A DNA stretch of 61,444 nt, filler included, from Choristocarpus tenellus KU-1152 (lineage: Eukaryota; Protista; Phaeophyceae), in NCBI GenBank assembly GCA_964200185.2. It is 11 parts of 11 records of this genome, joined end to end, with 100 filler letters (N's around TTAATTAATTAA, not from the genome) between each part and the next. Parts side by side here need not be neighbours in the genome. Positions count along the whole stretch, not along the records: positions 28,051 to 34,411 come from CAXNAD020008299.1; 10 more parts are not named here. One strand, 5' to 3'. Made by a program: the position numbers and the translations under genes. The notes under the pieces were generated by a model. It made no database searches, was not told the DNA's origin, and was given only the letters and a program-made list of their open reading frames with translations. Positions 1-61,444 of this stretch are shown one piece after another (the stretch's first letter is position 1; every line of letters starts with the position of its first letter).

Positions 1-72
1 CACCCAAAAATCGCGACATGAAAAAATTGACCCCAAATGGACAGCCGCCACCCCCCCCAGATACTTTGAGCC
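1..72. mobile_element. MITE family A, partial (one end)
   Basis: ...AAATGGACAGCCGCCACCCCCCCCAGATACTTTGAGCC matches the end of the family A copies at 7856, 10231, 23958 and 52076. Confidence 0.85.
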
Positions 73-547
73 AAACACATGTACGTACGAGCAAATGTAC
101 CCTCAAGGTAGGCTACTATTCTATTCAACACACGCATGCACGTATGCAGATGCAGAGCAGGAACAAGGATACTTCCTGCAGATGAAACTTGCCTTAAGCG
201 CTTCGTTTTTGCGAATAACAGAAAGAAAAACTGTAAACATCTTCTGTCAATGAAATTTAAGGTTTGTCGGAGTCGCTCAGTCCTCACGTTTCCCCATCCC
301 CTGCCCGCTGCAACTCTACTCACCAACAAACCCTTCCAAGATTTGTTGGATCGTTCCTTCTATCTCAACCCCCTTTCCTCTGCCTATATGAAGATTCAAG
401 ACTTCTCCTTTTCTCCTCACAAATAAAATAAATTATGTTTTTCATTTCCAACAACACCAAGAAAATCGCCCTGAGATTCGACCCCAGACAGATCCCCCTC
501 GCCTTCTTCCATGCTTCCTTCACCCTACCCCCGACCTCTGCTCAGTT

Positions 548-2287
548 CTATATTCTTACCTCAGCCTCTAAGTCCACTACCTCCATTTCTCGGTCAGTTC
601 CCGAGCCAGTAGTACCTTCTCCAGGAAACAATGCCTGCAACGAAATACTCAGGATTTGTATATTTGTATGCACGTGCTTGTCCCTCCCATCTTCCGTCGA
701 CTTACAACAGGATTCTTCCTCAATCAAAGCCTTCCCCCAGGGAGGAAGCACTGCAGGGCAGAACTCAAATATATCACTTGCGCCCCCACCCCCTTCCTCT
801 TCCTCCCCATCCCCTGCCTTCTTCCTGTCACCTGTGGCAATACTTGTCAACTGGAGAGCCTTGCATACTTTCCCTGTTGCCAACCACAGCCAGTTGTGTG
901 ATGGTACCCAATTCACACAAAGTGCACGAACTAATGTGCCTACAAAAGGGAAGGCCTCAAACGTGGTAGCCGGAACTGACTTCCAAGCAAGACCTCTTGG
1001 TGCTGCGGCAATCATCATCGCTGTAGACAAAAGCAAGGCCGTCAAGAACCACACGAGGCACCACGCCAAACCCTTGCTTTTCCCCACAGTAGCAGGGTGT
1101 GCACTGGCATTGACAGTGGAATCTTCAGCCAGGATTACACCAGGACTCGGAGTCACTCCTCGAGATTCACCCTGGAGCTGTTGATCTGCACCTGAAGTGG
1201 CGCTACCAGCTACTGTGGAGAAGGGGGCATCAGTAGGGAATAGGGGAGTGTCGACTACCCCCGAAGTAGAGGTTTCTGTGGTAACAGCAATGTTCTCAGG
1301 TAGAACTAGAGAAGAGTGCTGCCCAACCGTCAGGGATTGGCTCTGATCCCTTGACAGCAGCCGTTGCCAGGCCTGCTGGACATCCAGGCCCTCTGCCACA
1401 ACAACTGGGAGTTGGGGAATACTACCTGCTACGTTGGTGACTTTGGTCCGGATGAGACCGTTAATCATAGTGGTGACTACAGTCTGGACATCAGTCATGG
1501 ATTGACTTCTGACCTGGATATGTTGGTTGGTCTCAGGAGCAACAACGTTAATCACTGAAGCTGGGGAAGCGGTGGTTGCACCCTGGGGAAGAGAATCAGT
1601 ACCAGTTGATGAGCTAGTAGTGGATGTCTCATCCTTGACAAGTGTGCAAGCTGAGTCCCTGGGTGGGCCTCGGTTTAGGTCATGGGTCTGACCCCCAGGC
1701 ACATCATATCCATCTGTAGCTGTTGTCCTGGAGGTATCCGTTAGAAGTGAAGTGGTGGTGACTGAGGGTGAGGAAACTGTGGGAAAAGTGATAGCTGCTG
1801 GTATTGCAGGGCCAGTGCCAATGCCACCGTTCACCATTGCCATAGTGGATACCGGAGATTGCTGCAGAGGTGCTGGGAAGGAGAGGGTTGGAGGGGTCGG
1901 TGTCTCAGGACAAAGTTGTTGGGCAAGTCTGGAAGTCAACATCATGGGGGGCACCAACTCTGACTTAGCGTGCCTCTGAGCGATAGCCCCAGCTGTTGCA
2001 ACTGTTGGTTGGTCTCCCATGTGCACCACAAACCCTACCCCACTCTGGACTACGGAGGGATGATCATCATTGACCGGGCTAATGTATTTTCCTGGGTCAC
2101 CATTGTTGCTGTTCAGTGATAGGCGAGGGGTTGTCGAAAATCTCCCTCCCCCACTGCTGCTGCTGTTCAGACTTTGCTTTCTGGAAGACAAAAGATCATG
2201 GAGGGGGGAAATCCTAGAATCATTTGAAGATTTCGAAGACGTTCCATGAGTTACTTGTACCTCCTGGAAAGGGGAGAATGTTTGCAT
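548..2287 (-). CDS. Intronless 579-aa orphan ORF: Ser/Thr/Pro-rich region, then a hydrophobic segment and an acidic tail
   Basis: Uninterrupted 1.74-kb ORF. Hydrophobic stretch GLAWCLVWFLTALLLSTAMMIAAA. No recognisable domain. Confidence 0.45.
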   Translation of the reverse strand: MQTFSPFQEVQVTHGTSSKSSNDSRISPLHDLLSSRKQSLNSSSSGGGRFSTTPRLSLNSNNGDPGKYISPVNDDHPSVVQSGVGFVVHMGDQPTVATAGAIAQRHAKSELVPPMMLTSRLAQQLCPETPTPPTLSFPAPLQQSPVSTMAMVNGGIGTGPAIPAAITFPTVSSPSVTTTSLLTDTSRTTATDGYDVPGGQTHDLNRGPPRDSACTLVKDETSTTSSSTGTDSLPQGATTASPASVINVVAPETNQHIQVRSQSMTDVQTVVTTMINGLIRTKVTNVAGSIPQLPVVVAEGLDVQQAWQRLLSRDQSQSLTVGQHSSLVLPENIAVTTETSTSGVVDTPLFPTDAPFSTVAGSATSGADQQLQGESRGVTPSPGVILAEDSTVNASAHPATVGKSKGLAWCLVWFLTALLLSTAMMIAAAPRGLAWKSVPATTFEAFPFVGTLVRALCVNWVPSHNWLWLATGKVCKALQLTSIATGDRKKAGDGEEEEGGGGASDIFEFCPAVLPPWGKALIEEESCCKSTEDGRDKHVHTNIQILSISLQALFPGEGTTGSGTDREMEVVDLEAEVRI

Positions 2288-2336
2288 TTAGAGAGTAGGT
2301 TGTTGGGGTGTGCGGGGTGGGTGAAAAAAGGGGTAA

Positions 2337-2587
2337 GAGTGAAAGTGTCTTAGAGGGTACGAGTTCTGTCCTGTTTGTCCGTTTGGGCTTGGCTTCTTAT
2401 GGGTTTATTACATTTCCTACTCCAAAATGCGTCGGAATAGGAAATGTATACGTCATGAAAAGGTGTGTCCGAAACAAGGATAATGGCACTTTCTACCCAA
2501 CACGATAGCCAAAATTACATCAAAATCGCAACATTGGATTAAGGCCCCCGAACTGACGCCGCTCTACCGTCTAAGATACTTAAACTC
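2337..2587 (+). mobile_element. MITE family B (~250 bp), TSD TAA
   Basis: TIRs GAGTGAAAGTGTCTTAGAGGGTA / TACCGTCTAAGATACTTAAACTC. TAA on both sides (2334-36, 2588-90). Four other copies in the window. Confidence 0.9.
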
Positions 2588-3208
2588 TAAAGGGGTGCAG
2601 CGTGAGATGCAGTGTTCAGGTGATGCAAGATTACATTTAGCATATGTTCTCATCCCTCAATCATTATGTACAGGACGCCATACACATAAATAAAGATGAC
2701 GTTACAATCCTGCGAAATGGAATATATATCACAATCATTCTGTTAAAAATTCCAATATCCCCCTAAGAAGTCTGTACTCCGCAAATGTATACTGATGTGT
2801 TACAGTGAGGATGAAAAAATTGTCCACCTGTGTCTCTGCCTATAATATTAGCACTGAAGTTTATAGTTTTAACATCTGTTATTAAATTCTTGGAAGAATT
2901 TCAGCTGTGTGACCCACATGGGATCTCTTGGTCACCTGCGCTTGCTCTGAGTATGCTCTAGGTAAACGAAGTAACCACTCTTCTACTACGACTGAGGTCG
3001 AAAGTTGTGTGTCAATTAATCAATTTAGCATCCCTGAGGAGAAATCGAGTACCCTTTTCACCAAGAGAGAGGTCGACCTACTGTCATCATTGGTGGACTA
3101 CCCTTTGGCAAAATGTTTCTGTGGAGGACCACTGTACATAGTATGTTGACTTCGTGCAAGTTTTAGTACCACAACACATTCCCCTTACATTAGTGTAAAT
3201 AAATTATA

Positions 3209-4893
3209 CTATCTCCGTGCCATAATTCTGTGCTGCGTTGTCCATTAACTTTAGAAGATAATGAACTTAATTCTGAAAGAAGATTTGGAATCCTTGACGA
3301 ATTTCTGGTTAGGTCAGCTCGTTTATTATTATTTCTCTCCGTCCATCACAATTTTATCAGCCACAGAAAGCCTCCATGTCTACCTTCAGTGTGTTTTCAA
3401 TCTCACCAGACAACTGCCTCTTCCTTACCCCTGTGTGCTCCGCACTGAAGTTATTTCCCCCTTTGTATCTAAGAACTTGATCGTACACCATAAAAAGGAG
3501 CTGCCAAGCCCTCTCAAGTGGCTTCATCATACTCCTCATACTGGTTCTTAATGACCTTCACCATCTCCTCGACGAATCCAAACCACTCCCCCATCACCCG
3601 GCATTTCAAAGGCCTGAAGAAGCACAGGCACGTGATACTGAGATTGGGGGAGTTAGATGGCTACGCCACAAGCCTAATCGACCACCCCTCAGTCTTCTCT
3701 GCCTCTAACAAGATTTCTGAGTTGCCCTTGCCCGTGTGTGGGGGGGTGACACCGTCTTCCTGAACGACAATGTGCTTCCCCTGCAACCAAGGCATCTTGA
3801 TCTTGATTGCAGGCAGTAAATTCTCTGTGTACCACTTCCTGTACCACAAATGGTCTAAAGTACAGTCCTGCTCTCATACACATCCCCCTTTTAATGGTTC
3901 TTGCTTGTCCTGTCTGCCGTTTTTGGCGCGTACACACGCCAAACACCAAGCTTTCCATCAAAGCTGTGAGCCAAATCTGGGCGGGCATTGATCGCAATGA
4001 GCATGGTTTTAGGGATATGACTCTTGTGCTGCACAGTAGAGGAACCTGGAAGATCGCTATCATCCTCATGCGGAAATACCCTAACCCTTTCCCCATCAGC
4101 CATCATGTAAACCAGGTTCAGTCACACGGATCATACTTGCCATGGAGGCGTACACACCACATTTCTGGTTAACTTGGTCGCAAACAAAGTCCATTCTCCA
4201 TACCTCTTGCCACGATTTACGCTTGGGTTTGATTCAGCGGCAATTCGACATGGCCCCCATATCATCCAACCACCTGTTTATGGTGCTCGTGCTATAATTC
4301 AGCCCCTTGGGCGGCCATCTTCATTGTCACCTGACGCACTGTGGATGACCGATTATCGGAGTTGATACTATGTTTTGTGGCCATCTTGGTCGGTGTGAGC
4401 TCCGAAGGACCCCCACTACGTGCCGCCACCCCTAGGTCAAGCGTGTGGCCATGGGCGAGCTGATTGGCGACATCCTCCCAGACCCTCGCGTGTAACGCTT
4501 GGACACTCCAAACTCCGCTGCAAGGGTTGGCCCAACGTGTCGCGGCAGTTAATACTCACCAGGGACCATCGCAAGGGCATGCCACACTGCAAGCGCAACC
4601 CTGGTATTCAGGGACACTTGGGCACCCTACTTGGGGGGGTCGATGGGAGGGTTACCATGCCGATGTTTTGAACCTCAACATGCCCAGTTCTGGCCTTAAA
4701 ATAACCCAAAAGGGTTCCTACTTTGACAACTTGAAGCACCTCGAGTTTGTAGCTGATGATCATCGACCCCACCTTTTCTCAAAGCTGAGATTGTTAACCC
4801 GATTTCATTCTGTGGGGTTATCGTCCAATTCGGCGCGGTTCTCGCTCGGCGAGCCCAGATGTTTTACGGCACAAACTTATGGCACAGAGCAAG
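3209..4893 (-). mobile_element. Tc1/mariner element (plant-type DD39D/Osmar-like), frameshifted transposase pseudogene
   Basis: Fragments VQHKSHIPKTMLIAINARP, FDGKLGVWRV, RTSKNH, IVVQED and a decayed SPDLN-like motif. Imperfect TIRs CTATCTCCGTGCCATAA / TTATGGCACAGAGCAAG, with TA on the left. Aligns along its length to 48871-50519. Confidence 0.9.
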
Positions 4894-4997
4894 GCAGGAC
4901 ATACTGAAAAGACACACACACATATACAACAAGGTACATACCTTAGGCCCAATATAGGGTGAGGTCATACAGGATGATCCTTGCAATGATTGGCACT

Positions 4998-5285
4998 GAG
5001 TGAAAGCATCCTAGAGGGTATGGGTTTTGCCCTGTTTGTCCATTTGGGGCTTGGCTTCCCACTTTTTGTTTTATGAAATTTTCCTACTCCGAAATGTGTC
5101 GGAGTAGTGTGTCCGGAACAATGATATTAATGATATGTTCCTAATCTGCAAAATATCAGAGGGCATAATAATAAAAATAATATATGTTCCTAACAAACAC
5201 AATAAACGAAATTACATCAAAATTGCAACATTGGATTTGGGCCCCCAAATGGACGCGGCTCTACCCTCTTAAGATACTTTGACTC
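4998..5285 (+). mobile_element. MITE family B, TSD ACT, carrying a 37-bp nested insertion
   Basis: TIRs GAGTGAAAGCATCCTAGAGGGTA / TACCCTCTTAAGATACTTTGACTC. ACT at 4995-97 and 5286-88. Confidence 0.9.
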
Positions 5286-5880
5286 ACTTCCCATCTTCAC
5301 CGTGAAGGTTAGCACTGGTTGAGACTCCACCAACAGGGGAAGACGTATCGCACGTAGTGCCGACTAGCGAAAGGTTAACTCTTATGTTGAAGATGGGGGC
5401 TGGTGCTGAGCTGCTCCTTGGCAACCTTCAGCCAGTCACCACCCCAGGGTGACTGGTGGACGACCTTGTGGGGAGTTTTAACAAGATGACTGACTATAAC
5501 CTGGTCCACCCGCTTCCCAAATTCTTTCCCATCACTAATCTGCTCTACCCATTCTCCTTCACCTTGTCCTCCATCCCTCTATCTACTCCTTCCTTCTCCA
5601 CCCCTTCACACACAGCCCCCCACTGGGTGGATGTTGTCTCCGATTGGAGGACTCAACACTCTTGTTGGCAATGTAGTAGCATGACACCAGGGGAGGCGAT
5701 TGGGATCAATTTGGCACAGAATGCTATAAAGTACAGTGAAGATAGCACAATTAGGAACAAATAAAAACTGTACTTTTGTCGTGATCTTGGAGGTGCGGGA
5801 AGAACTGGGCATCTCATTTGCCCTATCTACCATTGTTGTGTGCTGTCAGTCAGTATGGTCCAACATGGTATGCCTTTTTT

Positions 5881-5936
5881 TTGTGTTGTGTTGTGTTGTG
5901 TTGTGTTGTGTTGTGTTGTGTTGTGTTGTGTTGTGT
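5881..5936. repeat. (TTGTG)n microsatellite
   Basis: About 11 perfect pentamer units. Confidence 0.95.
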
Positions 5937-7146
5937 GCTGTTGTTGGGTCCTGGAGGCATCCACAATATCTTAGAGTTGTGAACAAAGAGGATATGCGAC
6001 TTTTGACTATAATCGGACCAGCAATTAATTATCTGGGTCATATATCCCGACTGCTGAACTCAGTGAGTAGCGTAGCGGTGAGAAAATAGTCCCCCTGCCA
6101 GGCGAGGGATCGCAGAGAATTCCCAAAATTTCGAAGCTAACATTTGTACACACGTACGTGCAAACAAAACTTTCGGAGGTGTATGTGCGCGCAAGGATGG
6201 TATGTGGAGTAATCGACTAATCTGTAAAAATCTATTTGATTATAAGTTAATCGCAATCGATCGGATGTGGCCAACTAACAATTGATGCTAGTTCACAAAT
6301 CTACAATATCTGAAGTTTACCGGTTCTCAATAACTAGCACGTAAATTAAGCCAGCATGGAGGTAGGGAGTAGAGCAAGGGCTACTATGAGAAGACACGTA
6401 CTCATCCAGTACCACAACCCTACCTCAGATGTGATCGATGAAATCGATCCTGTGGTGGCCTCAAACTTCCTCTCCCCCATCTTTGCCCTCTCTACCAGTC
6501 CTCCACCCCTAGCACCCTTGTTTTCAAGAGCAGCTGATGTTGACTTGATCTTGGTTTGAAAGGAAACTCGACTGCCTCTCGTCCTATATATTCAAATGAA
6601 GTTCCAAGCAGAAGGGAGGCAGAGGGAGAAAAGAGATGCAAATGGGGGGTAGAAGTAGGAAGCATTAATGCGGAGAGGGTGTCAACGAGATAATTCGACT
6701 CTGATAGTCATAAGAGAAAACACTTTGAAGGAGAAAAAAGGCAAATGTCAATGACACAATAATGCTATTGACATCATATTTCATTGCTCTCATCACACCA
6801 CATCCATGGGCAACCTGCATAGGTGAACTACTAGCTATGTTTTTTTCATACCTCAGCTTGTCCAAGGAAATAAGACTGTTGTATCACGAAAATAGTTTGG
6901 GGATGTGGAAAGCTGAGGGATCTATCCAATAGAGAGCATTGAGGGGTTGAATGTGAAGAATGGGAGGGCACTCACATGTCCTTGGCAGGTGTTTCTAACA
7001 TTGCACTCTTCATAAAAAGACCATGGTGGCTTGGACACTCAAAATACCTGAAAGATTTCAAAGGTAGGCGTCAAAATCGAATAGAAGCAGTCCACACAAG
7101 GGGGGGGGGGGTGTATTGAAATGTAAGAGATGCTTGAAAGAGGCGC

Positions 7147-7246
7147 NNNNNNNNNNNNNNNNNNNNNNNNNNNNNNNNNNNNNNNNNNNNTTAATTAATT
7201 AANNNNNNNNNNNNNNNNNNNNNNNNNNNNNNNNNNNNNNNNNNNN
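7147..7246. other. Artificial contig spacer N44-TTAATTAATTAA-N44; also at 10131, 14325, 19421, 23243, 27951, 34412, 38189, 52233 and 56641
   Basis: Identical 100-nt N-padded linker with stops in all six frames. Confidence 0.98.
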
Positions 7247-7399
7247 CAGGGCAATGAAGGGTTGCTGGAACTCTCAAACCTAAAACATCTTATTCTGCAC
7301 ACTCCCCATCGAGAGTGGAAGTAAAAGAAGACAGATTGGTTCAACTCTCACACACATCACATTTATCCTGTCACCGCAGTAAAAGAACACTGATCGCTT

Positions 7400-9560
7400 G
7401 TACTCAAACATACATCATTCATCTAGTTAACACAGTGTCTACGAAGTCTTGTACCTGCTTCTTGAGATATGCCAACATGGTGATGTACAATCGTGTCGCA
7501 TGATGATCCCTCGCTTTGTGTATGGGTAAAAATTTGAATCAGGCACCTTCTGCTGTTTCTCTTGTTGGACGTAGCACTCCCTCCCTCAGGCTTGAAGCCT
7601 ATCATAATTGAATGTTTTGTACATCCTCTCGTTGAGTGAAGTCCTGTGCCACCAACCTGGTCGTGTTCAATGGTTCCCTCAGCTGTTGGCTTTGTCTTAA
7701 ATTCAGAGTTAGTCTTGACAGGATTTCTTCCCCATGTCAAAACCTCTCCGTCTATGAATGTTTCTTTCATCCATTGTTGCTCCATCTTCTCCATTGCCGC
7801 TTGCCATTCTCGCGTGTCAGACCCCGTGAGTGCCTCTGATATAGAAAATGGTTCTGACCCAATGTATCTGTGTGTGGGGTGTGTGTGTTACACTAGGGTG
7901 TCCATTTGGGCCATAACCAGGAAAAATCCACTTACATTATCCATCCGACGTGTACAACCAAATCACACAAAAATCGCGACATGAAAAAATTGACCCCAGA
8001 TGGACAGCTGCCACCCCCCCTCAGATACGTTGACCCTTCTTGATGGTCTGGAGTAGATATTATTGACTCTCCAGATTTACAAGTCTTGTGCAGGCAGTCA
8101 TTTGCTGACAACCTTCCTCGCCAGGGTGCCTCTGATATATTGCATGCCTCATTCCATGTACCATCGCTGCCCATTTCGCCTCTGATGAAGATGTGGTTAC
8201 AGTTCCTTGCATTTTGGATTTCCATGCAATTGGTGCCTCATTCAATAGGATTAGGTATCCCGTCACGCTTTGTTTTGAAACAGTGTCTGAGTCTCCATAC
8301 CCGACCAAGCCCCCATTCTCCTTTTCACCACCAGCAGGATAGTGTATCCCTACTTTCATGGTACCCGCTAGGTATCGTAGAACATGTTGCAGACCTTTGT
8401 TGACAACCATCCACTGTTTTTCCTTTCTGGCTCCAACCCTGGTCCAGCTAGTTCCTCCGCCTGTTTAGATGGTGTCACTCTCCTTTGGCGACAAACGATC
8501 TGAAGGTGTCTTTTACCTCCACAGTTGTAGCATATTCCTTTGAAAGAACAAGGACCAATATGCTTGATCAGTCCATAGTTTAAACATCTTCTCTTGGTCC
8601 TAATCTCGTCTCTGGTAGGGGATCCTGTTCTAATATGGTCCGTACGTTGACCAGTTGTACCTTATCAGACCCCACACGACCCTCTCATCCTGACGTCTCA
8701 CAGATGGTGCCGACAGAACTGAGGTTGTAGGCTAGTGCGAGCACCACAGCAACCTTTTTCATGGTCGCACTGTACTCCATATCCTCGTCCTGAGAGCACT
8801 GCCATCTCCATTCATCCCCATCCAGCAACGTAAGGTTCTTGTCTATCTCTGACAACTACCATTCTTCAACATCTGGTGGTTTCTCCACGTTGTAGTTTGA
8901 CTTGTTGGTCACGACCAGCACTCCTCCCCAGAATCGATGTCTTCTGCCAATATCTATACCACACGAAGTACGATTCTGAGTGTTCTCGTGTCCATCAGTA
9001 CCATCATTATCTCCATCATAGCCAGCTCGTTTACCAGCAGTATGACAGCAATCTCCCGAGCCCCAATGTCGTTCACGGCATGTTGCTGCTAAATGTCCCA
9101 TCTTCCCATAGATGTCACATTCCTTCTGCTTGCTGGGACATTTATTGCGGTAGTGTCCCATCTTGCCACAGGTGTAGTATTTTATCTGCTCTGACCGCGG
9201 TGCCACACTCTGCCTCCTGGCTGTCAAAGCTGCCGTTGTCCTCCCCTGATGGATAGCTTTCTCAGTGTTCAACCGACGAAATCGGTTCGCAAGTCCTTGC
9301 TATAAACTCCGTCCGAGTTAGAGTTGTTCCTCACATCAGTAACGTTCTTTGTTCAAGGTCATATTCATCTGGTAGTCCAGTCAGAATAGTTGCGTTGAGT
9401 TCTTCGTCGGTAATGATTTTGTGCAATTTACCTTGGGAGGTAATGCTATTTATCAGTAGTGAAGACAAGAAGGTGTGAAGCCTCTCACATGGTTCTCCAT
9501 TGCTGAACGTGATTACATGGTTGAATTAGCAGAGTCACTTTTGTGGTGTCTTCTAATTGC
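7400..9560 (-). mobile_element. Decayed, internally deleted Ty1/Copia LTR retrotransposon (gag, two zinc knuckles, protease remnant, RT/RNase H remnant)
   Basis: Gag-like ITDEELNATILTGLPDEYD (~9420-9360). Knuckles YYTCGKMGHYRNKC and CDIYGKMGHLAATC (8856-9272). LAYNLSSV protease-like motif. HVLRYLAGT...LVGYGDSD...SVTGYLILLNEAPIAWKSKMQGTVTTSSSEA (8060-8410). No integrase seen. Confidence 0.88.
7856..8036. mobile_element. MITE family A, diverged, nested in the Copia relic
   Basis: Internal CAAATCACACAAAAATCGCGACATGAAAAAATTGACCCCAGATGGACAGC and degenerate TIRs. Confidence 0.85.
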
Positions 9561-9731
9561 TTGTTTTATTATTATTTTGTGCTTCCTACATAAGTCAACG
9601 GTTATGTTAAAGTAGTTGAATGCAGAATATAAACCCATACGCAATCCCATTCACAATCCGGATGTACTATACCATAGTTTAATCTCATACACAAAATAAG
9701 GTACACCTCACTATTGTCCTATTTTGCACAC

Positions 9732-9985
9732 GAAGTCAAAGTATCTTAGAGGGTAGAGCCGCGTTCATTTGGGGGCCAAAATCCAATGTTCCGATTTTGA
9801 TGTAGTTTTCACTATCGAGTTTGTTAGGAAGTGTCAATATTCTAGACAGGCATTTTCATAACGAATACATTTTACCGACTCCGAAACATTTCGGAGATAG
9901 AAAATGTCATAAAAAAACCTGTGGGAAGCCAAGCCCCAAACGGACAAACAGGGCAAAACTCGTACCCTCTATGATACTTTGACTC
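9732..9985 (-). mobile_element. MITE family B, probable TSD CAC
   Basis: GAAGTCAAAGTATCTTAGAGGGTA...TACCCTCTATGATACTTTGACTC. CAC on both sides if a 1-nt insertion in the left TIR is allowed. Confidence 0.88.
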
Positions 9986-10230
9986 CACTCCCCCATGAGA
10001 GTGCAGGGCAATGAAGGGTTGCTGGAACTCTCAAACCTAAAACATCTTATTCTGCACACTCCCCATCGAGAGTGGAAGTAAAAGAAGACAGATTGGTTCA
10101 ACTCTCACACACATCACATTTATCCTGTCANNNNNNNNNNNNNNNNNNNNNNNNNNNNNNNNNNNNNNNNNNNNTTAATTAATTAANNNNNNNNNNNNNN
10201 NNNNNNNNNNNNNNNNNNNNNNNNNNNNNN

Positions 10231-10387
10231 GGGGGGGATCTACACCAGGGTGTCCATTCGGGCCCTGACCAGGAAAAATGCACTTACTTTATCCATCCGA
10301 CGCATGCAACCAAATCACCCAAAAATTGTGACATGAAAAGATAGGCCCCGAATGGATAGCCGTCACCCCCCTCAGATATTTTGAGCC
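10231..10387. mobile_element. MITE family A, truncated by contig start
   Basis: Same internal sequence as other A copies; ends CAGATATTTTGAGCC. Confidence 0.88.
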
Positions 10388-10559
10388 AATTGAAAAAGGG
10401 CAAAAACAGGCACAAGATGCTGATCTGCGTCGGTTTTCGTGTCACTTGAGAGGCCAGTAGATTTCAAGAGACACCAATGTGTGGTATAGGTAATGATACG
10501 ATAGTTTATATAGATGAAGATTCAGAGACTGCAAGAGCAACCTTGGTGCCTCTCGTTAC

Positions 10560-11648
10560 AAGCAAACATTAGTGAAACGGTAGAAATTCGAAGGGTAGGA
10601 TGCCAGTAGTCAGTCAGAGGATAAGTATAAGTAACTTGATAGCAGGGGATATTACAGTAAGCTACCTTTGTCATCGACACTGTTGTTTAGGGTAACCCCT
10701 TTGTAGAACTGACAATATTTAGGAGGAGATCACCCTTCTTCTCATCCTTCAAGACAAGTTTCCTCTTCACCGTATTATTTTCAAAGGTTGGCCCAACGTC
10801 TTAACTTGAAAGACATGTCGATAAGTCAAACAATTTGTAAAGGATAAAGATTGTGACACAACAGGAAAGGCCGAGTATTCCCACAAGTACCTTTTCTGAT
10901 AGGATGTAGGTTGCCTTCTCGTTCCCCCCAGTAGTGTTTTCGTCTAGACAGTCGTCTGCATCAGGGTCAATTCAAAGCCTATCTCTCTCCTTGAGCTTGT
11001 TCATGACTTCCACTGCATCCTTGAGCACCACTTCCTTTATGAAGACATATTTGAGATGCAATCTCCTCTGGTGTGCGATTTTGAGTTTTCCTTGTTGAGT
11101 AGTAAGTCTTGTTTCTCTCTCCTCTTGACAGTTTTCTTATCAAGCGTGCTATCATTAACTCTATTCTTTTTTCACTTGCCTCTTGTCCTCTTCGCTTTGT
11201 TTTTCTGGGTGTTAGTTTTTCCCTCTTGGTTATAATATTGAAGAACTGCAAGAGAGGAGTGCACGGGGTGCGGCCAAGAAGGGTAAGGATATGTTGTGGG
11301 TATCTATGTGGTCGTGCATAAACTTTGGATTGTATAGAATCAAGCGATTGGAATAGTCTGATAAACAGGTGCATATACTGGAGATTGAATAATCGAAATA
11401 AAAGCCAGTGCTTACCCATTCTTCTTGAGAGGTCTCAATCCCAAGGATGCAGGAGAGGGAAAGCATATCCGATGTTAGTCGGTCAGCTACCTTATTAGAG
11501 AGTATGTGTGCTGCGATCTTGACAATATTTTTCCACTCGTCTTTTTGGAGCGTATCTATTCCAAGGAGAGTCAAACCTTCTCCAGCCAAGACATCTGCCC
11601 ACATCTTGGCAAAATATTGCATTCTTATGTGCTTCAGGATCCTGAGCT
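10560..11648 (-). pseudogene. Unrecognised multi-exon repeat gene family ('family X'), diverged copy
   Basis: Exon FAKMWADVLAG...IETSQEEW|gtaagc is homologous to 32975-33199. Exon cag|FFNI...KRIE...LKYVFIKEVVLKDAVEVMNKLKERDRL*IDPDADD is homologous to 23663-24140. KRKLVLKDE...GVTLNNS is homologous to 24323-24420. Stops and frameshifts present. Confidence 0.75.
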
Positions 11649-11894
11649 ACAGAGGAGGAGAAAGGATAAATTGGTCTGCATGATGAGGTAGACGACGGGG
11701 TTGTGACTCTGAACAGCCAGCCGGACGGGCTGTCACAGGTGTACTTGTCGATGACCGAGCTGAGGACCGGTCAGTGTTGCTTCCCCTGCTCGGTGACGCT
11801 CTACTTCTGTCCGGAGACGTCGGTTCTCTAGTTGGGGTTGGGCGAAGTCCGAACGAGGAAACTAATGAAACCTTAGTTGCGAAGATGTCGTGCT

Positions 11895-12055
11895 TGGTTG
11901 TGTGAAGGTTGTCATATTGCAACAAAGCACCAGTGAATTCGTTCTGGTTGGTCTGACGACACATTTAAATCAATCAATGATGTAAGGTTGTGCGAAGGTT
12001 GTCATAGTGCAACAAAGCACTGGTGAATTCGTTCTGGTTGGTCTGACCACATGTT
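11895..12055 (+). repeat. Two near-tandem ~65-bp units (~90-bp period), also similar to 13260-13335 on the minus strand
   Basis: GGTTGTG(T/C)GAAGGTTGTCATA(T/G)TGCAACAAAGCAC(C/T)(A/G)GTGAATTCGTTCTGGTTGGTCTGAC occurs twice. Confidence 0.85.
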
Positions 12056-14107
12056 GCTATCAATCAGACAATTGTTGATGTAAAAGTGTCATTCATTGAG
12101 ACGCTCAAATGAAGGAATGCATGCTCTATGAAGAGTCTTATCGCCTTGGCTGAGAAGAGTTCCTGATGATGTTTTAAAACTGCTTATATTGCATTATGGT
12201 GTGGTCATAGTGCAGAGTGAAAAGGGTGTCTTCTGAGTGGGCAATGCCAGTCAAAGAAAAATAATATACATATGCTATATAGCTGATAACTTCTTGTCTG
12301 AAGAAGAAGAGTGGAAAACAAAGAAAGAAGACAATCTTGAATCAGGTAGTGGAACTGATATGGTACACTGTATGCCTGTATGTGTGATAGGTAGGAACTG
12401 TTCTTATGCTTCCTACGTACTGTGGTGTTCTAAATGTGGTTAGGAATGTTGTGATGATGAGCTAATGAGGTAAGTTGAAGTAGCGACCATTACAATGAAC
12501 AAATCAAAATTCAGTATGTACTGACGATACTGTATCAATTCAAGAAACAAATCAAATGCGTAGCCTATGTTATAACAGAAACCGCATAGGAGGCCGTGAC
12601 AGCGTCGATAAAAAGCCTTCTGGACATCTCCCCACGATATTGGCGGGGTTCTTGTAACAGGAGTGTAGGGGAAGGGCTGTATTCTGGTTTAATCATAAAG
12701 GGAACGCCATTCCGCAATATGGACCAAGGTTTGAAAATGTTTTTTAGAGGGGACTTGAAGAATGTTCAGGGAAAATTGTTAAAACATAGGCTACTCATCT
12801 TTGTTAGTGTGTGATTGATAAACAATATACAGTATTACCAGTTCATACTGACTGACTGTCAATTCGCACATCGGTACTGATCGTTACTCACATTTACATC
12901 ATTAGCACCTCATCATGGGATCATCAACTACTGTTGGAACCTCATGGTGGATAGGAAGTATGGAACAGTTGACATCTACCAAACATACACGCAAAGTATG
13001 TGCATATAGAGGTATCCCAGATATTGATTCAATTTATTTTCTTTGTTTTTTCTGGATACCTTTCCCCCACTTAGACCTCGAGTTTACTCTGCACTAAATG
13101 TACCTGACACAAAACTGGATGCAATATATTCTGAATGAAAATATCCACAGGAGAACCCCTTCTTCACAAGGTGGCAAGCCCCTACACAGAGCATTAATGT
13201 CTCCCATTGAATGTACCAAGGAAACCCTACATCGCTGTACCAGATAACCTCTGTGCAAAGTGCGTCACTAGGTTCATCAGCATGAATTCACTGGTGCTTC
13301 ATTGCACCATAACACATACCCCTTTACCACAACCAACCTGCAACAAGTACAAGAGGATGATTAAATTCAATCCCAGGTTTCAACAAAAATCCCACGTAAT
13401 GAGCATCAATAGTTCAAGGGATACAGAGCCGTAATGACGGGAGTATAGAGTGATTGCGAGATACCATTTAAGGAAAAAAAGTGGCAAATCTTGCTCTCCA
13501 GAACCTGTGATATCGCCAGACCAGTCAGGATCTCTGAAGTGGAATATTTAAAACCATTTTCCTCAAATGTTGGATGTGAGTGACATAGCTACTGTTTCCG
13601 ACAGGTCTGATGTGATCAGCACTGTAGCCATGGGCCTCAAGACAACAAGTGAAGTGCTAGGGATAGGGCTTGAGCTCAAGGTGAAGTACCCAAGCGTTCC
13701 ACCCTTGAATGTGAAAATTGGTGGGCAAACAATATGAACATGACGCCCACTGTGTACTGCGTGCTGGACAATCATATCTAAGAAAGGATGGGCGTATATA
13801 ACAATCTTCATATACATAATACTTCATCTGTTTCGATTTAAATGTATCATAACTTTTACAGCCCTGATGAAAAAACATTTTTTTTTTTCACATGTTCATA
13901 CTTTACGGGTGTTTTGTGCAGAAACCAAAAGGTTACCCACCAAAATCTCAAGCAAATGGGGTAGCCCACACCAATCTATGATTCTACCCCTGAAACCCTC
14001 CAATACTCCATTCCAGCACAGTATTTTACCTCATCTACTGATTCGGGGAGAGCTTGCCCCCCTACTCAGCCTTTTCGATATTAAGATGGGGAAAAGCCAA
14101 ACCATTT

Positions 14108-14262
14108 GGCTCAACGTATCTGGGGGGGGGGATGGTGGCTGTCCATTGGGGGTCTATTTTTCCATGTTGCAAATTTTGGGTGTATTTGGTTGCATTTGTT
14201 GGATAATGTAAGTGCACTTCTCCTGGTCAGGACCTGAATGGATACCCTGGTATAGACCCCCC
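14108..14262. mobile_element. MITE family A, diverged or partial
   Basis: GGCTCAACGTATCTGGGGGG...GGTGGCTGTCCATT...ACCCTGGTATAGACCCCCC. Confidence 0.8.
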
Positions 14263-15511
14263 CGCCCCCCCCCCCCCTCCGCCGCCCGACGCAAGCACGT
14301 GAGGTCGACGGTTGTTCGGCGTTTNNNNNNNNNNNNNNNNNNNNNNNNNNNNNNNNNNNNNNNNNNNNTTAATTAATTAANNNNNNNNNNNNNNNNNNNN
14401 NNNNNNNNNNNNNNNNNNNNNNNNGTTGGGGTGGTGGGGGTGGGGGGGGGGGTGTGGGTGGGGGAGGGGGGGCATTAGGTGGATAATGAACGAGGATGAC
14501 AGGACGTAAGTGAAAAGCACCAAAACACTGAGGGGTAACAAGAAGTTCAATAAAATAAGATGAAGATTTTTGAATCACTCTTTTTGACGGGATGATTGGT
14601 GCATGTGGCACCCCAAGGAAGAGGGTCTTCTGGATTGCATACAGGAGATCTTTAGCACATCCATCCCTCCACAGTGGAGGGAGGAGATTATACTATTACT
14701 AGTCCAGTAGTCCTTGCTCGCTTTTTGTTGTAGCCATTATATCCTCTGTTGTAGTGTGTCCTGGTCTATTTACTTTGGGTTAGGGTTAGGGGTAGCCTGG
14801 ACTACTCTTTTTCTTTAAGGTTTTGTGCTATGTCAATGGTAATGGTTATTCCTTTTGTCTCTAGACTATTGCAATGGCTATGGCAATGTCGATGGCAATG
14901 TCTAGTCTTGAGCATGTTCTTGACTGTAGGGTTAGGGTTAGATTGATGATTGCTGTACACACACACTATACTCTAAATATAAACCCATTTTCAATATTCA
15001 AAAGTCACTGGAAGCCTTGTCCTGGTTTCTATTGGAGTGACTAGGCTATTACATTTTCTCCTTGTTGGTAGTAGCACGGCCTTAATGACTATCTGGTCTG
15101 TGCTTGGGATGCACCTGTCAATGTTATATTTACTATTCTTAGTATTATTTACACAAGGAATGAGATCTCATGGCAATGCCCCACGTGCAACCTGTTGCTA
15201 TATGTAGCATTACCAAGTAGGAATGGGAACTACCATGTAAGAAATATTACCCACAAAAGTTTTTTTTGAGAAGATGTGCTGGTGGGTTTTGGTTAATTTT
15301 TATATTTGGCAATACATGAGTGTCTCCAAATGCACAATGTAATTGGGTTTGTAATGTAATATGTAATGTAATATCAGATGTCACATGTTTCGACCCTTAC
15401 CTCCCTCAAGACAATCCTTGGCCTTGGCTGCTGGGTTTGCCCACGTACGTCAGACCACCTATAGTGCAAAACCGATATTACTGTATTTGACGACCAATAC
15501 TCTATACAAGA

Positions 15512-15730
15512 TGTTGCTATGATTGAGGTATTGTGTGTGTTTATTGTTCTCACCACGGAAAGTTCTTGTTGCTATGATTGAGGTATTGTGTGTTTGTTGT
15601 TCTTACCATGGAAAGTTCTTGTTGCTATGATTGAGGTATTGCGTGTTTGTTGTTCTTACCATGGAAAGTTCTTGTTGCTATGATTGAGGCATTGTGTGTT
15701 TATTGTTCCTACTACGGAAAGTTCTTCTTG
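15512..15730. repeat. ~53-bp minisatellite, about 4 copies
   Basis: Unit TGTTGCTATGATTGAGGTATTGTGTGTTTGTTGTTCTTACCATGGAAAGTTCT. Confidence 0.92.
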
Positions 15731-18700
15731 CTTGTGATGTACAGGAGAGTAGTTGGTATGAAGTTGTGTTATGTTTGCTACATGATGTATCGTCATGGCT
15801 TGTGTTGGGCTTGTATTGTAGCCTTGATGTTTTTGTCTGTGTAGGAGTATTTAGCATATGTGGGTTTCAACATACATGCCAAGGTGTTCCCAGTGAGAGA
15901 GTCTCTCTGGGATGGCCTTGTCTACCCGTTGTGGAGGGTAAGGAGCTGGGAAAGTCGTCACCTGAAAACTTTGTTGTTAACACTCCAAGAAATTGTGGCG
16001 ATGAGATCTGTATTCAAGCATACTGATTGATAAGGAGGAACACTGATTGGAGCACTTGCACTGTGAAGGTTAGGGTTAGCTTATGCCGTGCTTCCTTTCT
16101 TGGGATTTGGGAAAAATGCTTACCTGTTACAATCTGGGTGGCTCCTAACAAGTTTGTCATTTTGAAAAGACTACTAAAAATGTGGATTTTGTGTTCAAAG
16201 GTGTATTGATATTGAGTTAGGGTTATTTGGCAATCTTCAACCTGATGAAGCTAGATTGTATATGTGTACATGGAAGGGACTTTCAAGGGTCCTACCTTAT
16301 GTGTATCCAGTGATACATCCCAACTGCCCCATGAGAAGGAGGTGGGGAGAAATTAAGTTAAACATAACAAACCCTAACCCTAACCTACACTTTTGTGCTA
16401 TTTCTTTGAAACTCCACACAAGTTACCAAGTAACCTTGATTCTATGATAAGAAATTTTACGATAGAGTGTGTGCCCTGTCTTTAGTGAAAGTCAAGGTAT
16501 CCTGCTGTGAGGACAAACCCAAAATTAATAGAACTAAATCAAATTCTCCAGACCCTTGGTGTTCTACCTTGCTCCATGTTTGTCAGGAGAAATTGGATTT
16601 GTAATCCAAAATCGAAAGCATGTCATATTCCATTCTGCTACTCAGGAAATTCATTCTGTGGGTTTTTGATACATCACAAGTTACGCCCCAAAAAATAATA
16701 CTTCATTGTATTGGCAGCCTGATTGATGTTGAGTTCCCATGCCCATTGGTTTGTCCCTTACCGACCAAACTTTCTTATTCTGGATCTTGTTGACAAATTG
16801 CTCAAGACATTGCATCATACATAATATAGTCTGTACAATATGTCATTTTACCTTGGATATGGTCTTAACAGTTTGAATCAGTTAGTAGATTTGCTTCCTG
16901 AGACAAGGTATACCCTTGAACTGTCAGTGCAACATTACAGATAGTTGATACATCGAGGTATTATTCACATCCCCCATGGTAGACAGATCCTGACTTGTGT
17001 TTTGAAGTTTGATATGAGAAAAATGGTGCTCGACTCCTCAGCTTGAGAGGAAGGGGGTAGTGTTCAATACATCAGTCCGTATATGTGCTTACATTTTTTT
17101 ATTTCGGACATGAAAAGAAGTGAGCGTAGTCAAGATTTTCCGGTCAGTTAGGCACAAAAAGGTACAGTGGTTTACAGACTTCGGGTTAGGGTTAGGGTTA
17201 GGTTAACCCTAACCCAAAGTTTACAGACATGCAGTGATACCACTTCAAGACTTGTCTGCTAATCCCAGACATCCAAAGAGATAAGGATAATATAACTGTT
17301 TTCTCACAGATCGGCTGAAGGCCTGGGAAGACGGATCTGCATTGAAGAAGATTGGTCACTAGATTAAAAAGGGTATTCCTGGTCAAACATGGGGTATGAC
17401 AGGTAACCCTTTAAAACCTCTACTATAAGAGTTACGTATTGTATGATAACATTCACCTGCCTATGGACAAAAGATAGGCCTCTCCAACACTAGAAGCATG
17501 CTTACAAACTAAAATAAGACAAGTGTGAGCCTTTACTCAATTCTGGAATGATACCATACATGTCTTGTGCCTTGTCCCACCTTCAAAACTTTAACTCTAT
17601 CTGCAGATAGCACCACCACATTGTCAAAACAAAACATTGTTCAAGCTACTGTATCAAAAGGAGTATTCATCCTCTCCAACCATAGAAAATACACACAAGC
17701 ACACACACACATTGCAGCTACTAAAAACAAAACTAAAAAAGTGCTTCACAAAAAAAAGACAATGGATATTAATGTAATGCCTTCCCTTTCCCTACAAAAC
17801 CTTAAGTAGTACCAGATTTAACACGATCCACCTCTGCTCCATCAACAAAGAAGACATAGCTATCAATGCCCATTCCTTCATACAGTTCACACACAACGAC
17901 TAAGGATGGTCGGCCACCTCTGCTGGCAATCACACAGAACATCAAAACAAAGAATCAACAGAGGATAATGCAATCCTACCACCTATGCACCCTTAGCAAT
18001 TCTACAGTACTGAAGCACATAGTTACATAGGTACATAGAAAAAAGCAAAAACTTGAGATACACAACAGGGCACAGGTATCCTTTGCCAAGGATATCAACT
18101 TACAGGACAAGACACATGACTGCCTTGATGAAATTCTACATGGTTCATTCCATCAGCAACACATCCAACCCTAACCCTAACTTTAACCTCAAGCACATCT
18201 CAATTCCATTGAGCTAGGGGCTCTTGAAGCATTTCTCCAGAGGACATCAACCGCACACCATGTCCTCATCTTTTTTTTTTAAATCTTTGCACTAGGACCA
18301 CCACTCTCTCTCTGTAAAATCCACATCACAATCCTTAACCTTCACTTCAGGAGACAGGCTCTGCACCCTCCTACCAATAGCATAAACATCTTGCTAGAAG
18401 ACTTATCAACACGACAAGAGACACCTTGATATAGCCTCAAGAAAAGCACAACCCCTAACCTAGTCATGTAACTATTCCACTATATGGTTAAATGTAAACC
18501 AATGTTCTTAGACCTTGATATCGAACCATTCCCCAAGGTGAAAATGCCAGACACAGCAGGATCTGGGTGCCACACCGAGTGAACCACCTTGACTGATGAA
18601 CCCACCATAACAGTCTTAGCCAATCACACGATTTCCACATGTACATAACCCCCCCATCCATTCACATCAGTAAAACATCAACCATCATCAAGCAGAGGTG

Positions 18701-19124
18701 CGCAGGATGACATAAGGAGAGAGTCATGTTGAGACTAAATTTCAGAAATATGCAAATACAGACTAGAGACTAGAGAGAAGGAGTCCTTTAGTAACTCTAA
18801 CCCTACATCATGCTGGTGTGACTCAGAAAAACTATCTTCTAACCCTAACCCTAGCCTGAAAGGTGTGTGTGTAAGTATGGTCTTGTTCAACACAAAATAA
18901 AAAAACGTTGGAGTATCCTGGAACTTCACACCTCTCAATATTTTTTGTTACCAATATCATAGGGTTAGGGTTAGGGTTAGCTTTTTTGTTAGAGGCAGGT
19001 GCACTCAATACAAGGAACTTGGTGTTACAACATTGGAAATCTGAGCCTAATCCTAACCTTAAACCCAACTCCCCCATCCCATGCACACTCAACCCTAACC
19101 CTAACCCTAACCCTAACACCTCAC

Positions 19125-19320
19125 CGACATTGGTCTTGAATGCCCAGACCTCGTGTCCCAAATGTAGAAGCAACCATTCTGACTGCCTGCACATGTGAGG
19201 TAGTTCCCACAGGGGGACAGGCGAGGAAGGATGTTGATGCTGTATGGCTTGTCATGAGCATCCCTCTCCCAGTACCATCGAGTGCTTGACTCATGAGAGT
19301 GGGGGTCACGTCTATCCAGC
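19125..19320 (-). CDS. Internal exon of a WD40-repeat-like protein; a further exon is possible near 18500-18615
   Basis: tactgcag| acceptor and |gtgagg donor. RLSPCGNYLTCAGSQNGCFYIWDTRSG fits the WD40 consensus ending in WD. Confidence 0.65.
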
Positions 19321-19382
19321 CTGCAGTATATACCATGTAGTATACAGTACCCCCCCCCCCCCCCCCCCACCACAAAAAAAAA

Positions 19383-19420
<38 letters not shown>

Positions 19421-19521
19421 NNNNNNNNNNNNNNNNNNNNNNNNNNNNNNNNNNNNNNNNNNNNTTAATTAATTAANNNNNNNNNNNNNNNNNNNNNNNN
19501 NNNNNNNNNNNNNNNNNNNNA

Positions 19522-19702
19522 GGGTCAAAGTATCTGGCGGGGAGGGGGGGTGTTGGCGTCCGTTTTTGACCCTTTTTTCGATTTTCCCTTTTTTGGTGTG
19601 ATTTGGTCGCATGTGTTGGATTTGAAATGTCAGCAAAAAAAAGAGCTGTTTGACCGAAATGGACGCCCCCTCACAAATCACCCCCCCCAGATACTTTGAC
19701 CC
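19522..19702. mobile_element. MITE family C (A-related, different interior), complete
   Basis: Perfect TIRs GGGTCAAAGTATCTGG / CCAGATACTTTGACCC. Confidence 0.88.
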
Positions 19703-19885
19703 AACATCAACAATCAGTTTCTGTAAAATATTTAAAAAGAGCGTTTCTGATCTTGTGTCAGGATACTTTATCTTGTTTTTGTGGATGATTTATAACTCTG
19801 TTCAAGTGAGGAGACATCTGCACCTTGTGGTGTTGATCTCAAGACACAAGACAATAATAATAATAATGATGATAAGATCAATACT

Positions 19886-20239
19886 GGGTCAAAGTATCTG
19901 GGGGGGGGTGGTGGCGTCCGTTTTTGACCCTAGCTCAAAGTACCTGGGGGGGGTGGTGGCTGTCCATTTGGAGCTAAATTTTTCATGTTGCGATTTCTGT
20001 GTGATTTGATTCCATACTTTGGATGTATAATGAAAGTGCACTTTTCCTGGTGTTGGTCCAAATGGACGCTTTGGTGAAGACTCATACCCACCCCCCCCCC
20101 ACACCCTCATTTTGTTCTTNNNNNNNNNNTTTTTTTCCCCATTTTGGGTTTAAAAGGAAAGGGCTCTTTTTCTGGGTTTGGGCCAAAAGGGTGTTTTTGG
20201 GGGAACCCCCCCCCCCCCCCCCCCCAGATACTTTGAGTC
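19886..20239. mobile_element. MITE family C left end with a family A copy starting at 19932 (small N gap inside)
   Basis: GGGTCAAAGTATCTGGG...GCGTCCGTTTTTGACCCT is followed directly by AGCTCAAAGTACCTGGG...CTGTCCATTTGG; ends CCAGATACTTTGAGTC. Confidence 0.8.
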
Positions 20240-20557
20240 TACTATCTGTTTAGTGTGAGCACAAAATATCAATAATACTACTACTACTAATAATAATGAG
20301 TTGAAAAAAACGCTCTGATATAAAAATCGGATTGATAGCCTTGTCGATACATTGACACACCCCTACCAAGTCATATATATTTATATATATATATATTTCC
20401 AAGTGCCATACAACTTTTTTTTTCTTTAGTGCTTGCGTGTATGTAGTTATGTATGTATGTATGTATTTATATATTATATACCCACAGATAAGATGAGACA
20501 CCCACATTCACTCACACGCACACAAACAAGGATTCTTCTTTTGGCTGGCATATGCAG

Positions 20558-20694
20558 GTGAATCAAGAATTTCAAATAGACATCCATCCCGCAGCAAAGT
20601 TTGGCGAAGGCGTTTTCATCGATCATGGTACCGGAATTGTTGTTGGAGAGACAGCGGAGGTTGGAAATGATGTGTCCATGCTCCACAGGGTATG

Positions 20695-20747
<53 letters not shown>

Positions 20748-21534
20748 CGTGTTGTTTTTTGGTGGAATTTTTTTTTGACAAGAATTCATCTTCCGTTTTA
20801 AGAACAATAATGCTTCACTTGTAAGACCTGTGACTACACTGACTACACACCTCCTGGGAGGCCCTAACCAAGTCTACCTGTGATGCCTATATATATATAT
20901 ATATATCAGACGGCTAACCCTAACCCTAAAACAAACTGTGCCATTACGACATTACTCTGAAATTGGGCAAAAAGAGGGTTTCCTATTATTACCAAAGGTG
21001 TTAGTTGCTATTTATAGTGGGCAATGCATTCGATCCAAGGTTTCATCGATTACGTCACAATGATTTTTTTTATTTAGTGTCCTGCACATGTCCATCAGGA
21101 ATTTATTTATTTTTGTTTAAATTTGGAGCTGTGATTTTCGCCATCTTGATAGACGGGGGCAGTTCGATTTTGTATTGACATTGACTATTGATATTTACTG
21201 TTGGAATTAACAATTGAACTCATTTACATCAAAACAAAAATATATGATAGTGTTAGGATGTATATAATTGGTCGGTACAGGTTTTTTAGTTCATGTTTTG
21301 ATGTCTCTCCAAGCACGAAAAAGATCTTTATATTGATCAGCACTTTGTATCTCATTGGACAAAATAATATATATAAAACAAAATCTGTGCCCTCAACAAC
21401 TCTTGCGAGTGGGGGCGGGGGGGGGGCATCGTTTGTCGTGAATTAATGAAGCACTTTCAACTTTTTTTTTCTTTTTCTCCTTTTGAAACTGTCGACAGGA
21501 TCAACTCTCCACAATTATATGCATGTTATGTATG

Positions 21535-21566
<32 letters not shown>

Positions 21567-21706
21567 TATACAACTTGCTAATAATTTTGGACTTTTGATC
21601 CACAGGTTACGCTGGGCGGTTCTGGCGTAAAGAACGCAGACCGCCACCCCAAGATCGGCAACGGGGTTTTGATAGGGGCTGGAGCGTGTCTTCTGGGTGC
21701 CATCAA
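20558..21706 (+). CDS. cysE: Serine O-acetyltransferase, two internal exons (20558-20689, 21606-21706), partial gene
   Basis: Spliced in phase: [44 protein letters not shown]|[33 protein letters not shown]. Canonical SAT hexapeptide motifs DIHP, DHGTG, VTLGG and DRHPKIG; GT-AG intron. Confidence 0.95.
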
Positions 21707-23445
21707 GTGCGTGTCCAGAGGGTGGTTCTGTGTTGAGGGGGTTTGATGAGGGCCAAGTAATGAAGTTATTAATAGTGCCAATGGTTGAAGTGTTGAGAGT
21801 GATGTAACTGCAGCCTAAATCATAGCTGGCCTGCCCACCCGCCCACCCGCCTGCCTGTGGTGACCCTGGTACTAGTTTTCGATTTTTTTTGGACAATTTA
21901 AATGATGTATGTACTGCGTGCAGTCATTGGATGTATGTGGGTTGAAGAGGTTTGTGAGTATTTGAAGATTCAAACTGTTCTGCTTTTGAAATAAGAATAA
22001 TAAACTTTTTTGTACATACGCGCATCTGAACGATAATATATATATATATATTCATACATAGATATGTGCTTATTACTGGAACATAGAGTGAGGGTCAGGT
22101 TTGAGGTCAGTTTTTTTTAATGTATTGTGATTTTTTATTGGCAATGTGTCAGGCTGTGGTTTGAATCAAATCAAAGTGGTATACTCTGGAGTGTATGACA
22201 TGGCATTAGGACAGAGGAGTCCTGTTGTGGAGACTTGGTTTTTTTATTACTATTTTGATTGTGTTGGAAATGGTAGTAGATGTAGAAACAACCCTCCGCT
22301 CCCTATCCTATACCCATGTGCTTGATACCCTTCCCTGTTGTACTCCCCTTGCCAGCAAGAAAGTTCGGCCCCGTGTGTTGGTTGTGACAATACGTTTTTT
22401 TGTTTTTGTTTTGTTAGTGTGTACTGTACTTTACATTACTTTTGTTGGAATAGAGATGGGGATATGCAATATGCCTTGGGGCATGTGGTAGTGGTGCTGG
22501 GCGTGAGGGGGGGGTCCAAGGGTTTAGAGCCAGTTTTCTTGTGTGCTAATTTCAAGTAAATACAATGATAATTTGTATTTTATTTTTGAGTGTATCGTAA
22601 TGCGCATAATACTTTCAACGGTATATTAATTCTTCTTCTTTTTTTAATAATTACCTGATCGTTCATGTACTGTAGTCAAGTTTAATAATCACTTTACTTT
22701 CTATTCTTGATTTTAGTGCACTCCGAAGTAGAACGTAAAATTTTCATCGAAGAAGTATTTTTATCATCCTTGGTCAAAACACTGAACATATTTTCTTTTT
22801 TTATTTCCTTTCTGTGTGATGCGACCCGTTGCCCGTTGATGATGAGGACCTAAGGTGTTGATGAATACATACATACATACATACATTTAAGCGCCCCCTC
22901 TCGCGGCGTGAAAACCCCTGTTTTTTGTTCCTTTTATTTTGGTCTATTGAAGTTGGGGTTTTTTTTCCCCTCTTTGAGTCTATCGCATGTCATGTGTGTG
23001 TGCGTAGAAATTCTGCTGCTCGTGCGTCCGGAAGTTTGTTGACGTAAGCGTGTTGAATATATACGGTTCGTTCTTGTGTACCGTATGAGTGTGTGTGTGT
23101 GTGTTATTTAAGGTGGGTATGATGAAGGGTGATCCCGAGCGTTTTAAAATTCGAGGCGAGAGCAGCGTGTTGGGTGGGGGTGTGCAGGTACTAGGTATCT
23201 AGGGTTGGGGGGGGTCAGGGGTGGGTGCAGGAGGGCATGAGGNNNNNNNNNNNNNNNNNNNNNNNNNNNNNNNNNNNNNNNNNNNNTTAATTAATTAANN
23301 NNNNNNNNNNNNNNNNNNNNNNNNNNNNNNNNNNNNNNNNNNTACTTATATTATTATCTATTGCGCACATCACCAGACACGTCAAAATGTGTCTGTGTCA
23401 GTCGCACTACATCAGCCACTTATATTGAACAAAATAAGAAATTAA

Positions 23446-23514
23446 TCCTTCGATACTCGAACCTGTGACTCTAAGCACACCACATCAAATCCTTGACCCT
23501 TACTCTACTCAGTC
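23446..23514 (-). mobile_element. Decayed tRNA-like sequence, possible SINE head
   Basis: Minus strand GACTGAGTAGAGTAAGGG...GTCACAGGTTCGAGTA has A-box- and B-box-like motifs at tRNA spacing; no clean cloverleaf. Confidence 0.4.
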
Positions 23515-23589
23515 AATACTTCTGTTGCATTCTGCTGTTCACTAAACATATAACGTTCTATATAGTTCCTAGCCTATATTGCACAGTGC

Positions 23590-26500
23590 CTCGCAAGGCA
23601 GGAACCCATGTCATCCATGTGACATACCGTTCCAATACCCAAGTGCTTGCTTCTCCATGACAGTTCTCCCACACTCTTAGGGGCGCCCAGAACAAACGAC
23701 CCCCGGCCGACCAGGACAAAGGAAAGAAGAAGACAAGAGGAAAGGGGAAAAGAATAGAGCAGGAGTCGGCGATCCACACACGGCGTCTGCCGCCCAGGCG
23801 GAGGAGGAGTGGGCGTCTCAACCCTGGAAAGTCCATTTGGCATACATGAGACGCATGCACACCAAGAATGTCCTCATCAAGAGGACTGTCCTGGAGGTCG
23901 CCATACAAGTTATGAACGTCCTAAAAAGGAAAGACAAGCTCGGGATAGACCCCTACGGGCTCAAGGTATCTGAAGGGTGGGGGGCGGCTGTCCATTTGGG
24001 GTCAATTTTTTCATGTCGCGATTTGTTTGGTGATTTGGTTCCATACGTTGGAGGGATAATGAAAGTGCACTTTTCCTGGTTTTGGCCCAAATGGACACCT
24101 TGGTGTAGCCCCCCCCCAGATACTTTGGCTCACGCCGATGACTCATCAGCAGGGTCTTCAGCAGAGGGTCCTCCTACCAAAAAAATACATCCTCAGCGAC
24201 GAGGTACTCAACTGTGTATGAGGTTCATCATCTCATCTCTCCACTGCATTTCAGTTCATATCAAGCCACCTCACAATAAACGCCCTGATTGGGCACATTC
24301 ATATAACCCATAAAATCCACAGATGAAAAGGGACCTCGTGTTGAGGGAGGATGTGGAGGAGGATACAAAATACCTGGACATCGTCAAATACTCTGAAGGC
24401 GTTACCCTGAACACCAGTGACGAACACACAGGCAAGCAATTACATCATTGTACAACATCGCCATAGGTTAACATCCAAACATGGTTCCCTACACCAATCA
24501 CACAACCTAGACTCTCACAGATCTTACCGACGTTTGACAGTTTCACAACGAAAGTTGTCACAGGGTTCTCCGGTTTCATATGTTGCGAAGTTGCTCGTTG
24601 AACAGATTGATTTATACTTTCACTGTGTTGTACCGATCAACAGAACCCGGCAAAAGAAGGGAAATTATGTCGCGGTTACATGCTAGTCCTATACAGCCCT
24701 ATTTGTCTTCGTCTTTTATGGACTCGAATAATTCACCCAGGTTTAATGAACCGCTAGTACTCTGATCCATCCATCCTTTCCTCAGCCCCTGCCTCCTCCT
24801 CTGTATCCTGCCTCGCTTACTCCTTCTCACCAACCCCTATCTCATCCCTTGACTCCTAACGCTAACACCTCCCGTTGTTTTGACCCCTACTTCGCCACGT
24901 CCTTTGCCTACTCCTCCACCATCACAGAGATAAATAGAGTCACAGCCATCGTGATCATCCCAGACAAGAATGACACATCCGAGCACAACCTCGAGAAGTT
25001 CAAGTCCGAAACGAGCGCCGCTCACGAGAGAAGTTGCCCTTCTCCAGACCCGACCAAGAGGCATGGTAATCATATGCACCGCCCTCGGGGACATCCTAGA
25101 TCTGGATCGTATCAAACTCCTCATAGATGAACTCTCCACCCTCCGCAATTTTGCTCTGGTGAAGACACCGGGAGCTGGTGGCGTACCCACGCCTATACCC
25201 TGTGGAAGACCCAACCCACCAGGTGATAAAGAGAAACAAGGTAGCCCATCACCTAGCCCTGCAGTAGATATGGGAAGCAGGACTCTACGAGGGGAGAGGC
25301 ATACAATCACACCCTAGGAACACGACTCTGAAGGTGATGGGGGCCGACCCGTTTGTAACGCTTTGTCATGTCCAGAGGAACTTGCACAGGAGGAAGTGAG
25401 GGGGCAGCTAGGCAAGGACTCAGAGTCCACGCCTGTCAGGAGTGACCCATTTATATCCCCAAACGCCCATTCGGTGGGCAGTTACGGCGACGAGTCACAA
25501 GTGCCTGGGAACACCTACGACCATAGTATGAGGCGAAGTGAGAACCGCGTTCATGTCGATCCTACCCCAACCCTGACGGATACGCCTTCTGAGAAGGGCA
25601 AAGGAAAGTGGAAAAGGACGCTAAGTAGGAAGAAGAGGGTTAGAGAAGACTCTGAAGACGATATGGACTGACCCGATTGTGATGTTTTCTCAGGTCCAGA
25701 GGAACTTGTACAGGAGGATGTAGGTGGGCGTTCAAGCACAGACTCAGAGTCCACGTCTGTCGGGAGTGATCCCTGAATGTCCCCAAACGCCCATTCGGTG
25801 GGCAGCGGCAGCGACGAGTCACAAGTGCCAGGGAATACCTACAACCATACTGTGAGGCAAAGTGAGAATCGCGTCCATTCCGATCCTACCCCAACCCCAA
25901 GGGACAAGCCTTCCGAGAAGGGCAAAGTACAGAGGAAAAGGACGCAAATTAGGAAGATGAGGGTGAGAGAAGGTGCTGGACGGATGAGACCATTCAAACA
26001 GCCTTGTGGTCCTGATGGCAGAGCATTAAAACCTGGCTTCTTTGACGATGTCTTCGCTTCTGCCAAAATGGGCAGATACGCGGTAAATCCGTGTTCACCT
26101 ACGTCGAGGTACGTCGATGACGATAAAAGATCATCTCATGGTGATGAGGATTGCGTCATACAGGACGCGGCCGACTCTGGCGATGCATCCGATGTGGGGA
26201 TCACCAAGGACTTCATGGAGGCGTGTGTTACCCAGCCCCTACGATCGGCAACGAAACCTGCTTCTTCACAGTATCAAGTGCAGACTCAAATCCTCACCCA
26301 AGTCATATACGGCCTTGGGTTCAGGCTCATCAAGGTCGGTAAAGTGACCATTTCTCTTGTTTTCGGGGATGAATGCTATGTCCACGAGCCCACACAGGTT
26401 AAACTCGGCGATTGTGGAGGGAAGCCAGGCAACACGTGTGCCAAGCATGTGGAAGTGCTCCAGGCGAGGAAGGCTATCTTCTTGAGCCTCATGAAGCCTG

Positions 26501-26899
26501 AACCTTGGAACCCCAGGTACTCCACACGACTAAATCTATGGCACCTTCTTGTTGAGGCATATCCTAAGCTCACAGAGTGGTGGGAGAAGGAGGACAAATG
26601 CAATTTCGAGTCCGCCCACCAATTGAAATAGGGCTTCGGTCGTTTCGGTTTTCTGTTGAAGTACGGGTAGAGTTACAGGTTGCGGTGATTTAGTCATCAG
26701 TGTATCTTGACTTGGTGTCCGACTACCATGTTCATGCACTTTCCATTTCACGAGTGATGCATTTAGATAGTGGTATCGGATGCATTGCTACCGATCAGAG
26801 TCGCCAGCGTATCATATATCATACTCACGTTGAGGATTAGACCTGTGTTATTATTTGTTTAAAAGAGCGTGTCTGCTACAAGGTTTAGACAACTAAAAT
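23590..26899 (+). pseudogene. Family X copy, most complete: several exons, a 323-bp internal duplication and a MITE insertion
   Basis: Nucleotide-colinear with 29580-31965 (reverse), including ~270 bp after the stop. Peptide similarity to 10560-11300. Acceptors gacag|TTC (~23663), ccacag|ATG (24323), ctcacag|ATC (24520). C-terminus FGDECYVHEPTQ...CAKH...YPKLTEWWEK...QLK*. Confidence 0.8.
23958..24131. mobile_element. MITE family A, complete, TSD ACG, inserted in a family X exon
   Basis: ACG|GGCTCAAGGTATCT...AGATACTTTGGCTC|ACG. Removing the MITE and one TSD restores IDPYADD (IDPDADD in the homologue near 10960). Confidence 0.92.
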
Positions 26900-27650
26900 A
26901 TAATTACAAGAAGCACGCTGGCATCTTGTGCAGGGAGGAAAAGGTGGGATCCACCAAAGTCCAGCACAGGAGTCACATTCCTAAGCTGACGTTCATCATG
27001 CGCCGTTTCGCGGCCAGATCCTTTCCGTGATTTCAACAGCAAGATTGGAATCTGGGGTGTTTTCATTATCAACCAGGTGCACAGAAATTCAGCCCTCAGC
27101 GAGGCGGCAGCAGTACACCTTTGATGTGACTGTCAATGCCAAGTGGTACTGGGAGTGGTACGTGAAGACTTTTCTCGTCGCATTGAAGGAAGAATTGTTG
27201 TGGTTGGAGGGTGATCCCCCATACAGGAAAAGACACACCACGAAAGCACAACGAAGTGGGGGGTATGGGGGTTGGAACGTCAAGTTCGTAATGCAGCCTG
27301 CGCTGTTGCCTGATCTTAATAACAATGATTTGGGGTTATTTGCATCCCTGAAAGTAGACTTTGGAGGGAGGGCTAGGATACAATAGACGACCTTGTGAAG
27401 TGAATAAAGAGCATGTATGGCGCATACGATGCATCCACCTTAGAGAGGGTGCGGCAGAGTCTCTTTAAGCAGTACAATCAAGCTTTGAAGGTGCAAGGGG
27501 GTAACGGTTTCTAGGTACAGCACACTGGAACTTAGAAAAGGCAGCGTGAGGTAAATTCTACCAAAATCGATCAGAATCGACAGACGGGCTTTCAATGTGG
27601 CGGTGGAATTGGTGGATTGATGGGCATGAGGAAAACGTTGAAGAATGATT
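26900..27650 (+). mobile_element. Diverged mariner (DD39D-like) transposase relic, second subfamily
   Basis: VQHRSHIPKLTF...FNSKIGIWG..., QPALLPDLNNNDLGLFASLK (SPDLNxxDLGFF motif), then TLERVRQSL...GGNGF. Confidence 0.8.
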
Positions 27651-27744
27651 TTCTCGTAAAAAAGATCAAGGAATCAAATTTAAAAGACCTTTTCTTCAAT
27701 GGAGGACATCTCGAGAAGTAACACCTTTAACGTCACAGCCCTAA

Positions 27745-27950
27745 GAGTCAAAGTATCTTAGAGGGTAGGTCCGCGTCCATTCGGGGGCCGAAATCCAATG
27801 TTGCCATTTCCATGTGATTTTATCCGTCGTATTTGTTAGGAAATTCAGTATCCTTGTTCCGGACACACCATTTCATAACATGTACGTATTACCTACTCCG
27901 AAACATTTCGGAGTAGGAAAAATATCACAAAAACCCCATGGGAAGCCAAG
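27745..27950 (-). mobile_element. MITE family B, truncated by contig end
   Basis: TAA|GAGTCAAAGTATCTTAGAGGGTA... with the internal hairpin CCTACTCCGAAACATTTCGGAGTAGG. Confidence 0.9.
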
Positions 27951-28050
27951 NNNNNNNNNNNNNNNNNNNNNNNNNNNNNNNNNNNNNNNNNNNNTTAATT
28001 AATTAANNNNNNNNNNNNNNNNNNNNNNNNNNNNNNNNNNNNNNNNNNNN

Positions 28051-29015
28051 GTGATTTGGTTGCACGTGTCAGATTTGAAATGAGGGGGCAAAAAAAGAAG
28101 ACTGTTGGTTAGATTCCCTTTTGTCCTTGCGTACGCTCGAGGAATGGGAATGGGAATATATGCCACCATTTATTTGGGCTTGGTTAGGAGTTTCGACGTT
28201 TGCATGTGTCGGATTTCGAATGTGTTCAAACAGGCTTATTGGTTGGTGCATGTTGGTCGTATAGAGTTAAAGTATCTTAGAGGGTACGAGCCCTGTTTGT
28301 CCGTTTGGGGCTTGGCTTCCCACGTTTTTTTTTTTACTTTTTACCTACTCCAAAATATATTAGTAGGTATAATGTGTACGTTATCAAATGTTGTGTCCGG
28401 AACAAGGATTTTGATACTTCCTAACAAACACTACTACAGCCAAAATTACATCAAGATCGCAGCATTGGATTTTGACCCCCAGACGGACGCGGCTCTACCC
28501 TCTAAGATACTATGACTCATAGTTAGGATAAAGAATGAGAGGTATTTCACTGCTTGTTTCAGGTTTAGTTATTGGTTTGTTTGGTTGCATGAGTGGGATT
28601 TGGTTAGCACATAAAGAGGGCTGTCGGTTAGGTGTGTATTGTCCCAGTGTTAGCACGAGGAATTGAAAAAAAGACCATGGACCGTTTCGAGGTTAATTTT
28701 TCGTTTATTTGCTTGCATGTCGTGTCTGGTATGTACACAAAGAGGACTGTCAGTTAGGGCCTGTTGTCCCGGTGTGTGCACGAGGAACTAGAAAATATTC
28801 CATAGACTGTTTTAAGTTTAGTATTTCGTTTATTTGCTTGCATGTGTCGGATTTAGTATGCACGCAGACGGGGTTGTTGGTCAGGGTGATAGGGTCAAAG
28901 TTGTTTGCATGAAGGAAGGAAAAAGGGTCAGGTTTTACTTTCGGGTTAGTGTAGTGTTTCTTTGATATCATGTATCGACGGATTCTGGATGTGTTCACAA
29001 AGGGTTATTGGTCAA
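28051..29015. repeat. Degenerate ~120-140-bp tandem array with core TTGCATGTGTCGGATTT, interrupted by a MITE B
   Basis: Core recurs near 28060, 28200, 28585, 28712, 28838 and 28968. Confidence 0.6.
28264..28518 (+). mobile_element. MITE family B, TSD ATA
   Basis: ATA|GAGTTAAAGTATCTTAGAGGGTA...TACCCTCTAAGATACTATGACTC|ATA. Confidence 0.92.
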
Positions 29016-29579
29016 GGTCTATTGTCGTACGTTTCGCTGGAAGTACTTAAGATATACTTCCCTTGATTCGGGGTTAGGGTTAGTGGGTTGAATAAATCCT
29101 GATGAGCTAGGGTTGGTTTGGAGTATGTAGGGTCGATGACGGCACTGGTACGTAATTCAGGTAAGACGCTTGTCTATTTTAGGTTGCCAAGGGATGCAGA
29201 TGGGCTCAAGTGTAAGTGTTAGGGTAAGGTTATGGTTAGTGTCGGCGTGAGGGGGTGGCGATCCAGGCCGTTCGTCGAGTTTATGGCACGTGTTTGGGGT
29301 AGACTCAGGGTTTGTGTTTTGCTTAGGGGCATTGGGCGTGGACTTCGGGATATATTCCTCCAAGATTTGATTGAGGACGAGAACGGCCCTCGTTTGTCGA
29401 CACTTGGACAAAGCATGAGATGGTGCATACATTATTGAGAAGCAGGGGGGAGCTAGGTAGTAGGGTTCAGGGAGTAATTAGCGGCTCCTAAGAAGACAAC
29501 GTATCCATCGCAGGCCTTGGCGAATTGATTGGAAACTTAGTGGAAAAGATGGAGAAGAGTTGTTTAAAAAATGTTTTAG

Positions 29580-31965
29580 ATTTTAGTAGTCTAAACCTTG
29601 GAATTGGACACGCTCTGTTATACAAATTATGAACACAGGTCTAATCCTCAAGATGAGTATCATATATATGATACACTGACACCTCTGACTGGTAGAAATG
29701 TATCCGATACCACTGTGTAAATGCATAACCCATCGGATGGAAACTGCATGAACATGGTAGTCGAACACCAAGGCAAGGTACACTGATGCACGAATCAGAC
29801 ACAAGTAACTCGACCCGTGCTTCAACAAAAAACTGAAACGACTGAAGCCCTATTTCAATTGGGGGGCAGAGTCGAAATCACATTCCTCACCCTTCTCCGA
29901 CCACTCTACAGGCTTCGGGTATGCCTTGGTTAGAAGGTGCCAGAGATATTTAGGTGCGTGGAGTACCTGTCATTCCACAGTTTGGCCTTCATGAGGCTCA
30001 TGAAGATGGCCTTCCTTTCATGGAGTGCTACCACATGCTGGGGACACAATGTGCTGCTGGGTCTCTCTCCACGACCGCTGAGTTTTAGCTGTGTGGGTTC
30101 ATGGACGTAGCAGTCATCTCCGAATACAATATTTTTGGCCGCTCTGCCGGCCTTGATGAGCCTGAACCCATCGTTGTCTTATATGACCTGGGTAAAGATC
30201 TGGGTTTGAACTCAGTACTGCGACGAAGCAGGTTTTGTTGCCAATGGTAGGAGCTCAGTAACGCATGCCTCCATGAAGGCTTCGGTGGTCTCCATGACGA
30301 ATGCATCGCCAGAGTCGACCGCGTCCTGTGTCACGATGTCATCACAATGTGCGGACGTTTCGTCGTCATCCTCATGCTTCGTAGTAGATGGCGTTGCATT
30401 TTCCGTGTCTCCGCCCTTTCTGGCAGAAGCGAAGACGTCCGAAAAAAAAATAGGTTCTAAATCGCGTCCATCATTTCCACGAGGCTGTTTGAATGGTCTG
30501 ATCCGTCCAGCACCTTTTCCCAACCTCTTCTTCCTAATGACCATCGTTTTGGCCTTCCCTTTACCTTTTGCGGAAGGCTTGTCCCTATGTGAGGAACCTG
30601 ATGATGTCAAAGCAACCCTTCGCTCCACAGTATCGTCATTCCTGTTCCCTATAACCGTTGGGTAATGATCGACGGACTTGTCGCTGCTGCTGCCCACCGC
30701 ATGGACGTTTGGGGACATTCCGGGGTCACTCCTGACAGGCATGGGCTCTGAGTCCGTGCCTAGCCGCCCCCCCACGTCCTCCTGGACATCTTCTTCTGGA
30801 CAAGACAAAGTACTACAATCAGGCCGGTCCCCATCGCCTTCAGAGTTGTGTTCCGAGGGTGTGGTTGGATGCCTTCCCCCATGGGGTGTCCCACTTCCCG
30901 TACCTACTGTAGGGTTAGCCGATGGCGTCTCCTGTTCCTCTTCATCACCTAGTGGGTCAGGTCCTCCACAAGGTATAGGCGTGGATATGCCACCAGCTAT
31001 CGGTGTCTTCACCAGCGCAAAATTGCGGAAGATGGACAGTTCGTCTATGAGGAGTTAAATACGATCCGGATTGTGGTTGTCCTTGAGAGCGTTGCATGTG
31101 ATTACAGTGCCTCCTGGTCGGGTCTGGAGAAGGGCGACTGCTCTCTCGTGGGAGGCACTCGTTTTCGGACTTGAACTTGTCAAGGTCGTGCTCGGAAGTG
31201 ACGTTTTTCTCTGGCGTGATCACAATGTTTGTGACTCGTGTTATCTCTGTAATGGTGGATGAGTAGTCAAAGGATGAGGCAAAGGTTGGTGAAAAGGAGT
31301 AAGCAAAGGAGGATACAGAGTAGGAGGCAAAGGCTGAGGAAAAGATGAAAGGAAAGGAGTACGTGCGGTTCGTCATACTTGGGTGGATTCTTTGAGCCCA
31401 TAAATCAGGAAGACAAGTAGGGCTTGTAACATAGGGTTAGGAGGATGCGTATAGGACTATAGGACATGACCCGCAACATAATTTCCCAGTCTGCCCAGGG
31501 TTGTGTCGATCGACATAGCACAGCGAACGTATGAATAAATCTGTTAGACGAGCATCTTCGGAATATGTAAAACTCGAGAACCCTGCGTAAGTGTACTGTG
31601 TGAAACTGTCCAACGTCGGTAAGATCTGTGAGAGTCGAGGCGGTGTGTTTGGTGTAGGGAACGATGTGTGATGTTCACGTATGGCGGTGTTGTACAATGA
31701 TGTAATTGCTTGCTTGCGTGTTCGCCACTGGTTTTTAAGGTAACGCCTTCTGAGTATTTGACGATGTCCAGATAGACTGTACTCTCCTCCACATCCTTCT
31801 GCAACACGAGGTCCCTTTTCACCTGTGGAATTAATAGGGTAAGATTAATGCGCGCGATCAGGGCGTTTATTGTGAGGTGACTTGTTACGAACTCAAATAC
31901 GGTGGACAGATGAGAGGATGAACCTGACATTCCCTTGAGTACCTCTTCGCTCAGGATGTTAATAT
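29580..31965 (-). pseudogene. Family X copy, 3' half
   Basis: Colinear with 24185-26899. cag|VKRDLVLQKDVEESTVYLDIVKYSEGVTL; cag|ILPTLDSF...; VFGDDCYVHEPTQ...CPQH...AYPKPVEW...QLK*. Frameshifts present. Confidence 0.8.
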
Positions 31966-32162
31966 CAAATCAAGACACCTTGACAAAATACTCTACGCTC
32001 TGCTAAAACGTGGATAGACTTAGCATGTAGGAAATATTAATATAGGTAGTATATTAATATTTGCCAATTTCTAGTAACTTTAAGTTCTTCATTTTTTATC
32101 ATAAGCCTCTCCATATTTGCTTATAGAGAAAACCTATATCACATTATTTTTTCTGTTTTAGA

Positions 32163-32435
32163 ACAATCGAGGTTAGGGATTTATTTTTTGCAACTCCAGC
32201 AAGACTTAAATTCCTAAGAACAGACAGAACAGAGCTAACAGCTATAACAAATTGTGTTAAAAAAATTGCTTTAGCACTCCCAAAAATATGTTTTACACTA
32301 ACTCATGACGATAGAGAATTACTAAAAGTAAGAAAGCAATCAGGATCAGATAGTATCAAAAATAGAATTTCTGAAATTATAGGAACAGAATTTATTGAAA
32401 ATGCTACAGAAATATCTTTTGAAAGAGATAATGTT
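32163..32435 (+). pseudogene. mutL: Bacterial DNA mismatch-repair MutL fragment (Rickettsiales-like), inside a host contig
   Basis: Open frame, not in the supplied ORF track: TIEVRDLFFATPARLKFLRTDRTELTAITNCVKKIALALPKICFTLTHDDRELLKVRKQSGSDSIKNRISEIIGTEFIENATEISFERDNV. DLFFATPARLKFL is the alphaproteobacterial form of the MutL LFxNxPxR motif. Strongly AT-rich codons and no introns. Confidence 0.85.
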
Positions 32436-32437
32436 GC

Positions 32438-32650
32438 ACACGACAAAATGGTGTAAGAGTAGTCAAGATAAGGTATATCATGTACACGACAAAATGGTGC
32501 AGAAGTAGTCAAGATAAGATATATCATGTACAAGACAAAATGGTGTAGGAGTGGTAAAGGTAAGGTATACCATGTAGATGACAAAATGGTGTAGGAGTAG
32601 ATCAGATCAGATCAGATCAGTCAGTCAGTCAGTCAGTCAGTCAAGATCAA
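32438..32650. repeat. 46-bp tandem repeat (~3.5 copies) followed by (GATCA)n/(GTCA)n
   Basis: ACACGACAAAATGGTGTAAGAGTAGTCAAGATAAGGTATATCATGT repeats from 32438 and 32484 onward. Confidence 0.9.
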
Positions 32651-32974
32651 GCGGTGACAAATAAGAGTAGAAGGTTTTTAAAAGCAGGAAGGGATCGGCA
32701 AGACATAAAGCAGGCGGAAGGAAGAAACAGAAACAAAAAACATAACAACGCAACATATTTGGAGTTAGGGTTGGGGAACAAATAACACAAAGGGCAACAT
32801 TTCGACAATCAAACAGCATGTATGCCACAGTGAGCCAATGGGATGCTTGCATCCCTTTCATTCACTCTGCAAGTCTCAACTATATTGTAAACATTGCAGC
32901 TGTTGCAGGGTCATCAGGGGGTATATGCATATACATGTATAGATTGGGTAAATCTTCACAAAGCTTGACTTACC

Positions 32975-33199
32975 CATTCCTCTGGAAATATCTCCATCCC
33001 GACAACGTACCACAATGAGAGCGCGTCAGTAGGTAGTTTTTTGGCTGCCTGCTCTGAGAAGACAGGCGCAGCCAATTCCACAATGTCGCGCCAGTGATAG
33101 CCTTGGTGGGTCTGCCCTCTGAGGATGGATAGACTGACCCCAGTGAGGACATCAGTGCACATTCTTGCGAATTGCTGCTCCTTGATCTCGTCTGTGAGC
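32975..33199 (-). pseudogene. Family X upstream exon
   Basis: tttag|LTDEIKEQQFARMCTDVLTGVSL...WRDIVELAAPVFSEQAAKKLPTDALSLWYVVGMEIFPEEW|gtaagt has the same splice positions and sequence pattern as 11417-11648. Confidence 0.75.
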
Positions 33200-33534
33200 T
33201 AAATATATAGGTGGGCGATCGTGTTTCGTTAGGAACCCGTGAAAGAACGTGCTTTGAGGATGTGAAGGATTTAGGGTTAACAGCGTGTCGATCTGCAATG
33301 ACAGCAAGGGTGCTGTTGTATAAACAGTGATAGAGTACGTGATCAATGATGACGGGATCTGTAGGGAGTGCGAGGTTCTTGTCCATGCGTGGGCTAGGCA
33401 AACGTGAGATGAGAAGGGCGAAGTGCTGTTGTCTTCATGAGGACGGCATAGCGTTTCCGTGGAGACTGCTATTCGCATTAAACCCCACCAACATGGAAGG
33501 AATATTGAATATGAGAACACACCAATACCGTACG

Positions 33535-33870
33535 CAGATGAAAAGGATTTACGCGCTGACCCAGGTTAGATGTTGAGAGGGCAACCATGCACAGGTTTGT
33601 GATTGGCATAGGGCAGACAGTAATGAAGAAATTTGATGTTTTATATCGGACGGTAAATGCCATCAATTTCCAAAGCACGGCAAAACGGTTGGGGGTGGTG
33701 TGTACCGATTTGGAACAAGAACCCTAAGCAGGAAACATTAAGTTGACCCACGAAAGTGATAGATGAAGATGAAAAGGATTTATGCGCCAACCCAGGTTAG
33801 ATGTCGAGAGGGCAACCATACACAGGTTTGTGTTTGACATAGGGCAGACAGTAATGAAGAAATTTGATGT
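33535..33870. repeat. ~105-bp direct duplication (33535-33640 / 33766-33870) abutting the prmC fragment
   Basis: AGATGAAAAGGATTTA...GGGCAGACAGTAATGAAGAAATTTGATGT occurs twice. Confidence 0.9.
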
Positions 33871-34041
33871 GTTATCAACATAAAATTCCAAGCCATAGAA
33901 TTCTCGTTTACCAATAATATATGCAATTGGTTCTATCAATTTTCGCCTGGATATTAATCCAAAATATTCTTGCTTAAACTCAGGATTTAATTTCATATTA
34001 TAATTCAATATTACCTTTTCTTGAGAAAATGATAAGTAGAA
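33871..34041 (-). pseudogene. prmC: Bacterial release-factor glutamine methyltransferase PrmC/HemK, N-terminal fragment (Rickettsiales-like)
   Basis: LSFSQEKVILNYNMKLNPEFKQEYFGLISRRKLIEPIAYIIGKREFYGLEFYVDN fits the PrmC RRxxxEPxAYIxGxxEFY motif. It breaks off just before the expected VLIPRP. AT-rich. Confidence 0.85.
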
Positions 34042-34511
34042 TTTTTTATTTGCTTATTTTATTATTATGCCCTCTGACATTTTGCAGATGTGTCAGTGGG
34101 GAAACCAATGAAAACTATATACAGTACCTACCCCGATTTTATGCCAAATATTACGTACCAAAAAAAAGACTTTTGAACTGGATTTCCCGTATTTGGGCGA
34201 TTTGGCACAAAATCGGGGAGATATTCACGCGAGTTTGGCGCGCGCGTAAAATTTTCTTGCGAAAAGTGCCTTTCTTCCTGAGTCATGACCACACAGAAGT
34301 ACAGTACGTTGCTGGTAGGGGAATATAGTGGAAGCCATACCTTGTGCCGCGAGAAACCTCTGCAAGATGCCTTCAAATACACCAGGTCTGCCTTTCTACA
34401 CAATCCACAAGNNNNNNNNNNNNNNNNNNNNNNNNNNNNNNNNNNNNNNNNNNNNTTAATTAATTAANNNNNNNNNNNNNNNNNNNNNNNNNNNNNNNNN
34501 NNNNNNNNNNN

Positions 34512-34610
34512 CCGGTGTCGCCAATGTGAATCGTGTGCTTCTGTGGCGGCGTGGTTCACTCAGGCAAGGGTGGCGAAGAGAATCACCGGGCAAGACGGAC
34601 CAGACGAACA
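34512..34610 (-). repeat. Dispersed repeat, also at 39490-39548 and 39860-39942
   Basis: CGTCTGGTCC(G/A)TCTTGCCCGGTGATTCTCTTC(G/A)CCACCCTTG(C/T)CTGAGTGAACCACGCCGC is shared. Confidence 0.8.
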
Positions 34611-35198
34611 AGGACGAACCGTGACCGAGGTTAAGGTTGGGCAAGTGTAAACTTAAGAGTGATGAGCAACATCAAAGATGGGGCTTCATCATCAGTCAAG
34701 ATGTGAGAACAAAGTGGATCTTCCATGTGTGACAACTTGAATGACAAGTTGTTCCAAGTCTATGGATGGGATTGGTCACATGAAGAACTTTTATGGTTTC
34801 CTTGTAACGGAAAAGTCTGTCAGTTAAATCATGGACTCTTGACTGGGAACCTCACTCGGTACCACGGTATAACGGTATATGACACATGGAAATAACGGTA
34901 TAATAACAGATAAACAGACAAACATTTATTCTACACACTGGGTAATATATATTGGAAAGAAAGGACTGAGAGACGATAGATACCCCATGATGATCTGGTA
35001 GATCAAGGAAATATTGTTGGTTGGAGGATAATATATTGAGATAACAGGTAGTCGGTTGGTCCTTGCTCGACTTTCACCACGATGATAATCGATTGGGACG
35101 AGTGAGTTTAGTTAATTGCAGTAACGAGTGCTTCATGCCTACAAGGAGGTCTTGCAAAAACTCAGGAGAAGATAGTACCACCTCTTCCTCGTCAGAAT

Positions 35199-36826
35199 AT
35201 GACAAACTCTGCAACCAATAACCGTTTTGGACCTAGTCATGTGCTTGAAACTCGTCTAGGTGGGAATATTATTGTCGAAAATATCCCCAAATACAGACCA
35301 AAATATGAAAGTCTCGAAGCTGCAAGTGATGGGGCCTCAGGCTACGACGATGAGATAGGCGACGGGAGTGAACGCACAAGTGAAAAGCAGGACAAGGACA
35401 GCACTCCACCACGACTACTAATACTTGGTCTCCTAAATTTGGGATACGTGCTGGCACAGTTCTGGGGGTCCGCGGCGTTTGTCTCGCTGACTCTCCTCTC
35501 TGATGCATTTCACAACCTCTCTGACGTGTGAGTGAGTCGGCAGGATTGTTGACCATTACCATAGCATGGAGCATATTTCTTGCGCTGTCGAGAATCCTTC
35601 TGTTACATGGTTTTGTAGGCTGATGCTTTGCCAGACTCGTTAGGTCCACATGCCTTCATCGATTTTTTCTTTCCTTTGTTGTGTGATCACTGTTTTCAAC
35701 CCGTTTACTTGCACATCTCTAATGGCAGCATGGCCATCGGCATGGCAGCTTACATTTACCAACTGCAGAGAGGGGGAATGAAGGAGGATGGACTGGGTCG
35801 ATCTGATCGCCTTCCCTATGGCTTCAAGCGAGCGGAGGTTGTCGGAGGTCTTGTGAATAGTGTATCACTCATAGCACTATCGGGCTATGTGAGTTTTGCC
35901 CCTCCATGGAGCAGTGGTACCCGAGTTTATCGGCAGATCTCGCTGTCGTGCTTGCTAGGTCAACTTTAAAGTAATACAAATAGCATATTACGTCAATTTT
36001 GTTGCGTGGGGTACTTTCATTTGTCAAACTTTGTGGGTGCTTTTTCTCAGAGTGGAAGTACCGAGACTTCAAAATTGTAAGAGTAGTAATTTGAAGCAAA
36101 GCCTGCTCATGGGGGCAGAACAAGTTTGTGTTTCTTTCCAAACTATAGTAGGTCTTATGCCAAAGTATGGTCCAATCCTATGCCCCGCAGCTACCCTGGA
36201 ATGGCGAGATATGTTCTTTGGGAAGACAGTAATCAACCCCATTCGCTTTGTGTAGCAACTACTCTTTGCCGTCCCATTGAGCTACCAAATACAAATATTT
36301 CCACCTAGGCTCCCGCTCAACTGTACTCTTCACTGCTATACAAAAAATGGAATGGTTGCCTCTTCATGACCCTGTTCGCACAAATCATGTGTCCACCCCT
36401 GACTTCCATCCAGGTCGTATTGAATGCCCTCCCCCGACTGGTGTTTCCAACGCCAAGCGAGGCGAGTTGGGGGTATGCCTTGCTTGCCTTGGCAGGAGTT
36501 TTTGTTAACCTTGTGGGCGTTATGTTATTTTTCACTGCCGGGAATGAGTCACAAAGCTGCCAACATGGAGGTGGCCTGCTGCATGCACATAGTCATGGGC
36601 ACGATCATGGGTAGGTTGACTTTATTATTTTTGTTGAACCAAACTAGGTTATGCCCAATGGATTGGTTTCTAACCACATTGACCTTGCACTGAGTTTATC
36701 TCCTCTTCAAGTATTTCAACGAGCTTCACGTTGGTTGGTGAACGATAGTTACTCAGATGTGCTAGTGAAAATTCCCTTCAACACAGAGAGAGGTTTAGTC
36801 AGCTTTGTTGCTGTTCATCAGTGCTG

Positions 36827-36862
<36 letters not shown>

Positions 36863-38171
36863 GAGAGAGAGGGAATGAGTGAGGAGAGGATCACATTGAA
36901 CAACCAGCACTAAGTGAACAGGACATCTGACTGATGGAGAAGACTGTCCTCTATATTGCCTCAAATCGGTTGAGTTCTGCCCCTCATCCCTAACCACCCA
37001 AACACACTTAAAGCTGTAGATAGAGATCATTGGTTTTCTGATGGGGTCAGGGGGATGGAACATGTAGATGCTGAGAAAACAATTTCATTGCTCGGTGTGC
37101 TAGATAAAATATCTTTGAATAGTCACTTATCATACACAGTGCCAGACCTCTCCTATGAGGGACAGTAGATACTTCGCAAGCGAGTACCAGTGAATCCACA
37201 TCCGTCAAGTGTTTCACTCTGTTCAATACTCTCTCCCCCCTTGCCCACATCACCTCGATGAACTCCTTGTTCTCTTCATCTGATGCCACTCATCAGTCGC
37301 CCTTGAACCCTGATCCCATTAATGGGCCCCATATACATGCCATGGCATCCTCATTACAATTTTCTCAGGCACTCCAGTGATGTAGATGTGGGATCAATGC
37401 CGATGGTAAAGTTGGGAGGGCTCAAGTCAGGCTCTGCCGTGGTGGAAGACAATATTGAGCTCCAGGGTTTGAATCGAGCAGCAGTACTCTCTATGGGGAC
37501 ATGGGGGCGAGGGTGTAAGGTTGGTTACAGGACACTGACTGCTCTTGAGGGTTCTGGTGAGGCTCTGAATGTTGCAGAGGAGGGTGATATGCCGATCACA
37601 CTATCTCTGAGCAGCTCTGGCAGTGATGGTGCAGGGGAAGATTTTGAGATTGATGGGGGACCGAGAGGGGAGAGTACCTTGGGTAAATGGGTTGGTGACA
37701 GTGCTCATTCCCCTGTAAAACATACCATAGAGAGTAGATCTAACTCCGCTGACAGGTCGCACCATGGTGAATTTGAGACAGACACGGAGGGGGCAGAAGT
37801 TGATGTCGATGCAACCAAAGATGGGCATGATTATGTTAATAGTCACGAGCATGGTCACAGTCACAGGGTGGCTCACACCTGTGGTGAAGTGCCTGCAAAA
37901 ATGATCCGTCCTGAGGGGGGCCTGGAAGTGGGGCTTGAGAACCACAATCATAGTCATGAACATGGCAATCATAGACATCATTGTGGCAGTGGGAATGGAG
38001 GCCGCATCATTGGAAGGAGTGACATTCAAGGTGACCATGGACACGAGTATGGAGGTGATGGTCATGGTGATGGAGAAGGGAGAGGGTTTAAGTCCCGAAA
38101 CATGAATCTCTGGGCTGTGCTGGTGCACGCAATGGTGGATGCGGTGGCCTCGGGGGTCGTCTGTGTCCAAG
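35199..38171 (+). CDS. Zn-type cation diffusion facilitator (ZnT1/Zrc1/Cot1-like); exons 35199-35527, 35729-35888, 36414-36610, 37369-38171; 3' end lost at the contig end
   Basis: SLTLLSDAFHNLSDV (TM2 HxxxD), PYGFKRAEVVGGLVN, His-rich loop HAHSHGHDHGH, NMNLWAVLVHAMVDAV (TM5 HxxxD). All junctions are GT-AG and in phase. Confidence 0.93.
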
Positions 38172-38529
38172 GTGTGTGTGTGTGGGGGNNNNNNNNNNNN
38201 NNNNNNNNNNNNNNNNNNNNNNNNNNNNNNNNTTAATTAATTAANNNNNNNNNNNNNNNNNNNNNNNNNNNNNNNNNNNNNNNNNNNNATAATGAGGAAA
38301 TAATCGAGTTATTTACACACACAAGTCTTGAGAACACCAATTTATTTAACAGTTGGAGTGGAGGAGGGGGTGGGGTGGGCTGGGGTGTGGGGGTAGGGGG
38401 TCCTCTGATCTGTGGAGTGGGATAGGTGGGGTGTGAGTTTTGGCCTGGGATATTGTGCGGTGAAAAGAGGTGGATTTGGGATGCAGTGGCATTATTCAGG
38501 CGGGTTATGAGCCCGGCAGGTGGGTGTCT

Positions 38530-39437
38530 TTAGCTGGTTAGGGTGGTGTAGGTGCGACTGAAAAGCATGGGAATGGGTAGGTGTGTTCCACAGTAGGGGC
38601 ATATGAGAGGGTGGTTGGCATCTTCGCAGAGGCTAACCATGCAGTTCAGGTGGAGTGAGCACCTACAAGGGAGGGTGCCTTGGTGGTCTGAGGGGAGAGA
38701 CTCTATACAGCCAGGGCAGGGAGGAAAAGAAGGAGGAGGGGCGTGGGGATGGGGGCGTGGGATGGAGAGCAGGCGGAATGGTGGGATGGCAAAAGGGGTG
38801 GAGGGCGATTGTAAGTGGCTGGATTCCAGCACGACTTTGGTTCCCACACTCCTCTCGATGGCAGTGTAGTAGTGTTCTGGGCTGGCAGGGGTGCGGCAGA
38901 TGGAGCACGGGATGGGATGCAGGGGCCTGGTGCGGAGGTATAGAGCCGAGGCACAGCCCAGATTCTGTGAGTGTGTGCAGGAGAAAGGGAGTACTGCCTG
39001 TAGTATCTCGGAAAAACAGATCACACCGTGTTCCGGTGTGAGCTGATGTGGTTGTTGGGATGGGCGTGGATTGGGGTTGCCTATCGGGGAGGCTGACCGT
39101 CGAATCCCGTAATATCGCTTATCACCGTCTCTCCTGTTTCCTCCTCCTCCTCGTAGCCGTGTAGGGGCAGGCCTCTCTCCCTGCGACCATCGTCGTGTGC
39201 CTCTACCACCTCTCTAGCCCCATCCCCTTGTGTGCTCGTTCGGTTTTCTGTCCGGGCTTCACCATCCTGCAGAGATGAGACCTGTCCACCTATTCCCGAA
39301 GAGGAGTGGTGTGCTCTGCTTATGTTCCCCCCTTGCCTGTGCCTACCTCGTGGGCCACCATTCCTATCCTTGATCACCTCCATCTTGTCCCCATATGAGC
39401 CCATTCCGTTCTCCGCCCATCCTTCTCTGTTTTGCAA
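38530..39437 (-). pseudogene. Broken ORF(s) with a RING-like zinc finger, possibly retroelement-associated
   Basis: CPGC-x11-C-x-C-x2-H-x2-C-x12-CPYC in 38530-39024. The upstream frame has stops. Adjacent to the dispersed repeat at 39490-39942. Confidence 0.45.
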
Positions 39438-41549
39438 GATCGAAATCTATGCGTCTATTCCCGGAGCTGGGTTAAACCCTCCACTTGTATTAGTTCTCTT
39501 TACCACTCTTGCCTGAGTGCACCATGCCACCACAGAATCACATAATTCATACTGTCACTTTTATTCTCTAAATGGCATGTGGCAATCACTCTACACTCTC
39601 GTCAATACGGCCCTGCATCCCCTGCAACTATTGATGCTCGTTGTGTGGAAATATTGCCGTAAATTCTTGAAGGACCCACCGAAATATTCTATTATCAGGA
39701 TTCACCTGGTGATTTTGACCACGTTACAATCGTCCCCTGACACCACTGTTTCTATAGCCCCTCTCCCCAATACTCAGTTCTCCACAATTTCCAGCAAGTC
39801 CTTAAGGTCTTACACTTGTGAAACCGTCTCCTCATCTTGTCGGGTAATATATATATTTTATCCGTCTGGTCCATCTTGCCCGGTGATTCTCTTCACCACC
39901 CTTGTCTGAGTGAACCACGCCGCTACGGAGTCACACAATTCATGAGTGTTAATTTTCATTTTTTTCAGTTATTATATATATATTTTTCTATTCTCTTTGG
40001 ACTACATTATTGTGTTCGATGTTTGGGGGTGACTGGGGTAGTGATGTGTGCCAACTTTTTCTTTGTGAGTGATGTGATATTTGATACATGGTACGAATTT
40101 TTTCTTTTCTCCCACTGCTTAGTTTTTCTTTTGTAGTCCCGCTGCCTTTTCTCAAGCATGGTGTGGTATTGCCTTCTTTCGACTACTTTTTCGGTCACAG
40201 ATCTGAGACCCCTCACATCACACAAATGTGATGATAAATTGTAACAATAACAAACACTATAAATAATACTAAATCATAGTGGCAAAAAGCAGTTGATGCT
40301 GACATTTTGCGATTTAGTAGTTACAGTTTACAGTTGTGGAGACTAGAGAGACATAGAGTTAACCTCACATGGTGCCACTTGTACAGAAGTCAGGAAAGGA
40401 AGGAGATGGAATCCTCGCAGGATCCTCATTGCTAGAGCATGGAGTCACATGGTTGAAATGTAACAAAGAAGAAGATATTTTATTACTTGTTGGTGGGCAA
40501 GCAAATAGTTGCCCCAATTTCTGGAAGACAAAAAACGCCTGAATACCAAAATACCAAACAACAATCTACCGAGCCCCACATGCGAATGTCACACGAGCTT
40601 CTTCCAATTATCCTTTCAATATATATTCCATGTTTTTCTGCACAGATGTGATATGATAATATAAGGATATTGGGGCAAATGGGCAGATTTTTCGGCCCTT
40701 CTTCAAACTTGTGACACTTTTTCTCTTGATGTAGAGGAACTGTAGAGCCTGGAACATGTGGATGGAATGTACAGGAAGGTTTCAGGTTCTTTCGTGTGGG
40801 TGTAGGTGACAAAAAATCACGACAGGTAGGATATATTAGCCAACCATTTATACATCAGTAGAAATGTACACATTGTCACAAACTCACACGTTTGACTAGG
40901 TGATCTTCTTATAGACGATGTGTACATACTCGAGAGAGTTGGAGAATTAGTCATTGCACAACCACTTCTATGGGTCAATACCTTTTCTGCATTATAGATC
41001 TGGTTGTCATCGTAGCAGATGAGGGTTGGGCGATTGCACAGGACAATGTACTTGACTGTGCAAGCAAGTAAATGAACAACAACGAAGAAGAGAATGATAA
41101 AGGAGGCGGCGCAGGGGATAACAAGGAAGTCAATGGTGAAGTTGAGTGTTGAGTATGAAAATTGCCCCCAATACCAAAGGCAGGTCGCTAGTTCAGAACT
41201 TTTATAGGTGTCAGTTGCTGTTTAAAGCAGAGGAGGGCTATACGCCTTGTGGAGAATGCAACTCAAGGGGGAAAGAGACCTGGGAGCCCTCTCTGATGAC
41301 GACATCAAGTAGCAGTTTGGCATGACTGAGAGCTGTGCTCAAGAAGGGGAACAAGATATCACACATGTTGTGGCACGGAAGTATTTGCCTGCATAGGCCA
41401 CTTACCTGCATCTGAAAACTTGTTCTCCTCTGCTGGCAATAGAATCACCGCGGGCATGGACTGCTACAATACGCATTGGATAGACCAGGACTTGCCAGAT
41501 AAGGTCGACTATTTTAACTTACTGTGGTGAAAAAACCCGTTGGTGGTAG

Positions 41550-41700
41550 GTCTCGCGAAAAAAATGAAAAAACAACACCATCCGTCCACATTTTTGTAGA
41601 GTATTATTATTATGTTGTATCAAAGAATGTTTTATAATCAAAATTTGAATCCCGCGCGTTAGGGAAGGGGAGGAATCGCGTGTTCGACATTTTTGAAATC
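41550..41700 (+). promoter_or_regulatory. Candidate cell-cycle promoter motifs upstream of NASP
   Basis: E2F-like TCTCGCGAAAA (reverse TTTTCGCG) at ~41551; TTTGAA motifs at ~41644 and ~41692. Short motifs, so chance occurrence is possible. Confidence 0.25.
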
Positions 41701-41890
41701 AACTCACAAATAACCACACCAGGACCCCCTCAACCTCCCACAAGAGTCCCTTGATCTGTGACAGTCAAATAGCTAGGTCTCTCATATCTCTTCTTGGACT
41801 GTAAATAAATCTACTTCCGTGTTGTTGATATCAGTTTTTACAAGGCGATTCGCTTGGTTTTGGTTTCGTCGTGCAACCCACCGAAACAAC

Positions 41891-43647
41891 ATGGCAGATG
41901 ACAAAACCATCGCAGTTGCTGCCACACTCGCTGACCCACAGTTCAAAGCTGGGCGTGCACTTGTCGATGCTGGTCGACTGGAGGAAGCTGTTAACTTCTT
42001 TAGTAGTTTCTTGGAGGTCAAAGTTCAAACTCTTGATGATGAGATGAGCCCTGCCCTAGCGCCGCTCTACTATGAGTTTGGCAACGCCCTTCTCTACTAC
42101 GCTGAGGAATGTGGTGATGTATTTGGAGACGCAATCACTGAAGCAGAGAGCCAGAAAGCTATTGCCCATATCAAGGCATGCATAAGTGGAGAGGTGGGAA
42201 GCGCAGATGGTGCGTCGGAAGCGGGAGGTGAGGGTGGCGTAAGCAATGGTGAGGACGGCCAAGCACCTCAAACAGGAGCCGAAGAAGACTTGGAAATCGC
42301 GTGGGAGAACCTCGATTTGGCTCGCAAGATATACAGCGAGATAACCTTAACAGATGAAGTCAAGGGACTACTTGGCAAGGTAAGCAGGAATAAAGACGTG
42401 TTTGCGTGTAGGCTAAACCCATACCATATTGTATGTTCTCAAGTTTGCACCCTTTTCACTCCACCAAAGATTGGATAAAACTCCTCCCGTTCTTGATATT
42501 GGATGTCAGGTGCATCTACGGCTCGGGGACCTCAATATGCTCAATGGTATGTATGCTAATGCAGCTGAAGAATTCAGCAAGTGCTTGGAGCTCCGTCTGA
42601 GTATTTTGGGGTCATCATGCAATCGGGGTGTCGCAGACGTGCACGTGCGACGGGCGCAAGCACTATTCTATGCTTCCACTCTGGAAGGTTCCGATAAGGT
42701 ATGCGTACGGAGCTCTCTTCTCGTTATGCGCAGCTATCCTTTCAAGTCTACGGTGCTTACGGAAAAACCTATCAATATTTGCATGAAGGATGCATGTAGA
42801 GTCTATGGGAGAGTTGGACTAAAGTGAGAAAACAAACGAAGTTGGGTGTGTGCATAATAATTTATTTTTTTACTACTCAAGATGGGAAAGGTGCTCACCA
42901 ATGCCACTTGCTGTTACCTACTTGGTAGGACAGTGTGTCCAACTTGATTGGTTGCAGGTATTGCCCTCCTGCTGTCCTGCTAATACCTCCTCCAATCTCC
43001 ACACCTCTCCTCCTAATCACTAGGTAAACCTTGTTGAACAAGCTATCTCTCAGTACGAGGCTGCAGCTGAAGTTTTGATGGGTATGCTTAAAGCAATGGA
43101 AACGTCTGGTATGGAAAAAGGTGAGGCAATGGTGAAAGCAGAACCAGAGGCAGAGACCAGATTGGAGTCACAGCGTGTCCCACCTTTGGAGGGCAAGGAC
43201 AAGGGCAAAGGCAAAGCAAAGACCCCACCTTCGAAGGAAGGTGCTTCTCTGCAAGATGTCACGACAGAAAATGAGGCTGAGCCTCAGTCTGGTGCTGCAT
43301 GTAGTGTTGATGAGATCACAGATTTGCTAGATACAATTCGAGAGACAATTGAGACAATGAAGAGTGGCAAGGACATGGAAGCGTTAGCTGACTATAAAAG
43401 TGGTGCAACTTCAGGGGGAACAACAACCATTGGGTTTGGAGCTCCAGGAGGAGGGGAAGATGGGACCACTACAGTTGGATTCGGGTCTGCTCCGGCTACA
43501 GTGACCACTGGCGGTACCTCTGGCTTTACAGGCGCAGGTGCAACAACTAGTTCAGGGGCAGGAGGGAATGTGATGGTTGTGAAGAGGAAACCCAAAACCC
43601 CAACCATGTCAGATAAGATATCCAAGAAGCAAAAGGATACTGCTTGA
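41891..43647 (+). CDS. NASP: NASP/Sim3/Hif1-family histone H3-H4 chaperone (SHNi-TPR); exons 41891-42379, 42510-42698, 43024-43647
   Basis: LAPLYYEFGNALL, acidic insert, EEDLEIAWENLDLARKIY, VHLRLGDLNMLNGMYANAAEEFSKCLELR, TTIGFG and a C-terminal VKRKPK NLS-like motif. In-phase GT-AG introns. Confidence 0.92.
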
Positions 43648-44271
43648 GGAGATATTAGAACAGGTTAGCAAGGATTCAAACAGAATATTCCCTGTTGTAG
43701 GGTGTATGGGTAGGAATGGATTAATGCAAAAGGTGATTTTTAGGGGGCAGACACTGGCAGCTTCTGGTTGCTTCATAAAGCACTCTTGTTTGAGAAAAAG
43801 GGGGTGATCATTTGGTAGAATCCATAGGTTTGCCCTGATTTTCATTTCCATGCGTAACCCAGTGGGTTGGAGGTCGTAGTGACATATCCATGTATTGGCA
43901 GATGTTATACTGTACCTGGAGTGGCAGACCTAATCCTTGTGCACAGCGATAGCCCCTCTTGTGCTGTTGTCAGGACAGGTCTATGGTGAAAGAAGTGCTC
44001 ACCTTGAGATAATTAATACACACATACACATCTTCATGTGAAGTAGCCTAAGGTGTAATGGTCACATCACCTCTGCACACTAAAAAAATTGCAAATAACT
44101 ATCCAAGTACAAGACATTTGGGGCATTTCAGAAATGGACACAAAATTGATTTGTTGTTCCTCTGGTGCAACAGACCAAGGATATTATTTAACTATATTTA
44201 ACACACCAGATGCCCCAAAGAAAATAAATTGCACCTGTCACAATAACATCAGTGAACAAGGGCATAATATT

Positions 44272-46732
44272 TCATGTGCCTAAACCCGTCCAGGGATCTT
44301 CTGGTGGATCCCCAACCGGCTCATCCAAAATTGTATTGGGCAGCTGTTTCAGTGCTTCCTGCACCATATCCCGGAGTTCATCTGCATCTGGGTTCAATCT
44401 TGGGGTCTTCTGGACTAGATCATTCAGCTCCTGTCGGAAGCGTCTACTGCCCTGTGGTGTGGGTGAGAAAGACAAAAAAAGCTTTTGTATTGTGCCAAAC
44501 ATCCAGGCTTGAGCATGAGGGCATAAAAATAACCTACAGGACCATTCACCATTACTTTCAAATGGTACTGTACTTAGGAGGTGCCACCACAAATAATCCT
44601 AGGATTAGCACAAACAATACTGTGTTACAGTTGATATGTGGTTAAGTATGCAATTATACACAATGAACAGTAGGATAATGGCAACACCTATGCCTCCCAC
44701 TTAGCTTTTTACATGCCAATTTCTTCCAGTCAAAACAGCAAATGAGACCTGTCTCACATGCTTCAGCAGAAGTGATTCCAGCAGCAAAGAGAGTTTTGAT
44801 CTAACCCAAAGTTCTGATATGGGGGGGTGGGCCCACCTTGAAGCCTGAGGATAGAAATGTGATGGGTTTCAGCATGAGACCTGTAGACAACCGCTCTTTC
44901 CCCATCCCATCAGGCAATTGCTTCCTGTGGTTCACAAATTCTTCCATGAAAGTATCGAAGCAATCCAAGTAACTGTGTACTATCTCCCTTCGTGTAAGCC
45001 CTGTGAGAGAGGAAGCAGTCGGGTATTGACACTCAGTGTGGAGAAGAAGCGAGGTAATGACCATACATCTACAGCACACACAGAATGCACTGCAATACAG
45101 TTGCAATCATTGTAGGAAGTAGTTTCCATTCATTTTTTTGCTTGATGAGGAAGCATGGGTACTACTCCGAGGTACTAACGACAGCAGTAGGTTCTATTTG
45201 CCTCGAGGGGTACCTACTACTGAACACCTTGGTCTTGGGAGCCGAAAATGACACTGTCTGCATGTCGGAATGCCCACGGGTTGTTGTATGCAGCTCGCCC
45301 CACCATGACACCCCCAACACCTCTATATCCCCCTTCCCTCCGACCTAGGAGGTGGTCATTGACATCACCCACACTCGTAATCCCGCCATTTATCACAACT
45401 GTGAGCTCTGGGAACTCTGCAGCTAAGCGATGGACGACATCGTATTGCAGGGGTGGTATAGTGCGATTTGCGGATGGGGAAAGGCCATTCAGCATGCATG
45501 TCCTGGCGTGTACAATAATGTGGTCCACCCCTGCAGATTGCACTGCTTGCACAAAGGTGACAAGATCCTCATATCTACCAATTCAAGCATGGTAGACATG
45601 AAGTGATACAGCGGTTGGTCAAGGATGATTGGGGAGAGTGAGTGGAATGTTGAGACTTGCAGGTTGCACATACTAAGGGCATAAAAATATGCCAGTGAGG
45701 AATCTCTGAGTCCAAGTGGTCCATTCCCACAGTGGAGGTTCATGTTCGCAGTAGTGTTGGGCGTCAAGGTGGCAAGCGTCAGGTCTTTCGAGCAATGGGA
45801 GAGTAGAGGGCAGCTGTCCGTCCCATATGTTTATCACAATCTAAATGAATATGTCGAAAATATGACCAGACAGGAGACCCCTTGTTCAAACAGAATGCAT
45901 GGGGGGAGTGGCACTTACGAGTTATTGTTGTCGACGCCTATTCGGCACTTGACAGTTACTGGTGTACGAGAGACCTTGCGGATCATGCAACTCATGATTT
46001 GTCTGACGCGCTCTGGATCCTGCTAGTTCAGGAGGGGTGCAGGGTCGTGGATACATGAACATGAGTATTGGTGGAGAGGGATCCATGTCTTGTGGGCAGC
46101 ACGGAGTCTATTCACATGCCGACAATCTTGCGTACAAAATTGTGCTTTTCTGAGCCCGTTTGAGCTCAGGAAGTCCACGCAACAGTTTCATCACAAGTGC
46201 ACAAGGAAAGCGGGGAGGTTGCGAGGTCATCGCAGGGGTTTGGGTCTCCATGGGTAAATTGCCATCTCAAGCTCACCAGCATAAGACGTGCCCCAAAGCA
46301 ACGCCCTGAGACTTTAGGACTGGGGCATCCACAGTTGAGATTAATCTCAGTGAAATTCCATTGTTCACACATCTCTGCCGCTTCCGCCAGACTGTCAGGG
46401 TCGTTCCCTCCAAGCTGTACAGCAAGTGGTTCCTCCCCTGGGCCATGACCAAGATAATGCCACAAGTGATCTCTTTGGTGGAGAAGCGTCTGATCCACCA
46501 GCATCTCGGTGTAAAGCTTTGATCGTCGACTGAGATGACGGAAGAGGCATCTGCAGAACAACGTTTTGAAGTGCCAAGGTGTTCGCACTTTCAAAATATA
46601 TTAAGTACCCTTAGATACTGCCCCAGGTTGCCACAAATGCAATTTCAGGATGCGTAGGACTCACCGGAAATGGCGGTCGGTGACCGCCATCATCGGAGCC
46701 ACCGAAAGTCTATGACTAACCTCCTCAGTCAT
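44272..46732 (-). CDS. dusA: tRNA-dihydrouridine synthase, DusA type; exons 46732-46665, 46550-46277, 46019-45919, 45574-45228, 45000-44837, 44451-44272
   Basis: LSVAPMMAVTDRHFR, LYTEM, QLGGNDP, EINLNCGCPSPKV, PVTVKCRIGVD, IVHAR...LNGLSPSANRTIPPLQYD, INGGI, GVMVGRAAYNNPW. All junctions in phase. Confidence 0.94.
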
Positions 46733-48870
46733 GATCTCTTTCTCTTTCCAGACGTTTCCTGTCTTGTTTCCTTCTTATCTTAACTTACCCTGATTTGGGT
46801 CTCCAATATATTGTAGTGCATCATTCGAAGTTCAATTTCACTCATCACAAACACACTTCCACTCCCTTGTCCTTTCCTTGAAGATGATGGAAAATCAACC
46901 ACCACACCAACAACCGTTGCTAGTCTGAAAAGATAACTCCTGCAAACTTTCTCTCTCGGGCGGGCCAAGCGGAGCTCAGCACTGGAAAAGGCAACTGTAA
47001 TCTTGACTTTCTCAGGCATGCAAGGTTTGGATTGGTGGTGAAGGTATTGGTTCAACAAACTATCCCCTGTCGCCAAAAGATAGCTTACACCCTGCCGCGT
47101 CTGGCGACTTGGCCTGGACAGCTGATATCAATATTGGGCTGCAGTATTTGGAACAGACAGTAAACCACACTCTCGATGCGCATAGACACGCGTGTGCGAT
47201 GAGCGATGCACTTCCCTTCACTGGTCATGGGCACATGATGGGACTGCACAGTACATGTTATCATACAGCGGTGTCTTTAAGCGGAATATAAATATTGTGT
47301 GGTGGCAGGGGCTCGTATGGGGATCCGACAATGGAAAGCGGTTGGAGACGAGCTTATTGCCCCACTAGTGACGGCAGTCACTGTAGTGGACAAGGAAACA
47401 GGAAAGAAGACCCATCGACCGCCTGAGACAGGGATGCTGTTGTGGAAGACGAAGATGGATAAATTGGACCAACAATCTGTAAAGATTTCAGGTGGGACAC
47501 CAAGAATCTGACCTATTTAACGTACAATGAAGTCAAGAGGAATTGAATGTAGAGGTAGTGATGATATAGAGATGATATTTGTGTTGTGGTTTGAGCAGTT
47601 GAGGCCAAGGCTGTACTATGGTGGTGTATGGGCATCATTTCGTAATATACATGTATACATCGTATTTCGAAGCGTATTGAAGGAGTAAAACATGGGTTAA
47701 ATGCGGTTCAACTGCTAGATTAAGCTTCAGTCTGTATGTCCCAGTGAGTTGATATTTCGAGTAGTAGTGCTTAACTGGTGATGGAGCACAATGAGCACAA
47801 TGAAGTCAGTGAAGGGTTAAACTGATTCTTGTGATTTGCAAGTGGAAGATGTGCTTTGGGCTTGACTGCAATGAGGTACCAGTTATTAAATATATGATCT
47901 CCTGCTAGTCAAACTAGTCTAACGTTTTCCGTTCAGAAAGCTTGCCAACCTAGAAATAATGATGAGGAAAGAGACATGCTTAAGTCAACTGGTTCTCAGT
48001 CAGAGGAACCCTCACTCCTCTTCCTTACCATAATGACCATGTTGGACTAGCTGCTGCGGTTCAATACTTGGGGGACAGTACTAGCCAACGAAGTGAAACA
48101 ATAGTACACAGCATTCTTCTGGATTTAATGTAATTGATTGCTCACAGAGCTGAAGTAACCAAGAGGTTCCCAGGTTTTGGCAGTTTTTCCTTTCAAGTAT
48201 ATTTTTTTATCTTTTGCAAGTCACCCTTATTTCTTATTTGGATGAAGTGATAAGGTTGACTTCAGATCATTGATCTCCCTTATTGTTTAATTTTTTTTGA
48301 CAGAATTAAGAGAAGTCTCTTACGCATTTGTACAAAAAGTCGAATTTTGCACAGTTGTCAGCATCCCTAAGAATGCAAACTTTGATACCTGTCATATATT
48401 TTTGCTAACAAATCATAAAACTCAATTTTGAGTAACTGTGGACTCACACAGGTGCACACGAATGATATGCACACATGTATAGATCTAGAAGTGTGTGGGA
48501 CAGGCATTTTTCATGTGCATTTTCTAAGCGCACATGCTTGGCTTCACTAGAGCAAAAAAGAACTAAACAACAGGGGGGTTCCACACTGTGGGAGGCATTA
48601 AAACAAAACAAAATTCAAATTTTGTCGTACCTTCTGGAAGTATTGTTATGTCTTGCATATGTAGACGTGTCTTGAATATCTTAGGGTAACTGTGCCGTTT
48701 TCTTCCATTGTTATAATGCATGAAATTCATTCATCAACCTCTGGGATATATAGTGCAGTATCTGTAGGTATACTTTTGCACGTACATATGTGCAGGCCAG
48801 GCAAAATTGAGATCCAGTCCATTCCTCCCAAGTTTCCTACAGCTTTGGTCCAGCCCTCTCAAAATATATA

Positions 48871-50519
48871 CTACCTCCATGCCATAAGTCTGTGCAGTGT
48901 TGTCCATACCGTTTGAAGATGTTACTGAAATTCGTTTCTGAAAGAAGATTTGGAATCTTATGACGAATTTCTGGTTAGGGTCAGCTCTTTTTATTTTTAT
49001 TACTCCCCATCCATCACAACTTTTATCAACCACGGAAAAAGCCTCCATGTCTACCTTCGGCGTGTTCTCAAGTTCACCAGACAACTGCCTCTTTCTTACC
49101 CCTGTGTGCTCCACACTGAAGTCATTCCCCCCTTTGTATCTAAGTACTTGATTGTGCACCACAAAAAGGAACTGCCAAACTATATCAAGTGTGGTTTCAT
49201 CATACTCCTCATACTGTTACTTAATTACCTTCACCATCTCCTTGATGGACCCAAACTGCTTCCCCATCACCCGGTATTTCAAAGACCTGAAGAAGTACAG
49301 GTCCATGATATTGAGGTCAGGGGACTTAGATGGCTGCGTCACAGGCCTAATTGACTACCCCTCAGTCTTCCCTGCCCCTGAGAAGATTTTTGAGTTACCC
49401 TTGCCCGTGTGGGGGGGGTGGCACCGTCTTGCTGAATGACAACGTGCTTCCCCTGCAACCAAGGCTTCTTGATCTTGATTGCAGGCAGTAAATCCTCTAT
49501 GTACTGCCTCCTGCACCTGGTCTAAAGTACAGTCCTGCTCATACACATCCCCCTTTTTATGGTTCTTGCTTGTCCTCTCTGCTGTTTTTGGTGCACACAC
49601 ACGCCAAACACCAAGCTTTCCATCAAAGCTGTGAGCCGAACCTGGATGGGCATTGGCTGCAATGATCATGGTTTTGGGGATATGACTCTTGTGCTGCACA
49701 GCAGGGGACCCTGGAAGGTTGCTATCATCCTCATGCGGAAATATCCTAACCCTTTCCCCATCAGCTACCATGTAAAACCAGGTTTCAGTCGCATGGATCG
49801 TGTTTGCCATGGAGGCGTACACACCACGTTTCCAGTCCACTTGATCGCAAGCAAGATCCATTCTACATACCATACCTTGCCACAATTTAAGCTTGGGTTT
49901 GATCCAGCGGCAATTCGGCTTGGCCCCCATATCATCCAACCACCTGTTTATGGTGCTTGTGCTGTAATTCAGCCCCTTGGCGGCCATCTTCATTGTCACC
50001 TGACACAGTGTGGATGACCAATTATTGGAGTTGATACTATGTACCGCAGCCATCTTGGTTGGAGTGATTTCTTATAGCCGCCAACTACGTGCCACCACCC
50101 CAAGATCAAGTGTGTGGACACGGGTGAGCTGATTGACAACGTCTTCCCAGAGCCCTTGCATGTAACGCTCACACACTCCAAACTCTGCTGCAAGGGTCGG
50201 CTCAACGTATCGCGACAGTTTATGCTCACCGGGGACCATCGCAAGGGTATGCCGCACTGCAAGTGCAACCCTGGTATTCAGGGACGCTTGGGCACCCTTC
50301 CTATGCGGGAGGGTCAACGGGGGGTTGCCATGCTGACGTTCTGACCCTTGACGTGCCCAGTTCTGACCCTTGACGTGCCCAGTTCTGACCTCAAAATCAC
50401 CCCAAAGGACTCCTACTTTGACGGCTTGAAGCACCTCAAGTTTGTACCTGATGATTCTTGACCCCTCTTGCTTGGCAAGCCCAGATGTTTTGCGGCATAA
50501 ACTTACGGTATAGAGGGAG
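48871..50519 (-). mobile_element. Full-length-sized but decayed mariner (DD39D/Osmar-like), TA TSD
   Basis: TA|CTACCTCCATGCCATAAGT...ACTTACGGTATAGAGGGAG|TA (Stowaway-like CTCCCTC terminus). IHATETWFY, VQHKSHIPKTM, FDGKLGVW and QPSKSPDLNIMDLYFFRSLK motifs, with frameshifts. Confidence 0.92.
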
Positions 50520-52075
50520 TATTACTGAGCCAACTTGTGCTTTGACACCCAGTAACAACTACCTGATCTGGTGTAAAGCCCTGTAATTTTAGATATTTTC
50601 GTTGGTATTACTTGATTAGATGCTCAAAGTGTGATGAGTGTGTTGTATCCCACCCAATCAGTGGCATATAGGGTTAAGTTTCCAAACAAATGGGAAATGG
50701 GTAGAGCATAGAGAGTCATAGTGTGGTGCACAGGACCTGAAGATGGCATAACATGAACAAACCTTACGCCACCAGCTCAACTATATATGGGTGCTGACAT
50801 AGTGAGCCCATTTGAGGGGAAGGGATACTACGGGGAGCCTGAATCCCGCACTTTTCTTGAAGGTAGCAGTTTTGGGGAGATGATTTGCATGCGTTTATTG
50901 CCAGTACCTGAAACATAAATGTACTACGTATGAGCAAAGATTGCATCCTGACTGATGTGAGAGATGCCGTTTCTGTTAAACATAGAGCTAGCTTTGTCTA
51001 CTACCATTGCCTGCCAATACTACAATTCCTTGTCCTTGCCAGGGTATGAAATTGACTGAGTGGTATCCTGTGAGTGAGATGAAGAATATTGGTTTTTGGA
51101 GTGGGGCTTTCAGCTACTCAAAGATGTAGTGGGAGAATGCAGCATGGTGTTAATTTTGAGCTTGGGCGTCAGGGTTTTGTTAATGCTTTTGGTAGAGGGT
51201 GAGGTTTGGCTTAAGGGTTTGGATTTGGTGATTAAAGTTTAAAGGGGAAAGAGAAAGTGTAGGGAGAATCCAGATTCAGAGTTGGAATGCTGCTGAAAGT
51301 CTCAAGACAGCATTGCCCTTTCAAATGCTACCTCTTCCCTACCTCTTCCCTCTACTACTGAGTCAAGATTTCCAACATTCATCTGTTGAATCAATACCTC
51401 ACCCCAAAGCTCCTCCTTGGCGTAATGGGCTGACGCTTTTGTTCTTGTGAAAGAGGATTTATATAACCTGTGCCTAGTAGTAGTAGCACTACTATTTTTA
51501 ATTAGTGGGACAGTGTCAGTCTAGACCTATGGTAATCTAGATTAACTAAATTCGCAGAACCTCATTCATGCATCCTTTCCGCCCTACCCCAATTTTCATT
51601 TTTTGGTGTTGAATGCAGTAACCGTGGTAATCTGGGTGAAAATATTTTTCTCTTTTTACCACTCTTGCTCCCCTGATCTACTTCACTGTCGAGCCACCTG
51701 GTTCAACGGACTTCTGTTGAAGGGGGAGTCCCTACATCATCAGCGAAGAAAAAAAGTGGGCAGCATCGAACGTACCTATTACTGACTAGTGTAGTAAAAT
51801 TATTAGAGGGTTCCAATCTCAATCTCTGATATCTCTTATGTCACTTGTGACAGAGAGGAGAGGGGTCATGGGGGCGAAGCAAGGACTCTTACCATCTTGC
51901 TAGATTGAGTTAGGACTAAATGATGCAGTTGTCACTCTGGAGTATATTGTCTAAAACAAGGTTTTGCATTGAAGGTGCTTTCTTCCTGCTGTGCTCCAGA
52001 GTCAAATGTAAAAGGAAGAACTTGCAAAAATGGGTGCATGAACTGTATCCTTCAATTGGCTTCCAAAGACTATCA

Positions 52076-52232
52076 GGCTCAAAGTATCTGAGAGGGGGTG
52101 GCAGCTGTTCATTTGTGGTCAATTTTTTCATATCACGATTTTAGGGTGATTTGGTTCCGTACGTCAGATGGATAATGTCTATGCACTTTTCCTGCTTTTG
52201 GTCCAAGTGGACACCCTGGTGTAGACCCCCCC
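52076..52232. mobile_element. MITE family A, truncated by contig end
   Basis: GGCTCAAAGTATCTGAGAGGGGG...GACACCCTGGTGTAGACCCCCC. Confidence 0.88.
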
Positions 52233-52437
52233 NNNNNNNNNNNNNNNNNNNNNNNNNNNNNNNNNNNNNNNNNNNNTTAATTAATTAANNNNNNNNNNNN
52301 NNNNNNNNNNNNNNNNNNNNNNNNNNNNNNNNCTGCTCTTATCTTATAAAAATCCACCACACCACCAACCACCCCCCCCCCCCCCCCCCCCCCAGCCCCC
52401 AACAACTGTAGCCCTCAATCAACAAGCAGGTGCTCAC

Positions 52438-55400
52438 CTCATCCAGCGACATCCCCGCCTCAGCTGCAGCTCCTGCCACCTTGCCAACCAGTACTGTTCC
52501 GGCAACCCCCCTTCTACCAGTGATGCCCTTTCCCCTCGAGAGGGCGCAGTCATCCCCGACCACATGCATGCACACCTTCCAATCACAATGAGCAATGTGA
52601 TGACCGATCAGGTGAGGGAGGTTGCAGGATGAATGAAGGCACCCCCACGGACTCAGGGATAACACAAGGGCTATTTCATTGCCCTAAATGTGATGATGCT
52701 TTGTGTATCGTGTCCCCTACCCCTCAAAACAATCCTTTCTTTTCTTAGGTATTATCACCAAATATATGTTGACTGTCAATCTTTGATGCATCACTCATGG
52801 GAAGAAATGACAATACTAAACGTCAGAAAACAGATGGAGGCGTCAGCACATAACGTGACACATGAGCAGCGTGCACAATTAACACACATTGACCCGTACC
52901 CTGAGGCCTTCAGCCTTGGCCCTCTCTACTGCCATGCCAAAGTTGAGCCTGTCTCCCGTGTAGTTCATGACCAGCACGAGACAACCATGGGGACCACAAA
53001 CCGCTCGAATGGCAGCCAGAACCGCTGACGCAGGGGGTGACGCAAACACGCCTACCATATCATGTTAAAAAAAAAAAAATCAAGAGATCAACGATAGGTT
53101 ATCCACAAAAATATATATTTTACAAGTAAGAAAAGAGAATCCCTGCCCCCCTGACCATTATTGCGTAGGGGTGTGTGGGTTGGTTGCTGAATATGACATT
53201 TAATTTTTTTTATTGTGCGTGCACACAATAAATTAAAAAAACTGTCCTGTGCAGAACACTCGAAGCAGTCGAAAAAGCTGTTGCAATTCTACAGGGTAAG
53301 AGAGGGCTCCATTAGATGCACACGCCAACAAGGTCATGGGAGGGTCTTACCCGGCTCCAAATGCTATCGCCAGCGCAATAGAGTCTAGCAAACCTGTCTT
53401 CACAACAAGGCCGTAAGACACCCCTGAGACACCGAATAAATCCCCTCGACAGTGGTAGAATATTTTTAAAAAATGTTGCAAAAATTTGGCAGAAAACTTT
53501 GCGCCTGCATTGGGTACGATCACCCCCGTGACAACAAAAGTGCGAAATTGCGCGCATTTTTTTTTTTGTTTTTGGTACTTTTGTACTTGTCTTCCAGTTG
53601 CTAGAGCTCCTTCGCATCTTCTTTACTTTGTGTTTCCATTGACATGTGCCAAAAAAAATGAAAATTTGAAGGGACAGGGGGGATCAGAGCCCACGACTCC
53701 ACAAGAATAACAAAAAAACGGGAACAGATAAGGCCTGCACAGGTTAAAACTTTTTCAAAAAAAGTCCTCTCCAGAGCATTGCTCTTGCCTCTTCCGTGGG
53801 GGCATTGTAATACCTCCTCAAGTAACAAGCACAATGCTCAACCACCCTCAATCAGCCTCCCTTGGCACTCACGCCCATTAAACAAGGTTCAACGTGCCCC
53901 TGAACCACACATGGTATCAAAGCAAAAAAAAAATCTCTGGATGGTGCGGTTGCCATGACCTCGGCGGAGTTTGTTAAAGAAGACATCGGGAAGATGGGTA
54001 GCAGGTCAAACGAACAGGGCATTACCGTACACACACGTACCTCCACAGACAGCCGCCGTCAGCATTCCCTCCCCAACATACCCGGCAAAGGCCGGCTCGT
54101 GTCCACTACCCCCTCCAGACACCAGGGTGACCTGTAAGGGTACGACGGCAGAGGGCCAACCGAGTCATGGAGGATTAGTACCACAGAAGGGGATGGGGTC
54201 GTGAAGGGAGCGGGGGATCTTACCTTCCTAGGTGTCTTGTTCGAGGATGTTGAACCTTAAGACTCTTGCTACGAAGAATCGTTGATGCAATGGTGACCCC
54301 CTACTGCACTGAACATGTGAACATGTTGGCAGTAGCTGAAAAACAGAAAGCAGCACACAAAACTTGGGGAAAAATCTCTTCTCCTTGTCTCTGAGAAATT
54401 AGCCCGCACAACACACCTGACCCCAACTGGAGCCAGTCTGCCCAATGATGTTCACAAGACTACACCAACAGTTGCCACAAAATATCGTATGGTGTCCCTG
54501 GAAGTACACCATAACATCAAGTAAAGTAAAACGCCTGCTAGGTTGGCTAGAGTAAAGCAATGTTTAAAATTGATGTGCCACTCTTGCTCAGAAATGAATA
54601 TCCTTAGCCTCACACATAAACGCCATCCTAAGTGCAAAACAAGCACACAGCAATGACCTACATCGATGTACTTCATACTCCTATAACAGGACCACTCCTC
54701 CCTCCCCCACACAGATGGGATACCAAATATTTGATTTATCATGCCAAATCGAACAGCATTAGTAAATGCTCACCTGCACATAATTCCTAAATCAATTATC
54801 TATACCACTAACCCACAAATCCCATTTTTTCTATACTATCACCCCTCTCACAGTATCAACAAACTGCACCCCACAAACGTCATATTGGAACACAACTTGT
54901 ACCTCTGTGTCACCTGTGTTTGGCTAACAGAAGCCATGTCCGCCCGAGCGACTACATCATGCCCCTCCAACTTGACAAGGCGGGTCGGTTCCGCAACCAA
55001 AACAAGACCCTAACAGGGCACAGAAAAAGGAAATTGGCAGGGCATCATATGAGAAAAGATAAAACGAGATTTTGACGTTTAGACGGATTACACAAAGCGT
55101 TGTTATTCGCAGCTGCAGTGACGCTGCCATACTGTTTGTTATTAGGGAGGTGGATGTGGAAATACATTTATCCATATCCTCAACATCAAATCATGTCCAA
55201 GTTGAGCGACTATTATATTTTCTTGAGGAATGGCTCCGTATTTCACCCTGGCCATAGATCAGGGGCCAACCCAACTATTCTAATTGCCTCTAAGATCTGC
55301 AGTACACCCTACACCTCCCGCCGAAACACCATCTTAAGGGTTCACTCTATAGTAGGTGATAATATCATAGCCAGTGCAGTAAAGGCAACATTGCTCCCTT

Positions 55401-56208
55401 CATGTTCTATTGATATGTCGGAAGAAAGCCAGAGAAACCTCTAACTATTCCTCGTACGAGATCGACTAGGTAAGCATGGTTGGACAATATGACGGTAAAC
55501 CATCGCATAGGCACCTCAAGCAAAGCCCATTTCGTGCATTTCGTTCGTCACTACGGAGTGCCTTGGCGTAGAGATAGGCAGCACAATGAGAAGGACTTGT
55601 TTCATTCCCAACTGCTACAACTCGGTGGACGCTAAGCAAATTGAGATAGAAAATGAAGGGTAAGTTGCAATCATCCTGTTAGCTACGAAGCAGCTACCAC
55701 TTCCTTGGAACTCAACTATAGTACTTACTAAATCATGACAGAAGAATGTCAACATAAGGACTGTAAGTAGACACACCCGCACAGAGAAAGGCAAAATGAA
55801 CAGATGAGAAAATGTTATGGTAGACGTATACTCAGCGGGTGCATAGGTGTAGGCACATGATGGGTCGCAAGACGCAGGCAATAATATGAAAAGACAAGTC
55901 CTCACTTCACCCTTCAACGAACCTACTCCAAATATAGATCGTGCAAGCAAAAAACCTAGTAGAGCTAGTTACACCGAAAATCGAAGCTATCATTCAGCTT
56001 ATATCTCTATTGAGATGCCCACGCCAATCAACCGCGTCAGCGACCTGTTCCATACCCTCCTCACGAGCCTTCTTCAAAAGAACAAACCGCATATCAACAC
56101 GCGAGAAACCGAGAATCGATTGAGGAACCACCCCTTCACCTCGATCATCTCCGAGACCACATCCTCAGCCCGGTTGATGAACTTCTTGGCAGGTACAGGA
56201 GAAGACAT
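52438..56208 (-). CDS. DAK: Dihydroxyacetone kinase / triokinase (DAK1 domain), 5' part; exons 56208-56140, 55009-54914, 54131-54041, 53051-52900, 52575-52438
   Basis: [78 protein letters not shown]...GRRGVAGT. In-phase splice sites. Confidence 0.95.
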
Positions 56209-56740
56209 CAACGCAACAGCTATCGCCAACAACCACTTCAACCACTCTGATTGTGTGCGCGAGTTGGGATTTCGAAGATCGTACAGCGCGAGGAGCACAC
56301 GAGGTAGATTCCCTCTCTGTTTTTGGTTTTCTGTTAACTCTTTTCCATTTTCTGACATCAGAAAATATTTTCACTCTCCACTCCTACTCCTCCTGTTCTA
56401 TCTATATATTATTTTCCTCACTTTCTTTATGGAACTTATTCTCCACTCCCTACACCCACCCTAACTAACCCCTTCCTTGACCCATGGTCACATGGCAGTA
56501 CACACGTCACTTTTTCCTCTACCCTACGAACTATCTGTTGCCCTGTAACTAATTGGACTGCCCTGTGCGTATCTTGATTTTTTCTATGTCATTGAAGTGA
56601 GAAGTATCTCGGGGGGGGGGTCTCGGCGTCTGTTTTTCACNNNNNNNNNNNNNNNNNNNNNNNNNNNNNNNNNNNNNNNNNNNNTTAATTAATTAANNNN
56701 NNNNNNNNNNNNNNNNNNNNNNNNNNNNNNNNNNNNNNNN

Positions 56741-56780
56741 CACCCTGGTGTAGGCCCCCCCCCCCCAGATACTTTGGATC
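56741..56780. mobile_element. MITE family A terminus at contig start
   Basis: CACCCTGGTGTAGGCCCCC...CAGATACTTTGG. Confidence 0.75.
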
Positions 56781-56889
56781 TTGAGTCAAATATACTCAAG
56801 AGTATGTTCTAGCATAGAAAGCGAAAAATGTGAGATGCTTGCTTCTCACCAATGAACTCTCACTGTCACAGGAGGGGTGTAGACTAACC

Positions 56890-57543
56890 TGGCCTTTCTC
56901 CTCTTGAACTCTGCTCTTTATACCGCAACCGTCGACTCTGAGAGACTCACGTCCTCCCTCGCAAAAACCTTGTCCAAGACGCTGTTTCAATGTCGGGTTT
57001 GCACCAGATAGTATGGTGCTTTGTGCTGTACGATTAAGGTCCTGTTCCACTTCCTATTTAAGGGTGCTCCATACAAAAAATATTGGGTTGTGGTTTGGTT
57101 TTGGCATCTGTAGTAGACAGAGCTATATGTGAACTTGTAAAGCACAAGTATTGACATACTAATTCACAATGTACAGATGATGAACAATACCATCCACAGA
57201 ATATATTATTTGTTGCCATTACCAGCTAAAATCTCCGTCCAATCCTCGACTGAAACATATCTGTGGGCCATCTACGAGTCTGACAGGTTTCCACAAGTCA
57301 CGATATAGAATTATAGCAGGGTTGGCAATCTCTTTCCACCTCTGGTGGGACCAGTTGGTGAAGATGGTATGACTTTTCGAAATTGTCGACATCTACCTCA
57401 ACTCTCATACGGCCGTCATTTAAGACTTACCTTGTGCTTTTTCTGTAGCCATTCCTCGACCTGCTTCCTCTCCGCTTGCTCAAGTATACCTCGATACTTT
57501 TGCAATCTCTTTGAATCTGGTCTACGGAGTGGACCCATTGGCC
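56890..57543 (-). CDS. Hypothetical gene, two in-phase exons (57543-57431, ~57054-56890), divergent from Med22
   Basis: cag|...PMGPLRRPDSKRLQKYRGILEQAERKQVEEWLQKKHK|gtaagt joins tag|EVEQDLNRTAQ...EEKGQ|gttagt in phase 0. No recognisable domain. Confidence 0.45.
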
Positions 57544-58082
57544 TGTAGTCCCTTGACAACGAAATATTTCCCGAAGATAGCAACACCCACACTAAATCAC
57601 AATGCCTTCAATATTCAAGTGTTCAGACCCACTTATCCATGTGGCTCAATCAAATAGAGGGGGTAGGAGAGAAAGGGTTTGAGGTGCTGATAAAGATAGT
57701 TGCGAAGTTGTGACTATTCAATATTTGATACCAAACATGAAACCGTGAACTGTTTCGTGCTAGGTAAGAGGAATCATTAATCAAAATCAGAATGATCAAG
57801 AATGCAATATTTTACAATACAATACACGTAGATAGTATTACAACATATAGGCTACCCCCCCGATTTCTTCATGGTGAAATTTTGAATGTCTGCCTCCTGT
57901 CTCCTACCCTCGTTCAGTAATTCAAGTTCCATTTCTCTTGTTTAGTTGTGAAGCAGACATGGATCGCTGTTCGCAGAGCAAACCTTGAATACCACCTTCC
58001 TGATTTTTACATCTGCTCTTCTCCCCTCCAGCCTCTGACAATAAGTAATCTTCAACTCTCGTTGCTGTGGCATCGTTGTGGA

Positions 58083-59272
58083 ATGGCGGAAAGCAAGGAC
58101 ATACGCCCAGCGGAGTTTCGGAAACAGGTGAGTCGTCCCATATACAATCGCTTAGGAGATCAATCGAGGACTTACCCCTCCGTGATGAACGCAGACGAAT
58201 GTGTCCTGGTATCGCCATCCTGTTGTCAAGAATTCTCCCCTCCACTTCCATTGACTGTGATAGGTGGACTCCAACACACGTGCCATGATCGAAAGTTTCG
58301 GAGCCCTACTTCGCCAGGCGCGTATCACGGATGCTGAGGGTGCTACACACGAGTCATTTCAGGCAAGCTCAAGTTGTTTCTAGTTTGCCAACGACATCAC
58401 ATCCTGACGCTCACCATACACTGATGATAAACACTCTAACCTGAAAGTCCATGCTTTCTCAGATTAACGTTGCTACAGCCAACCTCGCCACCACTGCAGA
58501 GGGGCTGCTTCGGCAGATTCGCGAGCTGAAGCTCAACATTCTTCTACAGGTTGGGACCTATCATTTTTCTCTCCAGCATTGTTGGTTGAATTCAGTGATC
58601 ACTGAAATGCTGTCTTCATTATTGACCATCATGAGAAAAGATTTTGATGAAGTCCGATCAAGCAAATTGCCGTTTGATGTTCACATCTTTACATTTGAAA
58701 ATATCCATGGTGGCATCCTCATGCAACTTGTCAAGGTTGTGGGTTGAGTTCAGTATCACCCCCTGGTGTTTCAATCTCCAGCAGGTTCCTGTAGTGCTGT
58801 GCTACCACTTTCCCCCCTTGCAGTCCAACTTCCCTCAACTTCCTCTACACACTACAGGACTTCAGATTTCGTTTCAATACCCTCACTATTCAATATGTGC
58901 CCTGGGTCTTGACGGTGCTACTGTCAAAAAGCATAAAGATACGTCCAGTCTTGTTTCCCATATTATTGGACCAAACATCTGTTGGTGAGATGATTCGCTA
59001 GTACCTTGGAATTGAGCTGTCTGGAGTGAGGCATGCTTTTGACAATTTAGTATGTGCTCAAGGGTTAATGTAAAATTTTTCCTCTCTTACCCATCTTGAA
59101 GGATAAAGAGGCGCTGGATAGTGAAGTATCAGCTACTTGTGAGCAGATATCGCGAGACAAGGAGCTTTTGAAGATGGAGATGGAGGCCCTCTCTAACGAT
59201 CTGAAGCGGGCTTACTCTGAGGCTGCGACAAGGGGGGGTTCTGGGATGAGAAATCCGTCGGATATGCGATAG
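58083..59272 (+). CDS. MED22: Mediator subunit 22 (Med22/Surf5/Srb6-like); exons 58083-58127, 58264-58362, 58463-58549, 59102-59272
   Basis: Spliced product MAESKDIRPAEFRKQVDSNTRAMIESFGALLRQARI...ESFQINVATANLATTAEGLLRQIRELKLNILLQDKEAL... matches the Med22 pattern (AanlvxAaExLLxLixELK..LLxD). About 133 aa. Confidence 0.8.
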
Positions 59273-60004
59273 TGTTCTTCCCCGGCAAGGCCGGGGTGTG
59301 TAACATCTGTTGTGGGTGATGCAGTGTCTTTGCTCTGTGATGTCTATCAAAGTTCACTCTAAATTCTTGGGCTAATTGTGACAACTGATGTCTAATCAAC
59401 AAGATGTCTAATCAACAAGATACGTACATTTTGGTCCTAGACATTTGACTTTGTTGGTCAACAACTTACCTTCATCCCATTGCCTTGGCATGTTGATACA
59501 TGTGTGGAATCGAAGGATAGTTGCCAGTGTTGGTGGTTAGGCATGCCTGTCATCAGTGCCTGACTTTCCTAACCATGATCATTTTGATGTCCCCAGCATT
59601 TTTTTTCCAAGAACCATGGAACTTGCTCTAGTGTCATTCTCCTTTGACCCATGACAGGTTTGCGTCAGTTTATGGTTGACTTCATGACCCACCTAGAAAT
59701 ATTTTTTCTTCTATCATGTGTGTTCACACAAGCAACGCCCTGCTATTGAATTTTGTGCAGAGGTTCAGTGCCTCTACTGCTGTTAATGATGGTGTCTACT
59801 TCAGTTCTTGTGAACTAATGATACTTTGCAGTGAGCATCCGTGTGGACTCCAACTTTTTGTACAGGCAGTTTTCTGACAGGGAGGTGGAAATCCATGTGT
59901 GTGCCTTCTCTTCGTGGTTTGCAGTGCTGGAGTGCACAGGGGAACCCCCCTGTCTTCGGGACACTTGGGAACCCTCACTGTAATTTTTTTTGCTTTTTCT
60001 CACG

Positions 60005-60220
60005 CATTTTTGAAAACCTAACCCTATCTCTAACCCTAGCCCTAACCCTGACTTGTATGTGTAAAATATCCCTAACCAGCCAAGGAAATGTCCTAGGAGA
60101 AGTGGTGGTGTATAGTGTGCACTGGGAAACCACAACCTCTCAAGGATCAATCACTTTTCACCTTTTTGCACTTGTTTTTGAGAATCTAACTCTAACCCTA
60201 ATCTTAACCCTAACCCTATC
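60005..60220. repeat. Two related blocks of degenerate (CCCTAA)n
   Basis: TTTTGAAAACCTAACCCTATCTCTAACCCTAGCCCTAACCC and TTTTGAGAATCTAACTCTAACCCTAATCTTAACCCTAACCC. Confidence 0.75.
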
Positions 60221-61444
60221 CTGTGCGTGAAAACTAACTCTTTCATCATCTATCTCCCCGAAACGCTCAGCGGCTTGTTGTACTCAAAAAGGCGATTGCA
60301 TTAGCATGGCAGGGGGGGGACGAAAGGTGGAGGAGCTTAAATCACCCGATTATGCAATGGTGGAGGATATACATATATACGTTAAAGACAAGTCAGCATG
60401 CTAAGCGTGCCGGCAAACTAGAAACTCTCACTGTTGTCGGTTGTGTCCTGTTCATTGTATACAAGCTTTGTTTGAAGAAGTAAAGAAAGTATGACAGTGG
60501 TGGTTCCCAAAGACGGGAGTTCCCCTGTGCACTTCAGTGCTGTTTTGCATAGCCTATCCTCTATTGTGGATAGCTACTTGGTTAACCAACTTGAGTTGGC
60601 CTACACCCTCACACCAACATGAGTGACCTCCATCTACCATTCTGGTTTGGGTATATTGTGTGCTCTGATGTGGTTCCTTTGATTTTTCTAGTTAACCTCT
60701 ACTCATTGGATAATTAAGTCAGCATACTATACGCTATAATTGTAGTTTAGGCGAACCGAAATACTAGAAGATGACCAAGTAGGATGGCGCAAAATATCTG
60801 AGGCAAGGAACATTGACTGGACCTTGCTTGTGAGGGATATCCATATTAGGGAGGGGTAGGTAGCAACAGTGAATTGCTTTCCATACATGTGTTTGTCCTG
60901 ATGAACTGCGAACAGGACAATGCTTTGTCCTTCGTGAAACTTTGGACAAAAGACACACATTTATACTATAGTGTGTTACATGGCAATATCAGTCAATGCT
61001 GAGTATGGAGTACAGTAATTTGGTACCTAGCTTGGATCTTTCAGTCTCATGTTAACCAATTATAATTGCGGTTGCTGCAGTACTGTGTGAAATTAGTTTT
61101 GTCCTGGCCATAGTGCACTGTTCTTATTCACATCAGTCTGTGGGATCGCAAACTTGTGGGCAAGAGGTGGTCAGGGGAAAGGAATATGAAATGCTTGAGA
61201 AAAGTGCAAGAAATAGAATAAGAGGAAGGAGGAGATTACTTACGCAGTTGTCAAGGTAACCAAGAAGAATCTAGGCATGGCACACTAACACCCAATACTT
61301 AAGACAGGATAGTGCATAGACATAGTGATAAGTATGGCTTTGAGTGCAAGGTAGAGAGTCTTTCTGATACTGGATGATGGACTTGGGAACAGGGGATTTC
61401 AAAAATTGAGGATGGAGCTTTTAATTGAGGATGGCCTTGACCCA

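Follow-up and report, generated by a model that had tools for sequence, protein, structure and literature searches.

A 276-nt piece of a bacterial mutL gene, which appears to come from an unsampled member of the Rickettsiaceae, is embedded in repeat-rich host DNA in the assembly of Choristocarpus tenellus KU-1152 (Phaeophyceae; GCA_964200185.2). We put at roughly 0.55 the probability that it is a genuine NUWT-like nuclear insertion, captured by end joining, that is recent and not fixed. A second bacterial scrap, derived from PrmC (HemK), lies 1.4 kb downstream, and one of its junctions with host DNA is found in a contig from an independent run.

The window analysed here is a stretch of 61,444 nucleotides, made up of 11 parts of 11 records of this genome, and the 6.4-kb record that carries both pieces (CAXNAD020008299.1) occupies positions 28,051 to 34,411 of it; all coordinates below are window coordinates. 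For comparison we used two independent runs of the organism in the form of Logan contigs, referred to as X1 and X2, with single-copy depths of about 19 and about 12, respectively. Such contigs show presence and cannot prove absence. The features of the record are as follows.

32030–32161, no strand assigned: AT-rich block, 24% GC, single-copy, contiguous with unique host DNA at its left in an X2 contig.
32162–32437, plus strand: mutL fragment, Rickettsiaceae; 91-codon open frame at 32163–32435, no start codon, no ATP-binding motifs, no C-terminal domain.
32438–32600, no strand assigned: host tandem array, 46-nt unit ×3.5, adjoining the right end of the mutL piece.
32602–32643, no strand assigned: microsatellite (TCAG)n, with (GATCA)n before it.
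32644–32878, no strand assigned: single-copy host sequence, on the same contig as the tandem array in both runs (depth 19.4 in X1 and 11.7 in X2), with no base differences.
33536–33875, no strand assigned: host repeat, period 231 nt; its second unit stops short at 33875, where the PrmC piece interrupts it.
33871–34056, minus strand: fragment of the PrmC (HemK) N-terminal domain, residues ~30–92 of a ~285-aa protein, 25% GC, interrupted by a single in-frame stop close to its 5′ end; no methyltransferase domain.
34057–34411, no strand assigned: host element of very high copy number, adjoining the PrmC piece and running to the edge of the record's part, where it is cut.

The mutL piece had been picked out in a first-pass annotation as an abrupt AT-rich block containing a 91-codon frame that is absent from the ORF track, and this description holds in each respect. 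In the composition profile the block has 28–32% GC, against 42–55% in the flanks, and the frame at 32163–32435 on the plus strand is free of stops and translates to exactly the peptide quoted in that annotation. The frame, which stays open for a further 12 codons upstream of the 91, did not enter the ORF list, since no ATG, GTG or TTG occurs in it before its last codons. When its 273 bases were shuffled with the same base content, the frame stayed open in just 2 of 20,000 cases. DNA alignment with four bacterial mutL genes places the homology at 32162–32437, with sharp edges at both ends; the right junction shares at most 1 nt with the unit of the tandem repeat.

At the protein level, the piece matches the NCBIfam models NF000952 (E=5.1e-31, positions 144–231 of 623) and TIGR00585 (E=1.2e-25), and E. 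coli MutL structure sequences from the PDB align to it without gaps over residues 146–233 (E about 1e-12). A Pfam scan of the 91 residues gave no match, because the piece sits between two N-terminal Pfam models. In the nearest full-length MutL, a 605-aa protein at the locus we call L001, HATPase_c_3 spans residues 24–122, DNA_mis_repair 211–327 and MutL_C 420–562; our piece corresponds to residues 142–232, about 15% of the gene, and thus covers the last portion of the GHKL ATPase part and runs ~22 residues into the DNA_mis_repair (transducer) domain. The original label, "MutL ATPase/linker region", is therefore right as to the ATPase part, the end of which is present, but not as to the inter-domain linker, which lies at about residues 330–420.

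The GHKL ATP-binding motifs, located in the HATPase_c_3 part, are absent from the piece, which begins only at residue 142, and mutL alignments do not extend upstream of 32162. The transducer core is absent as well, and so is MutL_C, the C-terminal dimerisation/endonuclease domain: homology stops at residue 232 (32437), and the host tandem repeat comes next. Lacking both the ATP-binding motifs and the C-terminal domain, the piece is, judging by its sequence, a dead fragment with no plausible function of its own, and it cannot act as MutL. Co-option as a host exon or a small functional gene would fit the frame being open over 91 codons plus the 12 upstream, but we regard it as very improbable: there is no in-frame start codon, every catalytic or dimerisation element of MutL is gone, a conserved A-H-P motif carries a non-conservative H-to-L change, no run on record as RNA holds the piece, and it was not seen in X1 or X2.

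Nor does the piece derive from a eukaryotic MutL homologue (MLH/PMS) of the host itself, an origin that the first-pass annotation had named among the findings that would overturn its reading. Membership of the same superfamily speaks for such an origin, and nothing beyond that does. Against it, all 10 distinct PDB sequences that match at E≤1 are bacterial MutL, the best NCBIfam models (E=5e-31) are those of bacterial MutL, the closest relative is a Rickettsiaceae genome (82% amino acid identity) in whose clade the piece nests, and, at 30%, its GC content is the same as in its bacterial homologue and unlike that of the flanks. We consider a eukaryotic identity refuted by the bacterial-only PDB and NCBIfam matches together with the Rickettsiaceae placement, and its residual probability negligible.

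To place the donor we scanned one genome per bacterial species, which yielded 499 confirmed relatives of the mutL piece; the best 80 of these matches were all bacterial. The closest was a metagenome-assembled genome (MAG) labeled "Rickettsiaceae bacterium" (OZ247586.1, the genome of L001) at 82% amino acid identity, followed by "Ca. Megaera venefica" at 64%, other Rickettsiaceae MAGs at 57–66% and "Ca. Megaera polyxenophila" at 58%. In a tree of 81 rows and 92 alignment columns, built by maximum likelihood, the window piece is sister to L001 (SH-aLRT 80) and falls inside a clade of 12–13 rows made up of Rickettsiaceae and "Ca. Megaera" (SH-aLRT 85–89), the moderate support reflecting the use of just 92 columns. 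The Rickettsiales-like origin proposed earlier, for which a phylogeny had been suggested as a check, is thereby supported, with the piece nesting in the Rickettsiaceae beside the "Ca. Megaera" genomes. One argument originally offered for it did not survive: the motif taken as the alphaproteobacterial form also occurs in some gammaproteobacterial matches, and the placement consequently rests on the tree rather than on the motif.

None of the sampled genomes is the donor, as shown by DNA identities of just 79–83% between the window piece and the four nearest bacterial contigs: 79% for L001, 81% for L081, 80% for L085 and 83% for L082 (the last over 117 nt). Among the bacterial contigs themselves, DNA identity is 86% between L081 and L085 and 72% between L001 and either of these two. 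These values indicate that the donor belongs to a third, unsampled lineage of the Rickettsiaceae/Megaera clade, related to the named "Ca. Megaera" genomes and lying outside them. A metagenome scan gave nothing above 76% amino acid identity to the mutL piece, and a word search gave a 100% match over 29 residues only, on L081, which is a real bacterial contig. The donor genome was thus not found by the genome scan, the metagenome scan or the word search.

The short ORFs returned by the word search turned out to be parts of frameshifted mutL genes on real bacterial contigs, L081 and L082, in which an MFS transporter gene is followed by mutL, the same gene order as in L001. On these contigs, both from the same Rickettsiaceae clade, mutL is split by frameshifts into two or three ORFs (5730–7567 on L081, from ENA ERZ25072490; 1919–2421 on L082, from ENA ERZ23499184). 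The split reflects either decay of the gene in these symbionts or errors in contigs of very low coverage (1.47× for L081).

The window piece differs from L001 at 57 nucleotides, of which 34 are third codon positions; this corresponds to dN=0.12 and dS=1.05 (the latter near saturation) and to a dN/dS of about 0.12. Most of this divergence arose under purifying selection, that is, in living bacteria, and the copy itself is little decayed, given that the divergence is mostly synonymous. At 7 of 273 sites the window copy is unique where L001, L081 and L085 agree; 3 of these changes are synonymous and 4 non-synonymous, a small number, and one of the latter is the H-to-L change in the A-H-P motif mentioned above. 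These seven sites limit the decay since transfer to a few per cent.

The surroundings of the piece are clearly those of the host. In agreement with the earlier description of the block as embedded in host repeat DNA, the flanks at 28500–32030 and 32856–33845 are host repeats found at 25–240 times the single-copy depth in both independent runs, and most of the 6.4-kb record is high-copy repeat (summed depth in X1 of 500–4600). The tandem repeat that had been noted at the right is also real, and consists of the 46-nt array and the (TCAG)n microsatellite listed above; from 32438 to 32878 the sequence is single-copy and identical to the window in X1 record 8 and X2 record 13. Further tandem repeats lie within the high-copy flank at 28609–28845 (125-nt unit ×1.9) and 31268–31348 (12-nt unit ×6.8). 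The two units of the 231-nt repeat at 33536–33875 are 93% alike, and contain a conserved ORF-like stretch on the minus strand without a family match. An Rfam search found nothing, and the 14 other ORFs of the record that we tested gave no meaningful family match.

The element at the far right of the record is exceptional in its abundance: the summed depth at 34044–34241 is ~250,000, against ~19 for single-copy sequence in X1, which implies on the order of 10^4 copies. It has a sharp 5′ boundary at 34054–34060, AT-rich flanks at its other copies and internal length variants of 34–40 nt, and the stretch at 34057–34411 matched no Rfam family and no protein family.

Immediately upstream of the mutL piece is another AT-rich block, which the first-pass annotation (taking it as 32030–32162) had suggested might be a second, unrelated bacterial fragment. 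X2 record 12, a contig of single-copy depth, covers 31930–32161 with 2 differences, showing that the block at 32030–32161 is continuous with unique host DNA. All but one of its six frames contain stops, the exception being a 40-aa hydrophobic frame. The block matched no Pfam or NCBIfam family, nothing in the mutL neighbourhoods of 83 loci and nothing among 72,556 plasmids, and it did not align to the sequence upstream of bacterial mutL; given these blank comparisons, we do not class it as bacterial. A second bacterial piece does exist in the record, but it is the PrmC fragment 1.4 kb downstream.

That fragment coincides with another AT-rich block, visible in the composition profile at about 33850–34050, which the first-pass annotation did not report. 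Translation of the minus strand at 33862–34053 gives 64 residues that match the N-terminal domain of PrmC (Pfam PF17827, E=3.2e-7; NCBIfam TIGR03534, E=5e-8), with 335 matches at E≤0.001 among 1.84 billion representative proteins (best E=4.4e-12). The aligned part of the matched ~285-aa PrmC proteins is residues ~32–92, and identities to known PrmC proteins are ~50%. The SAM-dependent methyltransferase domain with its NPPY motif is absent: PrmC homology stops at residues V-D-N (33871), the point at which the host repeat of 231-nt period begins, itself truncated here; the junction has 4 nt (TTAT) common to both. The other end of the piece adjoins the very high-copy host element that starts at ~34057. 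Its best named relative is an AT-rich MAG, GCA_020628955.1 (contig GC 32%), and a word search with the PrmC piece gave no match.

For the PrmC piece, independent support is at hand. X2 record 16 covers 33846–34033, including the left junction between PrmC and the host repeat, in one contig. It shows 9 differences in 188 nt (95% identity) and diverges from the window beyond 34033, and is therefore a variant copy. The existence of a variant with the same host junction shows that the PrmC insertion is genuine and has had time to diverge into two forms.

The mutL piece fares differently in the two runs. Contig cover is lacking in both X1 and X2 over at least 32262–32437: the depth of the bin 32262–32459, 2.16 in X1 and 1.3 in X2, is exactly the input of the contigs that start at 32438 (22 of the bin's 198 bases at 19.4 and 11.7). 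No X1 or X2 contig was shown to bridge 32161/32162 or 32437/32438; instead, contig matches break exactly at these two points and continue with other sequence. In X2 record 12 the match ends at 32161, and the 53 letters that follow are unlike the window. The match of X1 record 8 starts at 32438 and is preceded by 2282 letters, of which just 56 match the window (at 32520–32575) and none match mutL or the block at 32030–32161. Exact look-ups of two junction-spanning ORFs found nothing.

The breaks at exactly both junctions mean that in the X1 and X2 genomes each host side is attached to some other sequence, and the continuations of X2 record 12 and X1 record 8 do not show these sides to be neighbours in those genomes. 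The missing cover and the two breaks together make the mutL piece either a recent, non-fixed insertion or part of a chimeric contig. The first-pass proposal of a nuclear insertion of endosymbiont DNA thus stands as far as the assembly goes, which has host DNA on both sides, but the independent contigs leave at least 32262–32437 uncovered and were not shown to bridge either junction. As the piece was not seen in X1 or X2, whose contigs break at both junctions, a nuclear insertion is likely but unproven. The length of the 46-nt array also differs between genomes: the X1 and X2 contigs have at least 56 further matching letters, with the joint going back 138 nt, and upstream of these extra letters lie up to 2.2 kb without a match to the window.

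A chimera, in contig or molecule, would mean that two host parts that are not neighbours, one ending at 32161 and the other starting at 32438, were linked, either in vitro or by the assembler, through DNA from a Rickettsiaceae symbiont sequenced along with the host. We think this unlikely, although it is the main rival reading. It would explain just as well why contigs of both runs break exactly at these points and continue otherwise, as well as the lack of cover over 32262–32437; the record is short and repeat-rich; and an undecayed fragment, with an open frame and a dN/dS of 0.12, is what one would expect of DNA straight from a living bacterium. On the other hand, two joins are needed around a fragment of 276 nt, the junctions share at most 1 nt, which makes a k-mer-driven misassembly unlikely, and the presence of a confirmed PrmC insert in the right-hand host part would be a coincidence under random chimerism. 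The silence of the two runs also weighs less than it might, Logan contigs being evidence of presence and not of absence.

An old insertion that is fixed in all individuals, and that failed to be assembled or reported in the short-read contigs of X1 and X2, seems to us improbable. Contig sets can miss stretches that are AT-rich, of low complexity or filtered, and the depth of 22.2 in the X1 bin 32064–32261 could mean that a contig runs ~60 nt into mutL; a depth-28 contig from ~32067 would fit this value, as would other combinations of contigs equally. However, the adjoining single-copy sequence was assembled cleanly at 19× and 12×, both junctions coincide with points where contigs continue differently, and an intact frame in DNA of 30% GC with only 7 unique sites argues against long neutral decay.

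The reading that we prefer is the recent insertion. In its favor we count that the piece is undecayed, that host DNA flanks it on either side, that its junctions are near-blunt and, most of all, that a confirmed PrmC insert lies nearby. We would argue, in addition, that neither one ligation nor one template switch would readily produce so short a stretch of bacterial sequence enclosed by host DNA and, by analogy, that symbiont inserts of similar short size are common elsewhere, as among the NUWTs of Onchocerca. Counted against it are the absence of the mutL piece from both runs and of any independent read that bridges either junction, and the length of the record, which at only 6.4 kb may be a small, weakly supported contig.

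If the mutL piece is an insertion, the course of events may have been as follows. Stray DNA from a lysed intracellular bacterium would have been captured as filler during end-joining repair of a chromosome break, so that a 276-nt piece of mutL from an unsampled Rickettsiaceae bacterium became joined into host chromosomal DNA. The landing site would be a repeat-rich, break-prone region, between a single-copy AT-rich stretch and the 46-nt tandem array; in the window allele, the 276 nt of mutL would stand in place of most of a longer array, which X1 and X2 have retained. The insertion would be young or non-fixed, as suggested by the intact frame, by divergence typical of genes evolving under selection in bacteria and by its not being seen in the two other runs. 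The PrmC scrap would be an older insertion of the same kind.

More tentatively, the two pieces could be traces of ongoing germline capture from a living, unsampled, Megaera-related symbiont: two events within 2 kb, the PrmC one older and since duplicated (the 95% variant), the mutL one private to the assembled individual and accompanied by the loss of most of the tandem array. We hold this extended version to be doubtful. If true, it would identify a break-prone hotspot that reuses symbiont DNA as repair filler, and would offer a dated series of markers for how long the host lineage has carried the bacterium.

Even short of that, the two scraps, if real, would imply that the host has carried a Rickettsiaceae symbiont of a poorly sampled clade, whose nearest genome has 79–83% DNA identity, and that DNA of this symbiont reaches host chromosomes. 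They would serve as a marker of past or present infection, with a presence/absence polymorphism available for population use, and would be a small case, found in nature, of a chromosome break filled with foreign DNA during repair. There are also consequences for assembly curation: filters that discard contigs as "bacterial" would here cost genuine host sequence, and the contig, if chimeric, should itself be removed.

Several known systems are close to what we describe. E. coli MutL (LN40, PDB 1b63; TIGR00585) is the structural reference to which the mutL piece aligns gap-free over residues 146–233, the difference being that the piece holds only 15% of the gene, without ATPase motifs, transducer core or C-terminal domain. 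As to the type of event, nuclear Wolbachia transfers were reportedly described in arthropods and filarial nematodes by Dunning Hotopp in 2007. NUWTs resemble our pieces in being short, non-functional gene pieces of Rickettsiales symbionts in host chromosomes, often several within a few kb, in their size range, and in their usefulness as markers of past or present infection. Filarial nematodes have hundreds of NUWT regions per genome, those of Onchocerca averaging 434 bp (PMC12693587). Here, in contrast, the donor is one of the Rickettsiaceae, of a Megaera-related clade, and not Wolbachia (Anaplasmataceae), and the mutL piece may not be fixed. The PrmC piece has the defining features of the NUWT class; the mutL piece has them in part, its junctions being without independent support.

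Among algal hosts, the nuclear genome of Volvox carteri contains a ~9-kb rickettsial block with four genes in synteny, PCR-checked in 13 strains (2015, PMC4324946). The two cases are alike in having a member of the Rickettsiaceae (the Megaira/Megaera group, with aquatic hosts) as donor to a eukaryote nuclear genome. They differ in that the Volvox insert is one block, whereas ours are two unlinked scraps, 276 and ~185 nt long, that lie in opposite orientation with host repeats between them.

The inferred mechanism has its nearest parallel in organelle DNA. NUMT and NUPT filler DNA is said to be captured at double-strand breaks by non-homologous end joining (work attributed to Ricchetti in 1999 and to Hazkani-Covo and Covo in 2008). 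The likeness lies in short foreign fragments with junctions that are blunt or have 1–4 nt of microhomology, and in the lack of a target-site duplication or transposon features; in our case the source is bacterial rather than an organelle, and break repair is the presumed route. Symbiont-to-host DNA transfer of this kind is thus known, and the new elements in C. tenellus are the unsampled Megaera-related donor and a hint of a presence/absence polymorphism.
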